Shown here: positions 1 through 64,000 of the stretch, one piece after another
How the letters are laid out: each line of letters starts with the position of its first letter
Position numbering within the stretch: position 1 is the first letter of the stretch
Origin: Chiloscyllium plagiosum
Taxonomy: Eukaryota
Direction of reading: 5' to 3'
Length of the DNA stretch: 64,000 nucleotides
NCBI RefSeq assembly: GCF_004010195.1
Contig: NC_057717.1
Coordinates: forward strand, 104,879,904 to 104,943,903
Notes under the pieces: model-generated
What the model saw: the letters and a program-made list of their open reading frames with translations, nothing else
Database searches by the model: none
What the model was told of the DNA's origin: nothing
Position numbers and translations under genes: made by a program

Positions 1-609
1 TCAATTGTATATCACTGTGGTGCTTCTCTGTTAGGTCTTTCATGCCAGTGGGACGGGAAATGCCAAGGGATGGTGATGGTACTATCTGGGACATTGCATG
101 TAGTGTAAGATTCCATGTGTATGACTATGTCAGTCTGCTGATTGACTAGTCTGTGAAATAGCTCTTCTAATTTTGGCACTCGCCTCCAGATGTTGGTAAG
201 AAGGACTTTGCAGAGTTGAAAGGGCTGATTTTTGATAATATTGTTGCTGCTGCTTCTTAGAATGGCAAATAGTCCATCTGATTTCATTCCTTTTTTGAGG
301 CTTTTTAGTGGTTGATAAATAGCTTGCTAAGTCATTTCAGAAGACAGCTGAGAGTCTGGAGTCACGTATAGGCCAGACAAGGTTATAGATGGCTGTTTTC
401 CTTCCCAAAAAGGACATTAGTGAACCAGATGGATTTTTACAATAATTGGCAAAACTTTCACAGTCATCATTTGATTTCTAATTCCCAATTTTTATCAAAT
501 TCAATTTTTGACCATCTGCTTTGATGGGTTTTGAACCAATGTCCCCAGAACATTTCAAATGTCTCTGATTACTAGTCCAGCAAAAATACCACGATACCAG
601 TGCATCCCC
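1..609 (-). mobile_element. 5' end of a LINE: tRNA-like head and UTR followed by the AP-endonuclease N-terminus
   Basis: On the minus strand there is an A box TGGTATCGTGG (599-589) and a B box GGTTCAAAACC (537-527). ORF 12..287 contains KVLLTNIW...EELFHRLVNQQTDIVIHMESY, which resembles the first APE motifs. Confidence 0.75.
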
Positions 610-721
610 AGTCCACTTAATTCTACATTGCATTTGGGAAACTCCAAAGTTTTTTTTTTACAGTGTCTCTCAATTTTTAGTTTAATTTAGCGCTGACAGC
701 AGTACTATGTAAAATACTCAC

Positions 722-811
722 CAACAGAAGAAATGTCTGCCAGATGATCTTCACCCTCTTCGGGATTCAGTAAATCAGTTTTACTCTTTTTTATTGTTCC
801 TCTTCTCATAG
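722..811 (-). CDS. CACNA1A: Cav2.1 coding exon (equivalent to exon 10), I-II linker
   Basis: ttctttccag|CT ATG AGA...TCT GTT G|gtgagt, 90 nt, phase 1 to 1. It translates to (A)[43 protein letters not shown] matches Cav2.1 rather than Cav2.2 or Cav2.3, so this exon drives the paralog assignment. Confidence 0.92.
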
Positions 812-974
812 CTGGAAAGAACAGATTGGAAAAGTGAAGAGAAATAAAATGGATGAGATAGAATAGAGAGGCTTAGTTCTTCCTAACAAAAGCCCAATCT
901 TAAAAGAAGGAAATAAGCTGTTTAAAATAATGAGTATCAAATTTTCATTATGGGATATTTTTGTAAAGTTTGCA

Positions 975-1260
975 TGACACTAGTAACTCATATGAACACT
1001 GATAGGTCTCACAGCATGTACTGAAGACTGTTCATTAGCACACTCCCAGTGAAAACTGACACACTCTCAGAACTCACTGTATATATTGATGCATTGTCAG
1101 GATATTCCTGAAATTACTGGTGTAATCCCAGATGCTCACTGCAAATACTGCCACTTCCAGAATTTCTGCAAATTACTAGCACTCTCCCAGAAAGCACCTG
1201 GGTATTACAGCTCAGTATTGGGAATTAAGTAAATATTAACAAACTCCTAAGGACACCCAG
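975..1260. repeat. degenerate ~30-bp tandem repeat
   Basis: Recurring ctg(c)aaat(t)actg...cccaga units, e.g. at 1108, 1139 and 1166. Confidence 0.45.
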
Positions 1261-2025
1261 TTCTAACCCCAACCTAAGTTTGTATTCTGTATGGATTGTG
1301 TGTTTCATAAAGTCATATAACATAGAAACAGACCCTTTGGTCCAACTCATCCATGTAGATCATGTTTCTTAAACTAAACTAGTCCCACTTGCCTGCATTT
1401 ACCCCCTATCCCTCTAAATCCTTCCAATTCATGGACCTGTCTAAATGTCTTTTAAATATTGTAATTGTACCTGCATCTACCTTTTCCCTTGGCAGTTCAT
1501 TCATTTCACATACCAACCACTCTGTGTGTGAAAAAGTAAATCCTCAGATCCCTTTTAAATTTTTCTCCTCTCACTCTAAAAATATGCCCCTAGTTTTGAA
1601 CTCACCCCCCCCCCCCCAAGGGAAAAGGTCTTTGCTATTCACCCTATCCATGCCCCTCATGATTTAAAAAACCTCTATAATATCACCTCTCAACCTCCTA
1701 CATTCCAGTGAAAAATGTCCAACCTACCCTTATAACTCAAACCTTCTGGTCCTGACAACATCCTGGTATATCTTTTCTGAACTGTATAGCCTTCCTATAG
1801 CAGGCCGAAGAGAACTATATATGGTACTCCAAACATGGCTTCACCAATGTCCTGCATAACATCAACATGATGAGCCAACTCCTATACTCAGTGGTCTAAT
1901 CAATGCAGGCAAGCATACTAAACATCTTCTTCATCATCCTGTCTATCTGTGACGCAAGTTTCAAAGAACGATGTACCTGAAGCCCTCTCTATTTGACAAA
2001 ACTACCTAGGCCATACCATTAACTG

Positions 2026-2340
2026 GTTGGCACAATGGCATAGTCGTTAGCACTGCTATCTCACAGGGACCTGGGTTCGATTCTACCCTTGGGCGACTGT
2101 CTATATGGAATTTGCACATTCTCCCCATGTCTGCATGGGCTTCCTCCCACAGTTCAAAGTTGTGCAGGTTAGGTGGTTTGGCTGTGCTAAATAGCCCCAT
2201 AGTGTGCAGGGATTTGTAGGCTACGTGGGTTAGCCATGAGAAATGCAGGGTTACAGGATTAAGGTGGGAGGGTGCTCATCGAAGGATTTGTGTGGACTTG
2301 TTGGGCTGAATGGACTGCTTCCAGACTGTAGAGATTCTGT
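2026..2340 (+). mobile_element. tRNA-derived V-SINE (HE1-like) nested in CR1
   Basis: A box at ~2036-2046, B box GGTTCGATTCT at 2074-2084, V-domain-like ggaatttgcacattctccccatgtctgcatggg, and a CR1-like 3' tail. Flanked by taactg at 2020-2025 and 2340-2345. Confidence 0.85.
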
Positions 2341-2768
2341 AACTGCATAAATCCTGCTTTTGTTTGTTTTACCAAAATGCAATATCCACATTAAACTCCA
2401 TCTACCACTCCTTAGCTCAATTGATCAAGATGCCGTTGCAATCTTAGATAACCTTCTTCACGATCAACTATGCCATCCAGTTTTGTGTCATCTGCAAACT
2501 TACTAACCAAGCCTCCTAAACTTTCAACCAAATCATTTATATAACTGACAAACAAAAGTGGACCCTGCACCGATCCCAACAGAACATTGCTGGTCACAGG
2601 CCTCCAGCCCAAAAAACAACTCTCCACCACCACCCTCTATTTCCTAACATCAAACCAATTTTGTATCCAATTGGAAAGCTCTCCCTTAATCCCATGTGAT
2701 CTAACTTTACTAATTAGTCTGCCATGCAGAACCTTGGCAAAGGCTTTACTAAAGTCCATATACACAAT

Positions 2769-2981
2769 AAAAACCAAAAGAGTTGTAGATGCTGTAAATC
2801 AGAGGCAAAATGGAAATTGCTGGTAAAGTTCAGCAGATCTGGCAGTATCTCTGGACAGAAATTAGAGCTAACATTTTGGGTTGATGCTTCTGAGAAAGGG
2901 TCACTTGACTCAAAACGCTAACTCTGATTCCACTGATGCTGCCAGACCTGCTGAGCTTTTCTAGCAATTTCTATTTTTGTC
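2769..2981. mobile_element. old hairpin-shaped non-autonomous PLE pseudo-LTR derivative
   Basis: Imperfect inverted arms (tcagcagatctggcagtatc / gatgctgccagacctgctga). TSD tccata-ta(c/g)acaat at 2755-2768 and 2982-2995. Confidence 0.7.
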
Positions 2982-3204
2982 TCCATATAGACAATGTCTA
3001 CTGATATGCCCTTAATCCTTTTGGTTATATCTTCAAAAACGCAATCAAGTTTGTGAGACATGATTTCCCACACCCAAAGCTACGCTGATTATCTCTAATC
3101 AGTCCTTGTCTCCCAAAATGCATGTAAATCCTATCTCTCAGAAACACCTCCAACAATCTACCCACCACTGATGTCAGACTTACAAGTCTACTGATATTGT
3201 TGTT

Positions 3205-3392
3205 AACTTAAGGGTTAAGTCATGGCAGGAGATCCAAGATCGGTGTCATGCTCTTCCTGTGCAATGTGGGAATTCAGGGACCCTTCTGATGTCCCTGACT
3301 CTTTCACATGCCGGAAGTGTGTCCAACTGCAGCTCCTGCCTGACTGCTTGATGGCTCTGGAGCTACAGTTGGATTCACTTTGGAGCATCTCG
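3205..3392 (+). mobile_element. CR1 ORF1 N-terminal zinc-finger/leucine-zipper fragment
   Basis: From the ATG at 3222: MAGDPRSVSCSSCAMWEFRDPSDVPDSFTCRKCVQLQLL...LELQLDSLWSI (CxxC...CxxC followed by leucine-rich heptads). Confidence 0.7.
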
Positions 3393-3399
3393 CCATCTT

Positions 3400-3925
3400 A
3401 ATGAAGAATTCTACATTATGGTCACTCTTCCCCCAAGTAGCTCACACCACAAGGTTACTAATTAATCCTCTCTCATTACACAATACCCAGTCAAGGAAGA
3501 CCTGCTCTCTGGTTGGTTCAAAGAAGTCATCCATCATACATTCCAGGAAATCCTCCTCTATCACATTGCTACAACTTTGGTTGGTCCAGTCAATATGAAG
3601 ATTGAAGTCACCCATAATAACTGCTGGATCCTTTCTGATGCATCTCTAATTTCCTATTTGGTGCCATCCCCAACATCACAACTACTTGAATACACTTAAC
3701 AAATTCTTCACCATCCAAGCCCCTAACACTATGACAGTCTGTGTTTGGAAAGCTATAATCCCCCTCTATTACACTATTTTCTTACATATATCTGACATCT
3801 CTCTACATATTTGTTCCTCAACTTCCATCTGACTATTGGGGGCCTATAGTACAATTCCATCAAGGTGATCGTTTCCTTCTTATTTCTGAATTCTATCCAT
3901 ACAGTTTCACTGGATTGGGTATACA
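3400..3925 (-). mobile_element. CR1 endonuclease fragments
   Basis: ORF 3774..3968 reads ETVWIEFRNKKETITLMELYYRPP. A GDFN-coding motif lies near 3600-3620. Confidence 0.7.
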
Positions 3926-3939
3926 TATTGGTAGTTTTT

Positions 3940-6460
3940 TTTATTAATTTGTGGGATGTGGGCATCACTGGCTGGCCAGCATTTATTGTCCACCCCTAAT
4001 TATCTTGAGAAGGTCAGGGTGAGCTGCCTCTTGAACCACTGCAGTCCACCTGCTGTGGATTAACCCACAATGCCCTTAGGGAGGGAATTCCAAGATTTTG
4101 ACCCAGCGACAGTGAAGGAACGGCGAAATATTTCCAAGTCTGGATGCTGAATGTTTTGGAGGGGAACTTGAAGATGGTGGTGTCCCCATATACCTGCTGC
4201 CCTTGTCATTCTAGATACAAGTGCTCATGGGTTTGGAAGATGCTGAGGTGTTTGAGGATCTTTAGTGCATTTCTGCAGTGCATATTTTAGATAGTACACA
4301 CTGCTGCTACTGAGTGCTGGTGTTGGAGGGAGTAGTTGCTTATGGATGTAGTGCCAATCAGCAGGCTGCTTTGTCCTGGATGGTGTTGAGCTTCTTGAGA
4401 GTTGTTGGGGATGCCCTCATTCAGGCAAGTGGGGAGTATTCCATTACATCATGCTGCTGACTTATGCCTTGTAGATAGTGGACAGACTCTGGGGAGTCAG
4501 GAGGTAAGATACTTGCCACAATATTCCTAGCCTCTGACCTGCTCTTGTAGCCACTGTGTTTGTATGGTGAGTCCAATTAAGTTTCTGGTCAATGGTAATC
4601 CCCAGGATGTTGATACTGGGGGATTTAGTGATGGTAATACCATTGAATGTACAGGGCCTGTGGTTAGACTTTCTCTTATTAGGATGGTCATAGCCTGGCA
4701 ATTGTTACTTGCCACTTGTCAGCTCAAGCCTGGATATTGTCCAGATGTTGTTGCATTTGAACATGGACTGCATCAGTATCTGAGGAGTTGCAAATGGTGC
4801 TGAACATTGTGCAATCATTGGTGACCATCCCCACTTCTGACCATATGACAGAGGGAAGATCATTGGTGAAGCAGCTGAAGATGGTTAGGCCTAGGACACT
4901 ACCTGGAGGGACTCCTGCAGAGATGTTCTGGAGCTAAGATGACTGACCTCCAAAAATCACAAACATCTTCCTTTGTGTCAGGATTGACTCCAATCACCAC
5001 AGAGAGTTTCCCTCAATACCCACTCATGCCAGTTTTGCCAGGACTCCTTGATGCCACACTTGGTCGAATTCAGCCTTGATGTCAAGGGCTATCACTCTCA
5101 CCTCCCCTCTGGAATTCAGCTCTTTTCCCATGTTTGAACCAAGGCGGTAATGAGGTCAGGAGTTGAGTGGTCCTGGCAGAACCCAAACTGGGAGTCACTC
5201 AGCAGGTTTTTGCTGAGTAGGTGCTGCTTGATAGCACTGTTGATGACTCCTGCTATCACTTTACTGATGATGGAGAGTAGACTGACGGAGTGGTAATTGG
5301 CCAGGTTGGATTTGTCCTGCTTTTTATGTACAGCACATAGCTTGGTAATTTTCCACATTGTTAAGACAGAAAACAGTGTTGTAACTGTAGTGGAACAGCT
5401 CGCCTGGGGGAGCGGCAGGTTCTGGAGCACAAGTCTTTAGTACTCTTGCTGGAATGTTGTCAGGGCCCATAGAATTTGCAATATCCAGTGCCTCCAACTG
5501 TTTCTTGATATCACATGGGGTGAATCGAATTGGCTGAAGATTGGTATCTGTTATGCTGGGAATCACTGGAGGAGGTCGAGATGGATCATACACTAGCTGA
5601 AGATTACTGAGAAAGCTTCAGCCTTACCTCTTGCACGGATTGTGTTTGGGCTCTTCCACCATCGAGGATGGGGATATTTGTGGAGCTTCCTCCTCTAGTG
5701 AGTTACTTAATCATCCACCACCACTCACGACTGAATGTGTTAGGACTGCACAGTTTAGATCTGATCTGTTGGTTGTGGGATCACTTAGCTCTGTCAATGA
5801 CTTGCTGCTATTGCTGTTTGGCATGCAAGTAGTCCTGTTTGGTGGCTTCATCAGGTTGATACCTCATTTTCAGATATGCCTGGTGCTGCTCCTGGAATGC
5901 CCTCCCGCACTGTCCATTGAACCAGGGTTGATCCCTTGGCTTGATGGTAATGGTTAAATGGGGATATGCCGGGCCTTGAGATTACAGATTATGCTGAAGT
6001 ACAAATCTGCTGTTGTTGATGGCCCACAGTGCCTCATGGATGCCCAGTCCTGAGTTGCTAGATCTGATTGAAGTCTGTCCTATTTAGTATTGTGATAGTG
6101 CCACACAACACGATGGAAGGTATTCTCAATGTGGAGAGTGGACCTCATCTTCACAAGTACTATACGGTGGTCACTCTTACCGATACTGTCATGGACAGAT
6201 GCAGCTGGAGGATTGGTAAGGATGAGGCCAAATATATTTTTCCTGCTTGTTGGCTCCCTCACCACTTGCTGTGGACCCAGCCTAGCAGCTATGCCCTTTA
6301 GGAACTAATCAGTTCGATCTGTACTGCTGTTGAGCCACTGGTGGTGGTGGACATTGAAATCCCCCACCCACAGTACATTCTCTGCCCTTACCATCCTTTG
6401 CTTCCTCTAAATGTTGTTCAACATAGAGGAGAACAAATTCATCAGCTGAGGTAGGATGAT
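3940..6460 (-). mobile_element. decayed CR1/L2-group LINE of a second family (EN to RT to 3' tail)
   Basis: ORF fragments VREPTSRKNIFGLILTN..SDHRIV (EN), GPDNIPARVLKTCAPE, NYHSVSLLSIISKV..QFGF (RT) and INILGITIDQKLNW. The 3' tail is at 3940-4010. Confidence 0.88.
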
Positions 6461-7304
6461 AAACAGAACATTTTGGACAGATCTTGGAAGAAAAGGGAAA
6501 TTCTATCTGATTTCTTGGAAATTAATCTAATAGTTTAACCTGAGCTGTAGTTTACTTATTTACTGGAAATCAAGTGAAGTTGGAGAAAAGGCAAGAAAAG
6601 CTTTTAAAGAGATAAGAGATGCGTTGTTTGCTTTAATTATTGGAAAACCTGGCTTTGAAAGAAATAGGGAGCCTCTATGTTAATGGTTGCCCACTTTGTG
6701 GATTTGTGGATTTAAATTCTGTTTTACAGACCCAGGAGTCAGCAAAGAAGATGTCCAGAAGCTGTGAGACACTGTCCTGAAGTCCATTTCTCAGTACAAG
6801 TTCTTGAGAACCTAACAGTTTCCAAATACTAGTGTTTATGTCTTTCTGGTAAAAACCAAAAGAAGACTGTGACCAAACCCAAATACTCAAATCTTAATTG
6901 GGTGGAATCAGCAGGGAACATCTACCATTAATGTCAGCAATTCTGTTCCACCAACAAGAAATCCAGTGGACATGAGAAGTCACCACCTTGATTATCCTTT
7001 GTTTCTTGACCTTTGGCCCAAAGGAATTGTTTACATCCTTTCTCTTTATTTCAATAAACATCATCTTGCACCGACTTGTCTTTATGTTATGGGAATGTAC
7101 CTATGTATGGGATTCGGGGATATAATTTTAGCCCTGAATTATACTTTGCCACTTGCTTTAAGAATGAGTTTGTTTTAGTAGTATAAAAGAAAAGCAATTG
7201 ATCATTTTGGTAATTGAATCAACAACTTTATGTGACTGATGGAGTAGTGGAGCTTGATTATCAGCACATTGCTCACATTATTGATATAATACTGAACGTA
7301 TTAC

Positions 7305-7361
7305 CATCAAAGGGTGATTTTTCCTCAGTGTCAGTCTCCTCCTCTGCCAGTATCACCTCTT
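7305..7361 (-). CDS. CACNA1A: Cav2.1 coding exon (equivalent to exon 9), I-II linker
   Basis: catgcag|AA GAG GTG...TTT GAT G|gtaata, 57 nt, phase 1 to 1. It translates to (E)EVILAEEETDTEEKSPFD, similar to mammalian Cav2.1 EVILAEDETD...PFD. Confidence 0.92.
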
Positions 7362-7917
7362 CTGCATGAAATGAATAGTCAAAAAACAAGAAAGAAATGG
7401 TAGAAATATGATGAAAGGCTCTGCAATTAATTAGCAGTGCAAATTATTTCTCAAAACATACATATTTGCCTTATATACACATAAAATTGATTTCCTGAAA
7501 AGATTTATTAAAGTTCCAGAAAGTTTAACATGAAGAGTTGCTATTGAACACATTATGTTCAATTTTCTTCTCCCCGGGCCAATTACCAAATATGTCAAGC
7601 TATAAAGTTGTCGGGCTCAGTAATTTCAATCAGCTACTGCTGAGGTGGAACCACCAAAATAAAAATGAGATTCACCCTTCCCACACACAGATTAGCCCCA
7701 ACTGCATAAGCTAAATGCTACATTTAAATCAATAAAATAATTTGGACTTTTCTCAGACTCTGCCCAACCAAAATACACTCAGCTAATAAAAGCTGAACCT
7801 GGCTGTTGACAAATGTTGGTCAGGACCATACCAACTGACCTAGGTAGATGTTAGATCAGTGACCAGCACTCTGCGTGAATTAGTGCAAACTCTTCCTTGT
7901 AACTTATTTAATAAATG

Positions 7918-8050
7918 TAAGAACATAAGCACTAAGAGCAGGAGTAGGCATTTCAATCCCTTAAGCCTGCTCTGCCATTTAATACGATCATGGTTGATCT
8001 CATCTCAATCTCTAAATCTAACATTAAGTCTCTTTCCCTTCCCATAGATC
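7918..8050 (-). mobile_element. CR1 3'-tail fragment
   Basis: aagaacataag...gagcaggagtaggc...gcctgctctgccatttaatacgatcatggttgatc, the same tail type as at 11400, 39660 and 45065. Confidence 0.6.
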
Positions 8051-8887
8051 CTACCTGATTTTCTAAGCATTTCAAGTATCTTTTGTTTGTGCTACAAATG
8101 TCCTATACTCGGCTGGAAACTGTTAGACTTCCTTCTTATCACCTTGTCTATTTTAACAGCAGGCTGATATTTTACAACCCTTGATCATGGTGAAGACTGC
8201 ACTTCCACCAACTTTGTTAATTCTCTTTATAATGTTTAAAGCTATGAATCAGCATGAAGTTTCCGATTTTGAAATAAATTAATTCCAATTTCCGTTCATC
8301 ATGTCTTGGATTTTGGGGCATAGGGTGCACATTTATGATGTCTGAACCATCATGTGATTTGTCAGACGATATCTCTATTTTTCTCTCTCTCACAAAGTTC
8401 TATAGCTTCTGAAGCTATTATAGAATAACTTGTAACTTTATATGCTTAATAAAACAAGATACACTGTCCACTTTACTATGGCGATGTTGACGACTGAAAA
8501 AAATTCCAGATGATTAGGTATTTTAAAGTATAGAAGAAGGCCAGTCAGCCCATCATTTCTTTGTTGGCTCTTTGAAAGAGCTTTTCAATTAATTCTACCT
8601 AGCTTTATTCCACCATTCTCTTGCAATTTAATTCTTTTCCCATATCTATCCAATTTGCTTTTGAAAATGAATACTGAAATTGTGCCTTATACTTTTTCAA
8701 ACAGTAAATTCCAGATCATAATGTTCTACTGCAAAATAAAATCTTAACTCGCCTCTGGTTCTTTTGCTAATTATGTTTCATTTGCTGCTCCTCTAGCCAA
8801 TAGAAACATTTCTGTCCTTCTTTGTACATCCAAAATGCTTCATAACATTGAGCACATCTGTTAAATTTCCCTTGACTTTCTCCACTT

Positions 8888-9711
8888 TATTGTGAAGTCG
8901 AAAGATTGTATGGTCACTTTAAGATAGAAAGTATTTTCTAAATTTAAAGTACAACCACAGCTGCCAGTATACAGAACAGCTAAGAGTTGGGCTGTTCCAA
9001 AACAGGTACATGTGACAATTGGCTGTTAAATGGATACCTGCATTTTGCCTGCTGTTTCAGCAACAATTTAAATTTAACCAATTAAGTAAATTATTCTCAG
9101 GGTACCAAAACCCAATTGAGTTTGAATTTATTGTATTGACAACTTCAGACCAATCAGAGGGTATGATGTTAGGGGCTATATAATACGAGGGTATTTTTGA
9201 AAACTGGTCAGAGCAACTGCTGTAGATGTGGAGAGCAGAGGCCATTGAGGAAATAAACATCTTGATCTCAAAGAAATCTCAGAAGGCACTATCTAAAGGT
9301 ACCTTTTCATGTAAAAGCAGTAAAAAGTAAAAGGACAACCCAAGAAGAAGACAGGAGAATCGGATGACTGGAAGTAGGACCGGAAGGAAGACTGCATAAG
9401 AGACTGTATGGACTTTGAGAAATTATGTTAATGTAATATTTAATAATTGTGATATTAGAACAACACATTAATGGAATTACGGTTAGCGAAAGGATAAGTG
9501 GATAGTTAGGGGAAAGAGTGTTCTGATTGTTAATAGTTTTGGTTAGTGTTCACTGTTAGGGTTAAATAAATAAATAGTTACTTTATATTTATACAGTGGA
9601 AATCAGGGATCTTCTTTCATTCACACATTTTTAACAGATTACGAGGCGAGGCGATCTTTTCTGTGTGTTTTAGTATAATTAGCAGAGGGGTTTGACTTCT
9701 GCGTTGTAACA
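8888..9711 (+). mobile_element. solo LTR inserted in an old CR1 (8510-9960)
   Basis: Starts T(A)TTGTGAAG and ends GTTGTAACA, with near-TSD actt/actc. It is homologous to the LTR at 13181-13865 (ctttaaga, ccaatca, aaattagcag...ggggttt). AATAAA at ~9565. Confidence 0.75.
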
Positions 9712-10099
9712 ACTCTAAGTAGAACAATCTCGGCTGCTCTAGTCATTCATCCTGTTACCATTTTTGGGTGCATCTCTTCTGCATCCAATCCCAATTTGTT
9801 TGATATCTTTCCAAAAATGTCATGCCAGAATTGGCACAATTCTAACTGGGGCCTAATAAGTATTTGATAACTGTTTAGCAAAATGTCCATACCTTTGTAT
9901 TTGCTGCCTCTATTTAAAAAATAAAGGCTCCCATTACTTTAAATAGACTTAAATTTTCAAATTGACTGAACACCTTTTTTATTTATCTCCATATCTTGTC
10001 AAAGGCACCAATATACCCTGTATAATTAGGTTACAAGACGATTTATCTTTTGCTAAACTCCAGCTCAGTTTTGTTGGCTTGTTCAAGTCCCACACTTAC

Positions 10100-10215
10100 C
10101 TGCTTTACAAATCCACTCCAGATAACCATTCAGCTCTCTCTCAATTTGCTGCTGTCTCCTCAGTTTTAAGAATGCACGTCTATTTTCCACCCTCTCTCTC
10201 TCTTTGGCAAACTCT
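10100..10215 (-). CDS. CACNA1A: Cav2.1 coding exon (equivalent to exon 8): proximal I-II linker with the alpha-interaction domain (AID)
   Basis: ttgcag|A GAG TTT GCC...AAA GCA G|gtaagt, 116 nt, phase 2 to 1, in frame with the previous exon. It translates to [38 protein letters not shown]. Confidence 0.95.
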
Positions 10216-10383
10216 CTGCAATAAAGATTTCCCAGTATGGGTTACAGCAGTGACAGCAGGCTTTTGTTAAGGATAACTATTGAATCAAAGTCATTTTCAA
10301 GAGCACATCCAGATATTCACAACATTGCATTGTTAATGTAACCATGAGATTACTGATTTTAATTGTGCCATAGTAATCACTTC

Positions 10384-11140
10384 AAAGTTTGTGAGAAGAT
10401 TTGTAGCTCGGGTGCTCGTTGTTGTGGTTCTGTTCGCCGAGCTGGGAATTTGTGTTGCAGACGTTTTGTCCCCTGTCTAGGTGACATCCTCAGTGTTTGG
10501 GAGCGTCCTGTGAAGCGCTTCTGTGTTGTTTCCTCCGGCATTTATAGTGGTTTGTCTCTGCCGCTTCCAGTTGTTAGTTCCAGCTGTCCGCTGCACTGGC
10601 CGGTATATTGGGTCCAGATCAATGTGTTTGTTAGAATCTGTGGATGAGTGCCATGCCTCTAGGAATTCCCTGGCTGTTCTCAGTTTGGCTTGTCCTATAA
10701 TAGTAGTGTTGTCCCAGTCAAACTCATGTTGCCTGTCATCTGCGTGTGTGGCTACTAAGGATAGCTGGTCGTGTCGTTTTGTGGCTAGTTGGTGTTCATG
10801 GATATGTATCGTTAGCTGTCTTCCTGTTTGTCCTATGTAGTGTTTTGTGCAGTCCTTGCATGGGAATTTGTACACTATGTTGGTTTTGCTCATGCTGGGT
10901 ATCGGGTCCTTTGTCCTGGTGAGTATCAACAAACACATTGATCTGGACCCAATATACCAGCCACTGCAACGGACAGCTGGAACTAACAACCGGAAGCGGC
11001 AGAGACAAACCACTATAAATGCCGGAGGAAACAACACAGAAGCGCTTCACAGGAGGCTCCCAAACACTGAGGATGTCACCTAGACAGGGGACGAAACGTC
11101 TGCAACACAAATTCCCAGCTCGGAGAACAGAACCACAACA
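10384..11140 (-). mobile_element. Penelope-like element fragment (GIY-YIG) with inverted pseudo-LTRs
   Basis: ORF 10477..11037 contains NIVYKFPCKDCTKHYIGQTGRQLTIHIHEH...AREFLEAWHS (GIY-YIG). ~210-bp inverted arms at ~10420-10630 and ~10928-11140. 14-bp TSD atagtaatcacttc at 10370-10383 and 11141-11154. Confidence 0.92.
11064..11103 (+). ncRNA. minimal type I hammerhead ribozyme motif
   Basis: aca-CTGAGGA-t-[gtcacct agac aggggac]-GAAAC-GTC-tgc. The core is intact and stem I has one mismatch. Confidence 0.75.
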
Positions 11141-11389
11141 ATAGTAATCACTTCCCAAATAAAGGGGAAAAATGCTGAACTAATAATTCTACAACACAGT
11201 TGAGATAATCTGCCTTCTAACACCATTCCCTTGCATAACACTTGCACATGCATGTGGATTAGTTGATAACACACATTTCTGAATCAGCATATTATGGGTT
11301 CAATTCACACTCCATGAGATGGATTTTATGGTCTTATTTTATGTGGAGGTGGGGAGTGGAGGGGTGGTAGTGTGGTGATGGTGGATGGA

Positions 11390-12020
11390 GACAAATATGA
11401 ACAAGAAGCAAGAGTAGATCTGTACCTGCTCTTATGTTCAATAATGTTATAGCTGATCTGACTAGAACCTCAAATCTGCATTCCTATCTACATAATCTTC
11501 ACATGCCCTTACTTGCCAAGAATATATCCATTTCTGCTTTAAAAAACATTCAAGGATTTTGCTTTTACTACCTCTTCAAGAGAATTTCAAAGACACGTGT
11601 CTCTCAGAACAAAAAATTCACCTCGTGTTTAAATGGGCTACCCTGATTTGTAATAGGGTCCCTCAGTTCTAGATCCGAGGAAACATCCTCTCCACATCGT
11701 TCTGTTAAGACCCCTCAGGATTTAATGTTTCAATCACCTTGCCTTGTAGCTTTCTGCACACCAGTGTATACAAGCCTAGCCTCTCCAACTTTTCCTTCCC
11801 CCACCCCATTCAAGACAATAATCTCATAAGCGTTCTCTGAACTGTTTCCACTGATTACTTCATTTTTTAAAAAAGGTGAGCAATACTGTGCACACTTCTC
11901 TGAATATGGGTCTCATCAGTCCCCTGAAGCAAAATTGTTTTAAATTTCCACTCAATAAATGGTAACATTTTATTAGATTTCCTATAACTTCTGTAACTAC
12001 ATACTAACGTTTTGCAATAT
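11390..12020 (-). mobile_element. old CR1 3' fragment
   Basis: CR1-type tail (gaacaagaagcaagagtag...gttcaataatgttatagctgatctg) followed by decayed ORF2 C-terminal sequence. Confidence 0.6.
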
Positions 12021-12499
12021 AAAAATATCGGATGTGACTGGCTCACTGTCTTTCCCCCCAACATCAATCTGGTTCCCCAAGTACTATGGGTGACAGTTAC
12101 TGGGAGAGTGGAGGACGGGTGTAGTGGGCAAGGCATCCTTAGGTCCATTTTGATCAGAAAGTGATAGATCATTGCCAACGTAAGGCCCACAATTTGCCTC
12201 AACTGCCATAATATACTGGGCTGTGGCAGGAAGATGAAAATGGAAAGGATATTTTTCCATCCAAGTTGGCAGCTCCCATTACTGAATTCTAACATTGCTG
12301 AGATACAAGAGCTGCTGGCCAAGGGTGGGACACTTCTTTTTCACAAGGGCTGCATTTTAAAAGCACTTAATTGGCTTCTTAGCCCTTTGGCACATCCAAT
12401 GATTGAGTAAGACATTGTATATAGACAACTCTTTTGTACTATTTGCCTTACCCACAAAGCTTGATAGGAATATTAGGAGCCTCCTCCATGCATTTCCAA

Positions 12500-13060
12500 C
12501 ATCATAGATGACAGTCTTCAGACAATTCAGTTCACTCCGCTCCATTTCACTTATAGGAAGAAATGGTTGTAGGCACTGGATATTGCAAAGGCTGACAAGA
12601 TTCCAGCAGTAGTACTGAAGATGTGTGCTCAAGAATTTGCCATGACTCTAACTGAGCCAGTACAACTCCAACACTACCATACAATGTGGAAAATTGCCCA
12701 GGTATGTACTGTACACAAATGTAGGGCAAATCCAACCCAGGCAAATACAGCCCTGCTAGTCTACTCTTAATCATCAGTAATATAATGGAAAGTATTATCA
12801 ACAGTGCCATCAAGAGCACTTGCTTTCTGATAGCCTGTTCACAGATGTTCAGTTTGGGTTCTGTCATGGTTACAGCTTCTGACTTCATTACAACCTTGGT
12901 TCAAACATGGCCACATTTAACTAAGCGTGGCACCAAAGAACCCTTGCAAAATTAGAGTCAATATGAATCAGGGTAAAAAACCTGGCACAAAGGAATATTT
13001 TATGGTTATTGAAGATCATTCATCTCAGCCTAGGACATTTCTGCAGACTTTCCTCAGGTT
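12500..13060 (+). mobile_element. RT fragment of the same LINE family as 3940-6460
   Basis: Reverse-complement similarity to 5030-5540, e.g. ggcactggatattgcaaa, gggcaaatccaaccc and ttggttcaaacatgg. Confidence 0.75.
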
Positions 13061-13081
13061 ACTTCACCAAGAATTCAAATA

Positions 13082-13938
13082 CAGAGGATTATCTGAATGA
13101 AACGGGCGGGGAGTATTTTGTCGGATAATTGAATATTCAGATAATCGAATGTCGGATAACACAGTTTAACTAAGCATCTGTGTTACGAAGATGTGAGTGT
13201 AGTGTACCTTTAAGAGAGTTAAAAACTAGTGGAACTATCTGACAGTACCAAGTGTTCTGAATAAGACACAATGTAACATGCGGCCCAGCAGCTAAGGTAG
13301 GTGGTTGCCTGGAGACAAAAAACAAATTTGAATTAGGCCAATCAGTTTAAATTATACCCCCCAAAAAAACCAAACTCCAATCAAGTTTGAATTTAGTATA
13401 TTGACAATATTAAAAGCAAATGACACAAACCGATGTTTTGGGGGTATAAGACCAGGAAAAATTGAACAGTTGAGAGAGAACTGCCAAAAGACCAACAAGT
13501 GTAGGCTGCTAGGGAGAACTCTCTTGAGAGGTACCTGTCTAGAGAATGAGTTTGCACAGAGAAAAAATATCGACACCGACCTGGAGAATAAATCTACAAA
13601 GGGAAGATTCAACAGCTGTTTGGTTTTGAAATTTGACTTTTGGTAAATCTTAATCAGGGGTTTTATTGAACTTGTATTATAGAAGGGAAGGAGTTGTAAA
13701 TAGTTGTTAGTTAATTATTTTCTGTTATATTTTAAGAAACAAAGTTGTTAATTTTTACTTTAAATAGTTCTTTGCCTCTCAGATTTTCATAGATTACTGC
13801 ACAGGGTAAATCGTTTCTGTGTTGCTGATTTAAATTAAGCAGTAGGGTTTACCCATGTCGTAACAACTGGAACCTTCCGATCTTGTCAGAGAATCTAACA
13901 TTCGGATAATCGAAAGCTGGATAATCGAGGTTCCTCTG
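13082..13938. mobile_element. pogo/Tigger-type MITE split by a solo LTR
   Basis: TA|CAGAGG(..)ATTATC ... GGATAATCGAGGTTCCTCTG|TA. The left TIR is partly deleted, and internal ggataatcga motifs recur on both sides of the LTR. Confidence 0.7.
13181..13865 (+). mobile_element. solo LTR (685 bp)
   Basis: Perfect 8-bp inverted termini TGTTACGA...TCGTAACA, near-TSD tctg/actg, and CCAAT and TATAAG motifs inside. Confidence 0.85.
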
Positions 13939-14679
13939 TACATTAGTTAAATATTATTTCTCTTCCAGGATGTCATGTTGGCTTTGTCTGATTACATAGT
14001 GGTTTTCTAAGGACTGTCCTTAGTAATGGATTCTAGCATTTTTCCTATATCAGACTTTAAGATAACTGGCTTGTGGCTTTCTGTTTTCTGCCTCCTGCCT
14101 TTCATGAGTAAGGGTGCTACATTGCTCTTTTCCAACATCCTGGGACCTTCCCAGAATCTAAGGATATTTTGAAATGTTATAAAAATGATAAACAAAGGCA
14201 ATTAACATTATTCCAGCCAGGGGCCATAAGTAAAGGGTCAGAAATACATAGTGCAAAAGTATTAATAATGCTAATGATGAAGGGAAGGCAGGTTGATTTA
14301 GGGAATAATTATCCTAGGTCTGTAAAACTAAACATAAGTTACTCTGAAGTAAATTGATTTTTCCTGTGGATGGAAATTTACACGTTACATACAAAACAAT
14401 TGCCATTTCACTGCTGAAAATACCTCTATTTATTATATTAATTCAATTTTTGAAAAGACTCATATACTTGCTAACTCTCTATTTTTTGAATTTTCCTTAC
14501 TTCAAATCACCAACTCAAAATATCGTATTTTTAGCATTTTTACTGCAAATGGAAAATGTAATCACAGAATATAATCAGTGAAGGCGCACGTAAGTATTTA
14601 GAGTAACGTCATGGATTTTGAAACAAATTTTTGTTATTCAACATAGATAAATTCCATGTAGCATTGCTCCTGGTTAGTT

Positions 14680-15525
14680 AAAATAAGGTAGGAATTAATA
14701 GGTGCTTTTCAAATTGGCAGGCAGTTACTATTGGGATGCCACAGGGATCGGTGCTGGGACATCAACTATTCACAATATATATTAATGATTTAGATGCGGG
14801 AACAAAATGTAACATCTCAAATTTTGCAGATGATACCAAGTTGGGTGGGAGGATGAACGGTAATGAAGTTACAGAGATCCTTCAACATGATCTGGACAGG
14901 TTTAGTGAGTGGGCAAATTAATGTCAGATGCAGTATAATGTGGATAAATCTGAGGTTATTCACTTTAGAAGTAAAAACAAGAAGATAGATTACTACTTGT
15001 AAATTTGGACAGGGAAGTGTGCTGTGGGACCTGGGGAGTCCTTGTGCACCAGTCGCTGAAGGTAGGTATGCAGGTACAGTAGGTTTAAAGAAGGCAAATG
15101 GTATGTTGGCCTTTATTGCGAGAGGTTTCATTAACAGGAGCAGGGCTGTGTTGTTGCAGTTATGCAGGGCCTTAGTGAGGCCCCCACACCTAGAATATTG
15201 TGTGCAGTTTTATAACAGGACGAGACAGGATACATGCAGAGAGGATATTCCCCATGGTGGGTGTGTCCAGAACCAGGGATCACAGTCTGAGAATTTGAGG
15301 GTAGACCCTTTAGTGCGGAGATGAAGAGACATTTCTTCACCCAAAGAATGGTTAGCCTGTAATTCATTACTACAGGAAGTAGTTGATGCCAAAACATTAA
15401 ATGTATCTAAGAGGTGGCTAGATGTAGCACTTGAGGCAAATAGGATCAAAGGTTATGGGGAAAAGCAGGATTAGGCTATTGAGTTGGTTGATCAGCCATG
15501 ATCGTGATGAATGGCAAAGCAAGTG
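14680..15525 (+). mobile_element. CR1 RT and 3' fragment
   Basis: MPQGSVLGHQLFTIYINDL...FADDTKLGG and KKANGMLAFIARG...LVRPPHLEYCVQF. Confidence 0.9.
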
Positions 15526-16457
15526 TTCTATGCACTGATTTGTTAAGAAAGCAAAAACCTTCGCATGTTTACAGCACCCTTCATATCTGCACACCATTAC
15601 AATATAGAAAAATGGAATCCACTGGGGAGAATATTCCTGGCCCTGTGGAGATGGGTTAGGAAACGGAACTGGGAGGAAACTAGGAAACCAGACAAGGGAC
15701 AGCTACTCATATTTTTGACTCGAAGCAATTTTTTGTCTGAAGTTCAATAGTTACCTGAAGGTGGCATTTCAGCAGTAGATTGGGGGGGTGGTGGTCAATC
15801 AATGTCTCCTCTCAATCTTCTTCATGAAGCCACAGGGATAGATGAAGGCTACAGCTGTGATAATTGTCAGTCCTGTGCTTCGATTCCCCTCTACAGTGCT
15901 GGCCTGACAGCTGTAGCTAAACATTTTTAAAAATTTGCAGACGTTTTCAGAGAGGTCTCCATCTTGAGTTGTTTTGCTTTCCCGTACTTGCATCAGCAAT
16001 GCTCATCTCTCCTGAGGGACTGCAATCTGTCTTCAGTTTTGGATCCTCTGACTGGGCCTTCTGTTTTATGAATTGTCACTGATGGTAAGTCCAGAGACAG
16101 CTTCCTAATCGGTTGCCTTTCAGAAAATTGTAACACTGTGTGGCCATCCAACACCACAGGGTGGAAAGCAGAAAGTTCTGAGGTGATAAAAGTTTATTCA
16201 CTGTCTGCATTATTGTGCTATGATGCCTGATGATGGATGTGTCAACTCAAAAGAAGAAAGTTGGTCGTAAGAAAGACAAAAGTTATTTTATTTTCCAGGA
16301 CAATCATTACAAATTAATTGGTTCTAGCAAAGGAAAGCGAAGTTCAATCTCAGTTGAAATGGTCCAGTCAATAGATTTCTGATGACATATGCAAGTATGT
16401 AAGATATGAAGACTGTCTGCTTGTGGGAAAATGTCATTCATCCTTCATGGTTCGAGA

Positions 16458-16582
16458 CAAAAAAAACTGCAGATGCTGGAATCCAAAGTAGATAGGAAGG
16501 AGGTTGGAAGAACACAGCAAGTCAGACAGCATCAGGAGGTGTTGAAGTCGATGTTTTGAGTGGAACCCTTCTTCAGGACTGG
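16458..16582 (-). mobile_element. solo PLE pseudo-LTR with a decayed hammerhead motif
   Basis: Homologous to 23705-23793. The minus strand reads gtc-CTGAAGA-agggttccactc-AAAAC-ATC-gac. Confidence 0.65.
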
Positions 16583-19500
16583 AGATCACCTCTTACAAAT
16601 CTCACTACACATTGTGTATAGAGAGGGATGGATTAATGCCACTAAATGCTATTGGTTCTTGGCTACAAAAAAAACCCTACTCAAAATCAAGCACTGGTAG
16701 AAAAGATACGTCCACTTATGGAAAACTGCCATTATGCACCAATATTCACAAAACATTAACTGTGTTGCCATTTATATATTATCTGTAGTGTCTATTGTTA
16801 ATCAAGTCAGTTAAGCTGCTTGGGACAACAATTGAATGCATCATTAACACAATAACATCTAGTGCAGAACATTTTGGAGGAGAAACTTTTCCAACAGCAC
16901 TGAGTCTAGTGGGCAAAGTCCAGGTAATGCTGTTATGCATCAGAAGAGGCAGCTAAGGACTTTGCAGAGAAAGAAATGCCCTGAATAAAGATCAAAGGTG
17001 AAGACAGAGACCAAAGCTTCTGTTATACATGTTAAGACTGATAGAAGGGAAGGAGCTGCTACATAGCTGTCCCAACCTCTAGTACTATTTTACTCAAAGG
17101 CCAGAGAAGATGGATGAATGAGAATGATATCCATTGAAGACCCAGACAACATATGAAGTGATCAGTGGGGATCCTGAAGATAGCAGTGGATGGGAATTCT
17201 GAACAAAAGAAAAGACAGCACAAGCTAACCCTCATGTTTCACTACTATTACATCTGATTTCTTCCAAGATTATGAAGTAGAATTCTTTCCTTAGTGAAAC
17301 ACCCCAAGGTGTCCTTACAATGGGATTTGGATATGCAGTAAGTTTGAAGAAGGGGACCAGAGGCTGAACATATTGGTTTTTGAATCTTTTGCAAGTAGTC
17401 AAAAATATAACAAAGTAAAGGTTTTGGGGAGAACTCAGAATGCGACTGCAAGAGGGATCTGTACAACGAGAAAGAGACCAGCCAAACACTCTCTCATATA
17501 AATTCAGCAACTTAACTGTCTGTTAAGATTGCATAGTTCAGTGAAATCCTCAATTCTCTCCCACATCTCTTGCCGTGACTAAGTCCTTTTGTAGTGTAGA
17601 TCACAAGGTAGTCACCTGCAACTGTTTCCTCGTTGTGTAAAGCTGATGTTAATCTTTGGGCATTTTGGTAGGTTCATTCATCTTAACTGATATCAGGTGG
17701 AGTCTTCACTTACTCCACCCTGAGTAATAAATTTACATTAGAGATCATTTGGTGTGATCAGTCAAAAATCATAAATAATTTCTCTCCTTTCTAACTGCAA
17801 AGCACTGCAGTTATTTGTAACACCTTACCATTTAGGTTAGATTATACAACACAAACTAAGATCTGGAGTTGGTTATAATGGATGCTAGCTCTTCAACTCA
17901 ACCTTCACTCCACTGACTGTAGCAGTCAGAAGAACCTTTAGCAAAGAAATTGCCAAAATATTATTTCTGCAATAATCAAAGTTGTTCAGGTTCAATGCAT
18001 TATCCAACATTAATCTGGTCAACCATTTAACTCATTATTGATCGGATTAACTTAATAAAACATTTGTTGGCTGCTAACCTCAACTGATTAATTGTTGTTC
18101 TTCTGCTTACACTCATGCTGTTGCATACCACTGTTTCTTAATAGGCAGTTGATAAAATGTTACTCATATAGTGTTTAAATTTATGATATACCACCAAAAT
18201 GTAAGGCATTAGCTTCTTTATTACCTTCAACACATGCAAAAGATCTTGTGAATAAGCATACTTTGCACAATTATAAATCTCATCCTGTGTATATTTTAAT
18301 ATTTTAATCTGGTGGACTGCTTGCACCACCTGTCCAAAGTCCCTGTGAGAGGCTTGAACCATATTTCATCATTGCCACTGAGCCGCAAAGACTGCTCTTG
18401 GCAGCTGAGCACCTGTAAGTTATGGCAGCTTCATCACTAAGCCAAAAAAGAAATGATATTTTGTGGGGAGGGAATCGGGAATTGTGAATTGTTATGGACA
18501 AACTGGAAGATAGTTTGGAGCAGGATTTCTTCTGATTCCACAGAAATCCCAAGCCAAGGAATGCTTCTTCATCCACCCATTATACCCTCCATGTCAACCT
18601 GTGCCATTGTCCCACTTCCCATGGCCCTTAATGTTCCTTTGCCAAGATATGCAACACCACTCACACAACCCAAAGCCCCTCATTCCCCCATGACAACCTA
18701 CACCACTCTTCCCACCAACTATGACCCCTCATATCCTCCATGTCAACCTATGTCCCTGCACCAAACCTCTATGACGTTTTGTAGCCCTTCTGCCAACTCA
18801 TGCCAGTCATGTGTCTTCAATCAAAAGAACTGAGGCAATGATGCTACTCAGCATTATCCTAAATTTCCATTGTCATGGGGAACAGTAAGCAATTGATTCA
18901 GTTCACTCTACATATAATTAAGTGGCATTTCTCTACAAAGGCTAAAAGCCCTGACAAAAACCCCACTATCCTATTGTAATGATGAAGACCTGAAAATTAG
19001 CTGTTCCCCAATCAAGCTGTTCCACTGCAGTATGACAACTCCCTGACAATGTGGAATATTGTACAAATACCAGCCTTCTCCTAATCATCAGCAATCAAAC
19101 AACACCAAATCATGGTAATCCATTCACAGATATTCAGCTTGTATTCCAACAGAACAAAGGCTCCAGACTTCACTATATCTCAAAACAGATACAGATGAAA
19201 GAGTTTAATGCTAAAGGAGAAGTGAGAGTAGTTACACATATTGGTCATTGTCTTGGAATTCTCCATTTATGGGAAAACTATAAGGGCTATAGTAATTCAA
19301 GATCCACCATCTTTATGGGGAAATATGCTTTCTAGTTTTTTTCCCACATTCCAAGAAAAAAAAGTCCTTCAACAATACCCAAAATGTTCTGCAGATATCT
19401 TTAAACCTGTGATCATTTTCTTCTTGTAAGCCATAGCTTTCCTGCTGTTTATAGTTGCAAACACTAACTTTTCTTCACTTGTCCTTGTCTATTTTTATGC

Positions 19501-20739
19501 TACAGGCATTGATTCTTGCTGGGCTGCTCCCTATTAAAATCAGTATGGCACTTACATTTGACACCAGCAACCTAACAAACTCTTTCTTCAGCGTGCTGGT
19601 TAGGAAAGTCATTAATGTGTTCTCTGCTGCTGTCAAATGCAAGCCAAACTTTACTGGTCAATATTCCTATTGAAATTTCTAGAGCTCCCATGTGCTGAAA
19701 GATTGACTTTTGTGGGAACCTTGTAAATAGGGTGTGAACCATTTACTCAAAAAAGGCACATTAATGCTCTTCTGTAGGATAATGTATACCCGATCAGTTT
19801 ATTGTTTGATTATTTCAAACCGACGTATCAGCCCAAGGCTACCATATGTGTTCCTGAAAAGTGCCCAATCTTCCTCCAACTATCTTGAAAGAGTAAGATT
19901 ACCTTAAAAACTTGTGTAACAGGCAAAGCTAGCCTTTGCATGCTACTACTATGCAGTAATAACACAAATGGTATTTTTCATTAACAGACTGTCTAGCAAA
20001 AAGACATCCTGCCTATCACACAAATGAGTAATGTGGCATATAAATTTCAGCAGTAGTGTAATGCCAAATGTATAGGCTGTATGTCCCAAAGTTTGGTGGA
20101 TGATCATTCCTTTTGCCTGCTCACAATAGGCAGAGTACTGACTGCACTCAATCCTGCATGCTGGCAAAACTCAGAACATAGTGTCCAACACTAAATGTAG
20201 ATCAGCGATTGGGTAAACTTGCTCAACAATCTCAAGTATACTAAGAACTATACTAATAACCAATTTTAACCATTGTCAGGCTTGCAATGTGGCTCAGCAA
20301 TGCTTGCTAAAAGCTATGTGCAGGGTCTGGTCCTCTGCAGGCAAAGAGAATTTGCTCAGACATCTATTTCCATTAAACAGAAGCATGGGGGATTCGGGGT
20401 AATTATTCCCTAATGCACTCACAACTATACATCTTGACCAGTCACAGTCAATTTGCTTTTTGAAAAGTTTAAACAAAACAAAGTTGTAACTATTCCCTTG
20501 TACATTTTTCATTCAATACCTTGACCAATCAGAGTCCACTGGCCAAACAATCAGCACTTTGTTTCTGATACAGTATAAATTGCTACTCTCTTTGAAATTT
20601 GGCATTCTTCTGTCTATCCTGAAGTATGCAAGATGAAAAACTTTGACAGCAATCTCTTTTTATTAGCATACCCAAATGATCTAGAAGTTCAGGGTTGAAA
20701 TTTTCTAAAGCAAAATATAGATACACAAAGAGCTACTTA

Positions 20740-20886
<147 letters not shown>

Positions 20887-21439
20887 TTAGCACAGGAACT
20901 GCATTCCTTTCTCTCTCTCTGGTATCAGTATTCAGCAGTTTTTCTCTCCCATATATAGGAGAGATGTTTTCATAAATATGCACAGTTTTTCTCTCAAACA
21001 GGAAGAAAACAAGGGGAGAAAAAGTGGAGACAGCTGAGTTTTTAAACCTTCGTCTCTGTCACATCCACTCTCAATATTTCTATTACCTGCACTGCCATGA
21101 GTTGATCCATTTTTTCCTAACAGAATTGATTTCACTTTAAAATCATGTAGGGGACTCCAATATTATGAAGGTTTTTGACAGTTAAGACTAAAGACAAAAA
21201 GATTTCCACCTGCAGGGAAAGCCAAAACTAAGAATCATAAATATAATACATATATGGTAATCACTAATCAATCCATAAAGAATTCAGAAGAATTACTTTT
21301 TCAAAATGTGGACATCTGAAATAGTTGAGGCAAATGGTATGACAGCATAGATGTACTTAAAAGAAATCTAGGAATCCCTGGGGTCCCTCCCACAAATTGG
21401 TATTCCATTTTGGAGGCTGATGAGAGCACTGGTTCCTTC

Positions 21440-23700
21440 AGGAAATGCAGACAGCCAAGTTTCTGGAACCTCAAGCAGCCTGTCTGTACAGGAGGGGACA
21501 AAGAGAGGAAGGACAACAGTAATATGAGATTCTATAGTCAAGGAAACAGATAGTCAATGTCATCATGACTGCAAGATGACTTGTTGCCTCCCTGGTGTAA
21601 GGTCCAGGATGTCACCGAACAGCTGCAGGGAATCCTGAAGTGGGAGATTGATAAGGCAGAGGTCATGGTACATGTTAGGACCAAGACACAAGCATAAAAA
21701 GAGGGATGAGGTCTTGAATTCAGGGACCTAGGCAGTAGACTAAATGTCAGGACCTCTCGAGTTGTAATCTCTGGATTACTCACGGTGCCATGTGCTAGCA
21801 AGCTCAGAAACAGGAAAATAGTGGAGATGATTCAGTGACTTAAAATTTGGTGTGGGAGAGAGGGTTTTAGATTCTTGGATCACTGGGACCATTTCTGGGA
21901 AAGGTGGGATCTGTTAGCAGAATAAGGGCACAAAATCAAGTCAAAGGAAGTGCAGCTGTACTGATTTTCAAGGAGTATGGCAAGACTGGATGGTCTTTAG
22001 TTTAATGCCTGGAGTACTCCCAGTAAAACGGATGAGTTAAAGGTGATGATTGACATGTGAAAATGCAATATAGTAGCCATCACATGGGATGGGAACTCAA
22101 CATTACAGGATAATGAATCTTCAGACAAGAAAGAGGAGGGAGTAAAAGAGGAGGAGGCATTGCATTATTAGTTAAGGAGCCATTTACTGCAGTAAGGAAA
22201 ATGATATCTTGGAGGGGGCATCAAATGAAGCTTTGTGGGCAGAATTTAGGAATAAAAAAGGGGCAGCCACATTGCTAGGTGTCTATAATAGACTCCCAGA
22301 GAGTTGGTAAGAAATTGCAGAACAAATTTGGCAAAATTCATGCAGGTGTGTAAAAATAATAACAAAAGGGTAATTACAGGTGGTAATATCAACTTTCCCA
22401 ATATTACGTGGGAAAGAGAGAGTGTTGAGGCCTAAGATGGAGTGAATTTCTTGAAATGTGTACAGGAGAAACTTTGAAGCCAATACATTGAAAGCCCAAC
22501 AAGGGATGGAGCTGTTCTGGATCTAATTCTGGAGAATGAATGTGGTTAAGGTGGTAGTAGGGGAGCATTTTACTGACAGCGATCACAAAATAGTGCAATT
22601 CAAGCTTATTACGAGCAAAGAAATAGACAAGTTGCAAAACGTTTTGGATTGAGGAGAGTATATTTTAGTAAAATGAGGCAGGATCTGACCAAGGTAGACT
22701 GGGAGCAGCTATTCGTTGGAAATCTACAAAAGTGCAATGGGATTGTGTGTTCAAAAGTGTCCAAGCACAACATGCTCCTTCTGGGGAGATAGGAAGGAGT
22801 AACAAGCCCAGAGAACCAATGATGACCAGAGATATTTGGGATATGATGACAAGAGAAAGACAGGCTTTTAGCAGGTACAAGGGAACAAATTAGCGGAGGC
22901 ATTAGTGGAATACAGGAAGTGCAGGGTGGAACTTAAGAAAACAATTAGAAAAACAAAGAGGGCATATGAGAAAGCTCTGGCTGGTAAAAGTGAGGGAAAT
23001 CCCAAGATATTCTATGTCAGTGGGACGAGGATAACCAGAGAAACAGTAGGGTCCATTAAGCACCAAGGGAGCAATATGCAGGTGGAGAAAGAGGACATTG
23101 GTAGAGTTTTGAACCAATACTTCACATCCGTCTACACAAAAGAAAGTGAAGAGGATATGGAACCCAGGGGGAGACACTGTGAGGTGCTTGAGCAAATTGA
23201 CATAGGGAAGGACAAGGTATTGGAGATGTTGGCAGGCATAAAGGTGGTCAAATCTCCAGGTCTAGATAAATGTCTCCTGGCTGCTGTGGGAGGCAAGGGA
23301 GGAAACTGCAAGGGCACTAATCGAGATTTTTAATTCCTCTGTGGCCTCAGGGGTGGTGTAAGTGGACTGCTGAACAGCTAATATGGTTCCGATATTTAAG
23401 AAGGGTTGTAGAGATAAGCCAGAGAACTACAGACCAGTTAGCCTCATGTCAGTACAAGGGAAACTATTGGAGAAAATTCTGAAGGAGAGCATCTATCTCC
23501 ATTTGAAGAGTTAAGGCTTAATCAGAAATAGTCAGCATAGCTTTGTCAGAGGGAGGTCATGCCTGACAAATTTGATTGAATTTTTTGAGGAGATGAACAG
23601 GTGTGAAGATGCAGATAGTGTAGTTGATGCAGTTTGTAAAGACTTCAGCAACGCCTTTAACATAGTACTACATAGGAGACTTGTTAAGAAGGCAAATACA
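21440..23700 (+). mobile_element. decayed CR1 with ORF1 esterase (SGNH) region and ORF2 EN/RT start
   Basis: CLPG..VQDVTEQLQGILK...EVMVHV (~21585-21680, CR1 ORF1 esterase). ORF 22905..23333 reads EYRKCRVELKKTIRKTKR...VLNQYFTSVYT...KSPGLD, followed by NYRPVSL and SQHSFVRGRSCLTNLIEFFE. Confidence 0.88.
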
Positions 23701-23704
23701 AATG

Positions 23705-24090
23705 GGAGACAGGCTGGAGGCTGAAAGAACACAGCAAGCCAGGCATCAGGAGGTGGAGAAGTAGACGTTTTGGGTGTAACCCTTCTTCAGGACTTGGGGT
23801 ATGTGTAGGGGAGCTGCAGATAAAGGGGATGGCGGGGGCAGGGTGGTGAAGTGGGGATAGGTGAAGACGGGTAGAGGGTACTACCTGGTTGGTCAATGGG
23901 AGGTGTGAAGAGAGGAGGCAGAGGTTGGTGGCAGAGAGGAGTGCAAGGGAGGGGGAGGGGGAGGGGCTGGGAAGGGAGTCGGGGATGGGAAGGGAGGTTA
24001 TATGAAAATGGAGAACTCAATGTTGAGTCCTCCGGGCTGTAGGCTGCCCAGGCGGAAGATAAGGTGTTGTTCCTCCAATTTGCAGTTGTC
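23705..24090 (-). mobile_element. PLE (second family) 3' end: GIY-YIG C-terminus, C-rich UTR and hammerhead-bearing pseudo-LTR
   Basis: The minus strand reads KLEEQHLIFRLGSLQPGGLNIEFSIF. The hammerhead-like gtc-CTGAAGA-agggttacaccc-AAAAC-GTC lies at 23793-23761. Confidence 0.8.
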
Positions 24091-24230
24091 CTGCGGATTC
24101 TCTATATTCATCCTTGATGGCCCAGGTTTAATTTTGAATCTGAAACATTACACAGTACTGGAAATGTCAGACAAGTAGAACTTGAACTCATGACTTTCTG
24201 ACTTAGAGGTGAGAGTGCTACCAACACAGT

Positions 24231-24422
24231 TGAAACTTTATTGCTGGAACAGCACAGCAGGTCAGGCAGCATCCAGGGAACAGGAGATTCGACGTTTCGG
24301 GCACAGGCCCTTCTTCCGAAACGTCGAATCTCCTGTTCCCTGGATGCTGCCTGACCTGCTGTGCTGTTCCAGCAATAAAGTTTCAACTTTGATCTCCAGC
24401 ATCTGCAGACCTCACTTTCTCC
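24231..24422. mobile_element. young hairpin PLE-derived insertion with a perfect 72-bp inverted repeat
   Basis: 24229-24300 is the exact reverse complement of 24316-24387. 15-bp TSD tgctaccaacacagt at 24216-24230 and 24423-24437. Confidence 0.9.
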
Positions 24423-24499
24423 TGCTACCAACACAGTAAAGGTTGAAGGAAAAGACATGAATGAGAATAGTGATTGACCATGCTTAACTTATAAAGAAG

Positions 24500-24646
24500 G
24501 AGAAAATGAGGACTGCAGAGATGCTGAAGACCAGAGTTGAAAAATGTGGTGCTGGAAAAACACAGCAGGCCAGGCAGCATCTGGCAGGCCAGGCAGCATC
24601 TGAGGAGCAGGAGAATCGATGTTTCGGGCATAAGCCCTTCTTCAGG
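24500..24646 (-). mobile_element. solo PLE pseudo-LTR with hammerhead motif
   Basis: The minus strand reads ttc-CTGAAGA-a-gggc ttat gccc-GAAAC-ATC-gat. TSD aacttata(a/c)agaag at 24486-24499 and 24647-24660. Confidence 0.8.
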
Positions 24647-27600
24647 AACTTATACAGAAGCCAAGGAAGATGATGAAGGACATTGCATTGTGGTCACAGT
24701 CACAAGAAATATCATTTGTGTTATTGACGAAGCAAGTCCCAGTACTGGGGACAGGATGGAAACCACACTGATGGGATGAAAATAGACAATGATGGGAGAA
24801 TATGAGCAGGTCTATGGCTTGATGACCTGTTATTAGTGCTCTACTAATAGGTAATTTTTTTTTAAAATGGCCATTTGAGATCTTTGCAAATAGCTAAGAC
24901 CAAGAAATCTCTCATGAGAGAAGTCTGGGCCCAAACCTGAAGTTGGCATGACATGTCAGAATATCAGCATTTGGATGGTTAGTTTTTGAATGCTTTGTCT
25001 CTCAAAGGAAAAATTCTGAGTTCAGCATCTTACCAAGCAAAATTAATAAAAATAGCTTTGCTGGCTAGTGTACAGCAATCTCATTTTTTTAACAAGTGAT
25101 ACTGCCGATCTTACGGGAAACACAGATTGATTTACTGGCTACATATCACACATCAAAATCTCTGCAATTCCATAGTATCTCTTAATAAAATTTCCAAGGA
25201 ACAACAGTGCTTCAAACTCCAATGGGATAACAATATTGCTGATCCTGGAATATTTACCAAACTGTTACCATATATAATAGTTTATACTGAGCAATGTAAA
25301 GACATTTCAAGTTACGTACTTACTGATTTGCTCCTGAGAACATTCACATTTGAAAAAGACAATAGCACCATGGAAATTTACAGCACAGAAGATAACCATT
25401 CAACCCAACATGTCCATACCAGCTGAGAAAACACTGGTTCAAAGCCTTGCAAGTGACAGCACTTCAGGTACATTGGAAACAAGCTGTAGGTTTCTGCCTC
25501 CATCATCAAATGGGCAGCAAACCTCAGGCAGCAAGCAGCCTCTGCGTGAAAAAGACTTTCCTCAAACTTTCCCTACAGTCCTTCTATAATCACCTTAAAT
25601 TTGTGCCCCCTGGTGTGTAACCTCTCAGAAAACAGACCTTTCCTGTCTACTCTGTTTAAGCCCCTCATTATTCCTGGAATGGTTGCATTCTGCTATGATG
25701 CAAGATTAAGGTGACTAGGCCTGCACTTTCTTGATTCTACAAAAATGACATGCGATCTCATTGAAATTTACAAAATTCTTAAAGTGCTAGATAAAGGGGA
25801 CACATAAGGCATGTTTCTCCTAACTGTGGAACCCCGAGAACTAGTGGACACAAGCTCAAATGTAACTTAGAGCTGAGAATAAGAAGGAACCTTGCTACTT
25901 AGAGGGTGGTGAGTATAATTTAATGAACACATGTTTTGAAATGCATGATGAAGCAGTGTATTAATACAACGTTTTCTTAAACTTAGGCTCATGATTGAGT
26001 TTACTTCAATATTGCATCAATGGGGAATACCTGAATTTGGAATCTTGAGACTGTTATTCTACGCTTGAGACATTGCCCTCATGACTAAGTGAAAAAGGAA
26101 CTGCAATTATGAGACAGGATATTGTATCTCTTCCAATGAGTCTCAATAATAAATGACTGGAATCAGTCAGAACATTCTGCTGCCTTAGATCCATGGTGAC
26201 AAAAAACCTGTCTCTCAATGAAGTATTCAGTACCACCTGACTCCACATTCAGAAAGCATGAACAGTTAGCCATCTGCCAGTTCCCCAGTCCAGATCATTA
26301 TAACTTCCACATTGGCTGGAGCTACCAATCCATCAATTACCACTATCTCCCAACTAAATTGCCCTAATCTTTCAACCTAATTGTCCTCCTTCACAATTCT
26401 TTTTAAATGTTTACTTAAGCACCATAGGATGACTTTCAAGGAATTCCGAAGCCTCAGTCATACAATGGGAGGAGTCATGGTCACTGTAAAGACATGCAGG
26501 ATGTATCAGTGGCTAGGTTAATTTATAAAATGATTTTAAAAATCAGGGTAGAAAGGGAACCCTTTCCAAGTAGATAGTTGGCGCCATAAGGGCTACTTTC
26601 TCTGCCCATGGCTGCCTCTTTGGACCATCAAGCCTCTGGTTCCAATGGTTGCCCAGGGTTACTTTAGTGTGATAGCCTCCATTTAGCTTGCAGCTACCTC
26701 AACATCAGAAAATGCTGACTGTGCTGTTAAATTGCCCTGAATTGTGTTATTAGTTATGCTATGTTTTTGAAATGGGCAGCCAATCCATATTTAATCCCAC
26801 TGCTGGTAAAACGCCTCAGTTTTGGGACCAGGTTGGAAGAGCCAACTTAACAATTCCTTAAATTTACTGTCACCATTGCCCCTCTGCTTCCTGGAGAGGA
26901 TGTGAAAACCCTGACATGTTTTCCAGAATTTATAACTGAGGGATTCTATCAGTCAATATTTTCAGGGGAATGCCCATGCAAATGCGTTCACATTCAAAGG
27001 TTAAATAATTCCACAGAGGCTGGTATCCCTCAACAAGTCACCTTTTATTTACTCGAGCACTGCCTCTTCTGAGTCAGCTACCAGAGTGGCAGAATCTCTG
27101 ACACTTATTTTTGCCTGTCAGCCAGGGCTGCCTGATTGAACCAGGTTAACAGTCCTAATCAGGGAACTCATATTCTATGATGTCCAGTTGGATCACCTTG
27201 TTACAATTACTACATCCTTCCTGTTCTGAGTCCTTTTTCTTGGAGGGCCTCCTGGGGCTTTTTAGCACTGGGTCATGTTCCTCCAACTCGGCATACAATA
27301 CGGACGGCATGCAACACACAGGAGCTCACCTCTTGTGCCAGGAGTGCCTCAATAAAATTTCATTTCCTTCTTCCAGCTGCAAAGGTCAAGGCAGCTACAC
27401 CTGTCATGCCAATCTCTGATTCAGAGGACTCATCAATGCTTGATGGACAGGATGAACCCAAGGGTTCTGGCAGTCTTTCCAACTGTTCCAAGGAATACAG
27501 CACACTTTGCTCCTGCTCCATTTGCGAATTTGCGGCTTTCATATGCTACAGGTGCTTGTTCAGAACCATCACATCTACATCACTGGTCCTGACCTCGCAT

Positions 27601-30164
27601 CATCCATGCCTCTTAACCATGCCATTTTGTGGTTCTAACACCAAACTTCATCCACTGTATCAAACAGTCTGTCTTGCTTGGTGGAGTTTTGTATCGGCAT
27701 TGGTGTTCCTGATGCTATTTCACCCTCCCCCCTCATGTCCAGAAAGATCAGACTTAACCTGGTGCGGAGTCTTCTACCATTTAGCAGCTCTGCCAGTGGT
27801 ATCCCTGTAGTTGCATGTGGGGTGGTCCTATAATCAAACAAGAACTGTGACCGCTTGTTATCTAGTGAGGCTGTAGATTATTTCTTCAAACCTGCCTTCA
27901 GAGTTTGGACCGTGCTTTTTGCCAGGCCATTGGATGATGGGCGCTATGGAACGGTCCTTATATGTCGGATCCTATCAGACTTTAGTAAATGCCTAAATTC
28001 CCGACTGATAAATGATGGCCCATTATGTGTGACTTCCAGTGCTCAACGTATGGAAAAAGATGTATGCAGTTTTTCTAACAACCCCATGTTGGACAAATGG
28101 ACTATATTAGCATCCAACGCATGCCTTTGAGTAGGCATCGACAATGATTAAGAATATTAAGCCCACGAAGGGACATGTACTGTTGATGTTCAAACGAGCC
28201 CAAGGTTTACCCAGCCATTACCACCAATGTGGGGGGGCTGTAAGGAATAATTTTTGTCCTTGCTGACACTCTGGGTACTGCCCCACCAATGTGGCTATGT
28301 CTGCATTCAAGCCTGGCCACCGGACACAATTTTTCGTCAACATCTTCATTCTGGAGACTCCCTGATGGCCCTAGTGGAGTGCAGCCAATTTCTGATGGTG
28401 ACATTTGCTCAAGACAATTACTTTTGCTTCCCATAACAATATACCATTCTCTACTGTGAGCTGGTCTCTTCAGATCCAAAAAGTTTGTGATGGCCCTTTG
28501 GTTTACCCCATCACTACCAGTTGTTCAGTTGACGACTGGATCTTTCAGCATCCAAAGTTTGATGTTATCAGCTGTGTCTGGGAGTGGGTCCAGCAAACTT
28601 AGTACCATTATATACTCTTCAACTGGGGATAAAATTGATGGTGTATTTGCTAATGGGGGGGGCACTCAATGTGTCTGCGTTCGCAACTCGGCCTCCCAGA
28701 TGGTATTCTAACTTTTAATTATACGCATTTGGTATTATGGACTATTGTTGAATGCGATCTAAGTTATGGGCAGCACCTCCTTGTCTCCTTTATACAGACT
28801 AAGTAGGTGTGTGTGGTCTGTTATAACCAATTTCCACCCATAAAGGCATCAGTGGAACTTCCTGACTCCAAATATGATTACCAATCCTTCTTTAATTATT
28901 TGAGCATAGTTACGCACAGCATTAGCCAAAGTTCTGGATGCATACAATATTGGGCATTCCTCTCCATTGGGCCATCTGCGAGCTAATACCACAGTGATGC
29001 TGCATGGGCAGGCATCACATGTCAACAGCAGATCTTTCCTGAGATCATAGTGTGCTAACACCTTAGATGATGATAGATGTTTCTTTACTTCACTGAAAGA
29101 TAGGGCTTGTCTATGTGACCATTTCCAAGGCTGACCTTTTTTTTAAAAGGAGTTGATGCAAAGGTGCCAGGATGGAGTCCAGGTTATATATGAACTTTCC
29201 ATAATAATTTCCAGCCCAAGAAATGACCCAAGCTCCTGGACAGATGTGGGAGCCAGGGCACCTTTGATTACCCTCACTTTACCTTCCAACAGGTGCAACC
29301 CAGTCTTGTTTTGTAGCCCTAGCAGGTAATTTGAGGGGTCTGGAACACACATTTTTCCCTTCTTAGGTGGACGCTAGCCTTGGAAAAATGCCTTAGGACT
29401 ATGTCCAAGTTCTAAGTGTTCCTTATTTGCTTTCCCTGTAATTAGAACATCATCTAAGTAAATGGTGACCTGAGGTAGACCTTGCAAAATGTTCTCCAAC
29501 ATCCAGAGAAAAATTGAACAGGCTACCAAATGGCAGGCTTGTATTTTTGTATTAATTATAGCATATGTCTGGGAATCCTCATAATTGCAAGTAAGCATGG
29601 CTCAGGTCCAGCTTCATGAAGGTCAGCCTCCCCACCCATTTTGCACATAAATCTTCTATGTGAGTGATTAGGTATTTATCCAGCTGCAAAAAGTGGTTTA
29701 CTGTTTGTTTAAGATTCCCAGAAGACATACTAACCAGTACTGCCCTTTCTAAACATTGGACTGGTTTGATGATTCCTTCACTTTCCAGCCTTCTGATTTC
29801 TAGCTGTACTTTTGCACATAATGCAAATGGCACTAGGTAGCCTTGCAAAATTGTGGAATTACTGCCAGGTCAATATGCAAGGTGGCCTTGGCTTCTCTGA
29901 TAGTTCATAAACCTTCCTCAAAAACTTCTGGGCATTTAGTTAGGACTTCACTCAACCAGCCATTTTCAAATTGAAAAATGTTGAGCCAATCTAAGTGAAT
30001 CTTTCGCAACTAATTTCGCCTCATCAAACATGGGCCTGAGACATTTACTATAATCACTAGTAACTGAACCAGCTGCTTTTCATAAGAGTCTGGAACCAAA
30101 GTTGTATCCTCAATCTGTAAAGGTCCCCCGGTATAGGTTCTCAGCCTAGCTGAGGTCTTGGAAT

Positions 30165-30280
30165 CATTAAGTCATAGAGTTATACAGCACAGAAAGACAC
30201 CTTTTGGTCCAACTCGTCCACAACAACCAGATATCTTAAACTGATCTCGTCCCATTTCCAAACATTTGACCCATATCACA
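30165..30280 (-). mobile_element. CR1 3'-tail fragment inserted in Gypsy pol
   Basis: gtcatagagttatacagcacagaaagacaccttttggtccaactcgtcca is the reverse complement of a CR1 tail (compare 47000-47065). Confidence 0.75.
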
Positions 30281-30764
30281 CTCTTATGCAAATTTAAGGG
30301 CTGGAGTCTCAAGCAGATTTCGTTAAAAACTGGTTCCGCGATCACTAACATGGCTGTATCAGTACTGACCTCCATTAGAACTAGATAACCATTTAACCAG
30401 ATGTTTATTTTCACTGGTGCTGATTTGGATATTGCTAAGCAATTTAACTGTTCCAAACCAGATGTAGGGGGACTTTCTAGGGTATGAACTTTCCTCGATA
30501 CTGGCCTATGAGTTAACTTACTTAATTTAGGTCGAGAAGGGCTCTTTAGGTGTCTTGAGTCCAATTACCGGCAGAAACTACAATGCCTTGCCAGCCAGGA
30601 GCTTGAAGAAAATTTTAACTGTTTGTCTGAGGCTTGGCTTTGTTTTGGGTTTTGCTGTTGGCTAACCTAGAGTTCAAGGTATGGCCTAAGTGAGATTATG
30701 CAATTGACTGCACTCAAGTGGTGTCCCCAAAGCTCAGTCGGACTGGTGAGGGTATCCACTGGAA

Positions 30765-33255
30765 GTCATAGAGTCCCATAGCACAGAGACAGGCCATTTA
30801 GTCCAAACTGGTCAATGCTGACCAAAATGTACTTTCACTCTAACCCCATTTCCCTGCATTTGGCCCATATCCTTCTAATCCTTTCCTATCCATATATTTG
30901 CCCAAATGCCTTTAGCTATTAATGTACTTCGTTGGCAGCTCATTCCATATGCGTAGCACCCTCTGTGTAAAAAAAGTTACCCCTCAGGTTCCCTTTTATT
31001 CTTTCCCCTCTAACCTTAAGCTGATGCCCTCTAGTCCTCGATTCCGCAACCCTTGGAAAAAGACTGAGTGCATCCACCCTATCCATACCTCTCACGATCT
31101 TATGCATCTCTATAAAGTCCCCCCTCAGTCTACTACACACCAAAGAAAATGTCCAAGCTTGTCCGCCCTCTCCCTATAACTCAGACCACTGAGTCCATGC
31201 AATATACTTGCAAATTTCTTGCAGTTTTCAGTTGAATAACATCCTTCTTATAACAAGGTAACTAAAACTGAACACAATACTCCAAATGTGGCCTCACCAA
31301 TGTCCTGTATAACTGCAACATAACTTCCCAACTTACCGATGAAGGCCACTGTGCCAAAAGCCTTCTTCACTGCCCTGTCTACCTGTGACTCCACTTTCAG
31401 AGAACAGTGAACCTGAACTCCAAGATCCCTCTGTTCCACTACACTCCTTAAGGCCCTAACATTCACCATGAAACTTCTTCCTTGATTTGACTTTCCAAAA
31501 TGCAAGACCTCAAACTTATTGATATTAAACTGCATTTGCCATTTCTCAGCTCACTTCCCCACCTGATCAAGATCCTGTTGCAATTTCTGATAACTTCCCT
31601 TACTGTCTACAATACCACGTATTTTAGTGTCATCAGCAAACTTACTAATCATGCCTTATACATTCTCATCCAAATCATTGATATTGATAACAAACAGCAC
31701 TAGACCCAGCACTGACCCCTGAGGCACTCCACTAGTCACAGGCCTCCAGCCTGACAAACATCCTTCCACTATTAGCCTCTGCTTCCTACCCTCAAGCTAA
31801 TTTTGTATCCAATTTGCCAGCTTGCCCTGGATTCCATGCGATCTAACTTTCCAGATCAGCTGATCCAATGGAAGCTTATCAAAGGCCCTACTGAAATCCA
31901 TATAAACTAAGAACTCTAACAAATTTGTGAGGCATGATCTTCCATTCACAAAGCCATGCTGACTACTCCTAATCAAACCCTGTATGTATGTATATCTTAT
32001 CCATCAGAATCTTCTCAAGTAACTTATCCATCAGAGATGCTAAGCTTACTGGTCTATAGTTCCTAGGCTTTTCTTTGCAGCTTTTCTTGAATAATGGCAC
32101 AATATTCACTACCTTTCCAGTCTTCTGGGACATCACCGGAGCATCTTGGATATATCTGGTCAGGACCAGGAGATTTATCCACCTTCATTATTCTAATACA
32201 TCCAATACCTTCTCCTCTACTGCAATATGGACTGTCTCCAAGATATCACCACTAACTTCCCAAAGTTCCTAAGTCTTCATATCTTTCTCCATGGTAAACA
32301 CAGAGGAGAAATATTCATCGAGAACCTCACCCATCTCCTGCGGTTCTACATATACATGTCCACTTTGGTCCTTGAGGGGTCCTATTCTCTCTCTGGTTAT
32401 TCTTTATCGTTCAATATACTTAAAATACCTCTTTGGATTCACTCTAATCTCCTCAGCCAAGGCTATCTCATGCCATCTTTTTGCCCTCCTGATTTCTTTC
32501 TTCAGTAAATGTCTGTATTCCCTGTATACCTCCAGGTATTCCCTTGATCCCAGCTGCCTGTACCTGAATTACGCCTCCTTGTTTTTTCTAGTCAAAACCT
32601 CAACATCTTGTCATCCAGCGTTCACTATTCTTGCCAACCTTTCCCTTCACCCTCAAAGGAACATATAAATATTGAACTCTAGCCATCTCACTTTTAAAGG
32701 CCTCCTACTTGCTGGAAGCCCCTTTGCCTGCAAACAAACTATTCCAATCAACCCCTGCAAGCTCCTGTCTAACTCCATCAAAATTTGCCTTGCCCCAATT
32801 TAGAACCTGAATCTGTGGACCAGTTTTGTCCTTCTCCATTACTATTTTAAAATTAATAAAACTATGGTCACTGGTTCCAAAGTGCTCCCCCACTGTCACC
32901 TCAATCACCTGTCCTGTCCTATTTCCCAACTGTAGGTCAGGTTTTACCCTTCCCAAGTATGACCCTCTATATATTGCTTGAGTAAACTTTCCTGAATGCA
33001 CTTAACAAATTCCACCCCATGTAAGTCCTTATTGTTCTGGCAGCCCCAGTCTATGTTAGGAAAATTAAAATTCCTGACTATGACAACATTATTGCTCTAA
33101 CAAGTCTCCTCAATGTCCCTGCATATTTGTTCCTCTAATTCCCATTGACTATTTGGGAGCCTTTAGTACAACCCCAGTAATGTCACCATCCCCTACTTAT
33201 TTCTTAGCTCCACTCACAAAGCCTCACTAGATGATCCATCAGTTATTTCATCTCT
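30765..33255 (-). mobile_element. decayed CR1 ORF2 (EN to 3' tail) nested in Gypsy gag
   Basis: GEHFGTSDHSFINFKI...LNWGKANF (EN), MQFNINKFEVLHFGKSN...EQRDLGVQVH and RLRGDFIEMHKIVRG. Confidence 0.9.
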
Positions 33256-34091
33256 TCTATTGGAATATCCTGTAGCTCATGTGCTCCACTTGCCATATTT
33301 TTCAATGACAAAGCCAGTTGTAGTGCCTGTTTGAGGTCCAGTTAGGCTTCAGCTAGTAGGTGCCTTTGCATAGTTACATCATTAATCTCACATACCAGTC
33401 TGTAAGCATCTCATTAAGAGTTGAGCCAAAATTACATGCTTCCGTCAGTCATCTTAACCCAGTCAAAAATACCATACGGATTCCCTGGTTTCTCGAATTG
33501 CTGAGTAAAAACAATAGTGTCCAAGAATTAGAAGAGGCTTAGGGTCATAATATTCCTGAGCTACATCTGTCAATCTTCAAAGGTTTTAGTATCTGGTGCC
33601 TCAGGGAAAGTTAGGGTCCTCATAACCAAGAAGGCTGCAGCTCCACAGGCTGTCAAGAGAATTACGCATTGCTTTTCATCTGCCACATAGTCATCTGCTC
33701 ACAAAAAAAATCATTCTTCCCAAGTCTGGGCCAAGTCTTTGATGTCAGGGTCAAATGAGTAACACTTCCCAAACAAAGGCATGATGTAAGAAATTTTCCA
33801 CCTCAACTCAAAAGATGACTGTTGTGAGTAAGTTTCTTCAGGAACATGCTTTACTCTCATTGCCACAGGGATGGTACCCTGTCATCAAGTCACCCTTTAT
33901 TTTAACACAAACAGTCCTTGACTCTACTACTGCGTCTTCAGAATCAGCTTTCAGAGTGCCAGATTCTCCGACACTTTTCTTTATATCTGTCTGCCAGGAA
34001 TCGCTAATTGGACCAGATTAGCATCCCCAATCAGGGAACTCATATTCTACGATGTCCAGCTGGCTGACCTCATTACAATCACAGCAAAGGG

Positions 34092-34245
34092 GTTTTTGAG
34101 GAATGTGCCAATATTTTCAGGGCTCCCTGGAAATGAGTGACTATTTCCAGTAGTTCCCAGAAAGTTGCCAATATTTGCAGGGGCTTCCAGAAGAACATCA
34201 CAATTTTCATGAGTTCCCAGAAAACTACTAATATTTGCAAGCAGG
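34092..34245. repeat. degenerate ~30-bp tandem repeat
   Basis: Units tgccaatatt(t)gcaggg...tcccagaaa recur about five times. A similar unit lies left of the Gypsy element at ~26953. Confidence 0.5.
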
Positions 34246-35689
34246 TTTCAATAATGCTGAATTAAAATGTTAAAAACTTCATTATTTGTATTTTGTGGTG
34301 TAGGATGTGTAAAATTAAATCACAAAAACACCATACATTGGATACAGCAATCACGTTTTCACATTAAAGGCTGCAACACCAAATTCCTTAGTTTGTTTCC
34401 AGCCTGGCTAATTATATTAGTCCAGGTTGCCACCCTTTTGCCTCTTAGCAGTTAGTGACAACAGGCCCATGGAAAAAATCATGACAGCTGTCCAGCTGAT
34501 ATTTCCAAGGTGTGACATATCATATTTGGTGCCTAAGAGAGGGAGCAAGAGACCAGAAAATTTAATCAAAAAACTCTTAAAAAGGAAAAACAAGTCAAAG
34601 GACATTTCAGATCACAAGATATGATCATCATGCAAGAATGTCAGGATACAACATTAACTGTGGTTATTGGACGTGAGAAATCAACTTGAAACACAAACAT
34701 TTTCTCTGGTTTGCCTTTCTAAAAATAAATGATACATATCTCCTCAGCCATAACACTGTGTCAGGTTCCAGCAATAACAGAAAGAACATGCACTTACAGA
34801 GTATCTCAGTGAATTCCTTAGAAACACCTTAAACGTTCACATATAATGAATGCGATAGGAGTTTTGCCTCCTAATGTTCTCCCTCATAACATAAATTAGG
34901 CATGGATAACATGGTATAGGAAGATCCACTGTATATTTATTACAGCTGGCTATTATATAGAGTTATTACATTCACAGAGACTCAAGTGTCTGAGCTAGTA
35001 ATAGGCTCAGCATGCTTTTAACAGTGTGAGATAGTTCAGGTGATCTCAAAAAAGATGGCATCTGAGACCTTTATGCCCTCAGTTCACATGCTATGATATA
35101 GTGATAATAAAATGAGAATTTCTCTTAAAGGTATACTGAGTGTGAGGAATAACATAATGGAATGAACCATTTGTTTGATAAACAACAGTTCTAGCATTAC
35201 CTTAAAGACAGCATATCAAGTCAACATCCCATTGAGCTTTTCAGAAGTATTATGAAGCAAGTGACACGCACGATGATTTTAGGGCTGATGACCAAAAACT
35301 TGGAAAAATAAGTAAGTTTTAAAGAGAGTTTTAAAAGAGAACAGAGAAGTAAAGAGTCAGGAAGGTTCAGGGAGGAAATTCAAGAGCTTTGTGTCCAACA
35401 GGAGACATGCCATCCATGGTGATGTAACTAAACTTGAGGATGCTCAAGAGGCCAGTGCTAGATGAAATTATATTACATGAAAGTTAAAGCACAGCCTGAC
35501 AAGTGTGTGTGTAGAGGCAATTTAAACAAAGACCATCATTTTCACCAAGACTTTTGGTAGAGACTTACTACTTGCTGTTAATGCAAGACAAAAGAAGAAG
35601 GCTGTCTTTAAAAATAATAACTACTATTAATGTGGGTGAACATGGAAGCTGTCTTGGAATAAACAGTCTGGAGTTTAACATTTTATCTT

Positions 35690-35835
35690 AACGATGGAAC
35701 CTCCAATTATGCAGCATTCCAGAATGCAGTTTCACACTGCATTTCAGCCTAGATTAAAACTCAAATCCCAGAGTAAGGTATGAAATTACACCTTTCTCAC
35801 TCAGACGTCAATACCACCCTTAATGAGCCATACTG
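35690..35835 (-). mobile_element. old Deu-domain-type SINE remnant (with L2-like remnant at ~35180-35480)
   Basis: gatggaacctccaattatgcagcattcc...cactgcatttcagcctagatt...ctttctcactcagac resembles the reverse complement of a Deu-SINE 5' half. Heavily decayed. Confidence 0.45.
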
Positions 35836-37101
35836 AGAATATTTCCTATATTCTGGAACTAGCATAACTATGACAAGGAGATTATTCCAGACAGATGGCA
35901 GACTTAGAGACTTGCAACAACTGTCCTTCATTTGATAGTTAATTCAAATATATATTTGTGCTTCACCCAATAAGTCTGTCCTTGTTAACTTTAGTCATTC
36001 GTTTTGTATGTCTCATACACTATTAGGTTTGAAAACAGAAATTTAAAATTTTAATATTTTTCTCTCTCCCTTCACTCTATCACCTCCCCATCCTTTGCAA
36101 CTCTTACAAGTAAAAAGAACAGATTGTAAATTATTCCTCGAGCCTGTTACAGACCCCTCAATGCTTGTTCATTCTTTCCTCTCAAAGCACCAGTAAGAAA
36201 TTGGATAAACACGCACGGTGAGAGCACATGCCTGATGATGCCATGTGCATCGTGTCAGAATTTCAACTGAACTGTTCACTAACCATATGAATCATCGCAT
36301 TTTACATTTCTCTCTATGACACCTCCAAATGCTTCACGTTATGACAGCAATCTAAGAATATTAAGGAATATAGTATGCACTATTTTCTGACTAATTCCAA
36401 ATTAGCATGCAAATTCCTGAGTTTAGGTCATCCTCTGAGCCATTAAAGTACAGAGAAGCAAGGAGCAATAAGAAAAAGGTTCTTAACTTCTTGAAAAAAC
36501 CTTGATTGTTATACAAGCTGCAGATTTAAATCTTTGGTTTGTCAACATTATCTCATATCTGATTACTGGGAAGTGACAGAGTAGTTGGGAATAGTTTCAG
36601 AGTTTACACTTAATTTTCTGAAATTATAGAAAATTTTCCATTCATAGAATTGCAAGCAACATCCTGTGCCTATATCTTTTGGGACACGGGCCTCCAATCC
36701 AATGCCATGTTGTCTTGTTTCTAATAACCTGCTTGAGAAATGATTACACTGTTTTATACATAGACTGTCAGGCCGATAGCATTAAATTAATAAGATGAAC
36801 AAAATTAGGATGCTCTATCTAGGTGATTAAATCAGCAAACAGGTGTGCTCATTGCTCAGCATTTATAGCACATTTAACATTGGACACCTGCTGTCCGTGG
36901 AAAAAAATCCTTGATAAAATTTTTGTGGAAGTGTGACTGGCCTATGCAGATTAAGGATGCTGCATTGCCATTCCTAGAACTGCCAATTTGGTTAGCCACA
37001 GCCTGAATTTTAAAATTAATGTCCTGAGCTGCCTCTAGGCTGGGTAGAGGCAAATCACATTGGTTTGCAGTTCTTGTTTATGAATCAGTGATCATTCTTT
37101 G

Positions 37102-37323
37102 TGAAATAACTCCAGAAGCTTGTATCCCACCACCAATCACCTTTTATTTACATGTGGAGAGTCTTTGACACTGATCCAGCTACCTCAGTACCAGCTCTCA
37201 GAGTAAACAGAACCTCAGACACACCTGTTTATATCTGTCAGCCAGGGCTTCCTTATTAACAGTCCCAATCAGGAACTTGTATTCTATGAAATCCACATGG
37301 CTGACCTTGCTACAATTACTACA
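37102..37323 (-). mobile_element. solo LTR of the same Gypsy family as 27001-34086
   Basis: Shares tcaccttttatttac, ctgtcagccagggct, cagtcccaatcagg and tacaattactaca with both Gypsy LTRs. Confidence 0.85.
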
Positions 37324-38814
37324 ATTTGAGAAGTGGACTTTGCTGTTGCTTAGATGATAACATTTGACATGAGGAACACCACTGAGCAAGACACAGGACC
37401 AGGCAACTGCAGCCCAGCATGGGTCAACAGATTCAGGACAGGAAAAGAGAAAATTGATTTGATTTTTGATTGACATTTTTATTGCTACATGCACCAAACG
37501 GCAGTGAAAAAATACTATTTTGTGCGCTATCCAGACAAATCATGAGAAAACAAACTGAAGAGAGCTAAAACATATCAGCTATACAATAGATCTCAACAGC
37601 CAAATAACATAGTCTTTTTGGAGTATTTTGATATACTCTGAAACAGACTCCCATTTTTGATTGGCAATCTCTGCGTCTATATATTAAGTACTATGTCTCG
37701 GTCAATTCAGAAAAGTGTTGTGTTGCAAAGTGTGTGATTTGTAGCTATATGCTTTGGTCAGGAGATCCTAATTAAGACAGTAATTGTCATCTTGACATTT
37801 GTGGCACATTGTGTTTGCAAAGTATCGCACCTTTTCGGAGCCATCATGTTCAGTGGCAAGAGGGCAACATCTCAACAAACAGATTTCTAATGTAAGGGCA
37901 GTGACATTAATTTTACTGCTTTGACTGAAACCAACCTAGGTAAAGGCCACATGTTTTAGTTTTCTTATTTTGCATTGTGGACCAAAATGGGATAAGGATA
38001 CTGCTTTAAATTAAGGACTGCTGAAGGAGTTGCTACACTATTAAAAATAAGCTACTGGGATTCATTTCAAATTGAATTTCCACTGTTGCTTTGTTCAACC
38101 AATGGGGGAAGACCAATGTGGACACGATCAGCATGAGAAAAACTGTCTGATTGGCTCCCAGGTAGATGTTCAGTTTGTGTATGAAAAATACAGAATCAGA
38201 AGCCTCCAGACTGTAAAAGAGATTGTCTTTATCTATCTCTGCAGTGAAATACTCAAAAACTGGAAGATAGCTAGCTATTTCTCTCACCATTTTCTGTAAG
38301 ATCTTGCCTCTAACAAGTGACTGAAAGACTGAACAATTGATTTGCCTGCATCTTTGGTAAAGAACTATTTACTTGGCATCCTAACTCTCCCATCCAGCAC
38401 CTTAACATCATACTTACTGTATGTATATAATGTTTGACAGCAGCTGTCAAAGCGGCTGTCAGGACCTTTACATTTCAGCAGCTGCCTAGTGTGAAAATCG
38501 GCATGGTTTGCTTTCCTCTGACAGTTTCTATGGTATGAAAGAATGGAAATACAGGTCTACATTTCTGAGGGAGTCCTAAGTAGAATTTTCTGACAGAATT
38601 GCAGAGCTACCTTTTTTGTAAAAAAGCATCCGAGTGGCAATGTGCTTGAAATCACCACTTCCCTGAAAATCTGGCCCACAAGCTTCAGGGGACTCTCATT
38701 CCCCTGAACTCAAGAGTGTAGGCTTGTTCTACTCAAAATGTTGCTATCATAGAACAAATTTCTCGTTCAAAGAATCAATTCTCATGAAATGTCCATAGCA
38801 AGTACATCCTTCCT

Positions 38815-39010
38815 TAAAAAAAAACAGAAAATGCTGCAAATAACTCAGCAGATCTTACAGTGTGTATATAAAGAGGAATAGGATGTTCAATGAAAGGTCT
38901 CAGATCTGAAGCCGTAGCTATGTTTCTCCAACCAGACTTTCTAAGCATTTCCAGAATCTTTTATTTCCTACATTTCAGATTTGCAGTTCCTGCAGTATGT
39001 TACTTTTGTA
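38815..39010. mobile_element. very old hairpin PLE pseudo-LTR derivative
   Basis: aaacagaaaatgctgcaaataactcagcagatct ... gcatttccagaatc...ctgcagtatgttacttttgt, with the same layout as 2769-2981. Confidence 0.45.
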
Positions 39011-39272
39011 TCATTCGTAAGATGGGAGTCAACACTTTCAGGCAAGGGCTATGCAGGTCTGTGTGAATGACTTTCAATCTTTACTTAGTCTAACTATCAC
39101 AAATGTCAAACCATAGGGTGAATTTTTCGGTCCCATCAGGAGTGATTGGAGGGGTTGGATAATGGATGCAGCAAAGATGAAAATACTCATACCAAGCATA
39201 ATAGCTTGTATCTAATTCCTCTCAAGTTAAGTGATAACATCCTATTAATGTTCTTAATTATTTTCTGTACTT

Positions 39273-39500
39273 GAATCTGGAATTAAGAGTTTAATGGTGA
39301 CCACGAATCCATTGCCAATTGTTGGAAAAATCACTAATGTCCTTTTGGGAAGCAAACAGCCATCCTTACCTGGTCTGGCCTACATGCAGCTCCAGACCAA
39401 CAACAATGTGATTGACTGTTAACTGCCTTCTGGGCAGCTAGGGATGGGCAATAAATGCTGCCTAGCCAGCGATGCCCTCATCCCATGAATGAATAAAGAG
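39273..39500 (+). mobile_element. 5'-truncated SINE with the body of the 1-609 element and the 3' tail of the 3940-6460 LINE
   Basis: 39331-39397 matches the reverse complement of 355-423. 39432-39497 matches the reverse complement of ~3940-4005 and also 43979-44048. Confidence 0.8.
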
Positions 39501-39848
39501 AAAGAAATGCTTTATCTTTTGTGATTCATGCTCTAAGACACTAAGATCCTTCTGCACCTCAGAACGTTTGCGATCTTTAATACCTAGAATGGGTGGGTTA
39601 CCTCATGAGGAAAGACTGGACAGGCTAAGCTTGTATCCACTGGAATTTAAGACCAAAAGACCATAAGATATTAGGAGCAGAATTAGGTGCTTCAGACCAG
39701 CGAGTCTGCTCTATCTTTCAATCATGGCTGATTTGTTTCTCAACTCATTCCCTTGCCTTCTCCCCATAACCTTTGATCCCCTTTACTAATCGAGAATCTA
39801 TCTATTTCTGTTGCTGTGGTTCTGTTCGCCGAGCTGGAAGTTTTTGTT

Positions 39849-39888
39849 GCAAACGTTTCGTCCCCTGGTTAGGCGACATCATCAGTGC
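39849..39888 (-). ncRNA. minimal type I hammerhead ribozyme motif (sense to the CACNA1A pre-mRNA)
   Basis: gca-CTGATGA-t-[gtcgcct aacc aggggac]-GAAAC-GTT-tgc. Confidence 0.78.
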
Positions 39889-40519
39889 TTGGGAGCCTCC
39901 TGCGAAGCGCTTCTTTGATGTTTCCTCCGGTGTTTATAGTGGTCTGTCCCTGCCGCTTCCGGTTGAAGACAGGAAGGCAGCTAACAATCCGCATACATGA
40001 ACATCAACTAGCCACGAAACGACACGACCAGCTATCCTTAGTAGCCACACACGCAGACAACAAGCAACATGAATTCGACTGAGACAACACTACTATCATA
40101 GGGCAAGCCAAACAGAGAACAGCCAGGGAATTCCTAGAGGCATAGCATTCATCCACAAACTCCATCAACAAACACATCGACCTGGACCCAATATACCAAC
40201 CACTACAGCGGACAGCTGAAACTGACAACAGGAAGCGGCAGGGACAGACCACTATAAACACCGGAGGAAACAACAAAGAAGCGCTTCGCAGGAGGCTCCC
40301 AAGCACTGATGATGTCACCTAGCCAGGTATAGGTGTTCCTCTTCTTCTTTTTGCAGTTCTGGTGTACTGCAGTGTGTTGTGGCCCTTTTGAATAGTGTCC
40401 TGATGCAGCTTCGTTTGTGTGTGTTGGGGTGGTTACTTTCATAGTTTAGGACTTGGTCTGTGTGTGTGGCTTTCCTGTATACCCTTGTAGTGAATTCTCC
40501 GTTCGCAGGAGGCTCCCAA

Positions 40520-40559
40520 GCACTGATGATGTCGCCTAGCCAGGGGACGAAACGTTTGC
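40520..40559 (+). ncRNA. minimal type I hammerhead ribozyme motif
   Basis: gca-CTGATGA-t-[gtcgcct agcc aggggac]-GAAAC-GTT-tgc. Confidence 0.8.
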
Positions 40560-43500
40560 AACAAAAACTTCCAGCTCGGCGAACAGAACCACAGCAACGA
40601 GCACCCGAGCTACAAATCTTCGCACAAACTTTGAATATCTATTTCTGTCTTAAATACACTCGATGACTTGGCCTCCACAGCCCTCTGCAGCAGTGCATTC
40701 CACAGATTCACCTTCTTCTGGCTGAAGAAAGTCCTACTCATCTCAGTTTTAAAGAGCCATCCCTTCACTCTGAGGCTGTGACCTCAGGTGCTAGTCTTTC
40801 CTACTAGTGTGAACATCTTCTCCATGCCTATGCTATCCAGGTCTCTCAGTATTCTGTAAGTTTCAATAAGATTCATCCTCATCCTTATTCCATTGAGCAC
40901 AGACCCAGAGTCCTTCACCTATTCTCATATGACAAAACCTTCATTCCTGGGATTGCTCTTGTGAACCTCCTGTGGACTTCCTCCAAGGCTAGTATCCTTT
41001 CCTGAGATATAGGGCCCAAAATTGTTTATAATATTCTAAATGTAGTCTAACCAGAGCTTTATAAGCCTCAGCAGTAAATCCCTGCTCTTGCATTCTAGCC
41101 CTCTCAAAATGAATGCTAACACTGTATTTGCCTTCCTAACTGCAAATGAAACCTGCATGTTAACCTTAAGATAATTCTGAACTAGGACTCCTAAGTTCCT
41201 TTGTGCTTCAGATTTCCAAAGTCTTTCCTATTTAGAAAATAAACCTCTTCTTCTGACTTCACACTTTCCCACATTGTATTTCATCTGCCATTTCTTTGCA
41301 CACCTTCCCAGTCTGTCCAAGCTCTTCTGCAGCCTTCACACTTCTTCCCTTCACCTATCTTTCTGTCATCTGAAAACTTAGCAACAATGTCTTCAGATCG
41401 CTAATATATAACGTGAATAGCTGTGGTGCCAACACGGACCCCTGCTGCTTTGACTAGGCCCAGCATGATTTTCAAGAATGTTGACAGGGTACCATCAACT
41501 TCAGGAATCATCTGATTCAGGTACGATTTAGCACATTTCCTCCAACCAAGAGGAATGACATGTTATGGACCTCATTTAGCTACATTTGACATTCAATGAC
41601 AGCACATTCCAGAACAATTCAACACCTAGTACTAATGGAGTATTTACATCATTCACAGACTCCAAAACCCTTCATCACTTTATCCCTCTATTCCTGTCCT
41701 GCCATTAATAAAGGCTCACACCATTATTAAGCTGATGTTCAAAAAGTCAAAATATGCACAGACATCCCATTCTGCAGCAAAGAGCTCTGCTCAGTGTGGT
41801 GCCGTATACTCTTAGCCACTTCTACAGGGTGCTCCTCCTGTGGAAATGGATAAAGTGGAGACAGCCTACTCATTTGTCTCCTCCAATGACTGAAATAAAT
41901 GTGGCAAGTATCCTTTCCCAGGAGGTATCGGTGAGGGCTGTTCTAGAGTCTGCTGCACCAATGATACTGCACAAGCAATATCCATCACAGGACCCTGCTG
42001 CACAACTTCTCCCTCAGTCATAAAGAGGCTAAAGATGTAGCACCCTCATCCTTCTTAGTGATTGCCATAGCCCTTATCTAAAAATTCAGATCGCTGCAAG
42101 GAGGGAGCCAGTAGCTGGGATTGCCATCCTGCCCAAACATCTCTGCACTATCAGTGGCACTGACCAGTCAAGCTACTTATGACAAATACTGTGGGAACGT
42201 TAGTGCATAGTTCATGCATCTTTGGTGCTAATACATTTGACTCCAAGAGGTTGGCTCCTCTTTCAATGGAGGAGCTCGTGTGCTCAAAGCCACAAACCAC
42301 TGTTGTGTACTTGGACTGGATAAGCTCATTCTCATCTTGTGACCTGCACTGCCTTGGAGAACTCTGTAGTATGTGGGAGTACTTTTATGTCTGATGATCT
42401 GATCAGAGCCACCATTTTTGTCATTCCTGAGGCCCTATACCTGCACCTACATGAACAGGGCTTTAACTATTCTTTTCACAGATAGCTTGTTTTAGCTCCT
42501 CCTGCAGACTCAACACCCAGCTCCACCCTACCTAATGATACACAGGGACCCACCAATATGTCTGCATCTGTGCTAGTGTCAGATATGCTTGGATGTGATG
42601 AGCTCTGCTCTGGCAGTGCTGGTTTTGTACTTTGAAGTCAACACCAGTGGGGCAAAACAAAAGTAGATCATGGGGAGAATTTTATAGACCTATATGAGAC
42701 AGAAACAAATTGGCAGGGCTGTTTAAACCATAGTTTCCTAACCATGTTGCACTGTTGAAGAATTTTAGTGATGGTGCACATTGGTTTGGACAGGTTTATT
42801 GCCACTTGGGAGACAATGGATAGCACCCATGGTTTATATAAGTTTTGTACTGAATACTATTGTAGTTGCTGAGCCATTTTGTAAGTGGCAGTCCCTTCTG
42901 CAGCTGACAAAGATAAATAGTGTCAGCCTGAAGTCAACTGGTGTTTTCCCTTGTAGCAGACTCTCTTTTCTGCCATCTGGTCATTTATTTTGTTCTCTGC
43001 TTTTTCCATGTTTATCTTGGCTACTTGTCACCAGCCAATCCAGTAAGCAGTAGTAACATTACCACAGCAATTGATACACTAAAATGGCAGCCATGGTAAT
43101 AGCTGCTATGGCAGGTTTAAATTGGGTCCTCTCTCTTTCTGTTCCATCTCTGTTCCCACCTTCTTGAGCACTAATTTGCCATTCAGATTTAACCTTCAGC
43201 CAAATAATATGCAGACACATAAAAATGAGGAGCTGTAATTGTTTCACCTAGGCAGGACAGCAGGACTCAGAAACAGCTCTAAAACCTGTTTTTGCCCCAG
43301 GAAGAAAACTTTTTCCTCATCCTTTCACCAAAAGAGGGAAGTACCCCTCTGTTCATGTCTTACTGGATTTCAATCGCAATCTTTAACTGGTTCAGTTAAG
43401 GTTTCCTCAGATAGCAGTTTTCTCATTCCTTACACAAGAAAATCCCTTGATTTCATCTAACATATACACCAAAGAGAGCCAACAGTAACTGAAGTGCTTA

Positions 43501-43879
43501 TTGATTACATGTCATGTGTTGTCCTGACTTACACTATCATCTGCTCACTTTATATTCTGAAAGATCAAACTGAATACATAGCTACCAGAGAATGAAAGGA
43601 ATAGTGTAAAGCAGCTTTGTTTAAGCTGGTCATTAAAAAGTCACACTTTCCTCTTGCAGAAGAACATTGCTAATTGTCATTTTTTTCAAAAGCAGGACAA
43701 AAATATATATAAAAGCAAATATGGCAGATGCTGGAATTCTGAAACTAGAACAAAAATAGCTGTAAAAACTCAGGTCAGCCTAATGAACCCGACAGAGTGA
43801 ATACATGCAATATTATGCATCCAAACCATCTCACATATCCAAACACTTGCTGTGTAATCATATCTTATTGCTCACTCTA

Positions 43880-44050
43880 TTAAATGCAACAAAATCATGG
43901 AACTCCCTCCACGACAGCACTTTGTGTATTCAAAAAGACTAAGCTGTTTAAGAAAGCAGCTCATCACTGCCTCCTCCAGGGCAATTAGGAATTGGCAATA
44001 AATATTGGCCTAGCTAGTGAAGCCCACATTCCCTTGAATGAATAAAAACA
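43880..44050 (+). mobile_element. 3' tail of the second LINE family
   Basis: ggaactccctcc...aagaaagcagctcatcac...gggcaattaggaattggcaataaatattggcctagc...gaatgaataaaaa is the reverse complement of ~3940-4095. Confidence 0.75.
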
Positions 44051-45064
44051 TCTATAAAAGTACTAAACTGTAATTGGCACTCATAGAACAAAGAAACCGT
44101 TTCATGAGTTGAGCAGATTTACACTGAAGTGATATACTTAGACAATGATCATTTAGCTGTAGTCTGGAATCCATTTCAAATAAATATAATAAGAATCTTC
44201 TATATGTACCAGCTGTGATAATGCCACGAAGAATGCATGTGGGTAAGGTGCAATCCACTATTTGCTCAGCATAAGTTCACACAAACAAAACTATCACAAA
44301 ACAAAACTAGGAACAGACTGATCCAAAGCTAATCAAGAAAGATTGATAGAGGAAACATAATTTCATTGTTTCAGGAGGAGGACGTTTTGGTTGACTAAAT
44401 CAATTATCTCGAATCAATGAGATTCGAGTGAATGACCTGGAATGTGGGGTTGCAGGGCATTGAGTTATCAAAGAATATGCAATAAGGGAGAAATTAAGAG
44501 TGACTGACCTTCTTATGAACTGAAATAAAGCAGTCATAAAGTAGACACAAAACTTTTTTGTTGTAGGGATTCTATCCTGTAAGTCTCCTGTTGATCAATG
44601 TGACCAGTTAACAATGAAATGTAATCTCTGTCCACACGGGGATGTGAAACTGAGCTCTGACTGTCCCAGAAGGTGCTTTCATGCAACAAAAGCCCATAGG
44701 TAACAATAGAGAGTGGCAATCATCCAGCATTTTTAGATCTACCAGATAGGAATGAACTAACACAGCCTGCTCATTTCACATTCTCAGGAGAATCTAAATC
44801 AGAAGAGGATGAATGCACTTAGAGAACCTGACGATTCTGTCTTCAGTGGCATGACAGAACACAAGGGAGAAACATAGATAGTCGAGCTGTAGCAGAGCCT
44901 ACAGAGTTGCCTGTTTATTATACTATGCTTATTAAAGTAAAAAGAAATCACCATCTTATGTACATCCTCAACTGTTTGTTTACAGAGTCCCTGAGTTAGA
45001 ATAGCCAACATTACCACAGTGTTAACCACATCTTTACTGTTATACAGAAATATACAGTTGCCTT

Positions 45065-45540
45065 AAGAACATAAAATATGGGAGCAGTGAGTCATCAGCC
45101 CCTTCAGGCAGGTCCACCAAAAGATCATACATGATCTTAATTCAGCTCCAATTTCCTGGCACTTCCTCATATCTCTCAATTCCCTTAGTGCTAAGCAATC
45201 AATCAATATCAGCCTTGACCATCCTGAATGACTTAGAATCAATTGCTCTGCATAGCAGAAAATGCCAAAGTTCCAAATTCCTTTGAGTGAAGAAATATTT
45301 CCTCATCTCAGGTTGAAATGACTGAGCCCTTATCCTGAGACTGTAACCTCCAATCATCCTTTCATCATCCACCCTGTCAAGCCTTCTCTAAACTTCATAT
45401 GATACACTGTGATCAACTCTCATTTTCCTAAACTACTTCCTATTTTCTATTCAATCTCCCCTCACTGGACAACTAGCTCATCCTAGGAATCACTGAAAGT
45501 AATCTCTGCTGTGCACCTCTAAAGCAAGTACATCCTTCCC
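45065..45540 (-). mobile_element. old CR1 3' fragment
   Basis: taagaacataaaatatgggagcagtgag...gagtgaagaaatatttcctcatctcagg. Confidence 0.6.
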
Positions 45541-45759
45541 TCTATTAAGAGCTCTTGTAGGGTCTGGATTCCAATCCCACCTGCCCCAGACATGTGTTGT
45601 AACGTATCTGAACAGATTGATTAAAAATATTCACCTTCCTTTGATAAAAAGACCAACACATTTTAAATTATTTAATGGAATACAAATGTCACTGGCAAGG
45701 TCATCATTTGTTGTCCATTGTAATTGCCCTCGAGAAGATAAACCATGTTCTTGAACCAC

Positions 45760-47067
45760 ATAGACTGATTCGGGATAGTCAACATGGCTTTGTGCGTGGG
45801 AAATCATATCTCACAAACTTGATTGAGTTTTTTGAAGAAGTAACAAAGAAGATTGATGAGGGCAGAGCAGTAAATGTGATCTATATGGACTTCAGTAAGG
45901 CGTTCGACAAGGTTCCCCATGGGAGACTGATCAGCAAGATTAGATCTCATGCAATACAGGGAGAACTAGCCATTTGGATACAGAACTGACTCAAAGGTAG
46001 CAGACAGAGGGTGGTGGTGGAAGGTTGTTTTTCAGACTGGAGGCCTGTGACCAGTGGAGTGCCACAAGGATCAGTGCTGGGACCTCTATGTTTTGTTATT
46101 TACATAAATGATTGGATGCGAGCATAAGAGGTACAGTTAGTAAGTTTGCAAATGACACCAAAAATGGAGGTGTAGTGGACAGCGAAGAGGGTTACCTCAG
46201 ATTACAACAGGATCTGGACCAGATGGGCCAATGGGCTGAGAAGTGGTAGATGGAGTTTAATTCAGATAAATGCAAGATGCTGCATTTTGGGAAAGCAAAT
46301 CTTAGCAGGACTTATACACTTAATGGTAAGGTCCTAGGGAGTGTTGTTGAACAAAGAGACCTTGGAGTGCAGGTTCATAGCTCCTTGAAAGTGGAGTCGC
46401 AGGTAGATAGGATAGTGAAGAAGGCATTTGGTATGCTTTCCTTTATTGGTCAGAGTATTGAGTACAGGAGTTGGGAGGTCATGTTGCGGCTATACAGGAC
46501 ATTGGTTAGGCCACTGTTGGAATATTGCGTGCAATTCTGGTCTCCTTCCTATCAGAAAGATGTTGTGAAACTTGAAAGGGTTCAGAAAAGATTTACAAGG
46601 ATGTTGCCAGGGTTGGAGGATCTGAGCTACAGGGAGAGGCTGAACAGGCTGGGGCTGTTTTCCCTGGAGTGTCGGAGGCTGAGGGATGACCTTATAGAGG
46701 TTTACAAAATTATGAGGGGCATGGATAGGATAAATAGGCAAAGTCTTTTCCCTGGGGTCAGGGAGTCCAGAACTTGAGGGCATTGGTTCAGGGTGAGAGG
46801 GGAAAGATATAAAATAGACCTATGGCACAACGTTTTCACTCAGAGGGTGGTACGTGTATGGAATGAGCTGCCAGAGAATGTGGTGGAGGCTGGTACAATC
46901 GCAACATTTAAGAGGCAATTGGATGGGTATATGAATAGGAAGGGTTTGGAGGGATATGGGCTGGGTGCTGGCAGGTCGGACTAGTTTGGGTTGGGATATC
47001 TGGTCGGCATGGACGGGTTGGACCGAAGGGTCTGTTTTCATGCTGTACATCTCTATGATTCTATGAC
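45760..47067 (+). mobile_element. relatively young 5'-truncated CR1 (RT and 3' tail) inserted in a second-family LINE tail (45675-45759 and 47068-47340, minus)
   Basis: SQHGFVRGKSYLTNLIEFFEE...DFSKAFDKVPH; ORF 46250..46777 encodes the RT C-terminal region. Ends ctctatgattctatga. The flanks join as ttgaaccac|tgca, matching 4031-4043. Confidence 0.93.
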
Positions 47068-48282
47068 ACTGCAAACTATCTGTGTAAGTATGACAATGGT
47101 GCTAGTAGGGAAGAAGTTCAAAGATTTTGAACTAGTGACATGGACAAAACAGGGTTATGTTTCAAAGTCAAGAAACTATACGGCTTGATGGGAACTATAC
47201 AGGTGGTGATGTTTCCAGCCTCCACTGTCCTAGTCCTTCTCGGTGGTAGAGGTTGTGCTGTAGGTGCTTGTTGAAGGAGCCTTGGCAAACTGCTGCAGTG
47301 TGTCTTGTAAATGGTGTACAATGTTGTCATTGTATATCAACCAGACCATTGATGGCTCAGTCTATAAATGCAATGTCCCAGACAGTGATGGCCCAAACAG
47401 AACAGAAAAGTGTGGATGAAGTGTAGGTAAACATCAGATGAGGAAGAGATAAGATTTGGCTGTGATGCTTCATAAAGTCTACCATATCAACTGCTGATCT
47501 TCAACTTGTTCCACCTCAAACATGAAGATTTGTTTAGGTTACTGCAGGATTGCCTGCACCCACTGAAGTATGCCATAACAGATGTCATGGTAGGAGGAAG
47601 AGAATGAAAAAAATTGTAGGGGAAAAGCATAACTTATTTAGCCTTGCTCTCAACACAAATCACATACTGAGGCAACCAACAATTTATGCTTAATAACATA
47701 AGTTGGAAGCACATTTCTCATCCCTATAAGCAAGAGATCAGACATCAGCAGAGTTGGAGAGAATTGCATCACTGCAGCCTACACGCTGCTTAGAAAAATA
47801 ATCTTCATCCTGAGCAATTGTGCTGACTGTGATCTTACACACTGCGACTGTATGTTACTATATTTAATCACTGCATGAAGTAGCACAGAGGATTGAGTGT
47901 TACCCTCGAGACTGAACAGAACAATGCACGTCACATATTGAAAATGCATCACTGTTCCCAAGTGATCTATTGGGGAAAAGTACTCGTCAATGCAGTACTA
48001 AAATCATGAAAATCTCAAGGATCCAGTGTTGGTCCAGACTATGCTAAGCAGCAGTGTCACAAATGGTGATATAACAAGTGGCCTGAACATCCCTGGGCTA
48101 AGGGAAAAAAAATAGAAAATTTTCTCCTATTTGTTATCCAGTGATCTCTGCTATGAACTGCCTGTGGTGAATGTCAAATAACTGGCAGGTCAAAATTGAA
48201 CAGCATTCTTGACCAGGTACATCGTAATCACACTGAAAAATTGCAGATTTGCAAGATGAATAAAGTTCATTGCTGAATTATA

Positions 48283-48397
48283 TGTGGGAGTTGGTTTGCT
48301 CAATTGGCTGGATAGCCAGTTTGCATTGCAGACTTATGCCGATAGTGTGGGTTCAGTTCTCACACTGGCTGAGGTTACTCTAAAGGACCTTCTTTCT
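48283..48397 (+). mobile_element. 5' half of a tRNA-derived SINE split by CR1 (3' half at ~51221-51320)
   Basis: A-box-like ttgctcaattgg and B-box-like ggttcagttct. The sequence appears to resume after the CR1 tail (gacctctacccttgcctgaccctcagg...). Confidence 0.55.
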
Positions 48398-48399
48398 AG

Positions 48400-51220
48400 A
48401 GGGACAATGAGAATAAAGGTACTTCATCCAACTGCTCGTAGTATTCAAAACAAAGTCGATGATCTTGTTGTGCAAATAGTACAAAGGGGAATGATTTAGT
48501 TGCCATTACAGAGTGGTGATGATTCGGTTGCAGAGTGGTGATGATTCGGAATTAAATATCCAAGGGTATCAGGTAATTAGGAAGGATAGGCATGAAGGTA
48601 AGAGAGGTAGGGTCCCGCTCTTAATTAAGGATGAGATTCAGACGATAGGGGGAGACAATATATGATCTAAGGAGCAAAATGTTGAATCCATTTGGGTGGA
48701 GATCAGGAATAGTAAGGGGAAGAAGTCACTGGTGGTAGTAGTCTATAGGCCACCCAATAATAATGCTGCAGTGGCAAATGCAATCAATCAAGAAATATCT
48801 GACATGTAAGAATGGAACAGCAGTAGTCACAGGGGACTTTAACATGCACATTGGCCAAATCAAGTCAGTAGGAACAGTTTTGAAGAGGAGTTCATAGAAC
48901 TCTTCCATGATAACTTTCTTGAACAGCATGTTATCTACAAGGGACTGTGCAATCTTCGATCTGGTCCTGTGTAATGAGACAAGTAAAATTAATGATCTCG
49001 TTGTTAAGGATCCTCTCGGAAAGAGTGATCACACTATGATTGAATTTTGAATACAAATGCAGGGTGAAATAGTATTATCTAAAACCAGAGTGTTATGCTA
49101 AAACAAGGGAGACTTTCATGGGATGAGGAAGGAGTTGGCTAAATTAGACTGGGAACACAAGTTATATGGTGGAACAGTTGAGTAACATTGGAGGACTTTC
49201 AAAGAGATTTTTCACAATACTCAAGGAAAGTATATTCTGGTCAAAATAGCAAGGGTAGGAAGAGCCAGCTTTGGATAACCAAGGAAATAAAGGAAGGCAT
49301 ACAATTAAAAGCTCAGACTTACAAAGTAGCCAAGAGTTGTGGGAAACAGGAATATTGGGAAAACTTTAAAAAGCAACAAAGAACCACAAAGCAAGCAATA
49401 AAGAAAGGAAAGATAGATTATGAAAGCAAACTAGCACAGAATATAAAAACAGGTAGAAAAGTTTTTATAACCTTATAAAACAGAAAAGGGTGGCTAAAAT
49501 GGATGTAAGTCCTTTGCAGGATGAGAAAGGGGAACTAATATTGGGTAATGCTGAAATGGCCAAAGCCTTGGATAACTGTATTGTGTCAGTCTTCACAGTG
49601 GAAGATATGTCTAACATACCAAAGAATAAGGATATTCTTTGAATATTAAGGGTACGATGGGAGGTGAGGAATAAACTTGAGGGTGAAAAGGTAGGTAAAT
49701 GCCCTGGTCCTGATGAAATGCATTCCATGGTGCTGAAAAAATTGGCAGAAGTTATAGTAGATGCGTTAGTGTTAATTTACCAAACGTCACTGGATTCTGG
49801 GAAGATCCCGGCAGCCTGGAAGACAGCAAATGTTACGCTGCTATTTAAAAATAGTGTAGGCAAAAGGCAGGTAACTATACGCCAGTTAGCTTAACATATG
49901 TAGTCGGGAAAATGCTGGAGGCCATCACTAATGAAGAATTAGTGAGACATCTGGATGGAAAGGGTTCAATCAGGCAGACGCAGCATGGATTCAGGAAGGG
50001 AAAGTTATGTTTGACAAAATTGCTGGAGTTCTTTGAGGATGTAACAAGTGCAGTAGATGGAGGGGAACAGGCAGATGTTGCATACTTGAATTTCCAGAAG
50101 GCGTTCGATAAGGTGCTGCATAAAAGACTCATCCATAAAATAAGAATGCATGGAATTACAGGGAATGTACTAGCATGGATAGAGAAATGGTTAACCAATA
50201 GAAAGCAGAGAGTTGGGATAAATGGTTGGAGATCAGTGGTGAGCGGGGTGCCCACAGGGGTCAATGTTAGGCCTGCAACTGTTCATGATAAATATAAATG
50301 ATTTGGAAGAGGAGACCAAGAGTAACATATCCAAGTTTGCTGATGACATTAAATTCAGTAGAAAGGCAAATTGTGCAGAGGATGTAGAGGGTTTGCAGAG
50401 AGATTTAGATAGGTTATGTGAGTGAGCAAGGGTCTGGCAGATGGAGGACAATGTTGGTAAATGTAAGGTTATGCACTTTGGAAGTAAAAATAGTAGGTCA
50501 GAGTATTATTTAAATGGTGAAAGATTGCAGCATTCTGTCGTTCAGAGGGACTTAGGAGTGCTCATACATGAATTGCTAAAAGTTGATTTGCAGGTGCAAC
50601 AGGAAATCAGGAAGGCAAACAGAATATTGGCTTTCATTGCTAGAGTGATTGAATTTAAAAGTAGGGAGGTTCTGCTGCAATTGTACAAGGTGTTGGTGAG
50701 GCCACACCTGGAGTATTGTGCACAGTTCTAGTCTCCTTTCTTGAGGAAGGATATACTGGCTTTGGAGGTGATGCAGAGGAGGTTCACCAGGTTGATTCCG
50801 GAGATGAGGGGGTTACCCTATGAGGAGAAGTTAAGCCACCTGGGACTAAACTCGCTAGAATTTATAAGAATGAGAGGGGAACTTATAGAAACATATAAAA
50901 CCACGAAAGGGACAGATAAGATAGAGGAAGGCAAGCTGGTGTGTGAAACTAAGATTAGGGGACATGGCCTCAAGATCAGGAGGAGTAGATTTAGGACAGG
51001 GATGAGGAGAGACTGCTTTTCCCAGAAAGTAGTGAATCTATGGAATTCTCTGCTCAAGGAAGCAATAGAGGCAGCTTCATTAAATATATTCAAGACACAG
51101 TTGGATGGGGTTTTGATTGGTAGGGGAATTAAGGGTTATGGGATAATGCAGGTAGGAGGAGCTGAGATGATCTTAATGAGTGACAGGCCAAATGGCTTAC
51201 TCCTGCTTCCATTACTATGA
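48400..51220 (+). mobile_element. CR1 with near-complete but disrupted ORF2
   Basis: EN start IKVLHPTARSIQNK, then KCPGPDEMH..WKTANVTLLFK, QHGFRKGKLCLTKLLEFFE..FQKAFDKV and LVRPHLEYCAQF. Many stops and frameshifts. Confidence 0.93.
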
Positions 51221-52367
51221 GACCTCTACCCTTGCCTGACCCTCAGGATAAACCACCACCAGTCATCTTTCTCTAATGAGAAAGCAACCCTATGGTGTAG
51301 TAAGACTGTCGCGACTTTTATTATAGAAATATGGTAACATGAAGTAGGAACTGAGGCATTTGCTAAAGGAGAATGGTGAGAGTTTTAGCTCCATCTAACT
51401 TTAATGGATTTGACCTGAAAATACTTGATAATTACATTAAATATCTAAGTTGAGGAATTTCCATTTACCATTCCTATCCCTTTATTTGATAAACATAAAT
51501 ATTAGCAAAAAAAATGGAATTAAATATTTTGTCACTAGTTATTGAAAATCTTGAAAAGCACATGATTGCAACACTGTATTTGATCTTGGTTGGTTTAGAG
51601 ATGCTCAAGTGGATTTTGATTAGCTCAAGTTTGTTGAGGCCACCCGTAGCATCCCTACCTCTTACTGGAAAGTACATAAGTAGTCACTGAGTGAGAGGGA
51701 ATAAGGTTGACTGTGAGCTCTTCCTCCAAAAGTCAGTTGATGCTCAGTCTAAGATTATAGAGGTAAATGACTGTTTGAGTGTTCAACATCTGTGAAATCA
51801 CATTCCAGTGTAAGTGAGCACCCCAATATGATAGGAGATATCATTTGTAATATTTCAAAAAGTATCAACAACAGTATTAGGAAAAAAACAAAAAATATAT
51901 AGTCTTCTAATTTGATCTTAATTGAGACTCAGTCATCTACATTCAGCTTTCATAATAAAAACAAGGCAAAAGGGGAAAATGAAGACAGAGGTAGTGTTTC
52001 AGTCAAAGAAATGATGAATAGGATTTGGTAATCATGTACTCTGGAGAAGTGCTGACATAAAAAAAACCTTTTAGCTAATGCAGCCATTGCTTTTTCTATT
52101 CATCTATTCACACGTGCTGTGTCCATGTGTCCTTACATAGTAACAAGCTACTTGCATCAAATAAATAGTTGCATATTTATGGAGTTGACAGGCTACACAG
52201 TATGCATCAGATTACTATGTAACAGTTGTGTTTAAAATTAATCAGAAATCTGTCTGTATCAAAACGAAAACCATATCAAGTGTCCTGTTAATCTGAGCTC
52301 TTAAACAGATTGCAGTTTGAAGACTGATTGTTATTAATAGCACAGTAAGGTTGCTGTGTGCAGATCA

Positions 52368-52620
52368 TATTAGAACATAGAAAAGTACAGCACAGAACAG
52401 GTCCTTTGGTCCATGATGTTGTGCCAAGGTTTAACCCTAATGTAAAATATAATAACTTAACCTACGCACCCCTCAACTCACTGATCTCCATGTGCATGTC
52501 CAGCAGTCACTTAAATGTCCCTAATGACTCTGCTCTTAAATGTCCCTAATGACTCTGCTTCCACCACCACCACTGGCAACGTATTCCATGCATTCACAAG
52601 TCTCTGCATAAAGAACCTAT
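52368..52620 (-). mobile_element. CR1 3' tail with an internal 25-bp tandem duplication
   Basis: tagaacatagaaaagtacagcacagaacagg tail; cttaaatgtccctaatgactctgct occurs twice (52510-52559). Confidence 0.75.
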
Positions 52621-53272
52621 TACTATTACTTGGACCCAGCAATAAAAATAATACTAATCTGATGCATATAAATATACAGCATGTATAACATACAATGTTC
52701 CTTAAGCCTATATAATTCTGTACATTTATGCATCATGATAGATTTGTGTTCAGAGTCAAATTATGCAGATCATGTTCAGGATATGCCCCTTATACTTAAA
52801 AGGATCATGAACGAGAGCTTGACATTTCTTCCTGGGTTTTCTAATCTTAATTTGGCATATTTCCAAAGGAAGGAAAATCAACATCTACCAAAACAAAGAA
52901 TTATTCCTTCCCAATTAATAAACTCTAATTGACTTCAGGAAAGCTATTTTGATGCCTTTATCAAAATAACAAGCCAGATTAAATGCAGCTTCTGGACAGC
53001 AGCTGAACACCAGAACTAGGCTTCCACACCAAGATTATTCAGGTTCTGCACCATCAGCAGCACTAATATATGTTGGTTTTGTAGGGTCTCACATTATTTA
53101 GCGTATAAAATATCAAGTTCAGCAAGTTCTTGCATAAAAGTAACAGGTTTGCAAATTCAGTGTCTCACCTGCAACTAAATGTGGTTCAAATAATATCCCT
53201 AAAACATTAAATCATAAAATGAATACTTAAGAATCATAGCAACAGCATCTTACTTTCCTCCATTTTCCTATA

Positions 53273-53624
53273 CAGTAGCGCCTCGACTTACGAACTTAAT
53301 CCGTTCCGGGACCCGATTCGCGAACCGAAAAGTTCGGGAACTGAATCAATTTTTCCCATTGTTCGGATAGCGGAAAAATGCTTGGATGGCTGTTCACAGC
53401 GCACGCACCAAAGACGAACTGAATGAGATCACACGGGGCTTGAGAGCTTTTGCGTTCAACAAGCGCGTAGCAAAGCAGAACAATGAAACCACGTGGTCGC
53501 ACACGGGCTTATTGCGTTCGTACCTTGCATTTCGTATGTACGTTGAAGCAAAATTTTATGTACAATCCTGTTCGTAAATCGATTTGTACGTGAACAGGGT
53601 CGTTCGTATGTTGAGGCGCTACTG
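53273..53624. mobile_element. young pogo/Tigger-type MITE (352 bp)
   Basis: TA|CAGTAGCGCCTCGACTTACGAAC ... GTTCGTATGTTGAGGCGCTACTG|TA. 23-bp TIRs (21/23 identical), TA TSD, CpG-rich. Confidence 0.92.
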
Positions 53625-56257
53625 TACTTTGTTTCTCGGTTTCTTTCTTTTGGTTTGGTTTATGACTTCTGGTATTATGACTTTTGTTATCTTTGTAAGT
53701 ATTTCCCAGATTGGGAATTTAATTTGACTACTTGAATCCAGAGGCCTGGGATCACATGATTGCCACACATGATTGCAACAACAAAACAGTTGCCACTGCC
53801 CTGCTACTCTATGCTCTTTGTTCATGGCAATAGTCCTAAATAACATCTTTCTTGTGACCTTCACACATGTTCCAACATACCTCAACATAGAGCAAACAAA
53901 ATCAAGGATACACCAGCAAATTTCCTAGTTTGATCTCCTGGTTTTCAAAATGCAAGTAGCAGCCAAGTGGGAGCAAGTCAAAAGGTATTTCTGTCAACAT
54001 TGTCTCATCTCAATACAAAATAAGAGTAAATGTAGGATTAGCACTGAAACTCAGTTCTAGCAACATCCTGTAACCAAAGAACTAATAATGAAGGCCAAAG
54101 ACGGAGAAACCAACAGGTACATTAAGGGCCCATGTGTAAAAAGCCAGCCAAATGTAGCAAAATGATTATTTTGTAAATAGCATTTATTTAATTCAGTAAA
54201 AATTGTTAATCACCAAATATGTTGTCATTAATTTCCTAAGATGGTTAACATACAAGTTATTGAAAAACAAAGTTGAGTCAGATTGGCCAAGATAGTGCTG
54301 TGGCGAAAGCCACCTTAGCTTTGTATAATTCAACAAGGTCACAAAGCTTGAACAAATTTCTTCTATTGCAGAAAACCAGTCTAATTATATGAATATATGT
54401 TGCTTTTAGCAAACATAAACAAACCACATTACAAGCTACATATAAAACCATTTTAATATAAAGAGGTATTAGTACATTTGGAATTATTCAGCAGGACCAA
54501 CTGATAACCACATCTGACAGTAGACAGTTTGTTTTAGGTTTTGCAAGCATGATCTGGTAGTGTTTGGTCTATTCTTCTTCCATGGCAGTCCTTCAAGGTC
54601 AAGGATTACTTATTTTCACTCTGAGAGGATAAATTCTAAATGGTTGATTAGTCCAATCCTGGAGTTCCAGACTCTGCCATCAGTGGGGCAGCTGATGTTT
54701 GATGAGTGGGTGGGATGTTCTGCATTCTGTATGCTCTTACACTTCACTTCCACGTGCTCCACTTGGTGATGCTCAAAGTAGTACCTTTGCAGATGTTTCT
54801 TCCCCACTTTGTACATTCAATGGGAAGTGATTCTGATGTGTCAATGGAGATGTAGCATTTGTTTAGGGAGGCTTTCAAGATGCCTTTGTAGCATGCCATC
54901 TAGTGATTGCTTACCCTCGAGGAGCTCAGAGTAGAGCACTTGTTTAGGGAGTCTTGTATCAGACTTGTGGACAATGTGGCCTGCCCATCACAGCTTAATG
55001 TGAGAGACCACAGCCTCGATATAGGGGTTAGGGTGATGGTTAGGGTTAAGCCTGGGAGAGAACACTCAAGTTCTTACACCTATCCTGCATGTGTTTTTCA
55101 GGAGTTTACAAAGGCAGTGTTGTTGATAAGTGTCCAGATATTGGAGGTGTCTGCTGTACATGGTCCATGTCTCTGATGCACACAGGAGGATTGAGTGCAC
55201 AGTTGCTTTATAGACCATGACTTTGGTACTGGGTTTAAATACTCAGGCTTCAAACACCATATTCGTCAGGTGTCTAAAGGTTGCACTGATGCATTGGAGT
55301 TGATGCTGGATTTCATCGTCAATATCTGCTCACACCGAGAAGAGGCTCCCAAAGTATGAGAAATGATCCACATTGTCCAGGGACTTGAAATAGATTTTGA
55401 TGGTCTGGAGGTAGGACTGTGTGGCAGAAGCAGGCTGCTGCTGGACATCTGTCTTTCGGCTGTTTAGACAGTTTGGCTGCACTGGATAATGTGTTGTGGG
55501 ATGCGACTGAGAACACTTGCATTGAACGCTCCTTTAGGTTGAGGAGGTCCTCGAAGTGCTGTCTCGAACAGGCATTAATGAACAACTCTCTGTTTTTGGC
55601 TCTTGCTGGATCGGGTTCCTGGGTACTCAGACTGTAGAGAGGAAACCACACACATTGTGGTTGTTGTTAAGTTGTTAATTTTCCTGCGTGCTTTCCACCC
55701 ACCATCTATTCTCTAGGTCACCCTTGTTTGTTGCATCTTAGACGTCAATTGCCTGGAGACTTGTTTCCTCTTGCTCTAGTTTTGGTGGAGCTACCATTTC
55801 AGGAATGCCTTTCATGTGTGATGTAGGAGATCCTGGATCACCTGATTGTTCTCGTGGAACCAGTCTTAGTGCTTCCTGGTCAAGAGGCCAAGCATCTCTA
55901 TGCAGGTGTTGACTATATTGACTTTTAGGGTGGACCAGGTGCTGTGAGCATTCTGCAGCTCTGGTATGTTGGTCATTGCTGGATTGGTTGTGAGGCACCA
56001 CCTGAATAGGTGTTTCTTCTCAGGGTTTTGACTCCAACACCGAGTATCCTGCAGCAGATCTTTTTTTCTTCCGCTGCCAGTTTAGGGCCAGTTGATGGTA
56101 GATTAGTGGTTGGTCCAGCAGTTGTCAGCTCTGGTCATGGTACTGGTGATGCAGACCATTGCAGTTCCTTGCTTGAATGTTGATGTAGTTTACCAGGTGC
56201 TAATGTCTGGAACAGGGATGTTACCATGAGGTCTTCTGCTTGTCCTTCTGGTGGAAC

Positions 56258-56360
56258 TTCCTGGCTCATTCCTGAAGAAGGGCCTGTGCCCGAAACGTTG
56301 AATCTCCTGTTCCCTGGATGCTGCCTGACCTGCTGTGCTGTTCCAGCATTAAAGTTTCAA
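56258..56360 (+). mobile_element. 103-bp PLE pseudo-LTR insertion
   Basis: 13-bp TSD cttctggtggaac at 56245-56257 and 56361-56373. Nearly identical to the arm at 24316-24387. Confidence 0.88.
56268..56303 (+). ncRNA. minimal type I hammerhead ribozyme motif
   Basis: attc-CTGAAGA-a-[gggc ctgt gccc]-GAAAC-GTT-gaat, with a perfect 4-bp stem I and 4-bp stem II. Confidence 0.82.
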
Positions 56361-59300
56361 CTTCTGGTGGAACAGGATGTTTGTTTGTTATGATGAGGTT
56401 ACATTTTAGGCACTTGGCCAGAACGAGGACTCTGTTGGAGCTTGTTTTCCTTATACAACTTCCTTGCCAAAAATGCCTTTCCAAAGATTTCTGTCCCTTC
56501 CGACTCTTGCATTTAAGGTGCTCAGGAGAATCAACTTGGTCCATCACCATACGGAACAGAGATTGGTTGAAGCTGATATAGAATGCCTCTTTTGTCTCAT
56601 CCGTTACATCTAGGGTCAGGACCAGGCACTGATGACTGTGATGTACTGCTTCTGGGCCGAGGTGAACCTAGGGTAATGAGACATTATCATATGCCACAGG
56701 GAAAGTCATTAAAAGGTCTGACCATTTCATTTCTTACGGTGAAGCCGACTCCATGGAGATGGTGTTCTTCTTCTGGTTTGCTATTCTAGGAGAAGGTATA
56801 ACCATCTCAGTGTTCCTTAAGCTGGTCTTCTCCTGTTAGTCATGTCTAGCTCAGGGCAGCAATGTCGATATTGCAATACTGGAGTTCCTGGGCTATGATG
56901 GCAATGTGATGTTCAGGTCATTGTTGGGTTAGGGCCCATAAAGGTCCTGGTATTTCAGGTTATTTGGGTGGGGTTGATGGAAGCAGGAGGCTAGGGTAGA
57001 AAATCACTGCACATGGATTCTTTGGACATGTCATTATCAACCACTATACAGTCCCAGCAGAGTGAGGTTTTGACCTAATAGCAAAGAAAATCTGGAGACC
57101 TGGCTCTGCTGTAGGACAGGGGTACTAACAAACACTCATGTTCCAACAATTGTTACCATGGTTGAAGAGAAGGTGAAGGCATGGCAATGGTTATGATAGT
57201 TGATAGGCCTGTACGCTTTTCTCCTCCATGAAGCAGGAGTTATCTTGTAAGATAAACATTTCTGGAGAAACTTTTAGCACACCCGTCATATTCACTGAAA
57301 ATGGTTTGTTCTCCATATGCCTGCACAGGTTATTGAGTAGCCACCAGTTCTTGGAAAATGTGATTTTGCAACTGAAAGAGCAAATAAAGAGATTCTGGGA
57401 GAGTTTGTCTCACTCTGATATCAACAGCTGCTCCTCACTTGCCACCTCCTCACTCCCTCAGGTCCCCTCCTCCTCATTCCCTTAGGCTGGTCTTTCCTCC
57501 TCGGTTTCTCAGGCCAAGAGTGAGAGTACCGTTTCATCCTCACACTGTGATGATGGGCGCAATGTCAAATATAGCCTAGTAATAGATGACTGGAACCTCA
57601 TAATAAGAAAAAAATATTTAGCACCTTTTAGACATCGATCCCATCAGCACCCATACATTTTTACATATGATCTGTCTATTACCAATGTAAAACATTGTTT
57701 GATTTGATCAGCCATTTTTTGGGACATACTGCCTAGATACTTAGCAGCAGTAAAATTAATACATTGCATTGTTCAATTGGGTGGTAGACAAAGCAACTGA
57801 CCAGTGTGACGTCTGCTACATAGGCCATCTGCCTCAGCAATTGGCTGATCAAATCAAATCCTTTGATTGTTGATAATGAGGTAGAACACAGACCATACTC
57901 AACCAGCCTGCATCTGTGAAACCCAAAACAAACTCTCCACTGTTGGGTACCATTCCATGTTTGGATAGCACTTGGTGAACTATCTTTAGTGTGTTTGTAA
58001 GTACACTAACACCAAATTTATGAGAGTCAAGTTTGTAAAATGTCTCATTCACACTTGCTTGAAGCAACATACATTCATACACTTACAAATTAAAGGAATA
58101 TGCCTTTTTAGAAGTATTCAAGACCAATAGTCTTTGGAAACCGTAAAGTTCCCTGTTTCTTTTCCCATGGCAACACCAGGGCCAGTCAGAGTAGACATGC
58201 AAATCAATCAGCACTTTTTCTCCTGTAATATAAATTGTTGTGAGACAACAGGGTTGAACTAGTTTCCTTCTTGAGAGCAACTATGATGTTTTCTAGATTC
58301 CACTTGGATGGGAAAAAATCAGTGCCAATAAAAATATTGTAGGCCAACTTCAGAACAAGTTCCTTCAAAAGTTCTTTAAGAAGTCAAGCATTCATGTAAT
58401 CAGGGCTTTGAAGGCAGCCTGGAATTGAAAAAGAATATTCAAGAATCTTTCATTAATCTTGGTTTGACCCAGTCACTGAAGGGATATGAATTTCAAAATC
58501 TAATTCAGCAAAATCTAATTTAGAACTCTTCCACATGCAACATGTGTAGGATGTCACCTTGGCAATTAGGGAGATTGGACCCAGTGTTAGCATGTACTTT
58601 TTGCCCTTTGAGCTAAAGATCGTGCTTTCAAGTCCATTCCATTATTTAAGTACTTATCTTAGGCTGACACAGAAACAGTGTTTTCTTTTTAATGAGACAT
58701 TAAATTTACATCCTAATAAGCATAAATCCACAGCACAAAAATCCCTAGAGTTGGCTGGAATTAACAATTTCACTTACAGAAGGCAAAAGGATAACTGATT
58801 GTGAAATGGAAAAGTTAACAGTGATGCTGTGGGGTACATTTTTCTGAGGTTTGAACTAAGATTGAGCATTATGCCTGAGAAAAGGGAGCTTTGATATAAA
58901 TAAAGCCTTTGCTATATAGCACTGATGCTGACAGTGGATGCACAGATTTACTGAAGCACTTTATTTCTCCTGAAATTGACATTGCTTACATCAGTGAATC
59001 CAAAAATTGCTTAAATTCAGAAAATACTCAAAATCCTGAGTCCTTAATTTCAGTTGAGCGCTGTAATCCATTATTGTTGCTCTCTTGCGTTCCCATTATT
59101 GTCAATGTTCTTAGAAAAATATGTTCATGCGTAATGACACAGTTTTTTCTAAATATATTGCAACATTAAAGAACATAAACTACTCCAAGGCAAAAATAGT
59201 GAATTGTTCTAATATTTTGCAAACTTCTGCCTGGAGCACAAGAACTCTTAACAGCCTCTCAGTCTTTTGCCCTGTATTCAGTTAACCCTTACTCTAAATG

Positions 59301-61042
59301 AATAATCTGAACTTATGTTCGCAGCAAAATAAACAGTGCTAGCACTGTTTTTCTCTCAGCACTAAATCACTAGTAGGGATTAGTGTGATCTCTATTATGT
59401 GAGTTAATTATAGATAGGAGGGAAAGATATGGTGCTTTAAAAGAGAAATCCAGAGAGTAAACCAAGGGAATTAAGTGCAAAATATTGCTTCAACATGGTA
59501 CTATTTTGCTGAAGCCAGAATGTCATTATTACGGTGACACTTGGTCTCAGCACCTCTGAACCAGGGATGGAATAAATAAGCCTAGACTCCCAATAATCTG
59601 TTTCTACATTAATCTTTGCTGCAAAATGTGTCCATGTGAAGTTTGTTCAAGAGTAATATCTGACTCCAATTTACTCCTTACCATTGAACATGTACTGATT
59701 TGGTCCACACATGACGATTAATCTTTTAGACATGATATCAAAATGCTTCTATAATCAGTTCATCATAATTTGTAACTAATCTCACTACTGCACATTGAAA
59801 ACAGTGGCTGAAAATGGCCATTTCTGCAGTTTCTTTTCAGCAACCTCCAGAATTTAAAGTAAGCAAACTTTCAGGACTATTTTCTTGAACATAACTCTTG
59901 CTTTAGCACTATTTTACGTGAATTTCTCTATATTCCTGTCGGACCCCCATGACTCTCAACTCCCTTGTCGATCAAAAATCTATCTAACTCTGCCTTGTAT
60001 AAATTCAATGACAAAGCCTCCACTACTTTCTGGGGAAGCGAATTCTAGACTTTAATTCAGAGAAAATAATTTTTCTATGCCATCCCTAAAAAGGAAATGC
60101 ATTATTCTTAAATTATGAACAGTCTTTCCCCCAGACCCCCACCAACACCTGTTATATTTGTCATAAAACTTCCTTCCTTGCTTTTATATACCATTCCCTC
60201 TGCAACAAGTGGATACATTCCATGTGCCTTCCTGAGCACAAGCTGCTGATCCATCCTCTCCTCCAATCAAGGTGAAAGATCAGGACCTAGATATTTTAAA
60301 ATCTGTCCAGTCTATGAGTTAATGAATGCCCTGTCACGTCAGGCCTGTGCTTATGTACAGACATGGTACACGAGTCTCCACCCCACTTGTTGTCTACCAG
60401 GGTTCAGCATGAATTCCATTTCAAAAGTGTAATGCTAGTTCAAGTGGGGACCATCCACAACACAAAACTGGCAATAAATTCTGAAGTAGCATACAACAGT
60501 CGTGTTTAAAATGATGAAAGATAAATATGAGAAACTAAATGGAAGCATGCTGCTTCAATTCAGCAAGTGAACTTATATTTATATAGTTTCTTTATTCTAT
60601 GAAGCAAGGTACAGAAGTAATGCAAAACCAAGTTTTCAAAATTAGTTTGGATCAGTGGATGAGAAGAAGAGCAATGAAAATACTTCGGAACAAAATATAT
60701 AAATATGATCAGGAGTATATGCTAAAGCAAACATTGAACCCAAACAGAGACTGGTTAGTCTGAATTAGCTGTTCCCATGTTACAACTTCTACGTATCTTA
60801 TTTTCATTCATTTATTTCTGTGTCCACAGTTGCATGGTATATGAAAGGAAGAATGGTCACAAATATGAAGTGATGTCAATGACCCAGTTTCTGAGTCCAG
60901 ACAAAGAACAAGCAGGAAAAAAACTAATATTTTACATAGAGTTTTCCAGGGAAAAAGTGATTGCTTATTACATGAATTCAATAGCTAAAAATTATATTAG
61001 AATCAAGTTGTAATTTCAACTCTCGAATGTTGCTACAAATGT

Positions 61043-62237
61043 TCAAAGTTTGTGAGAAGATTTGTAGCTCGGGTGCTCGTTGTTGTGGTTCTGTTCGCCG
61101 AGCTGGGAATTTGTGTTGCAGAAGTTTCGTCCCCTATCTAGGTGACATCCTCAGTGCTTGGGAGCCTCCTGCGAAGTGCTTCTGTGATGTTTCCTCTGGC
61201 ATTTATCGTGGTTTGTCTCTGCCGCTTCCGGTTGTCAGTTCCAGCTGTCCACTGCAGTGGCCGGTATATTGGGTCCAGGTCGATGTGCTTGTTGATTGAA
61301 TCTGTGGATGAGTGCCATGCCTCTAGGAATTCCCTGGCTGTTCTCTGTTTGGCTTGTCCTATAATAGTAGTGTTGTCCCAGTCGAATTCATGTTGCTTGT
61401 CATCTGCGTGTGGCTACTAAGGATATCTGGTCGTGTCGTTTCGTGGCTAGTTGGTGTTCATGGATACGGATCGTTAGGTTCAGAAATGATCTTGATGTAT
61501 GGTAGTGTGGCTAGTCCTTTGGGTTGCGGCATGTCCTCATTCCGTTGTCTTTCCCTTAGGTATCTGTTGATTAAAATGGGGGGTATCCGTTTTTGGCGAA
61601 TACATTTTAGAGGTGTTCTTCTTCCTTTTTTTGCAGTTCTGGTGTGCTGCAGTGTGTTGTGGCCCTTTTGAACAGTGTTTTGATGCAACTTCTTTTGTGT
61701 GTGTTGTGGTTGCTTTTGTAGTTCAGGACTTGGTCTGTGTGTGTGGCTTTCCTGTATACCTTTGTGGTGAATTATCCGTTCGGTGTTCTCTGTATCATAA
61801 CCTCTAGGAAAGGTAGTTGGTTGTCATTTTCTTCCTCTCTAGTGAATCGGATTCCTGTGAGTGTGGCGTTGATGATCCGGTGTGTGTTCACTATTTCTGT
61901 GTTTTTAATGATTACAAAGGTGTATCCACATATCTGATCCAGAGTTTGGGTTGAATTTGCTGTAAGACTATTTGTTCTAATCTTTGCATTACCACTTCTG
62001 CTATGAGTCCAGAGATGGGTGAGCCCATGGGTGTGCCGTTGATTTGTTCATATATTTGATTGTTGAGTGTGAAGTGTGTTGTGAGGCACAGGTCCAGTAG
62101 TTTGAGTATGCCGTCTTTGTTGATAGGTTCACCGTCATGTTGTCTGTTCTGTATGTCCAGCAGGTTGGCTATTGTTTCTCTGGCTAAGGTTTTGTCGATA
62201 GAGGTGAACAGTGCCATTACATCGAATGAGACCATAG
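61043..62237 (-). mobile_element. 5'-truncated Penelope-like element (RT, partly deleted GIY-YIG, pseudo-LTR)
   Basis: ORF 61912..62274 reads MVSFDVMALFTSI...YEQINGTPMGSPISGLIAEVVM...WIRYVD (PLE RT). 12-bp TSD tgctacaaatgt at 61031-61042 and 62238-62249. Hammerhead motif at 61157-61118 with GTC changed to TTC. Confidence 0.93.
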
Positions 62238-64000
62238 TGCTACAAATGTGTTTGCTCAAGGATAGAAAGTGCAAAGTAAATTATAAAGCAAGGACTAGTT
62301 TAGTGCATTGTAATCTGAATGTAAAGAAATACTGTACTGATATGACATGCCTCTCTAACCGGCAGTGAAAGAGGACATTAAGGTTCTGTCTCTTCCTGTG
62401 ACTGGAACATCATCCATCTTATGCTGCACAATGAATGCCATTCTGGCTTGTGGCCAAAGACTGTCATACTATATATAACACAGTCATACAACCAATCAAT
62501 AATAAAGTGAATCGAGCAATTTCAGCAGAGAAACAGCTGAACATGCTCATGTGCATCACCTTTCTGGGAATTATGGGGAGTGCTTGTTCCGGAGAAGTGT
62601 TACAGAAAGAATGAAAGAAAATTCAAAATTTTAAAAAACAAAATAGCATGATGATTTTTGAGGGATATTATTTCCCAGTTTGTAGCTTTGCAATAACTGT
62701 ACTAACCTAAAGCTAGATTTTAATTTCCCTTTGTCCTCTTCTGAATTATACTGAGGTGCAATTCAATGATCAACATTTCACAACTTATCCAAACATTCAT
62801 TCTTCATTACAGCCTAAGAGGTTGAGTGTCCATTCAGCATCCACCATGCGGTAGTATCATGTCCAATCACATGTCCTTGATTGATAATAATTTTAATTGA
62901 GTGGGAGGAGTTGCAAAATCAAACGTATTCTCCATTCTGGAAATGCAAATAAGATCAACGACACGAGCACAGCCCAGGGTTGGAATTGTCCATTAGAGAG
63001 TCTAATTCTGGCTCTAAACGTAGAAGAGAGAGTCACTGCTGCAGAGGGACTGATCAGGTTTTCTTCCACAATGATGTGATAGTTAGCTCATTACATATGC
63101 ATGTGGTTTTTGTACAACTACAATGAAGTATCTTAGAGGGCAATTCCAACCGGGATCATCAAGGGTTCAAGGTCCTGATGCCATATTTAAAGGCCACCTA
63201 GACATCCCTTCACTTATTACAGGTCAGCAGCACCCTTCAGTTTCACACTGAAAGGATGAACTGGCATAGCATTGATGCAATGTGCATCGGCAATAGCACA
63301 GAGGCATTCACTTTGAAAGATGCACCTTCTGGAATAAGTTCAGGGTTACAATTTGAAAGAAGTATCTGAAGATCTCTGATGCTTAGAAGGACTGCTGGAG
63401 ATCAGGACCTTGATCAGCCCCATACAGCTGACAAGCTTCTATTCTCCACCATAACATTCAAAGACAAACAAGGGAACATTAGGGAGAGGAAATCAGTCGA
63501 CAAGGTATAAGCTGTCTCAGTTGTGACTTTGGCATGCAAGGACTTACTGTGCTTCCAAGGAAAGGTGCCTTGAACATTCATGCTCAGCAGAACACATTGT
63601 GGTTGCCAGACTTGCACTTACACCTGAATGCCATCAATATAGCCATGTATACAATGACTACAAGGTGATCTCCCACCAGATGACCCTTCATTTCAAGGAG
63701 CTAGTGAAGTTCTATCATATACACAGAGAGGAGTTCCAGTCAGACACCCTGGAGGTTTCATCAGAGGATATTCAGAACTTCACCTTTGGCAAGGACCCCA
63801 TTCCTGCTGCAGGTCAGGACAAGGAGTCTATAGGTGCACTGTGCAGCAGACTGTCAGTTTGTTGGGGCCCTTTAAACCTCAAGCAAATTTATCACAGTCA
63901 ACGGGGTGTACCAGTCAAGAAGCTACCTTTAGAAACCAGCTGCAGATGTCAGGACTGCACTTAGACATAGTGATTACAAAGAAAGAACAACAAATGATCA

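Follow-up and report, generated by a model that had tools for sequence, protein, structure and literature searches.

The window analyzed here is a 64,000-nucleotide stretch of the Chiloscyllium plagiosum genome (G000:C8:104879904-104943903), and its first 609 nucleotides, when read on the minus strand from 609 to 1, form the 5′ part of a decayed non-LTR retrotransposon of ~3.06 kb. This copy begins at G609, the first base of a tRNA-derived-type head (516..609, minus strand) that constitutes the true 5′ terminus of the element. Within the head, an A-box-like motif at 599-589 has two mismatches to TRGCNNAGTGG and a B-box-like motif at 537-527 has one mismatch to GGTTCGANNCC, the consensus patterns for such boxes. 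These positions agree with the tRNA-like A and B boxes that an earlier, sequence-only reading had placed at 599-527. The head continues into a body (338..515, minus strand) that is common to a local SINE, and head and body together make up the 5′ UTR of the LINE. This SINE-type body had also been recognized, but with narrower limits (~500-350) than those found here (515-338). Over 260 nt (609-355), the window copy is 72% identical to the 5′ module of its family. In SINE copies, the switch to the tail occurs after the CTG that is located here at 340-338, whereas the window copy reads on. No A-run, SINE tail, or repeat lies between body and ORF in the window copy, in agreement with the earlier reading that a SINE tail is missing there.

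Downstream of the body is a LINE-specific leader (198..337, minus strand) with two ATGs, one at 335-333 that is followed by TAG and one at 287-285. The leader is succeeded by the N-terminal part of an apurinic-type endonuclease (EN) coding region (1..197, minus strand), which is open to position 12. The N-terminal motif T-N-I-W of the endonuclease is encoded by codons 197-186 of the minus strand, within the open frame 326..12. Thus, the ORF with APE N-terminal motifs seen in the sequence-only reading does carry such a motif, but the 104-aa piece encoded in the window itself yielded no EN match in Pfam and none by phmmer against the PDB. The EN identity of the window ORF is assigned because other members of the family, rather than this piece, match Pfam. 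The window copy is heavily decayed, and its longest frame does not exceed 115 aa.

The copy overruns the left edge of the window by ~2.45 kb, to ~G000:C8:104877455, and the part outside the window comprises the rest of EN, the RT, the C-terminal region, and a tail of ~70 nt. A stretch fetched from the left of the window (L031, G000:C8:104871000-104880700) holds this copy as its reverse complement 187-3246, which was aligned to full-length copies in four blocks. The same stretch has minus-strand frames to the left of the window, for example at 3742-4167 and 1179-1370, that resemble transmembrane and S4 segments. These may be parts of a voltage-gated calcium channel of the Cav2-like type, in which case the LINE copy would sit in sense orientation within an intron; Pfam gave no match for the channel-like frames at E up to 0.01. 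L031:1-330 (minus strand) and the upstream flank of another locus (L055) come from a second LINE family in a far better state of preservation, which has a weak RVT_1 match (23.8 bits) and 228,971 first-look candidates, and for which most of the 150 scored matches are stop-free. Elsewhere in the window, a 5′-truncated copy of the local SINE (body plus tail) is present at 39274-39497 on the plus strand, and tail-only fragments of the LINE/SINE 3′ end are present at 3936-4036 (minus strand) and 43943-44048 (plus strand).

Full-length copies of the family are 3.05-3.25 kb long and have the layout of ~295 nt of SINE-like sequence, a short leader, one EN-RT frame of ~975 codons, and a tail of ~70 nt. 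The majority sequence of nine copies is 3,289 nt long, with a coding frame from ~296 to 3,220. The single long EN-RT frame that had been sought in a consensus is therefore present, although in this crude majority it is broken by two stops and two frame changes; a 28-copy majority has an uninterrupted frame of 465 codons that spans leader and EN. Natural pieces of family copies other than the part in the window match Pfam RVT_1 at 40.5 bits (P0002) and 48.6 bits (L017:1-429, minus strand), relative to a cut-off of 29.6, and Exo_endo_phos_2 at 36.5 bits (a piece of L010) and 28.7 bits (a piece of L014), relative to a cut-off of 27.4. The ORF ends with TAG ~70 nt before the 3′ end, and the ~70-nt tail, in which a long interrupted hairpin is possible, finishes with AATAAA and an A-rich run. 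The single EN-RT ORF (of the ~950-aa class) and a specific 3′ tail common to a partner SINE are L2-type features, and the family is probably L2-like, an assignment that leans on the published account of SINEs with an L2-type tail (PMC5499810).

Searches for relatives returned mostly fragments or distant proteins. With a profile of natural EN pieces, 319 proteins were recovered at E up to 1e-3. The close matches among them are short and fragmentary and include two whale-shark gene models. The intact relatives are distant; each is a single protein of 944-983 aa in which EN begins 3-25 residues after the Met, and a cluster look-up attached no clade name to them. When compared with longer proteins, the EN piece had no match and the RT piece had only two mis-annotated ones, including one from catshark. 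Phmmer against the PDB found nothing for EN or RT pieces, and a metagenome scan with one distant relative found only loci that are 22-30% identical. No intact ORF was found in ~80 copies examined, all of which are decayed, and in the RT search all but the partial ones among the 150 matches listed contain stops. A search for younger copies by means of exact 30-mers led to three that are only 81-82% identical to the L032 copy and have deletions, and these are therefore no younger. Given that all copies are decayed, we infer the autonomy of the element from majority sequences.

Other copies show that these parts form one element. A query consisting of window:1-660 (minus strand) matched at least 39 other places in the same genome with ~70% identity (E from 1e-42 to 4e-77) when 40 of 6,126 first-look candidates were scored. 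At all 29 loci that were fetched with this query, the SINE-like part and EN are contiguous, and the SINE/LINE boundary is crossed in a single alignment by 27 of them and with a gap by the other two. Because this junction query favors copies that have both parts, a second sample was drawn with an EN-only query taken from a better copy, and the 480 nt upstream of 38 independent matches were examined. In this sample, 23 of 38 copies extend to head reference position 20 or less, and 17 extend to position 8 or less. The remaining 15 start at scattered points (38 to 370) amid unrelated flanks, and these starts reflect 5′ truncations, internal duplication, or inserted unrelated repeats. No second common 5′ end was found when the upstream sequences of these 15 copies were compared. 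Starts that cluster at ~150 and ~259 had been considered as an alternative 5′ end, but these proved to be truncations, a 29-nt deletion of the L032 lineage, or insertions of other repeats. The junction is shared by the whole family, and its uniqueness to the locus in the window, which would have counted against the original proposal, was not found.

The head also marks the outer limit of the family. In an alignment of 28 LINE 5′ ends, similarity ends just upstream of the GGGGAGG start, and the sequence abutting the head has no pairwise similarity among 22 head-bearing loci over 1.25-1.5 kb of upstream flank. This lack of upstream similarity indicates that full-length members have neither an ORF1 nor any further 5′ UTR, and thus the absence of ORF1 that had been proposed from one copy extends to the family. 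A 30-mer spanning the LINE leader junction of the young subfamily has 510 genome matches with no more than three mismatches, and its reversed control has none. Two LINE subfamilies, which are set apart by a 6-nt leader indel, both bear the head. As in other LINEs, many copies are 5′ truncated, LTRs are absent, and the 3′ end is a common one, with the same 3′ tail in all long copies. The flanks of nine copies, inspected by eye, have only TSD-like matches of 5-6 nt, which is the level of chance, and the copies are old.

Several copies are associated with other repeats. Two 5′-truncated LINE copies (L065 and L085) lie at slightly different points within the same kind of unrelated repeat, and their upstream flanks are 77% identical over 115 nt, which may be coincidental or due to a preferred site of insertion. 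In three copies (L074, L075, and L089), the LINE head or body is interrupted or abutted by a hairpin-forming repeat, which in two of the three lies right at the CTAATCCAGA stretch of the head. At another locus (L034, as oriented), a different tRNA-like SINE that starts with GGCAGCATGGTGGCACAGTGG is located just upstream of position 1024 and abuts a 5′-truncated LINE copy. This SINE is probably the other common elasmobranch SINE, of the HE1/V-SINE type.

The head had been described as fused directly to the endonuclease ORF, but this description does not hold, since a LINE-specific leader of ~140 nt separates the SINE-like part from EN, and in most copies its ATGs are offset by -1 from the EN frame. 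A majority built from 24 young copies has a TGA, overlapping the first leader ATG, at the point where the EN frame becomes open, and the ~50 codons from this stop to the endonuclease are free of ATG. Both leader ATGs are -1 relative to EN in the modal state of the two subfamilies, and a short upstream frame of 39 codons runs from the second ATG to a point just inside EN. The distance from the second ATG to an anchor in EN (an ACC codon) has modes of 89 and 95 nt, both of which are 2 mod 3, and the frame of the leader ATG relative to EN is -1 in 15 of 26 copies and in frame in five of 26. The corresponding distance in the window copy is 90 nt, which places its second ATG in frame, but this in-frame ATG at 287 results from a 5-nt gap that the window copy has relative to the family. 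No canonical slippery heptamer is conserved. The stretch C AAA AAC was evaluated as a -1 frameshift site and rejected, as it is non-canonical and missing from the older subfamily. As far as can be judged from the majority sequences, the predicted arrangement from leader to EN gives the EN-RT frame no AUG of its own.

The LINE and the local SINE are closely related. The SINE is ~350 nt long and abundant (40 copies scored of 9,356 candidates, with 22 aligned). When majority strings are compared, its first ~295 nt are colinear with the LINE 5′ end, with ~20 lineage-specific differences, after which the two diverge. Following the motif CTGCCCTCTG, the SINE jumps to the last three codons of the LINE, the stop codon, and the 3′ UTR, and the SINE and LINE tails are homologous. 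A second form of the SINE has 25 extra LINE bases, including the first leader ATG, and then the tail. Junctions were counted with 30-mers over the whole genome, allowing no more than three mismatches and with all reversed-pattern controls at 0, which gave at least 13,841 matches for the first (type 1) SINE junction, 1,092 for the second (type 2), and 510 for the LINE continuation of the young subfamily.

In 24 LINE copies, identity to the majority is 88.9% for the module shared with the SINE and 91.0% for the LINE-specific part. The two parts are equally worn, which indicates that they arrived together. Moreover, the colinearity of the SINE with both untranslated ends of the LINE implies that SINE and LINE are one lineage, with and without a coding interior. 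The earlier proposal that an autonomous retrotransposon acquired a tRNA-derived 5′ end goes further than this, as the data fix no direction. The SINE may equally be a LINE whose ORF was deleted, or the LINE head may have come from the SINE by template switching within shared sequence. Given the exact colinearity, a single deletion would be the simpler story. The SINE-to-LINE direction would require the switch point to coincide with the body/tail junction of the SINE, unless that part was itself derived from the LINE. Two SINE loci on different contigs, L103 (C10:55906492-55906890) and L104 (C1:4469054-4469452), are identical including their flanks, which is due to either a recent segmental duplication or an assembly duplicate.

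The head has promoter boxes but is not recognized as a tRNA. In the LINE majority, the A box (TRGCNNAGTGG) and the B box (GGTTCGANNCC) are both exact, at ~+11 and ~+74, and among 41 LINE heads the A box is present with no more than one mismatch in 26 and the B box in 23. LINE and SINE copies start at the same base, ~10 nt before the A box. ARAGORN found no tRNA in the window copy, nor did Rfam, which was also negative for 11 other LINE loci. When the Rfam tRNA model was applied to 20 heads, only one reached 20.2 bits, which is below the gathering score of 29. Similarly, no cloverleaf appears in the fold of a well-kept natural head (z = -1.6).

Runs of T merit separate consideration. The sense strand of the majority (3,289 nt) has no runs of four or more T, compared to 15 such runs of A, 11 of C, and 7 of G, and natural copies have 1-7 runs of T compared to 12-24 of A. 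The T-run depletion that the sequence-only reading had suggested looking for is thus apparent in the count, but it is not significant against composition-aware nulls (P ~0.1). The number of T runs expected is 2.15 for a dinucleotide shuffle (P = 0.10), 1.85 for a synonymous-codon shuffle (P = 0.11), and 2.21 for a whole-codon shuffle (P = 0.09). The composition of the majority is itself poor in T runs, with 7 TTT compared to 82 AAA and a ratio of TTT to TTC codons of 3:14. An 886-nt ORF piece from the better preserved co-resident LINE family, represented by one copy only, has six runs of four or more T and a TTT to TTC ratio of 12:2. Together, the exact boxes and the T-run-free majority would make the sequence permissive for Pol III.

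Overall, we conclude with a probability of about 0.8 that window 609-1, read on the minus strand, represents the first fifth, counted from the 5′ end, of a full-length but old and dead copy of a high-copy elasmobranch non-LTR retrotransposon with which a SINE is colinear at both ends. The evidence supports the core of the original proposal, namely a replicating LINE family that has a tRNA-type SINE head and no ORF1. We observed its architecture, its 5′ terminus, the absence of ORF1, and the copy number, and also that at least two LINE subfamilies inherited the head vertically. As we reconstruct it, the element would consist of an A/B-box, tRNA-derived head of ~95 nt, a SINE-type body to approximately nucleotide 295, a leader of ~140 nt with a short upstream frame, one EN-RT frame of ~975 codons, and a 3′ UTR of ~70 nt with a stem-loop and an AATAAA/A-rich end. 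The SINE of ~350 nt would then correspond to the LINE 5′ UTR plus the last three codons, the stop codon, and the 3′ UTR. Target-primed reverse transcription presumably moved the element, and the RT would have recognized the shared 3′ tail in the stringent manner of UnaL2. Because the head persists at the 5′ terminus over subfamilies, the head and body themselves appear to fix the start site, and they probably act as an internal promoter through which every generation regains the same first base.

Which polymerase made the 3.3-kb RNA is a separate question, and for this we give some preference, falling a little short of even odds, to Pol II. If so, the LINE would produce a capped transcript with a SINE-derived 5′ UTR, and the A and B boxes would matter only for the SINE. 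The head and body could have been obtained by template switching when the RT reached the 5′ end, or the SINE could have been cut out of the LINE, and in either case they would serve as, or ride with, a Pol II internal promoter. Kojima (PMC5786205, PMC10886601) regards every known LINE as transcribed by Pol II, and chimeras formed by template switching of RT are established according to work cited in PMC5499810. The AATAAA at the 3′ end of both the LINE and SINE tails is compatible with Pol II, as is the absence of T runs, which lies within what composition predicts. However, transcripts from a Pol II promoter in the original 5′ UTR would begin 3′ of an added head, so that the following generation would lack it, but 23 of 38 EN-sampled copies, and two subfamilies, have the head at their 5′ end. 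In addition, no Pol II start signal was seen at the first base of the head.

Transcription by Pol III is a possibility that we hold more tentatively, and other arrangements account for a minor share of our expectations. A Pol III-driven LINE would use its A/B-box head to make the full 3.3-kb RNA, which would serve both as template and as an uncapped message that is poorly but sufficiently translated, and the SINE would be the same transcription unit minus the ORF. With the same head, the SINE reached at least 13,841 copies, LINE and SINE copies have their start base in common, and the head was retained through at least two LINE subfamilies. The majority, with no T runs in 3,289 nt and a TTT to TTC ratio of 3:14, differs from the single co-resident LINE copy (six runs in 886 nt, 12:2), but the absence of T runs loses significance once composition is kept (P 0.09-0.11). 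Speculatively, initiation without a cap would be in keeping with the unusual start of the EN frame. Cap and poly(A) are absent from Pol III RNAs, and no natural Pol III transcript is known to be ~3.3 kb in length or to have such coding capacity. Pol III processivity is also regarded as a limit, at ~1.3 kb or less, in the discussion of short elements by Kojima (PMC10886601). It is rather unlikely that the strongest form of this proposal is correct, in which an autonomous LINE would have a working tRNA-derived Pol III promoter at its own 5′ end and Deu SINEs of the SacSINE1/LmeSINE1 type would be its ORF-deleted form. Such an element would make a 3.3-kb coding RNA from Pol III that is translated without a conventional AUG or a cap.

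A very improbable alternative is that the head is an RNA-processing signal, such that cleavage of read-through host transcripts by an activity of the RNase P/Z type would generate the exact LINE 5′ end. This idea draws on an analogy with the self-cleaving HDV-like ribozymes described at the 5′ ends of certain LINEs (R2, RTE, and L1Tc; PMC5786205), and the window copy does have a sense orientation within an apparent intron. However, the head lacks an acceptor stem or cloverleaf, and 19 of 20 heads failed the tRNA covariance model, which would make it a poor substrate for RNase P. Finally, a local accident, in which a SINE inserted beside a 5′-truncated LINE and lost its tail by deletion, would be suggested only by the appearance of a single locus and is refuted by the base-for-base junction in 29 of 29 other loci and in 23 of the 38 loci sampled with EN, which are spread over many chromosomes and set in unrelated flanks, as well as by the 510 matches of the leader 30-mer compared to none for its reversed control.

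The local SINE is presumably a SacSINE1-like element, an assignment that follows a published description. Its body would likewise be of the Deu type, to judge from the structure given in that description (PMC5499810). As presented by Luchetti et al. (2017, PMC5499810), SacSINE1/LmeSINE1 elements have a tRNA head, a Deu domain, and a tail homologous to L2-2_CM, and they occur in sharks, chimaera, and coelacanth, with representatives in whale shark and skate. They resemble the local SINE in having a tRNA-related A/B-box head, a central body, and a tail common to an L2-type LINE, and their length of up to ~460 bp accommodates the ~350 nt found here, the likeness being one of description. The homology between SINE and LINE noted in the account of these elements is confined to the tail, whereas the shark LINE bears the SINE head and body as well.

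Parallels for the LINE can be found in the eel and zebrafish elements UnaL2 and ZfL2-2, L2-clade LINEs that are drawn with single ORFs in the legend to figure 5 of PMC1636434. With such single-ORF L2 LINEs known, the earlier suggestion that this element lost an ORF1 is unneeded. Like the shark LINE, they are short elements with a single EN-RT ORF and no ORF1, and their 3′ tail stem-loop is common to a tRNA-derived SINE. This conserved stem-loop is needed for their retrotransposition, according to the same source (PMC1636434). Unlike the shark LINE, their 5′ UTRs are not reported as SINE heads in that description, and the GGAUA tail loop and UGUAA repeats given for UnaL2/ZfL2-2 (PMC1636434) are not seen in the shark family. 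In the full-text literature that we searched, no LINE with a SINE-type head is described, although a curated Repbase or Dfam consensus may already show one.

Other composite retrotransposons share some of these features. One example of a bipartite non-autonomous LINE is ingi/RIME. Bipartite elements of this kind, as outlined in PMC5786205, are like the shark SINE in being short and in combining both termini of an autonomous LINE, and the idea that LINE 5′ UTRs supplied the bodies of SINEs is put forward there. In the cases surveyed by Kojima (2018, PMC5786205), 5′ parts of LINEs within SINE bodies come only from RTE and Vingi, and the small-RNA head is pictured as added after deletion of the LINE. 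The present case departs from that picture, with an L2-like LINE whose autonomous form has the head itself. Chimeric U6-L1 retrocopies (Buzdin 2002, as cited in PMC5499810) also have a small Pol III RNA joined 5′ of a LINE, but according to that citation they are single, dead-on-arrival pseudogenes with 5′-truncated L1, whereas the shark chimera is a replicating full-length family. The TRIMp3 elements (Cassandra, Helenus, and Ajax) are LTR retrotransposons with Pol III promoters derived from tRNA or 5S RNA (Kojima 2024, PMC10886601), and thus likewise are non-SINE retrotransposons with a small-RNA-derived promoter of the Pol III type. As characterized there, however, TRIMp3 elements are non-coding, LTR-type, non-autonomous, and no longer than ~1.3 kb, whereas the shark element, at 3.2 kb, has EN-RT coding capacity. 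The sequence class to which the SINE body presumably belongs has another history as well, since in the form of AmnSINE1 it is said to have yielded conserved non-coding elements in amniotes (PMC5786205).

What sets the shark family apart is the extent of what SINE and LINE have in common. The inherited 5′ end of an L2-like LINE is made up of an entire SINE head and body, and the SINE corresponds to the two untranslated ends of the LINE. By definition, SINEs are parasites with a Pol III head whose only sequence in common with a Pol II-transcribed LINE is a 3′ tail, and the origin of conserved SINE bodies such as the Deu domain is a long-standing question. The family therefore offers a concrete case for the birth of a SINE from its LINE, or for donation by the SINE to its LINE, and for asking whether a retrotransposon that encodes protein can be driven by a promoter of the Pol III type and what role a Deu-type body has at the 5′ end of a LINE. 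The original function of the Deu-type sequence class is of wider interest, given the conserved non-coding elements of amniotes. If the head is a mere passenger, an annotation point remains, in that calls of a SINE plus a LINE at loci of this kind are one element rather than two. If the Pol III-promoter reading were true, the classic SINE head with its enigmatic body would be the 5′ UTR of a LINE.

What the first reader, a model, noticed from the sequence alone, without database searches (positions are those of the whole stretch)
56258..56360. A 103-bp TSD-flanked insertion that is essentially a hammerhead ribozyme plus a short tail
Seen: a 13-bp TSD brackets 103 bp containing attc-CTGAAGA-A-gggc(ctgt)gccc-GAAAC-GTT-gaat. 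This is a complete hammerhead core with stems I and II and a palindromic 2-bp stem III (AC/GT). Known: Penelope-like pseudo-LTRs carry minimal type I hammerheads that are thought to cleave as dimers. Inference: this is a non-autonomous ribozyme-bearing mini-retroelement, or a minimal PLE integration product, mobilised by PLE RT and GIY-YIG.
Basis: partly seen in the sequence, partly recalled or inferred. Interest (0 to 1): 0.72.

Follow-up and report, generated by a model that had tools for sequence, protein, structure and literature searches.

The report
Stub copy of a Penelope-like retrotransposon
The 103-bp insert is a real but ordinary stub copy of a very abundant Penelope-like retrotransposon, and it carries that family's known minimal hammerhead ribozyme motif.

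Summary
An exact 13-bp direct repeat (56245-56257 and 56361-56373) brackets 103 bp that contain a complete minimal type-I hammerhead motif.

The insert is not a separate element. It is the terminal piece of a young, very abundant Penelope-like element (PLE) family in this 3.56-Gb genome:
- The family's 3'-terminal 44-mer occurs 17,406 times as an exact match.
- Longer copies run upstream into a GIY-YIG endonuclease reading frame. Its relatives elsewhere carry a reverse transcriptase followed by GIY-YIG.

The copies show the published PLE hallmarks:
- two alternative 3' ends 36 nt apart (the "tail");
- frequent head-to-head twin copies;
- short target-site duplications (TSDs);
- a hammerhead with an unpaired base after A9 and no helix III loop.

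Between subfamilies the hammerhead varies where a real one may (N7, loop II), and helices I and II show some compensatory changes.

Most copies are stubs like this one. About three quarters of the 5' ends fall within about 20 nt at the ribozyme's 5' edge, and almost none fall at the ribozyme cut site. My inference is that the reverse transcriptase starts internally and runs off the 5' end of the element's own RNA. Head-to-tail arrays are nearly absent, so this is not a retrozyme.

Verdict: a new member of a known kind, of low interest.

The parts
56245..56257 (.). Left copy of the 13-bp target-site duplication, CTTCTGGTGGAAC.
   Evidence: It is identical to 56361-56373. X15 contigs cross both junctions (table 8).
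56258..56263 (+). 6-nt filler TTCCTG at the 5' junction. It is not homologous to the parent element and is an exact repeat of 56269-56274.
   Evidence: most genome hits match only from query position 7. The same filler sits in front of an independent copy (L002/L031).
56264..56360 (+). 97-nt segment homologous to the terminal part of the PLE family. It holds the hammerhead, a conserved block and 3'-end zone 1, and has no tail.
   Evidence: 97-99% identity to many copies; 99% to the long copy L011 over 100 nt. Its 5' end lies at -8 relative to C3, inside the main 5'-end zone.
56268..56271 (+). Helix I, 5' strand (ATTC). It overlaps the Inr-like TCATTCC.
   Evidence: It pairs with 56300-56303. 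Helix I is paired in 71.2% of cells, and 2 of its 4 pairs change on both sides.
56272..56278 (+). Hammerhead core box CUGANGA (CTGAAGA, N7 = A).
   Evidence: N7 is A in 16 copies, T in 12, G in 4 and C in 1 of 33 aligned copies, while the flanking core positions are 90% or more conserved.
56279..56279 (+). Unpaired A between A9 and G10.1.
   Evidence: A in 32 of 33 copies. It is listed as a hallmark of PLE minimal hammerheads in PMC4209133.
56280..56291 (+). Helix II hairpin, GGGC-CTGT-GCCC.
   Evidence: Paired in 97.7% of cells. The loop varies. C-G becomes U-A in 2 copies.
56292..56299 (+). GAAA box, the palindrome ACGT (A15.1 C15.2 G16.2 U16.1) and H17 = T. The predicted cut is after 56299.
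   Evidence: C at H17 (GTC) is the majority form: 95 of the first 100 places listed and 166 of 177 RNA reads. T at H17 (GTT) is a minority subfamily variant.
56300..56303 (+). Helix I, 3' strand (GAAT).
56316..56348 (+). The block best conserved between subfamilies (GGATGCTGCC...TTCCAGCA). It is a candidate RNA element for binding or positioning of the reverse transcriptase.
   Evidence: most columns are 90% or more conserved across 33 copies of 71-91% identity. The role is inferred by analogy with PAc (PMC11167929).
56349..56349 (+). Private substitution. T here turns the family's AATAAA into ATTAAA.
   Evidence: table 3: A in 144 of 145 RNA reads and in nearly all contig depth. One search agrees.
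56358..56363 (+). 3'-end zone 1 (...TTTCAA followed by 0-3 of CTT), read here as the first of two internal reverse-transcription start zones.
   Evidence: 33 of 68 copies end here and 35 of 68 carry the extra 36-nt tail.
56361..56373 (.). Right copy of the 13-bp target-site duplication.

Best explanation
The insert is a dead-on-arrival stub copy of an active or recently active Penelope-like element (PLE).

Shown:
- It is the terminal roughly 97 nt of that family.
- It was inserted with a 13-bp target-site duplication.
- It ends at the first of the family's two 3'-end zones.
- It carries the family's minimal type-I hammerhead motif.

Inferred from the published PLE mechanism: the element's GIY-YIG endonuclease nicked the target, and the reverse transcriptase started copying at an internal site of the element's RNA (zone 1, ...TTTCAA).

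My own inference, about even odds: copying then ran only about 95 nt, to the 5' end of an RNA that starts at an Inr-like TCATTCC overlapping helix I, 31 nt downstream of a conserved TTTATC box. That would explain why most copies of the family are stubs of this size. In this copy, a 6-nt slip or template switch then added TTCCTG before joining.

The hammerhead is a passenger here. A single copy with no helix III loop should not cut itself, and in this family ribozyme cutting has left almost no trace in the ends of the copies.
For: Family membership and abundance:
- The 103-mer hits 46 scored places at 97-100% identity out of 721 first-look candidates.
- Exact-match counts on both strands are 17,406 for the 3' 44-mer, 15,281 for the helix II to helix I 28-mer, 4,735 for the 35-mer starting at GCTCATTCC and 4,345 for the 41-mer reaching 6 nt further upstream.

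Parent is a PLE:
- Long copies continue upstream into ...IIYCIRCSRCGLFYIGETGRLLAERFREH....
- Pfam GIY-YIG gives E = 1.4e-4, 22.5 bits against a cut-off of 22.6.
- Homologues P0003 and P0010 (E about 1e-30) carry RVT_1 followed by GIY-YIG.

PLE hallmarks:
- The two 3'-end zones lie 36 nt apart, 33 versus 35 of 68 copies. This matches the "tail" between two internal reverse-transcription start sites shown in vitro for an Anolis PLE (PMC11167929, main text read).
- 14 of 30 unselected copies are arms of head-to-head pairs, and one such pair lies in the window.
- TSD-like repeats of 7-16 bp, median 11, were found in 15 of 84 copies, against 0.72 expected.

Hammerhead:
- All four non-descriptor hallmarks listed in PMC4209133 are present.
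- 84.4% of helix cells pair, against at most 56.1% when the partners are slid. 4 of 8 pairs change on both sides. The covariation score is 0.164, and 1 of 500 shuffles reaches it.

5'-end zone:
- 34 of 46 unselected copies start between -11 and +9 of C3. 7 start further upstream and 5 start further in.
- Genome-wide, counts fall from 15,281 to 4,735 across the same 17 nt.
- TTTATC lies 31-33 nt upstream of the A of CATTCC in 7 of 7 long copies from three subfamilies, while the sequence between them has diverged.

Youth: the insert differs from the long copy L011 at one private base.
Against: - No Rfam hammerhead family matches, even at E up to 10. The motif is recognised only through the published relaxed definition.
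- Self-cleavage is untested, and the insert has the less usual U at H17.
- Pfam GIY-YIG falls 0.1 bit short of its cut-off on this family's own protein.
- I could not read the family's own reverse-transcriptase region, because much of the sequence upstream of the copies is withheld. The RT + GIY-YIG architecture therefore rests on homologues.
- For the RNA-5'-end step there is no direct evidence. The laid RNA run showed no place where many molecules begin (table 6), although a single-cell polyA library is a poor test of that. 51 reads cross 56264 from the long-copy upstream sequence.
- The 5' ends are ragged over about 20 nt and show no consistent extra G from a cap.
- The TATA and Inr consensus motifs I compare with are recalled, not taken from a call.
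- The exact-match counts use words of different lengths, so part of the fall between them reflects mutation rather than ends.
- No empty-site allele was seen.
Confidence: 0.85

Rival explanations
1. The stubs form a distinct non-autonomous family, SINE-like or retrozyme-like. On this view they are transcribed from their own copies and copied in trans by PLE proteins, and the window's insert is a full-length member.
For: - The ends are discrete. About three quarters of unselected copies start within a zone of about 20 nt, and all copies end in one of two zones.
- Stubs outnumber longer copies by roughly 3 to 1.
- A 2026 preprint argues that animal retrozymes derive from PLE pLTRs (abstract and passages read).
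Against: - No stub-specific diagnostic base was seen. The insert's GTT variant is shared with at least 20 long copies among the 40 printed.
- The stubs begin downstream of the conserved TTTATC box, so they do not carry it along.
- Head-to-tail junctions number 0, 3 and 5 genome-wide, against more than 15,000 copies. The tandem arrays that define retrozymes are therefore missing.
- A stub embedded in a host transcript would give copies that carry host flank at the 5' end, not copies that stop in the zone.
Confidence: 0.08
2. This is the same PLE stub, but its 5' end is set by the enzyme and not by the RNA. On this view the reverse transcriptase stalls, falls off or switches template just after copying through the folded hammerhead or a protein bound there, on a long multi-unit RNA.
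For: - The zone sits exactly at the 5' edge of the ribozyme and is ragged.
- Many junctions there are template-switch-like: inverted arms (14 of 30) and the 6-nt repeat filler in this copy and in L002.
- The PLE protein assists ribozyme folding in vitro (PMC11167929).
- RNA reads do cross the zone from upstream (51 reads).
Against: - A structural block should stop the enzyme before it unwinds helices I and II, on their 3' side. Only 5 of 46 copies start inside the motif or downstream of it.
- The conserved TTTATC box at -31 to -33 and the TCA(T/G)T motif retained in subfamilies whose helix I has changed fit a core promoter.
- Passages of PMC8557442 report that the pLTR harbours the transcription start in Penelope and in a Chlamys element.
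Confidence: 0.3
3. The template was an RNA already cut by the hammerhead, so the ribozyme defines the copy's end.
For: Self-processing of precursor RNA is the role proposed for PLE hammerheads in PMC4209133.
Against: - A cut RNA would begin at +28 (GAATCTCC). This insert begins at -8.
- Only 3 of 46 unselected copies start between +24 and +29.
- Only about 12% fewer copies carry the helix II to helix I word than carry the 3' word.
- In vitro, catalytic mutants did not change insertion for the Anolis PLE, and no RNA-seq reads ended at the cut site.
Confidence: 0.01

Closest known systems
Minimal hammerhead ribozymes (min-HHRs) in the pseudo-LTRs of metazoan Penelope-like elements (Cervera and De la Pena 2014, PMC4209133)
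   Same: - Type-I topology with the CUGANGA and GAAA boxes.
- A short helix I of 4 bp.
- An unpaired base between A9 and G10.1, and a G10.1-C11.1 pair.
- A palindromic 15.2-16.2 with no helix III loop, so activity is expected only as a dimer.
- Thousands of single motifs per genome, read as truncated PLEs.
- Pairs of motifs on opposite strands about 100 bp or more apart.
   Different: - Helix II is 4 bp here, against 7-8 bp in Schistosoma and 6 bp in D. virilis.
- The young family here is very uniform, which the paper reports only for D. virilis.
- H17 is U in this copy.
- Cleavage was not tested here.
Poseidon PLE of Anolis carolinensis (PAc), characterised in vitro (Frangieh et al. 2024, PMC11167929)
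   Same: - Two adjacent internal start zones for reverse transcription, which explain an optional 30-40-bp tail. Here the two zones lie 36 nt apart and are used about equally.
- Both target strands can be primed, which fits the head-to-head twins.
- Ribozyme cutting is not reflected in the products.
   Different: - Only genomic copies were studied here, with no biochemistry.
- The position of the start zones relative to the ORF start is not established for this family.
- The target sites sampled here are not obviously AT-rich, but I did not analyse this.
- The pile-up of 5' ends at the ribozyme's 5' edge is not mentioned in the parts I read.
Non-LTR retrozymes of animals (tandem hammerhead repeats; Li, Clavereau and Pollet 2026 preprint, abstract and passages read)
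   Same: They carry a hammerhead, are related to the PLE pLTR, are non-coding and are short.
   Different: Retrozymes are defined by tandem arrays, with solo units as their offspring. Here head-to-tail junctions number 8 in all, against more than 15,000 copies, and the stubs are identical to the end of a coding PLE.
5'-truncated, dead-on-arrival copies of LINEs
   Same: They are made by target-primed reverse transcription, are flanked by short TSDs, and most copies are non-functional stubs of the 3' end. This comparison is from recalled general knowledge.
   Different: - There is no poly(A) or 3'-terminal start here.
- There are two discrete internal start zones.
- The 5' ends cluster in one narrow zone and do not decay smoothly.
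- Inverted twins are common.

Membership tests
Minimal hammerhead of metazoan PLEs | Conserved core boxes CUGANGA and GAAA with a free N7. | tested here: met
   N7 is A 16, T 12, G 4, C 1 of 33 copies. Neighbouring core columns are 90% or more conserved.
Minimal hammerhead of metazoan PLEs | [quoted passage not shown] | tested here: met
   A at 56279, and A in 32 of 33 aligned copies. The feature is listed in PMC4209133.
Minimal hammerhead of metazoan PLEs | A G10.1-C11.1 pair closing helix II, with helix II base-paired. | tested here: met
   G-C in 30 of 33 copies, G-U in 2 and A-U in 1. The helix is paired in 97.7% of cells.
Minimal hammerhead of metazoan PLEs | A palindromic 15.2-16.2 with no helix III loop (dimer architecture). 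| tested here: met
   ACGT at 56295-56298. Columns 35-38 (C15.2, G16.2, U16.1, H17) read CGTC or CGTT in 16 of 33 copies. Most of the rest are CpG-decay forms: CATC 5, TGTC 4, TATC 2, CATT 2 and TGTT 1.
Minimal hammerhead of metazoan PLEs | Helix I of 4-5 bp, supported by compensatory change. | tested here: met
   ATTC/GAAT. 2 of 4 pairs change on both sides. One distant subfamily has AGTT/AACT. The weak point is that the U-A pair at columns 6/41 is unpaired in 25 of 33 older copies.
Minimal hammerhead of metazoan PLEs | Self-cleavage after H17, as a dimer or with protein help. | not testable with these tools
   The MFE dimer fold was uninformative. RNA reads showed no pile of ends at 56299, which is weak evidence only.
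Rfam hammerhead families (type I, II, III, HH9, HH10) | Score at or above the family's gathering threshold. | tested here: not met
   No match at gathering thresholds over the whole window. No hammerhead match at E up to 10 on 56100-56520. This is expected, because the motif has no helix III hairpin.
Penelope-like element (EN+ PLE) insertion | The parent encodes a reverse transcriptase with a C-terminal GIY-YIG endonuclease. | tested here: inconclusive
   A GIY-YIG motif with the preceding Cys-rich linker is visible in L026. Pfam gives 22.5 bits against a 22.6 cut-off. Homologues with RVT_1 plus GIY-YIG match at E about 1e-30. The family's own RT region was not readable.
Penelope-like element (EN+ PLE) insertion | An optional 30-40-bp tail at one end of insertions. 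| tested here: met
   A 36-nt extension is present in 35 of 68 copies, with ragged ends over about 12 nt. The feature is described in PMC8557442 passages and in PMC11167929.
Penelope-like element (EN+ PLE) insertion | Heavy 5' truncation, with inverted 5'-truncated partner copies. | tested here: met
   39 of 46 unselected copies are shorter than about 150 bp. 14 of 30 are arms of head-to-head pairs. An example lies in the window at 24216-24436.
Non-LTR retrozyme | Head-to-tail tandem arrays of the hammerhead-bearing unit. | tested here: not met
   0, 3 and 5 junctions genome-wide for three junction patterns.

The most novel reading that the evidence does not exclude
In this PLE family the usual product of retrotransposition is a "leader-only" retrocopy, not a randomly truncated element. 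The element's RNA would start at an Inr-like TCATTCC that doubles as the 5' strand of hammerhead helix I. The reverse transcriptase would start internally about 90 or about 126 nt downstream and run off the RNA's 5' end. That would yield more than 10,000 near-identical stubs of 90-135 bp, single or as twins primed from both target strands. If so, the genome records in vivo both the transcription start and the two internal initiation sites of a PLE, and it shows that hammerhead cutting is not part of the productive pathway.
Probability: 0.45. Interest if true: 0.45.

Novelty: new member of a known kind. Interest (0 to 1): 0.2.

Why it matters
For annotation, this insert and thousands like it should be masked as PLE fragments. 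They should not be listed as ribozyme genes or as a new mobile element.

For PLE biology, the family is a large and very young natural data set:
- It independently shows the two-start-site "tail" signature that has so far been demonstrated in vitro for one lizard element.
- It shows that copy ends ignore the ribozyme cut site.
- It points to a testable position for the element's transcription start.

None of this changes what is known about hammerheads or PLEs in kind.

Tried and rejected
- **Cap-derived G (rejected).** I first read the TGGCTCATTCC 5' end, shared by the best hits, as a discrete end with a cap-derived extra G. That was a selection artefact. Only 28 of 4,735 copies have it, the base before it is random, and the unselected sample shows a broader zone with no consistent G.
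- **Retrozyme-like tandem arrays (rejected).** Junction counts were 0, 3 and 5.
- **Pfam on a short fragment.** A 72-aa C-terminal fragment gave nothing. A longer visible stretch gave the borderline GIY-YIG hit.
- **RNA evidence.** No RNA holder was listed by the run search. I laid two raw RNA runs and two contig runs. X20 gave 477 reads, all on the insert, in both directions and mostly from other copies. X21 gave 0 reads. No place where many molecules begin or end was reported, and no empty-site joint. The library is single-cell polyA, so this does not test the transcription start.
- **Dimer fold.** The MFE dimer fold swaps helix II between molecules and says nothing about helix III.
- **Earlier findings of this scan.** Nothing was on record near this place.
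- **ORF start.** An ATG at 56318-56320 opens a frame through the tail, but in one longer copy that frame stops soon after (sequence). I make no claim about where the ORF starts.

Full report
**1. The observation**

One search shows the exact 13-mer CTTCTGGTGGAAC at 56245-56257 and again at 56361-56373, with 103 bp between the two copies. The 103 bp contain the following, in order:
- ATTC, 56268-56271
- CTGAAGA, 56272-56278
- an extra A, 56279
- the hairpin GGGC-CTGT-GCCC, 56280-56291
- GAAA, 56292-56295
- C-G-T, 56296-56298
- T, 56299
- GAAT, 56300-56303

This is a type-I hammerhead layout with 4-bp helices I and II. In place of helix III there is only the palindrome ACGT. The MFE fold of the 49-nt monomer gives helices I and II as drawn. 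The 32-nt core has 2 matches in the window at up to 3 mismatches, against none in 100 shuffles. No Rfam family reaches its threshold anywhere in the window, and no hammerhead model matches at E up to 10 around the site.

**2. What it belongs to**

The window lies in a 3.56-Gb assembly. The 103-mer finds 46 scored places at 97-100% identity among 721 first-look candidates.

Genome-wide exact-match counts, both strands:

| Word | Count |
|---|---|
| 3'-terminal 44-mer | 17,406 |
| 28-mer from helix II to the 3' strand of helix I | 15,281 |
| 35-mer starting at GCTCATTCC | 4,735 |
| 41-mer reaching 6 nt further upstream | 4,345 |

Most hits match the insert only from its 7th base. In those copies the sequence continues upstream as a shared longer element. 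The first 6 nt of the insert (TTCCTG) are therefore junction filler. They repeat 56269-56274 exactly, and the same filler precedes an independent copy, L002/L031.

Upstream, long copies run through a pyrimidine-rich untranslated stretch into an open frame ending ...RFREHLWATRTNQP...EEERLIFRLG. In L026 the frame is visible further back and reads ...IIYCIRCSRCGLFYIGETGRLLAERFREH.... Three results bear on what this frame is:
- Pfam GIY-YIG matches it at E = 1.4e-4, with 22.5 bits against a cut-off of 22.6.
- A search of longer proteins with this 147-aa stretch gave 17 proteins at E up to 1e-5. The two best (71-75% identity) are named by their source as uncharacterised proteins of a bamboo shark.
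- Two homologues, P0003 (894 aa) and P0010 (688 aa), carry RVT_1 followed by a C-terminal GIY-YIG. That is the architecture of endonuclease-bearing Penelope-like elements.

Much of the sequence further upstream of the copies is withheld in the loci. I did not see the family's own reverse-transcriptase region.

**3. Anatomy of the copies**

*3' ends.* Of 68 copies carrying the terminal word in my loci, 33 end at ...TTTCAA plus 0-3 of CTT. The other 35 continue for a further 36 nt to ...CACTTTCTCC plus 0-8 of TCGAAGAT. The insert under study uses the first zone.

*5' ends.* I assembled a set not selected on the 5' part. It consists of the 30 first places on contig 1 found with the 3' word, plus bystander copies in the flanks of other loci and in the window. 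That gave 46 distinct copies. The 44 copies that had been selected through their 5' part were dropped.

| 5' end relative to C3 of CUGAAGA | Copies (of 46) |
|---|---|
| Between -11 and +9 | 34 |
| Further upstream | 7 |
| Inside the motif or beyond | 5 |

The insert starts at -8, inside the main zone. The genome-wide counts tell the same story: 15,281 falls to 4,735 across those 17 nt, but only 4,735 to 4,345 across the next 6 nt. The words differ in length, so part of the fall is mutational.

*Partners.* 14 of the 30 unselected copies are arms of head-to-head pairs with their 3' ends pointing outward. The window has one such pair at 24230-24422, with one arm tailed and one not, flanked by a 14-bp duplication.

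*Target-site duplications.* A simple search for the longest shared word next to both ends found repeats of 7-16 bp (median 11) in 15 of 84 copies. Shuffled pairings gave a mean of 0.72 and a maximum of 3. Nine of the 15 come from the set I had selected through a 5' pattern. The lengths can include up to about 3 nt of element end.

*Tandems.* Head-to-tail junctions between stubs were 0, 3 and 5 genome-wide for three junction patterns.

**4. The hammerhead**

I aligned the insert with 32 other copies of 71-91% identity, taken from several subfamilies present in my loci and the window.
- N7 of CUGANGA is A in 16 copies, T in 12, G in 4 and C in 1. Its neighbours are 90% or more conserved.
- The extra base after A9 is A in 32 of 33 copies.
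- Loop II varies.

For the two helices I named, one search gives:
- 84.4% of cells form standard pairs, against at most 56.1% when partners are slid by 1-3 columns.
- Helix II is paired in 97.7% of cells and helix I in 71.2%.
- 4 of 8 pairs show changes on both sides.
- The covariation score is 0.164 against a shuffled mean of 0.129, and 1 of 500 shuffles reaches it.

One distant subfamily replaces ATTC/GAAT with AGTT/AACT and GGGC/GCCC with GGGT/ACCT. Many departures are CpG-decay forms (CG to CA or TG), as expected for dead copies in a vertebrate genome.

These features are exactly the ones Cervera and De la Pena list as emerging hallmarks of PLE minimal hammerheads: consensus families with covariation, a nucleotide between 9 and 10.1, G10.1-C11.1, and a palindromic 15.2-16.2 (PMC4209133; parts 1-2 of 4 read). 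That paper also reports single motifs scattered in thousands per genome, interpreted as truncated PLEs, and pairs of motifs on opposite strands.

The core is not the best-conserved part. The 33-nt block downstream (56316-56348) is at least as conserved between subfamilies.

**5. How it most likely arose**

The main text of Frangieh et al. 2024 (PMC11167929) reports the following for an Anolis PLE in vitro:
- Reverse transcription starts at two adjacent internal sites of the RNA.
- The optional 30-40-bp "tail" of genomic copies is the stretch between those sites.
- Both target strands are cut and extended.
- Hammerhead mutants do not change insertion.
- The hammerhead needs the protein in order to cut.

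Passages of Craig et al. 2021 (PMC8557442) describe heavy 5' truncation, adjacent inverted truncated copies and the tail as general PLE features. They also say that the pLTR harbours the transcription start in Penelope and in a Chlamys element.

The family here shows all of this in its genomic copies. I therefore read the insert as one target-primed reverse-transcription event that started at zone 1.

For the narrow 5' zone I propose that the RNA template itself begins there:
- TCATTCC resembles an initiator element.
- A TTTATC box lies 31-33 nt upstream of its A in 7 of 7 long copies from three subfamilies whose intervening sequence has diverged.
- The subfamily with a changed helix I keeps TCAGTT.

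The promoter consensus motifs are recalled, not taken from a call, and no RNA 5'-end data support this step. The rival is an enzyme stop or template switch just past the ribozyme. It is weakened by the fact that the stops lie on the far side of the structure, but it is not excluded.

Templates already cut by the ribozyme are rare at best: 3 of 46 copies start between +24 and +29, where a cut RNA would begin at +28.

**6. RNA and population data**

The run search listed no holder on record as RNA. I laid four runs on 55900-56700:
- In about 2% of one single-cell polyA RNA run (X20), 477 reads fell on the insert and none on its flanks. They lie in both directions, and nearly all run on into other sequence, so they come from other copies.
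- A second run of the same sample (X21) gave no reads.
- 166 of 177 reads have C at 56299, and 144 of 145 have A at 56349. The insert therefore belongs to a minority GTT subfamily and carries one private change.
- GTT occurs in 5 of the first 100 places listed, and in at least 20 long copies among the 40 printed.
- Contigs of one run of the same organism label (X15) cross both junctions.
- No contig or read showed the empty site.
- No pile of molecule starts or ends was reported.

**7. Verdict**

It is a stub copy of a known kind of retrotransposon carrying that kind's known ribozyme motif. It is not an independent ribozyme-bearing element.

What goes slightly beyond the literature I read is quantitative:
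- the size and uniformity of the family;
- the even use of the two 3' zones;
- the pile-up of 5' ends at the ribozyme's 5' edge;
- the near absence of ends at the cut site.

Noticed in passing
window 24216-24436: A head-to-head twin insertion of the same family. The left arm lies on the minus strand (24230-24315) and has no tail. The right arm lies on the plus strand (24316-24422), has the 36-nt tail and starts inside helix II. The pair is flanked by the 14-bp duplication TGCTACCAACACAG (24216-24229 and 24423-24436).
   Followed up: partly
window 24498-24648 (minus strand) and 24004-24076 (minus strand): An older-subfamily stub with a tail (73.5% identity to the young family, 5' end again at the helix I edge). 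Close by is a 73%-identical match to the endonuclease-coding part of the long copy.
   Followed up: no
window 56258-56263; L002/L031: The 6-nt junction filler TTCCTG repeats the element's own bases 56269-56274. The identical filler precedes an independent copy with unrelated flanks. This suggests a recurrent slip or template switch at the end of copying.
   Followed up: partly
L056 (contig C44300): One copy is flanked by a direct repeat of about 60 bp of flank and has a different 3' end (...CAGCTGTAAAATACTCA). It is either a very long duplication or an insertion into a tandem repeat.
   Followed up: no
L005, L007, L044 flanks: A second abundant repeat recurs next to several copies. It contains ...GGATATCTGGTCGGCATGGA..GTTGGACCGAAGGGTCTGTTTCCATGCTGTACA.... 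Its identity was not examined.
   Followed up: no
window 55955-56624: Contigs of two runs join 55955 to 56624 (skipping 668 nt) and 56452 to 56625 (skipping 172 nt), at low depth and with short sides (table 5). The flanks of the insert may themselves be part of a repeat with shorter relatives elsewhere.
   Followed up: no
L011:1440-2017 (long copy): Public runs under four other coded organism labels hold 0.17-0.57 of the sampled words of the long copy.
   Followed up: no
window 56362 (table 7): 30 RNA reads run on after 56362 into GGG followed by an A run (agreement 0.61). This lies a few bases downstream of the family's AATAAA. It may mean that some transcripts are polyadenylated at 3'-end zone 1, but the reads are heterogeneous.
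   Followed up: no
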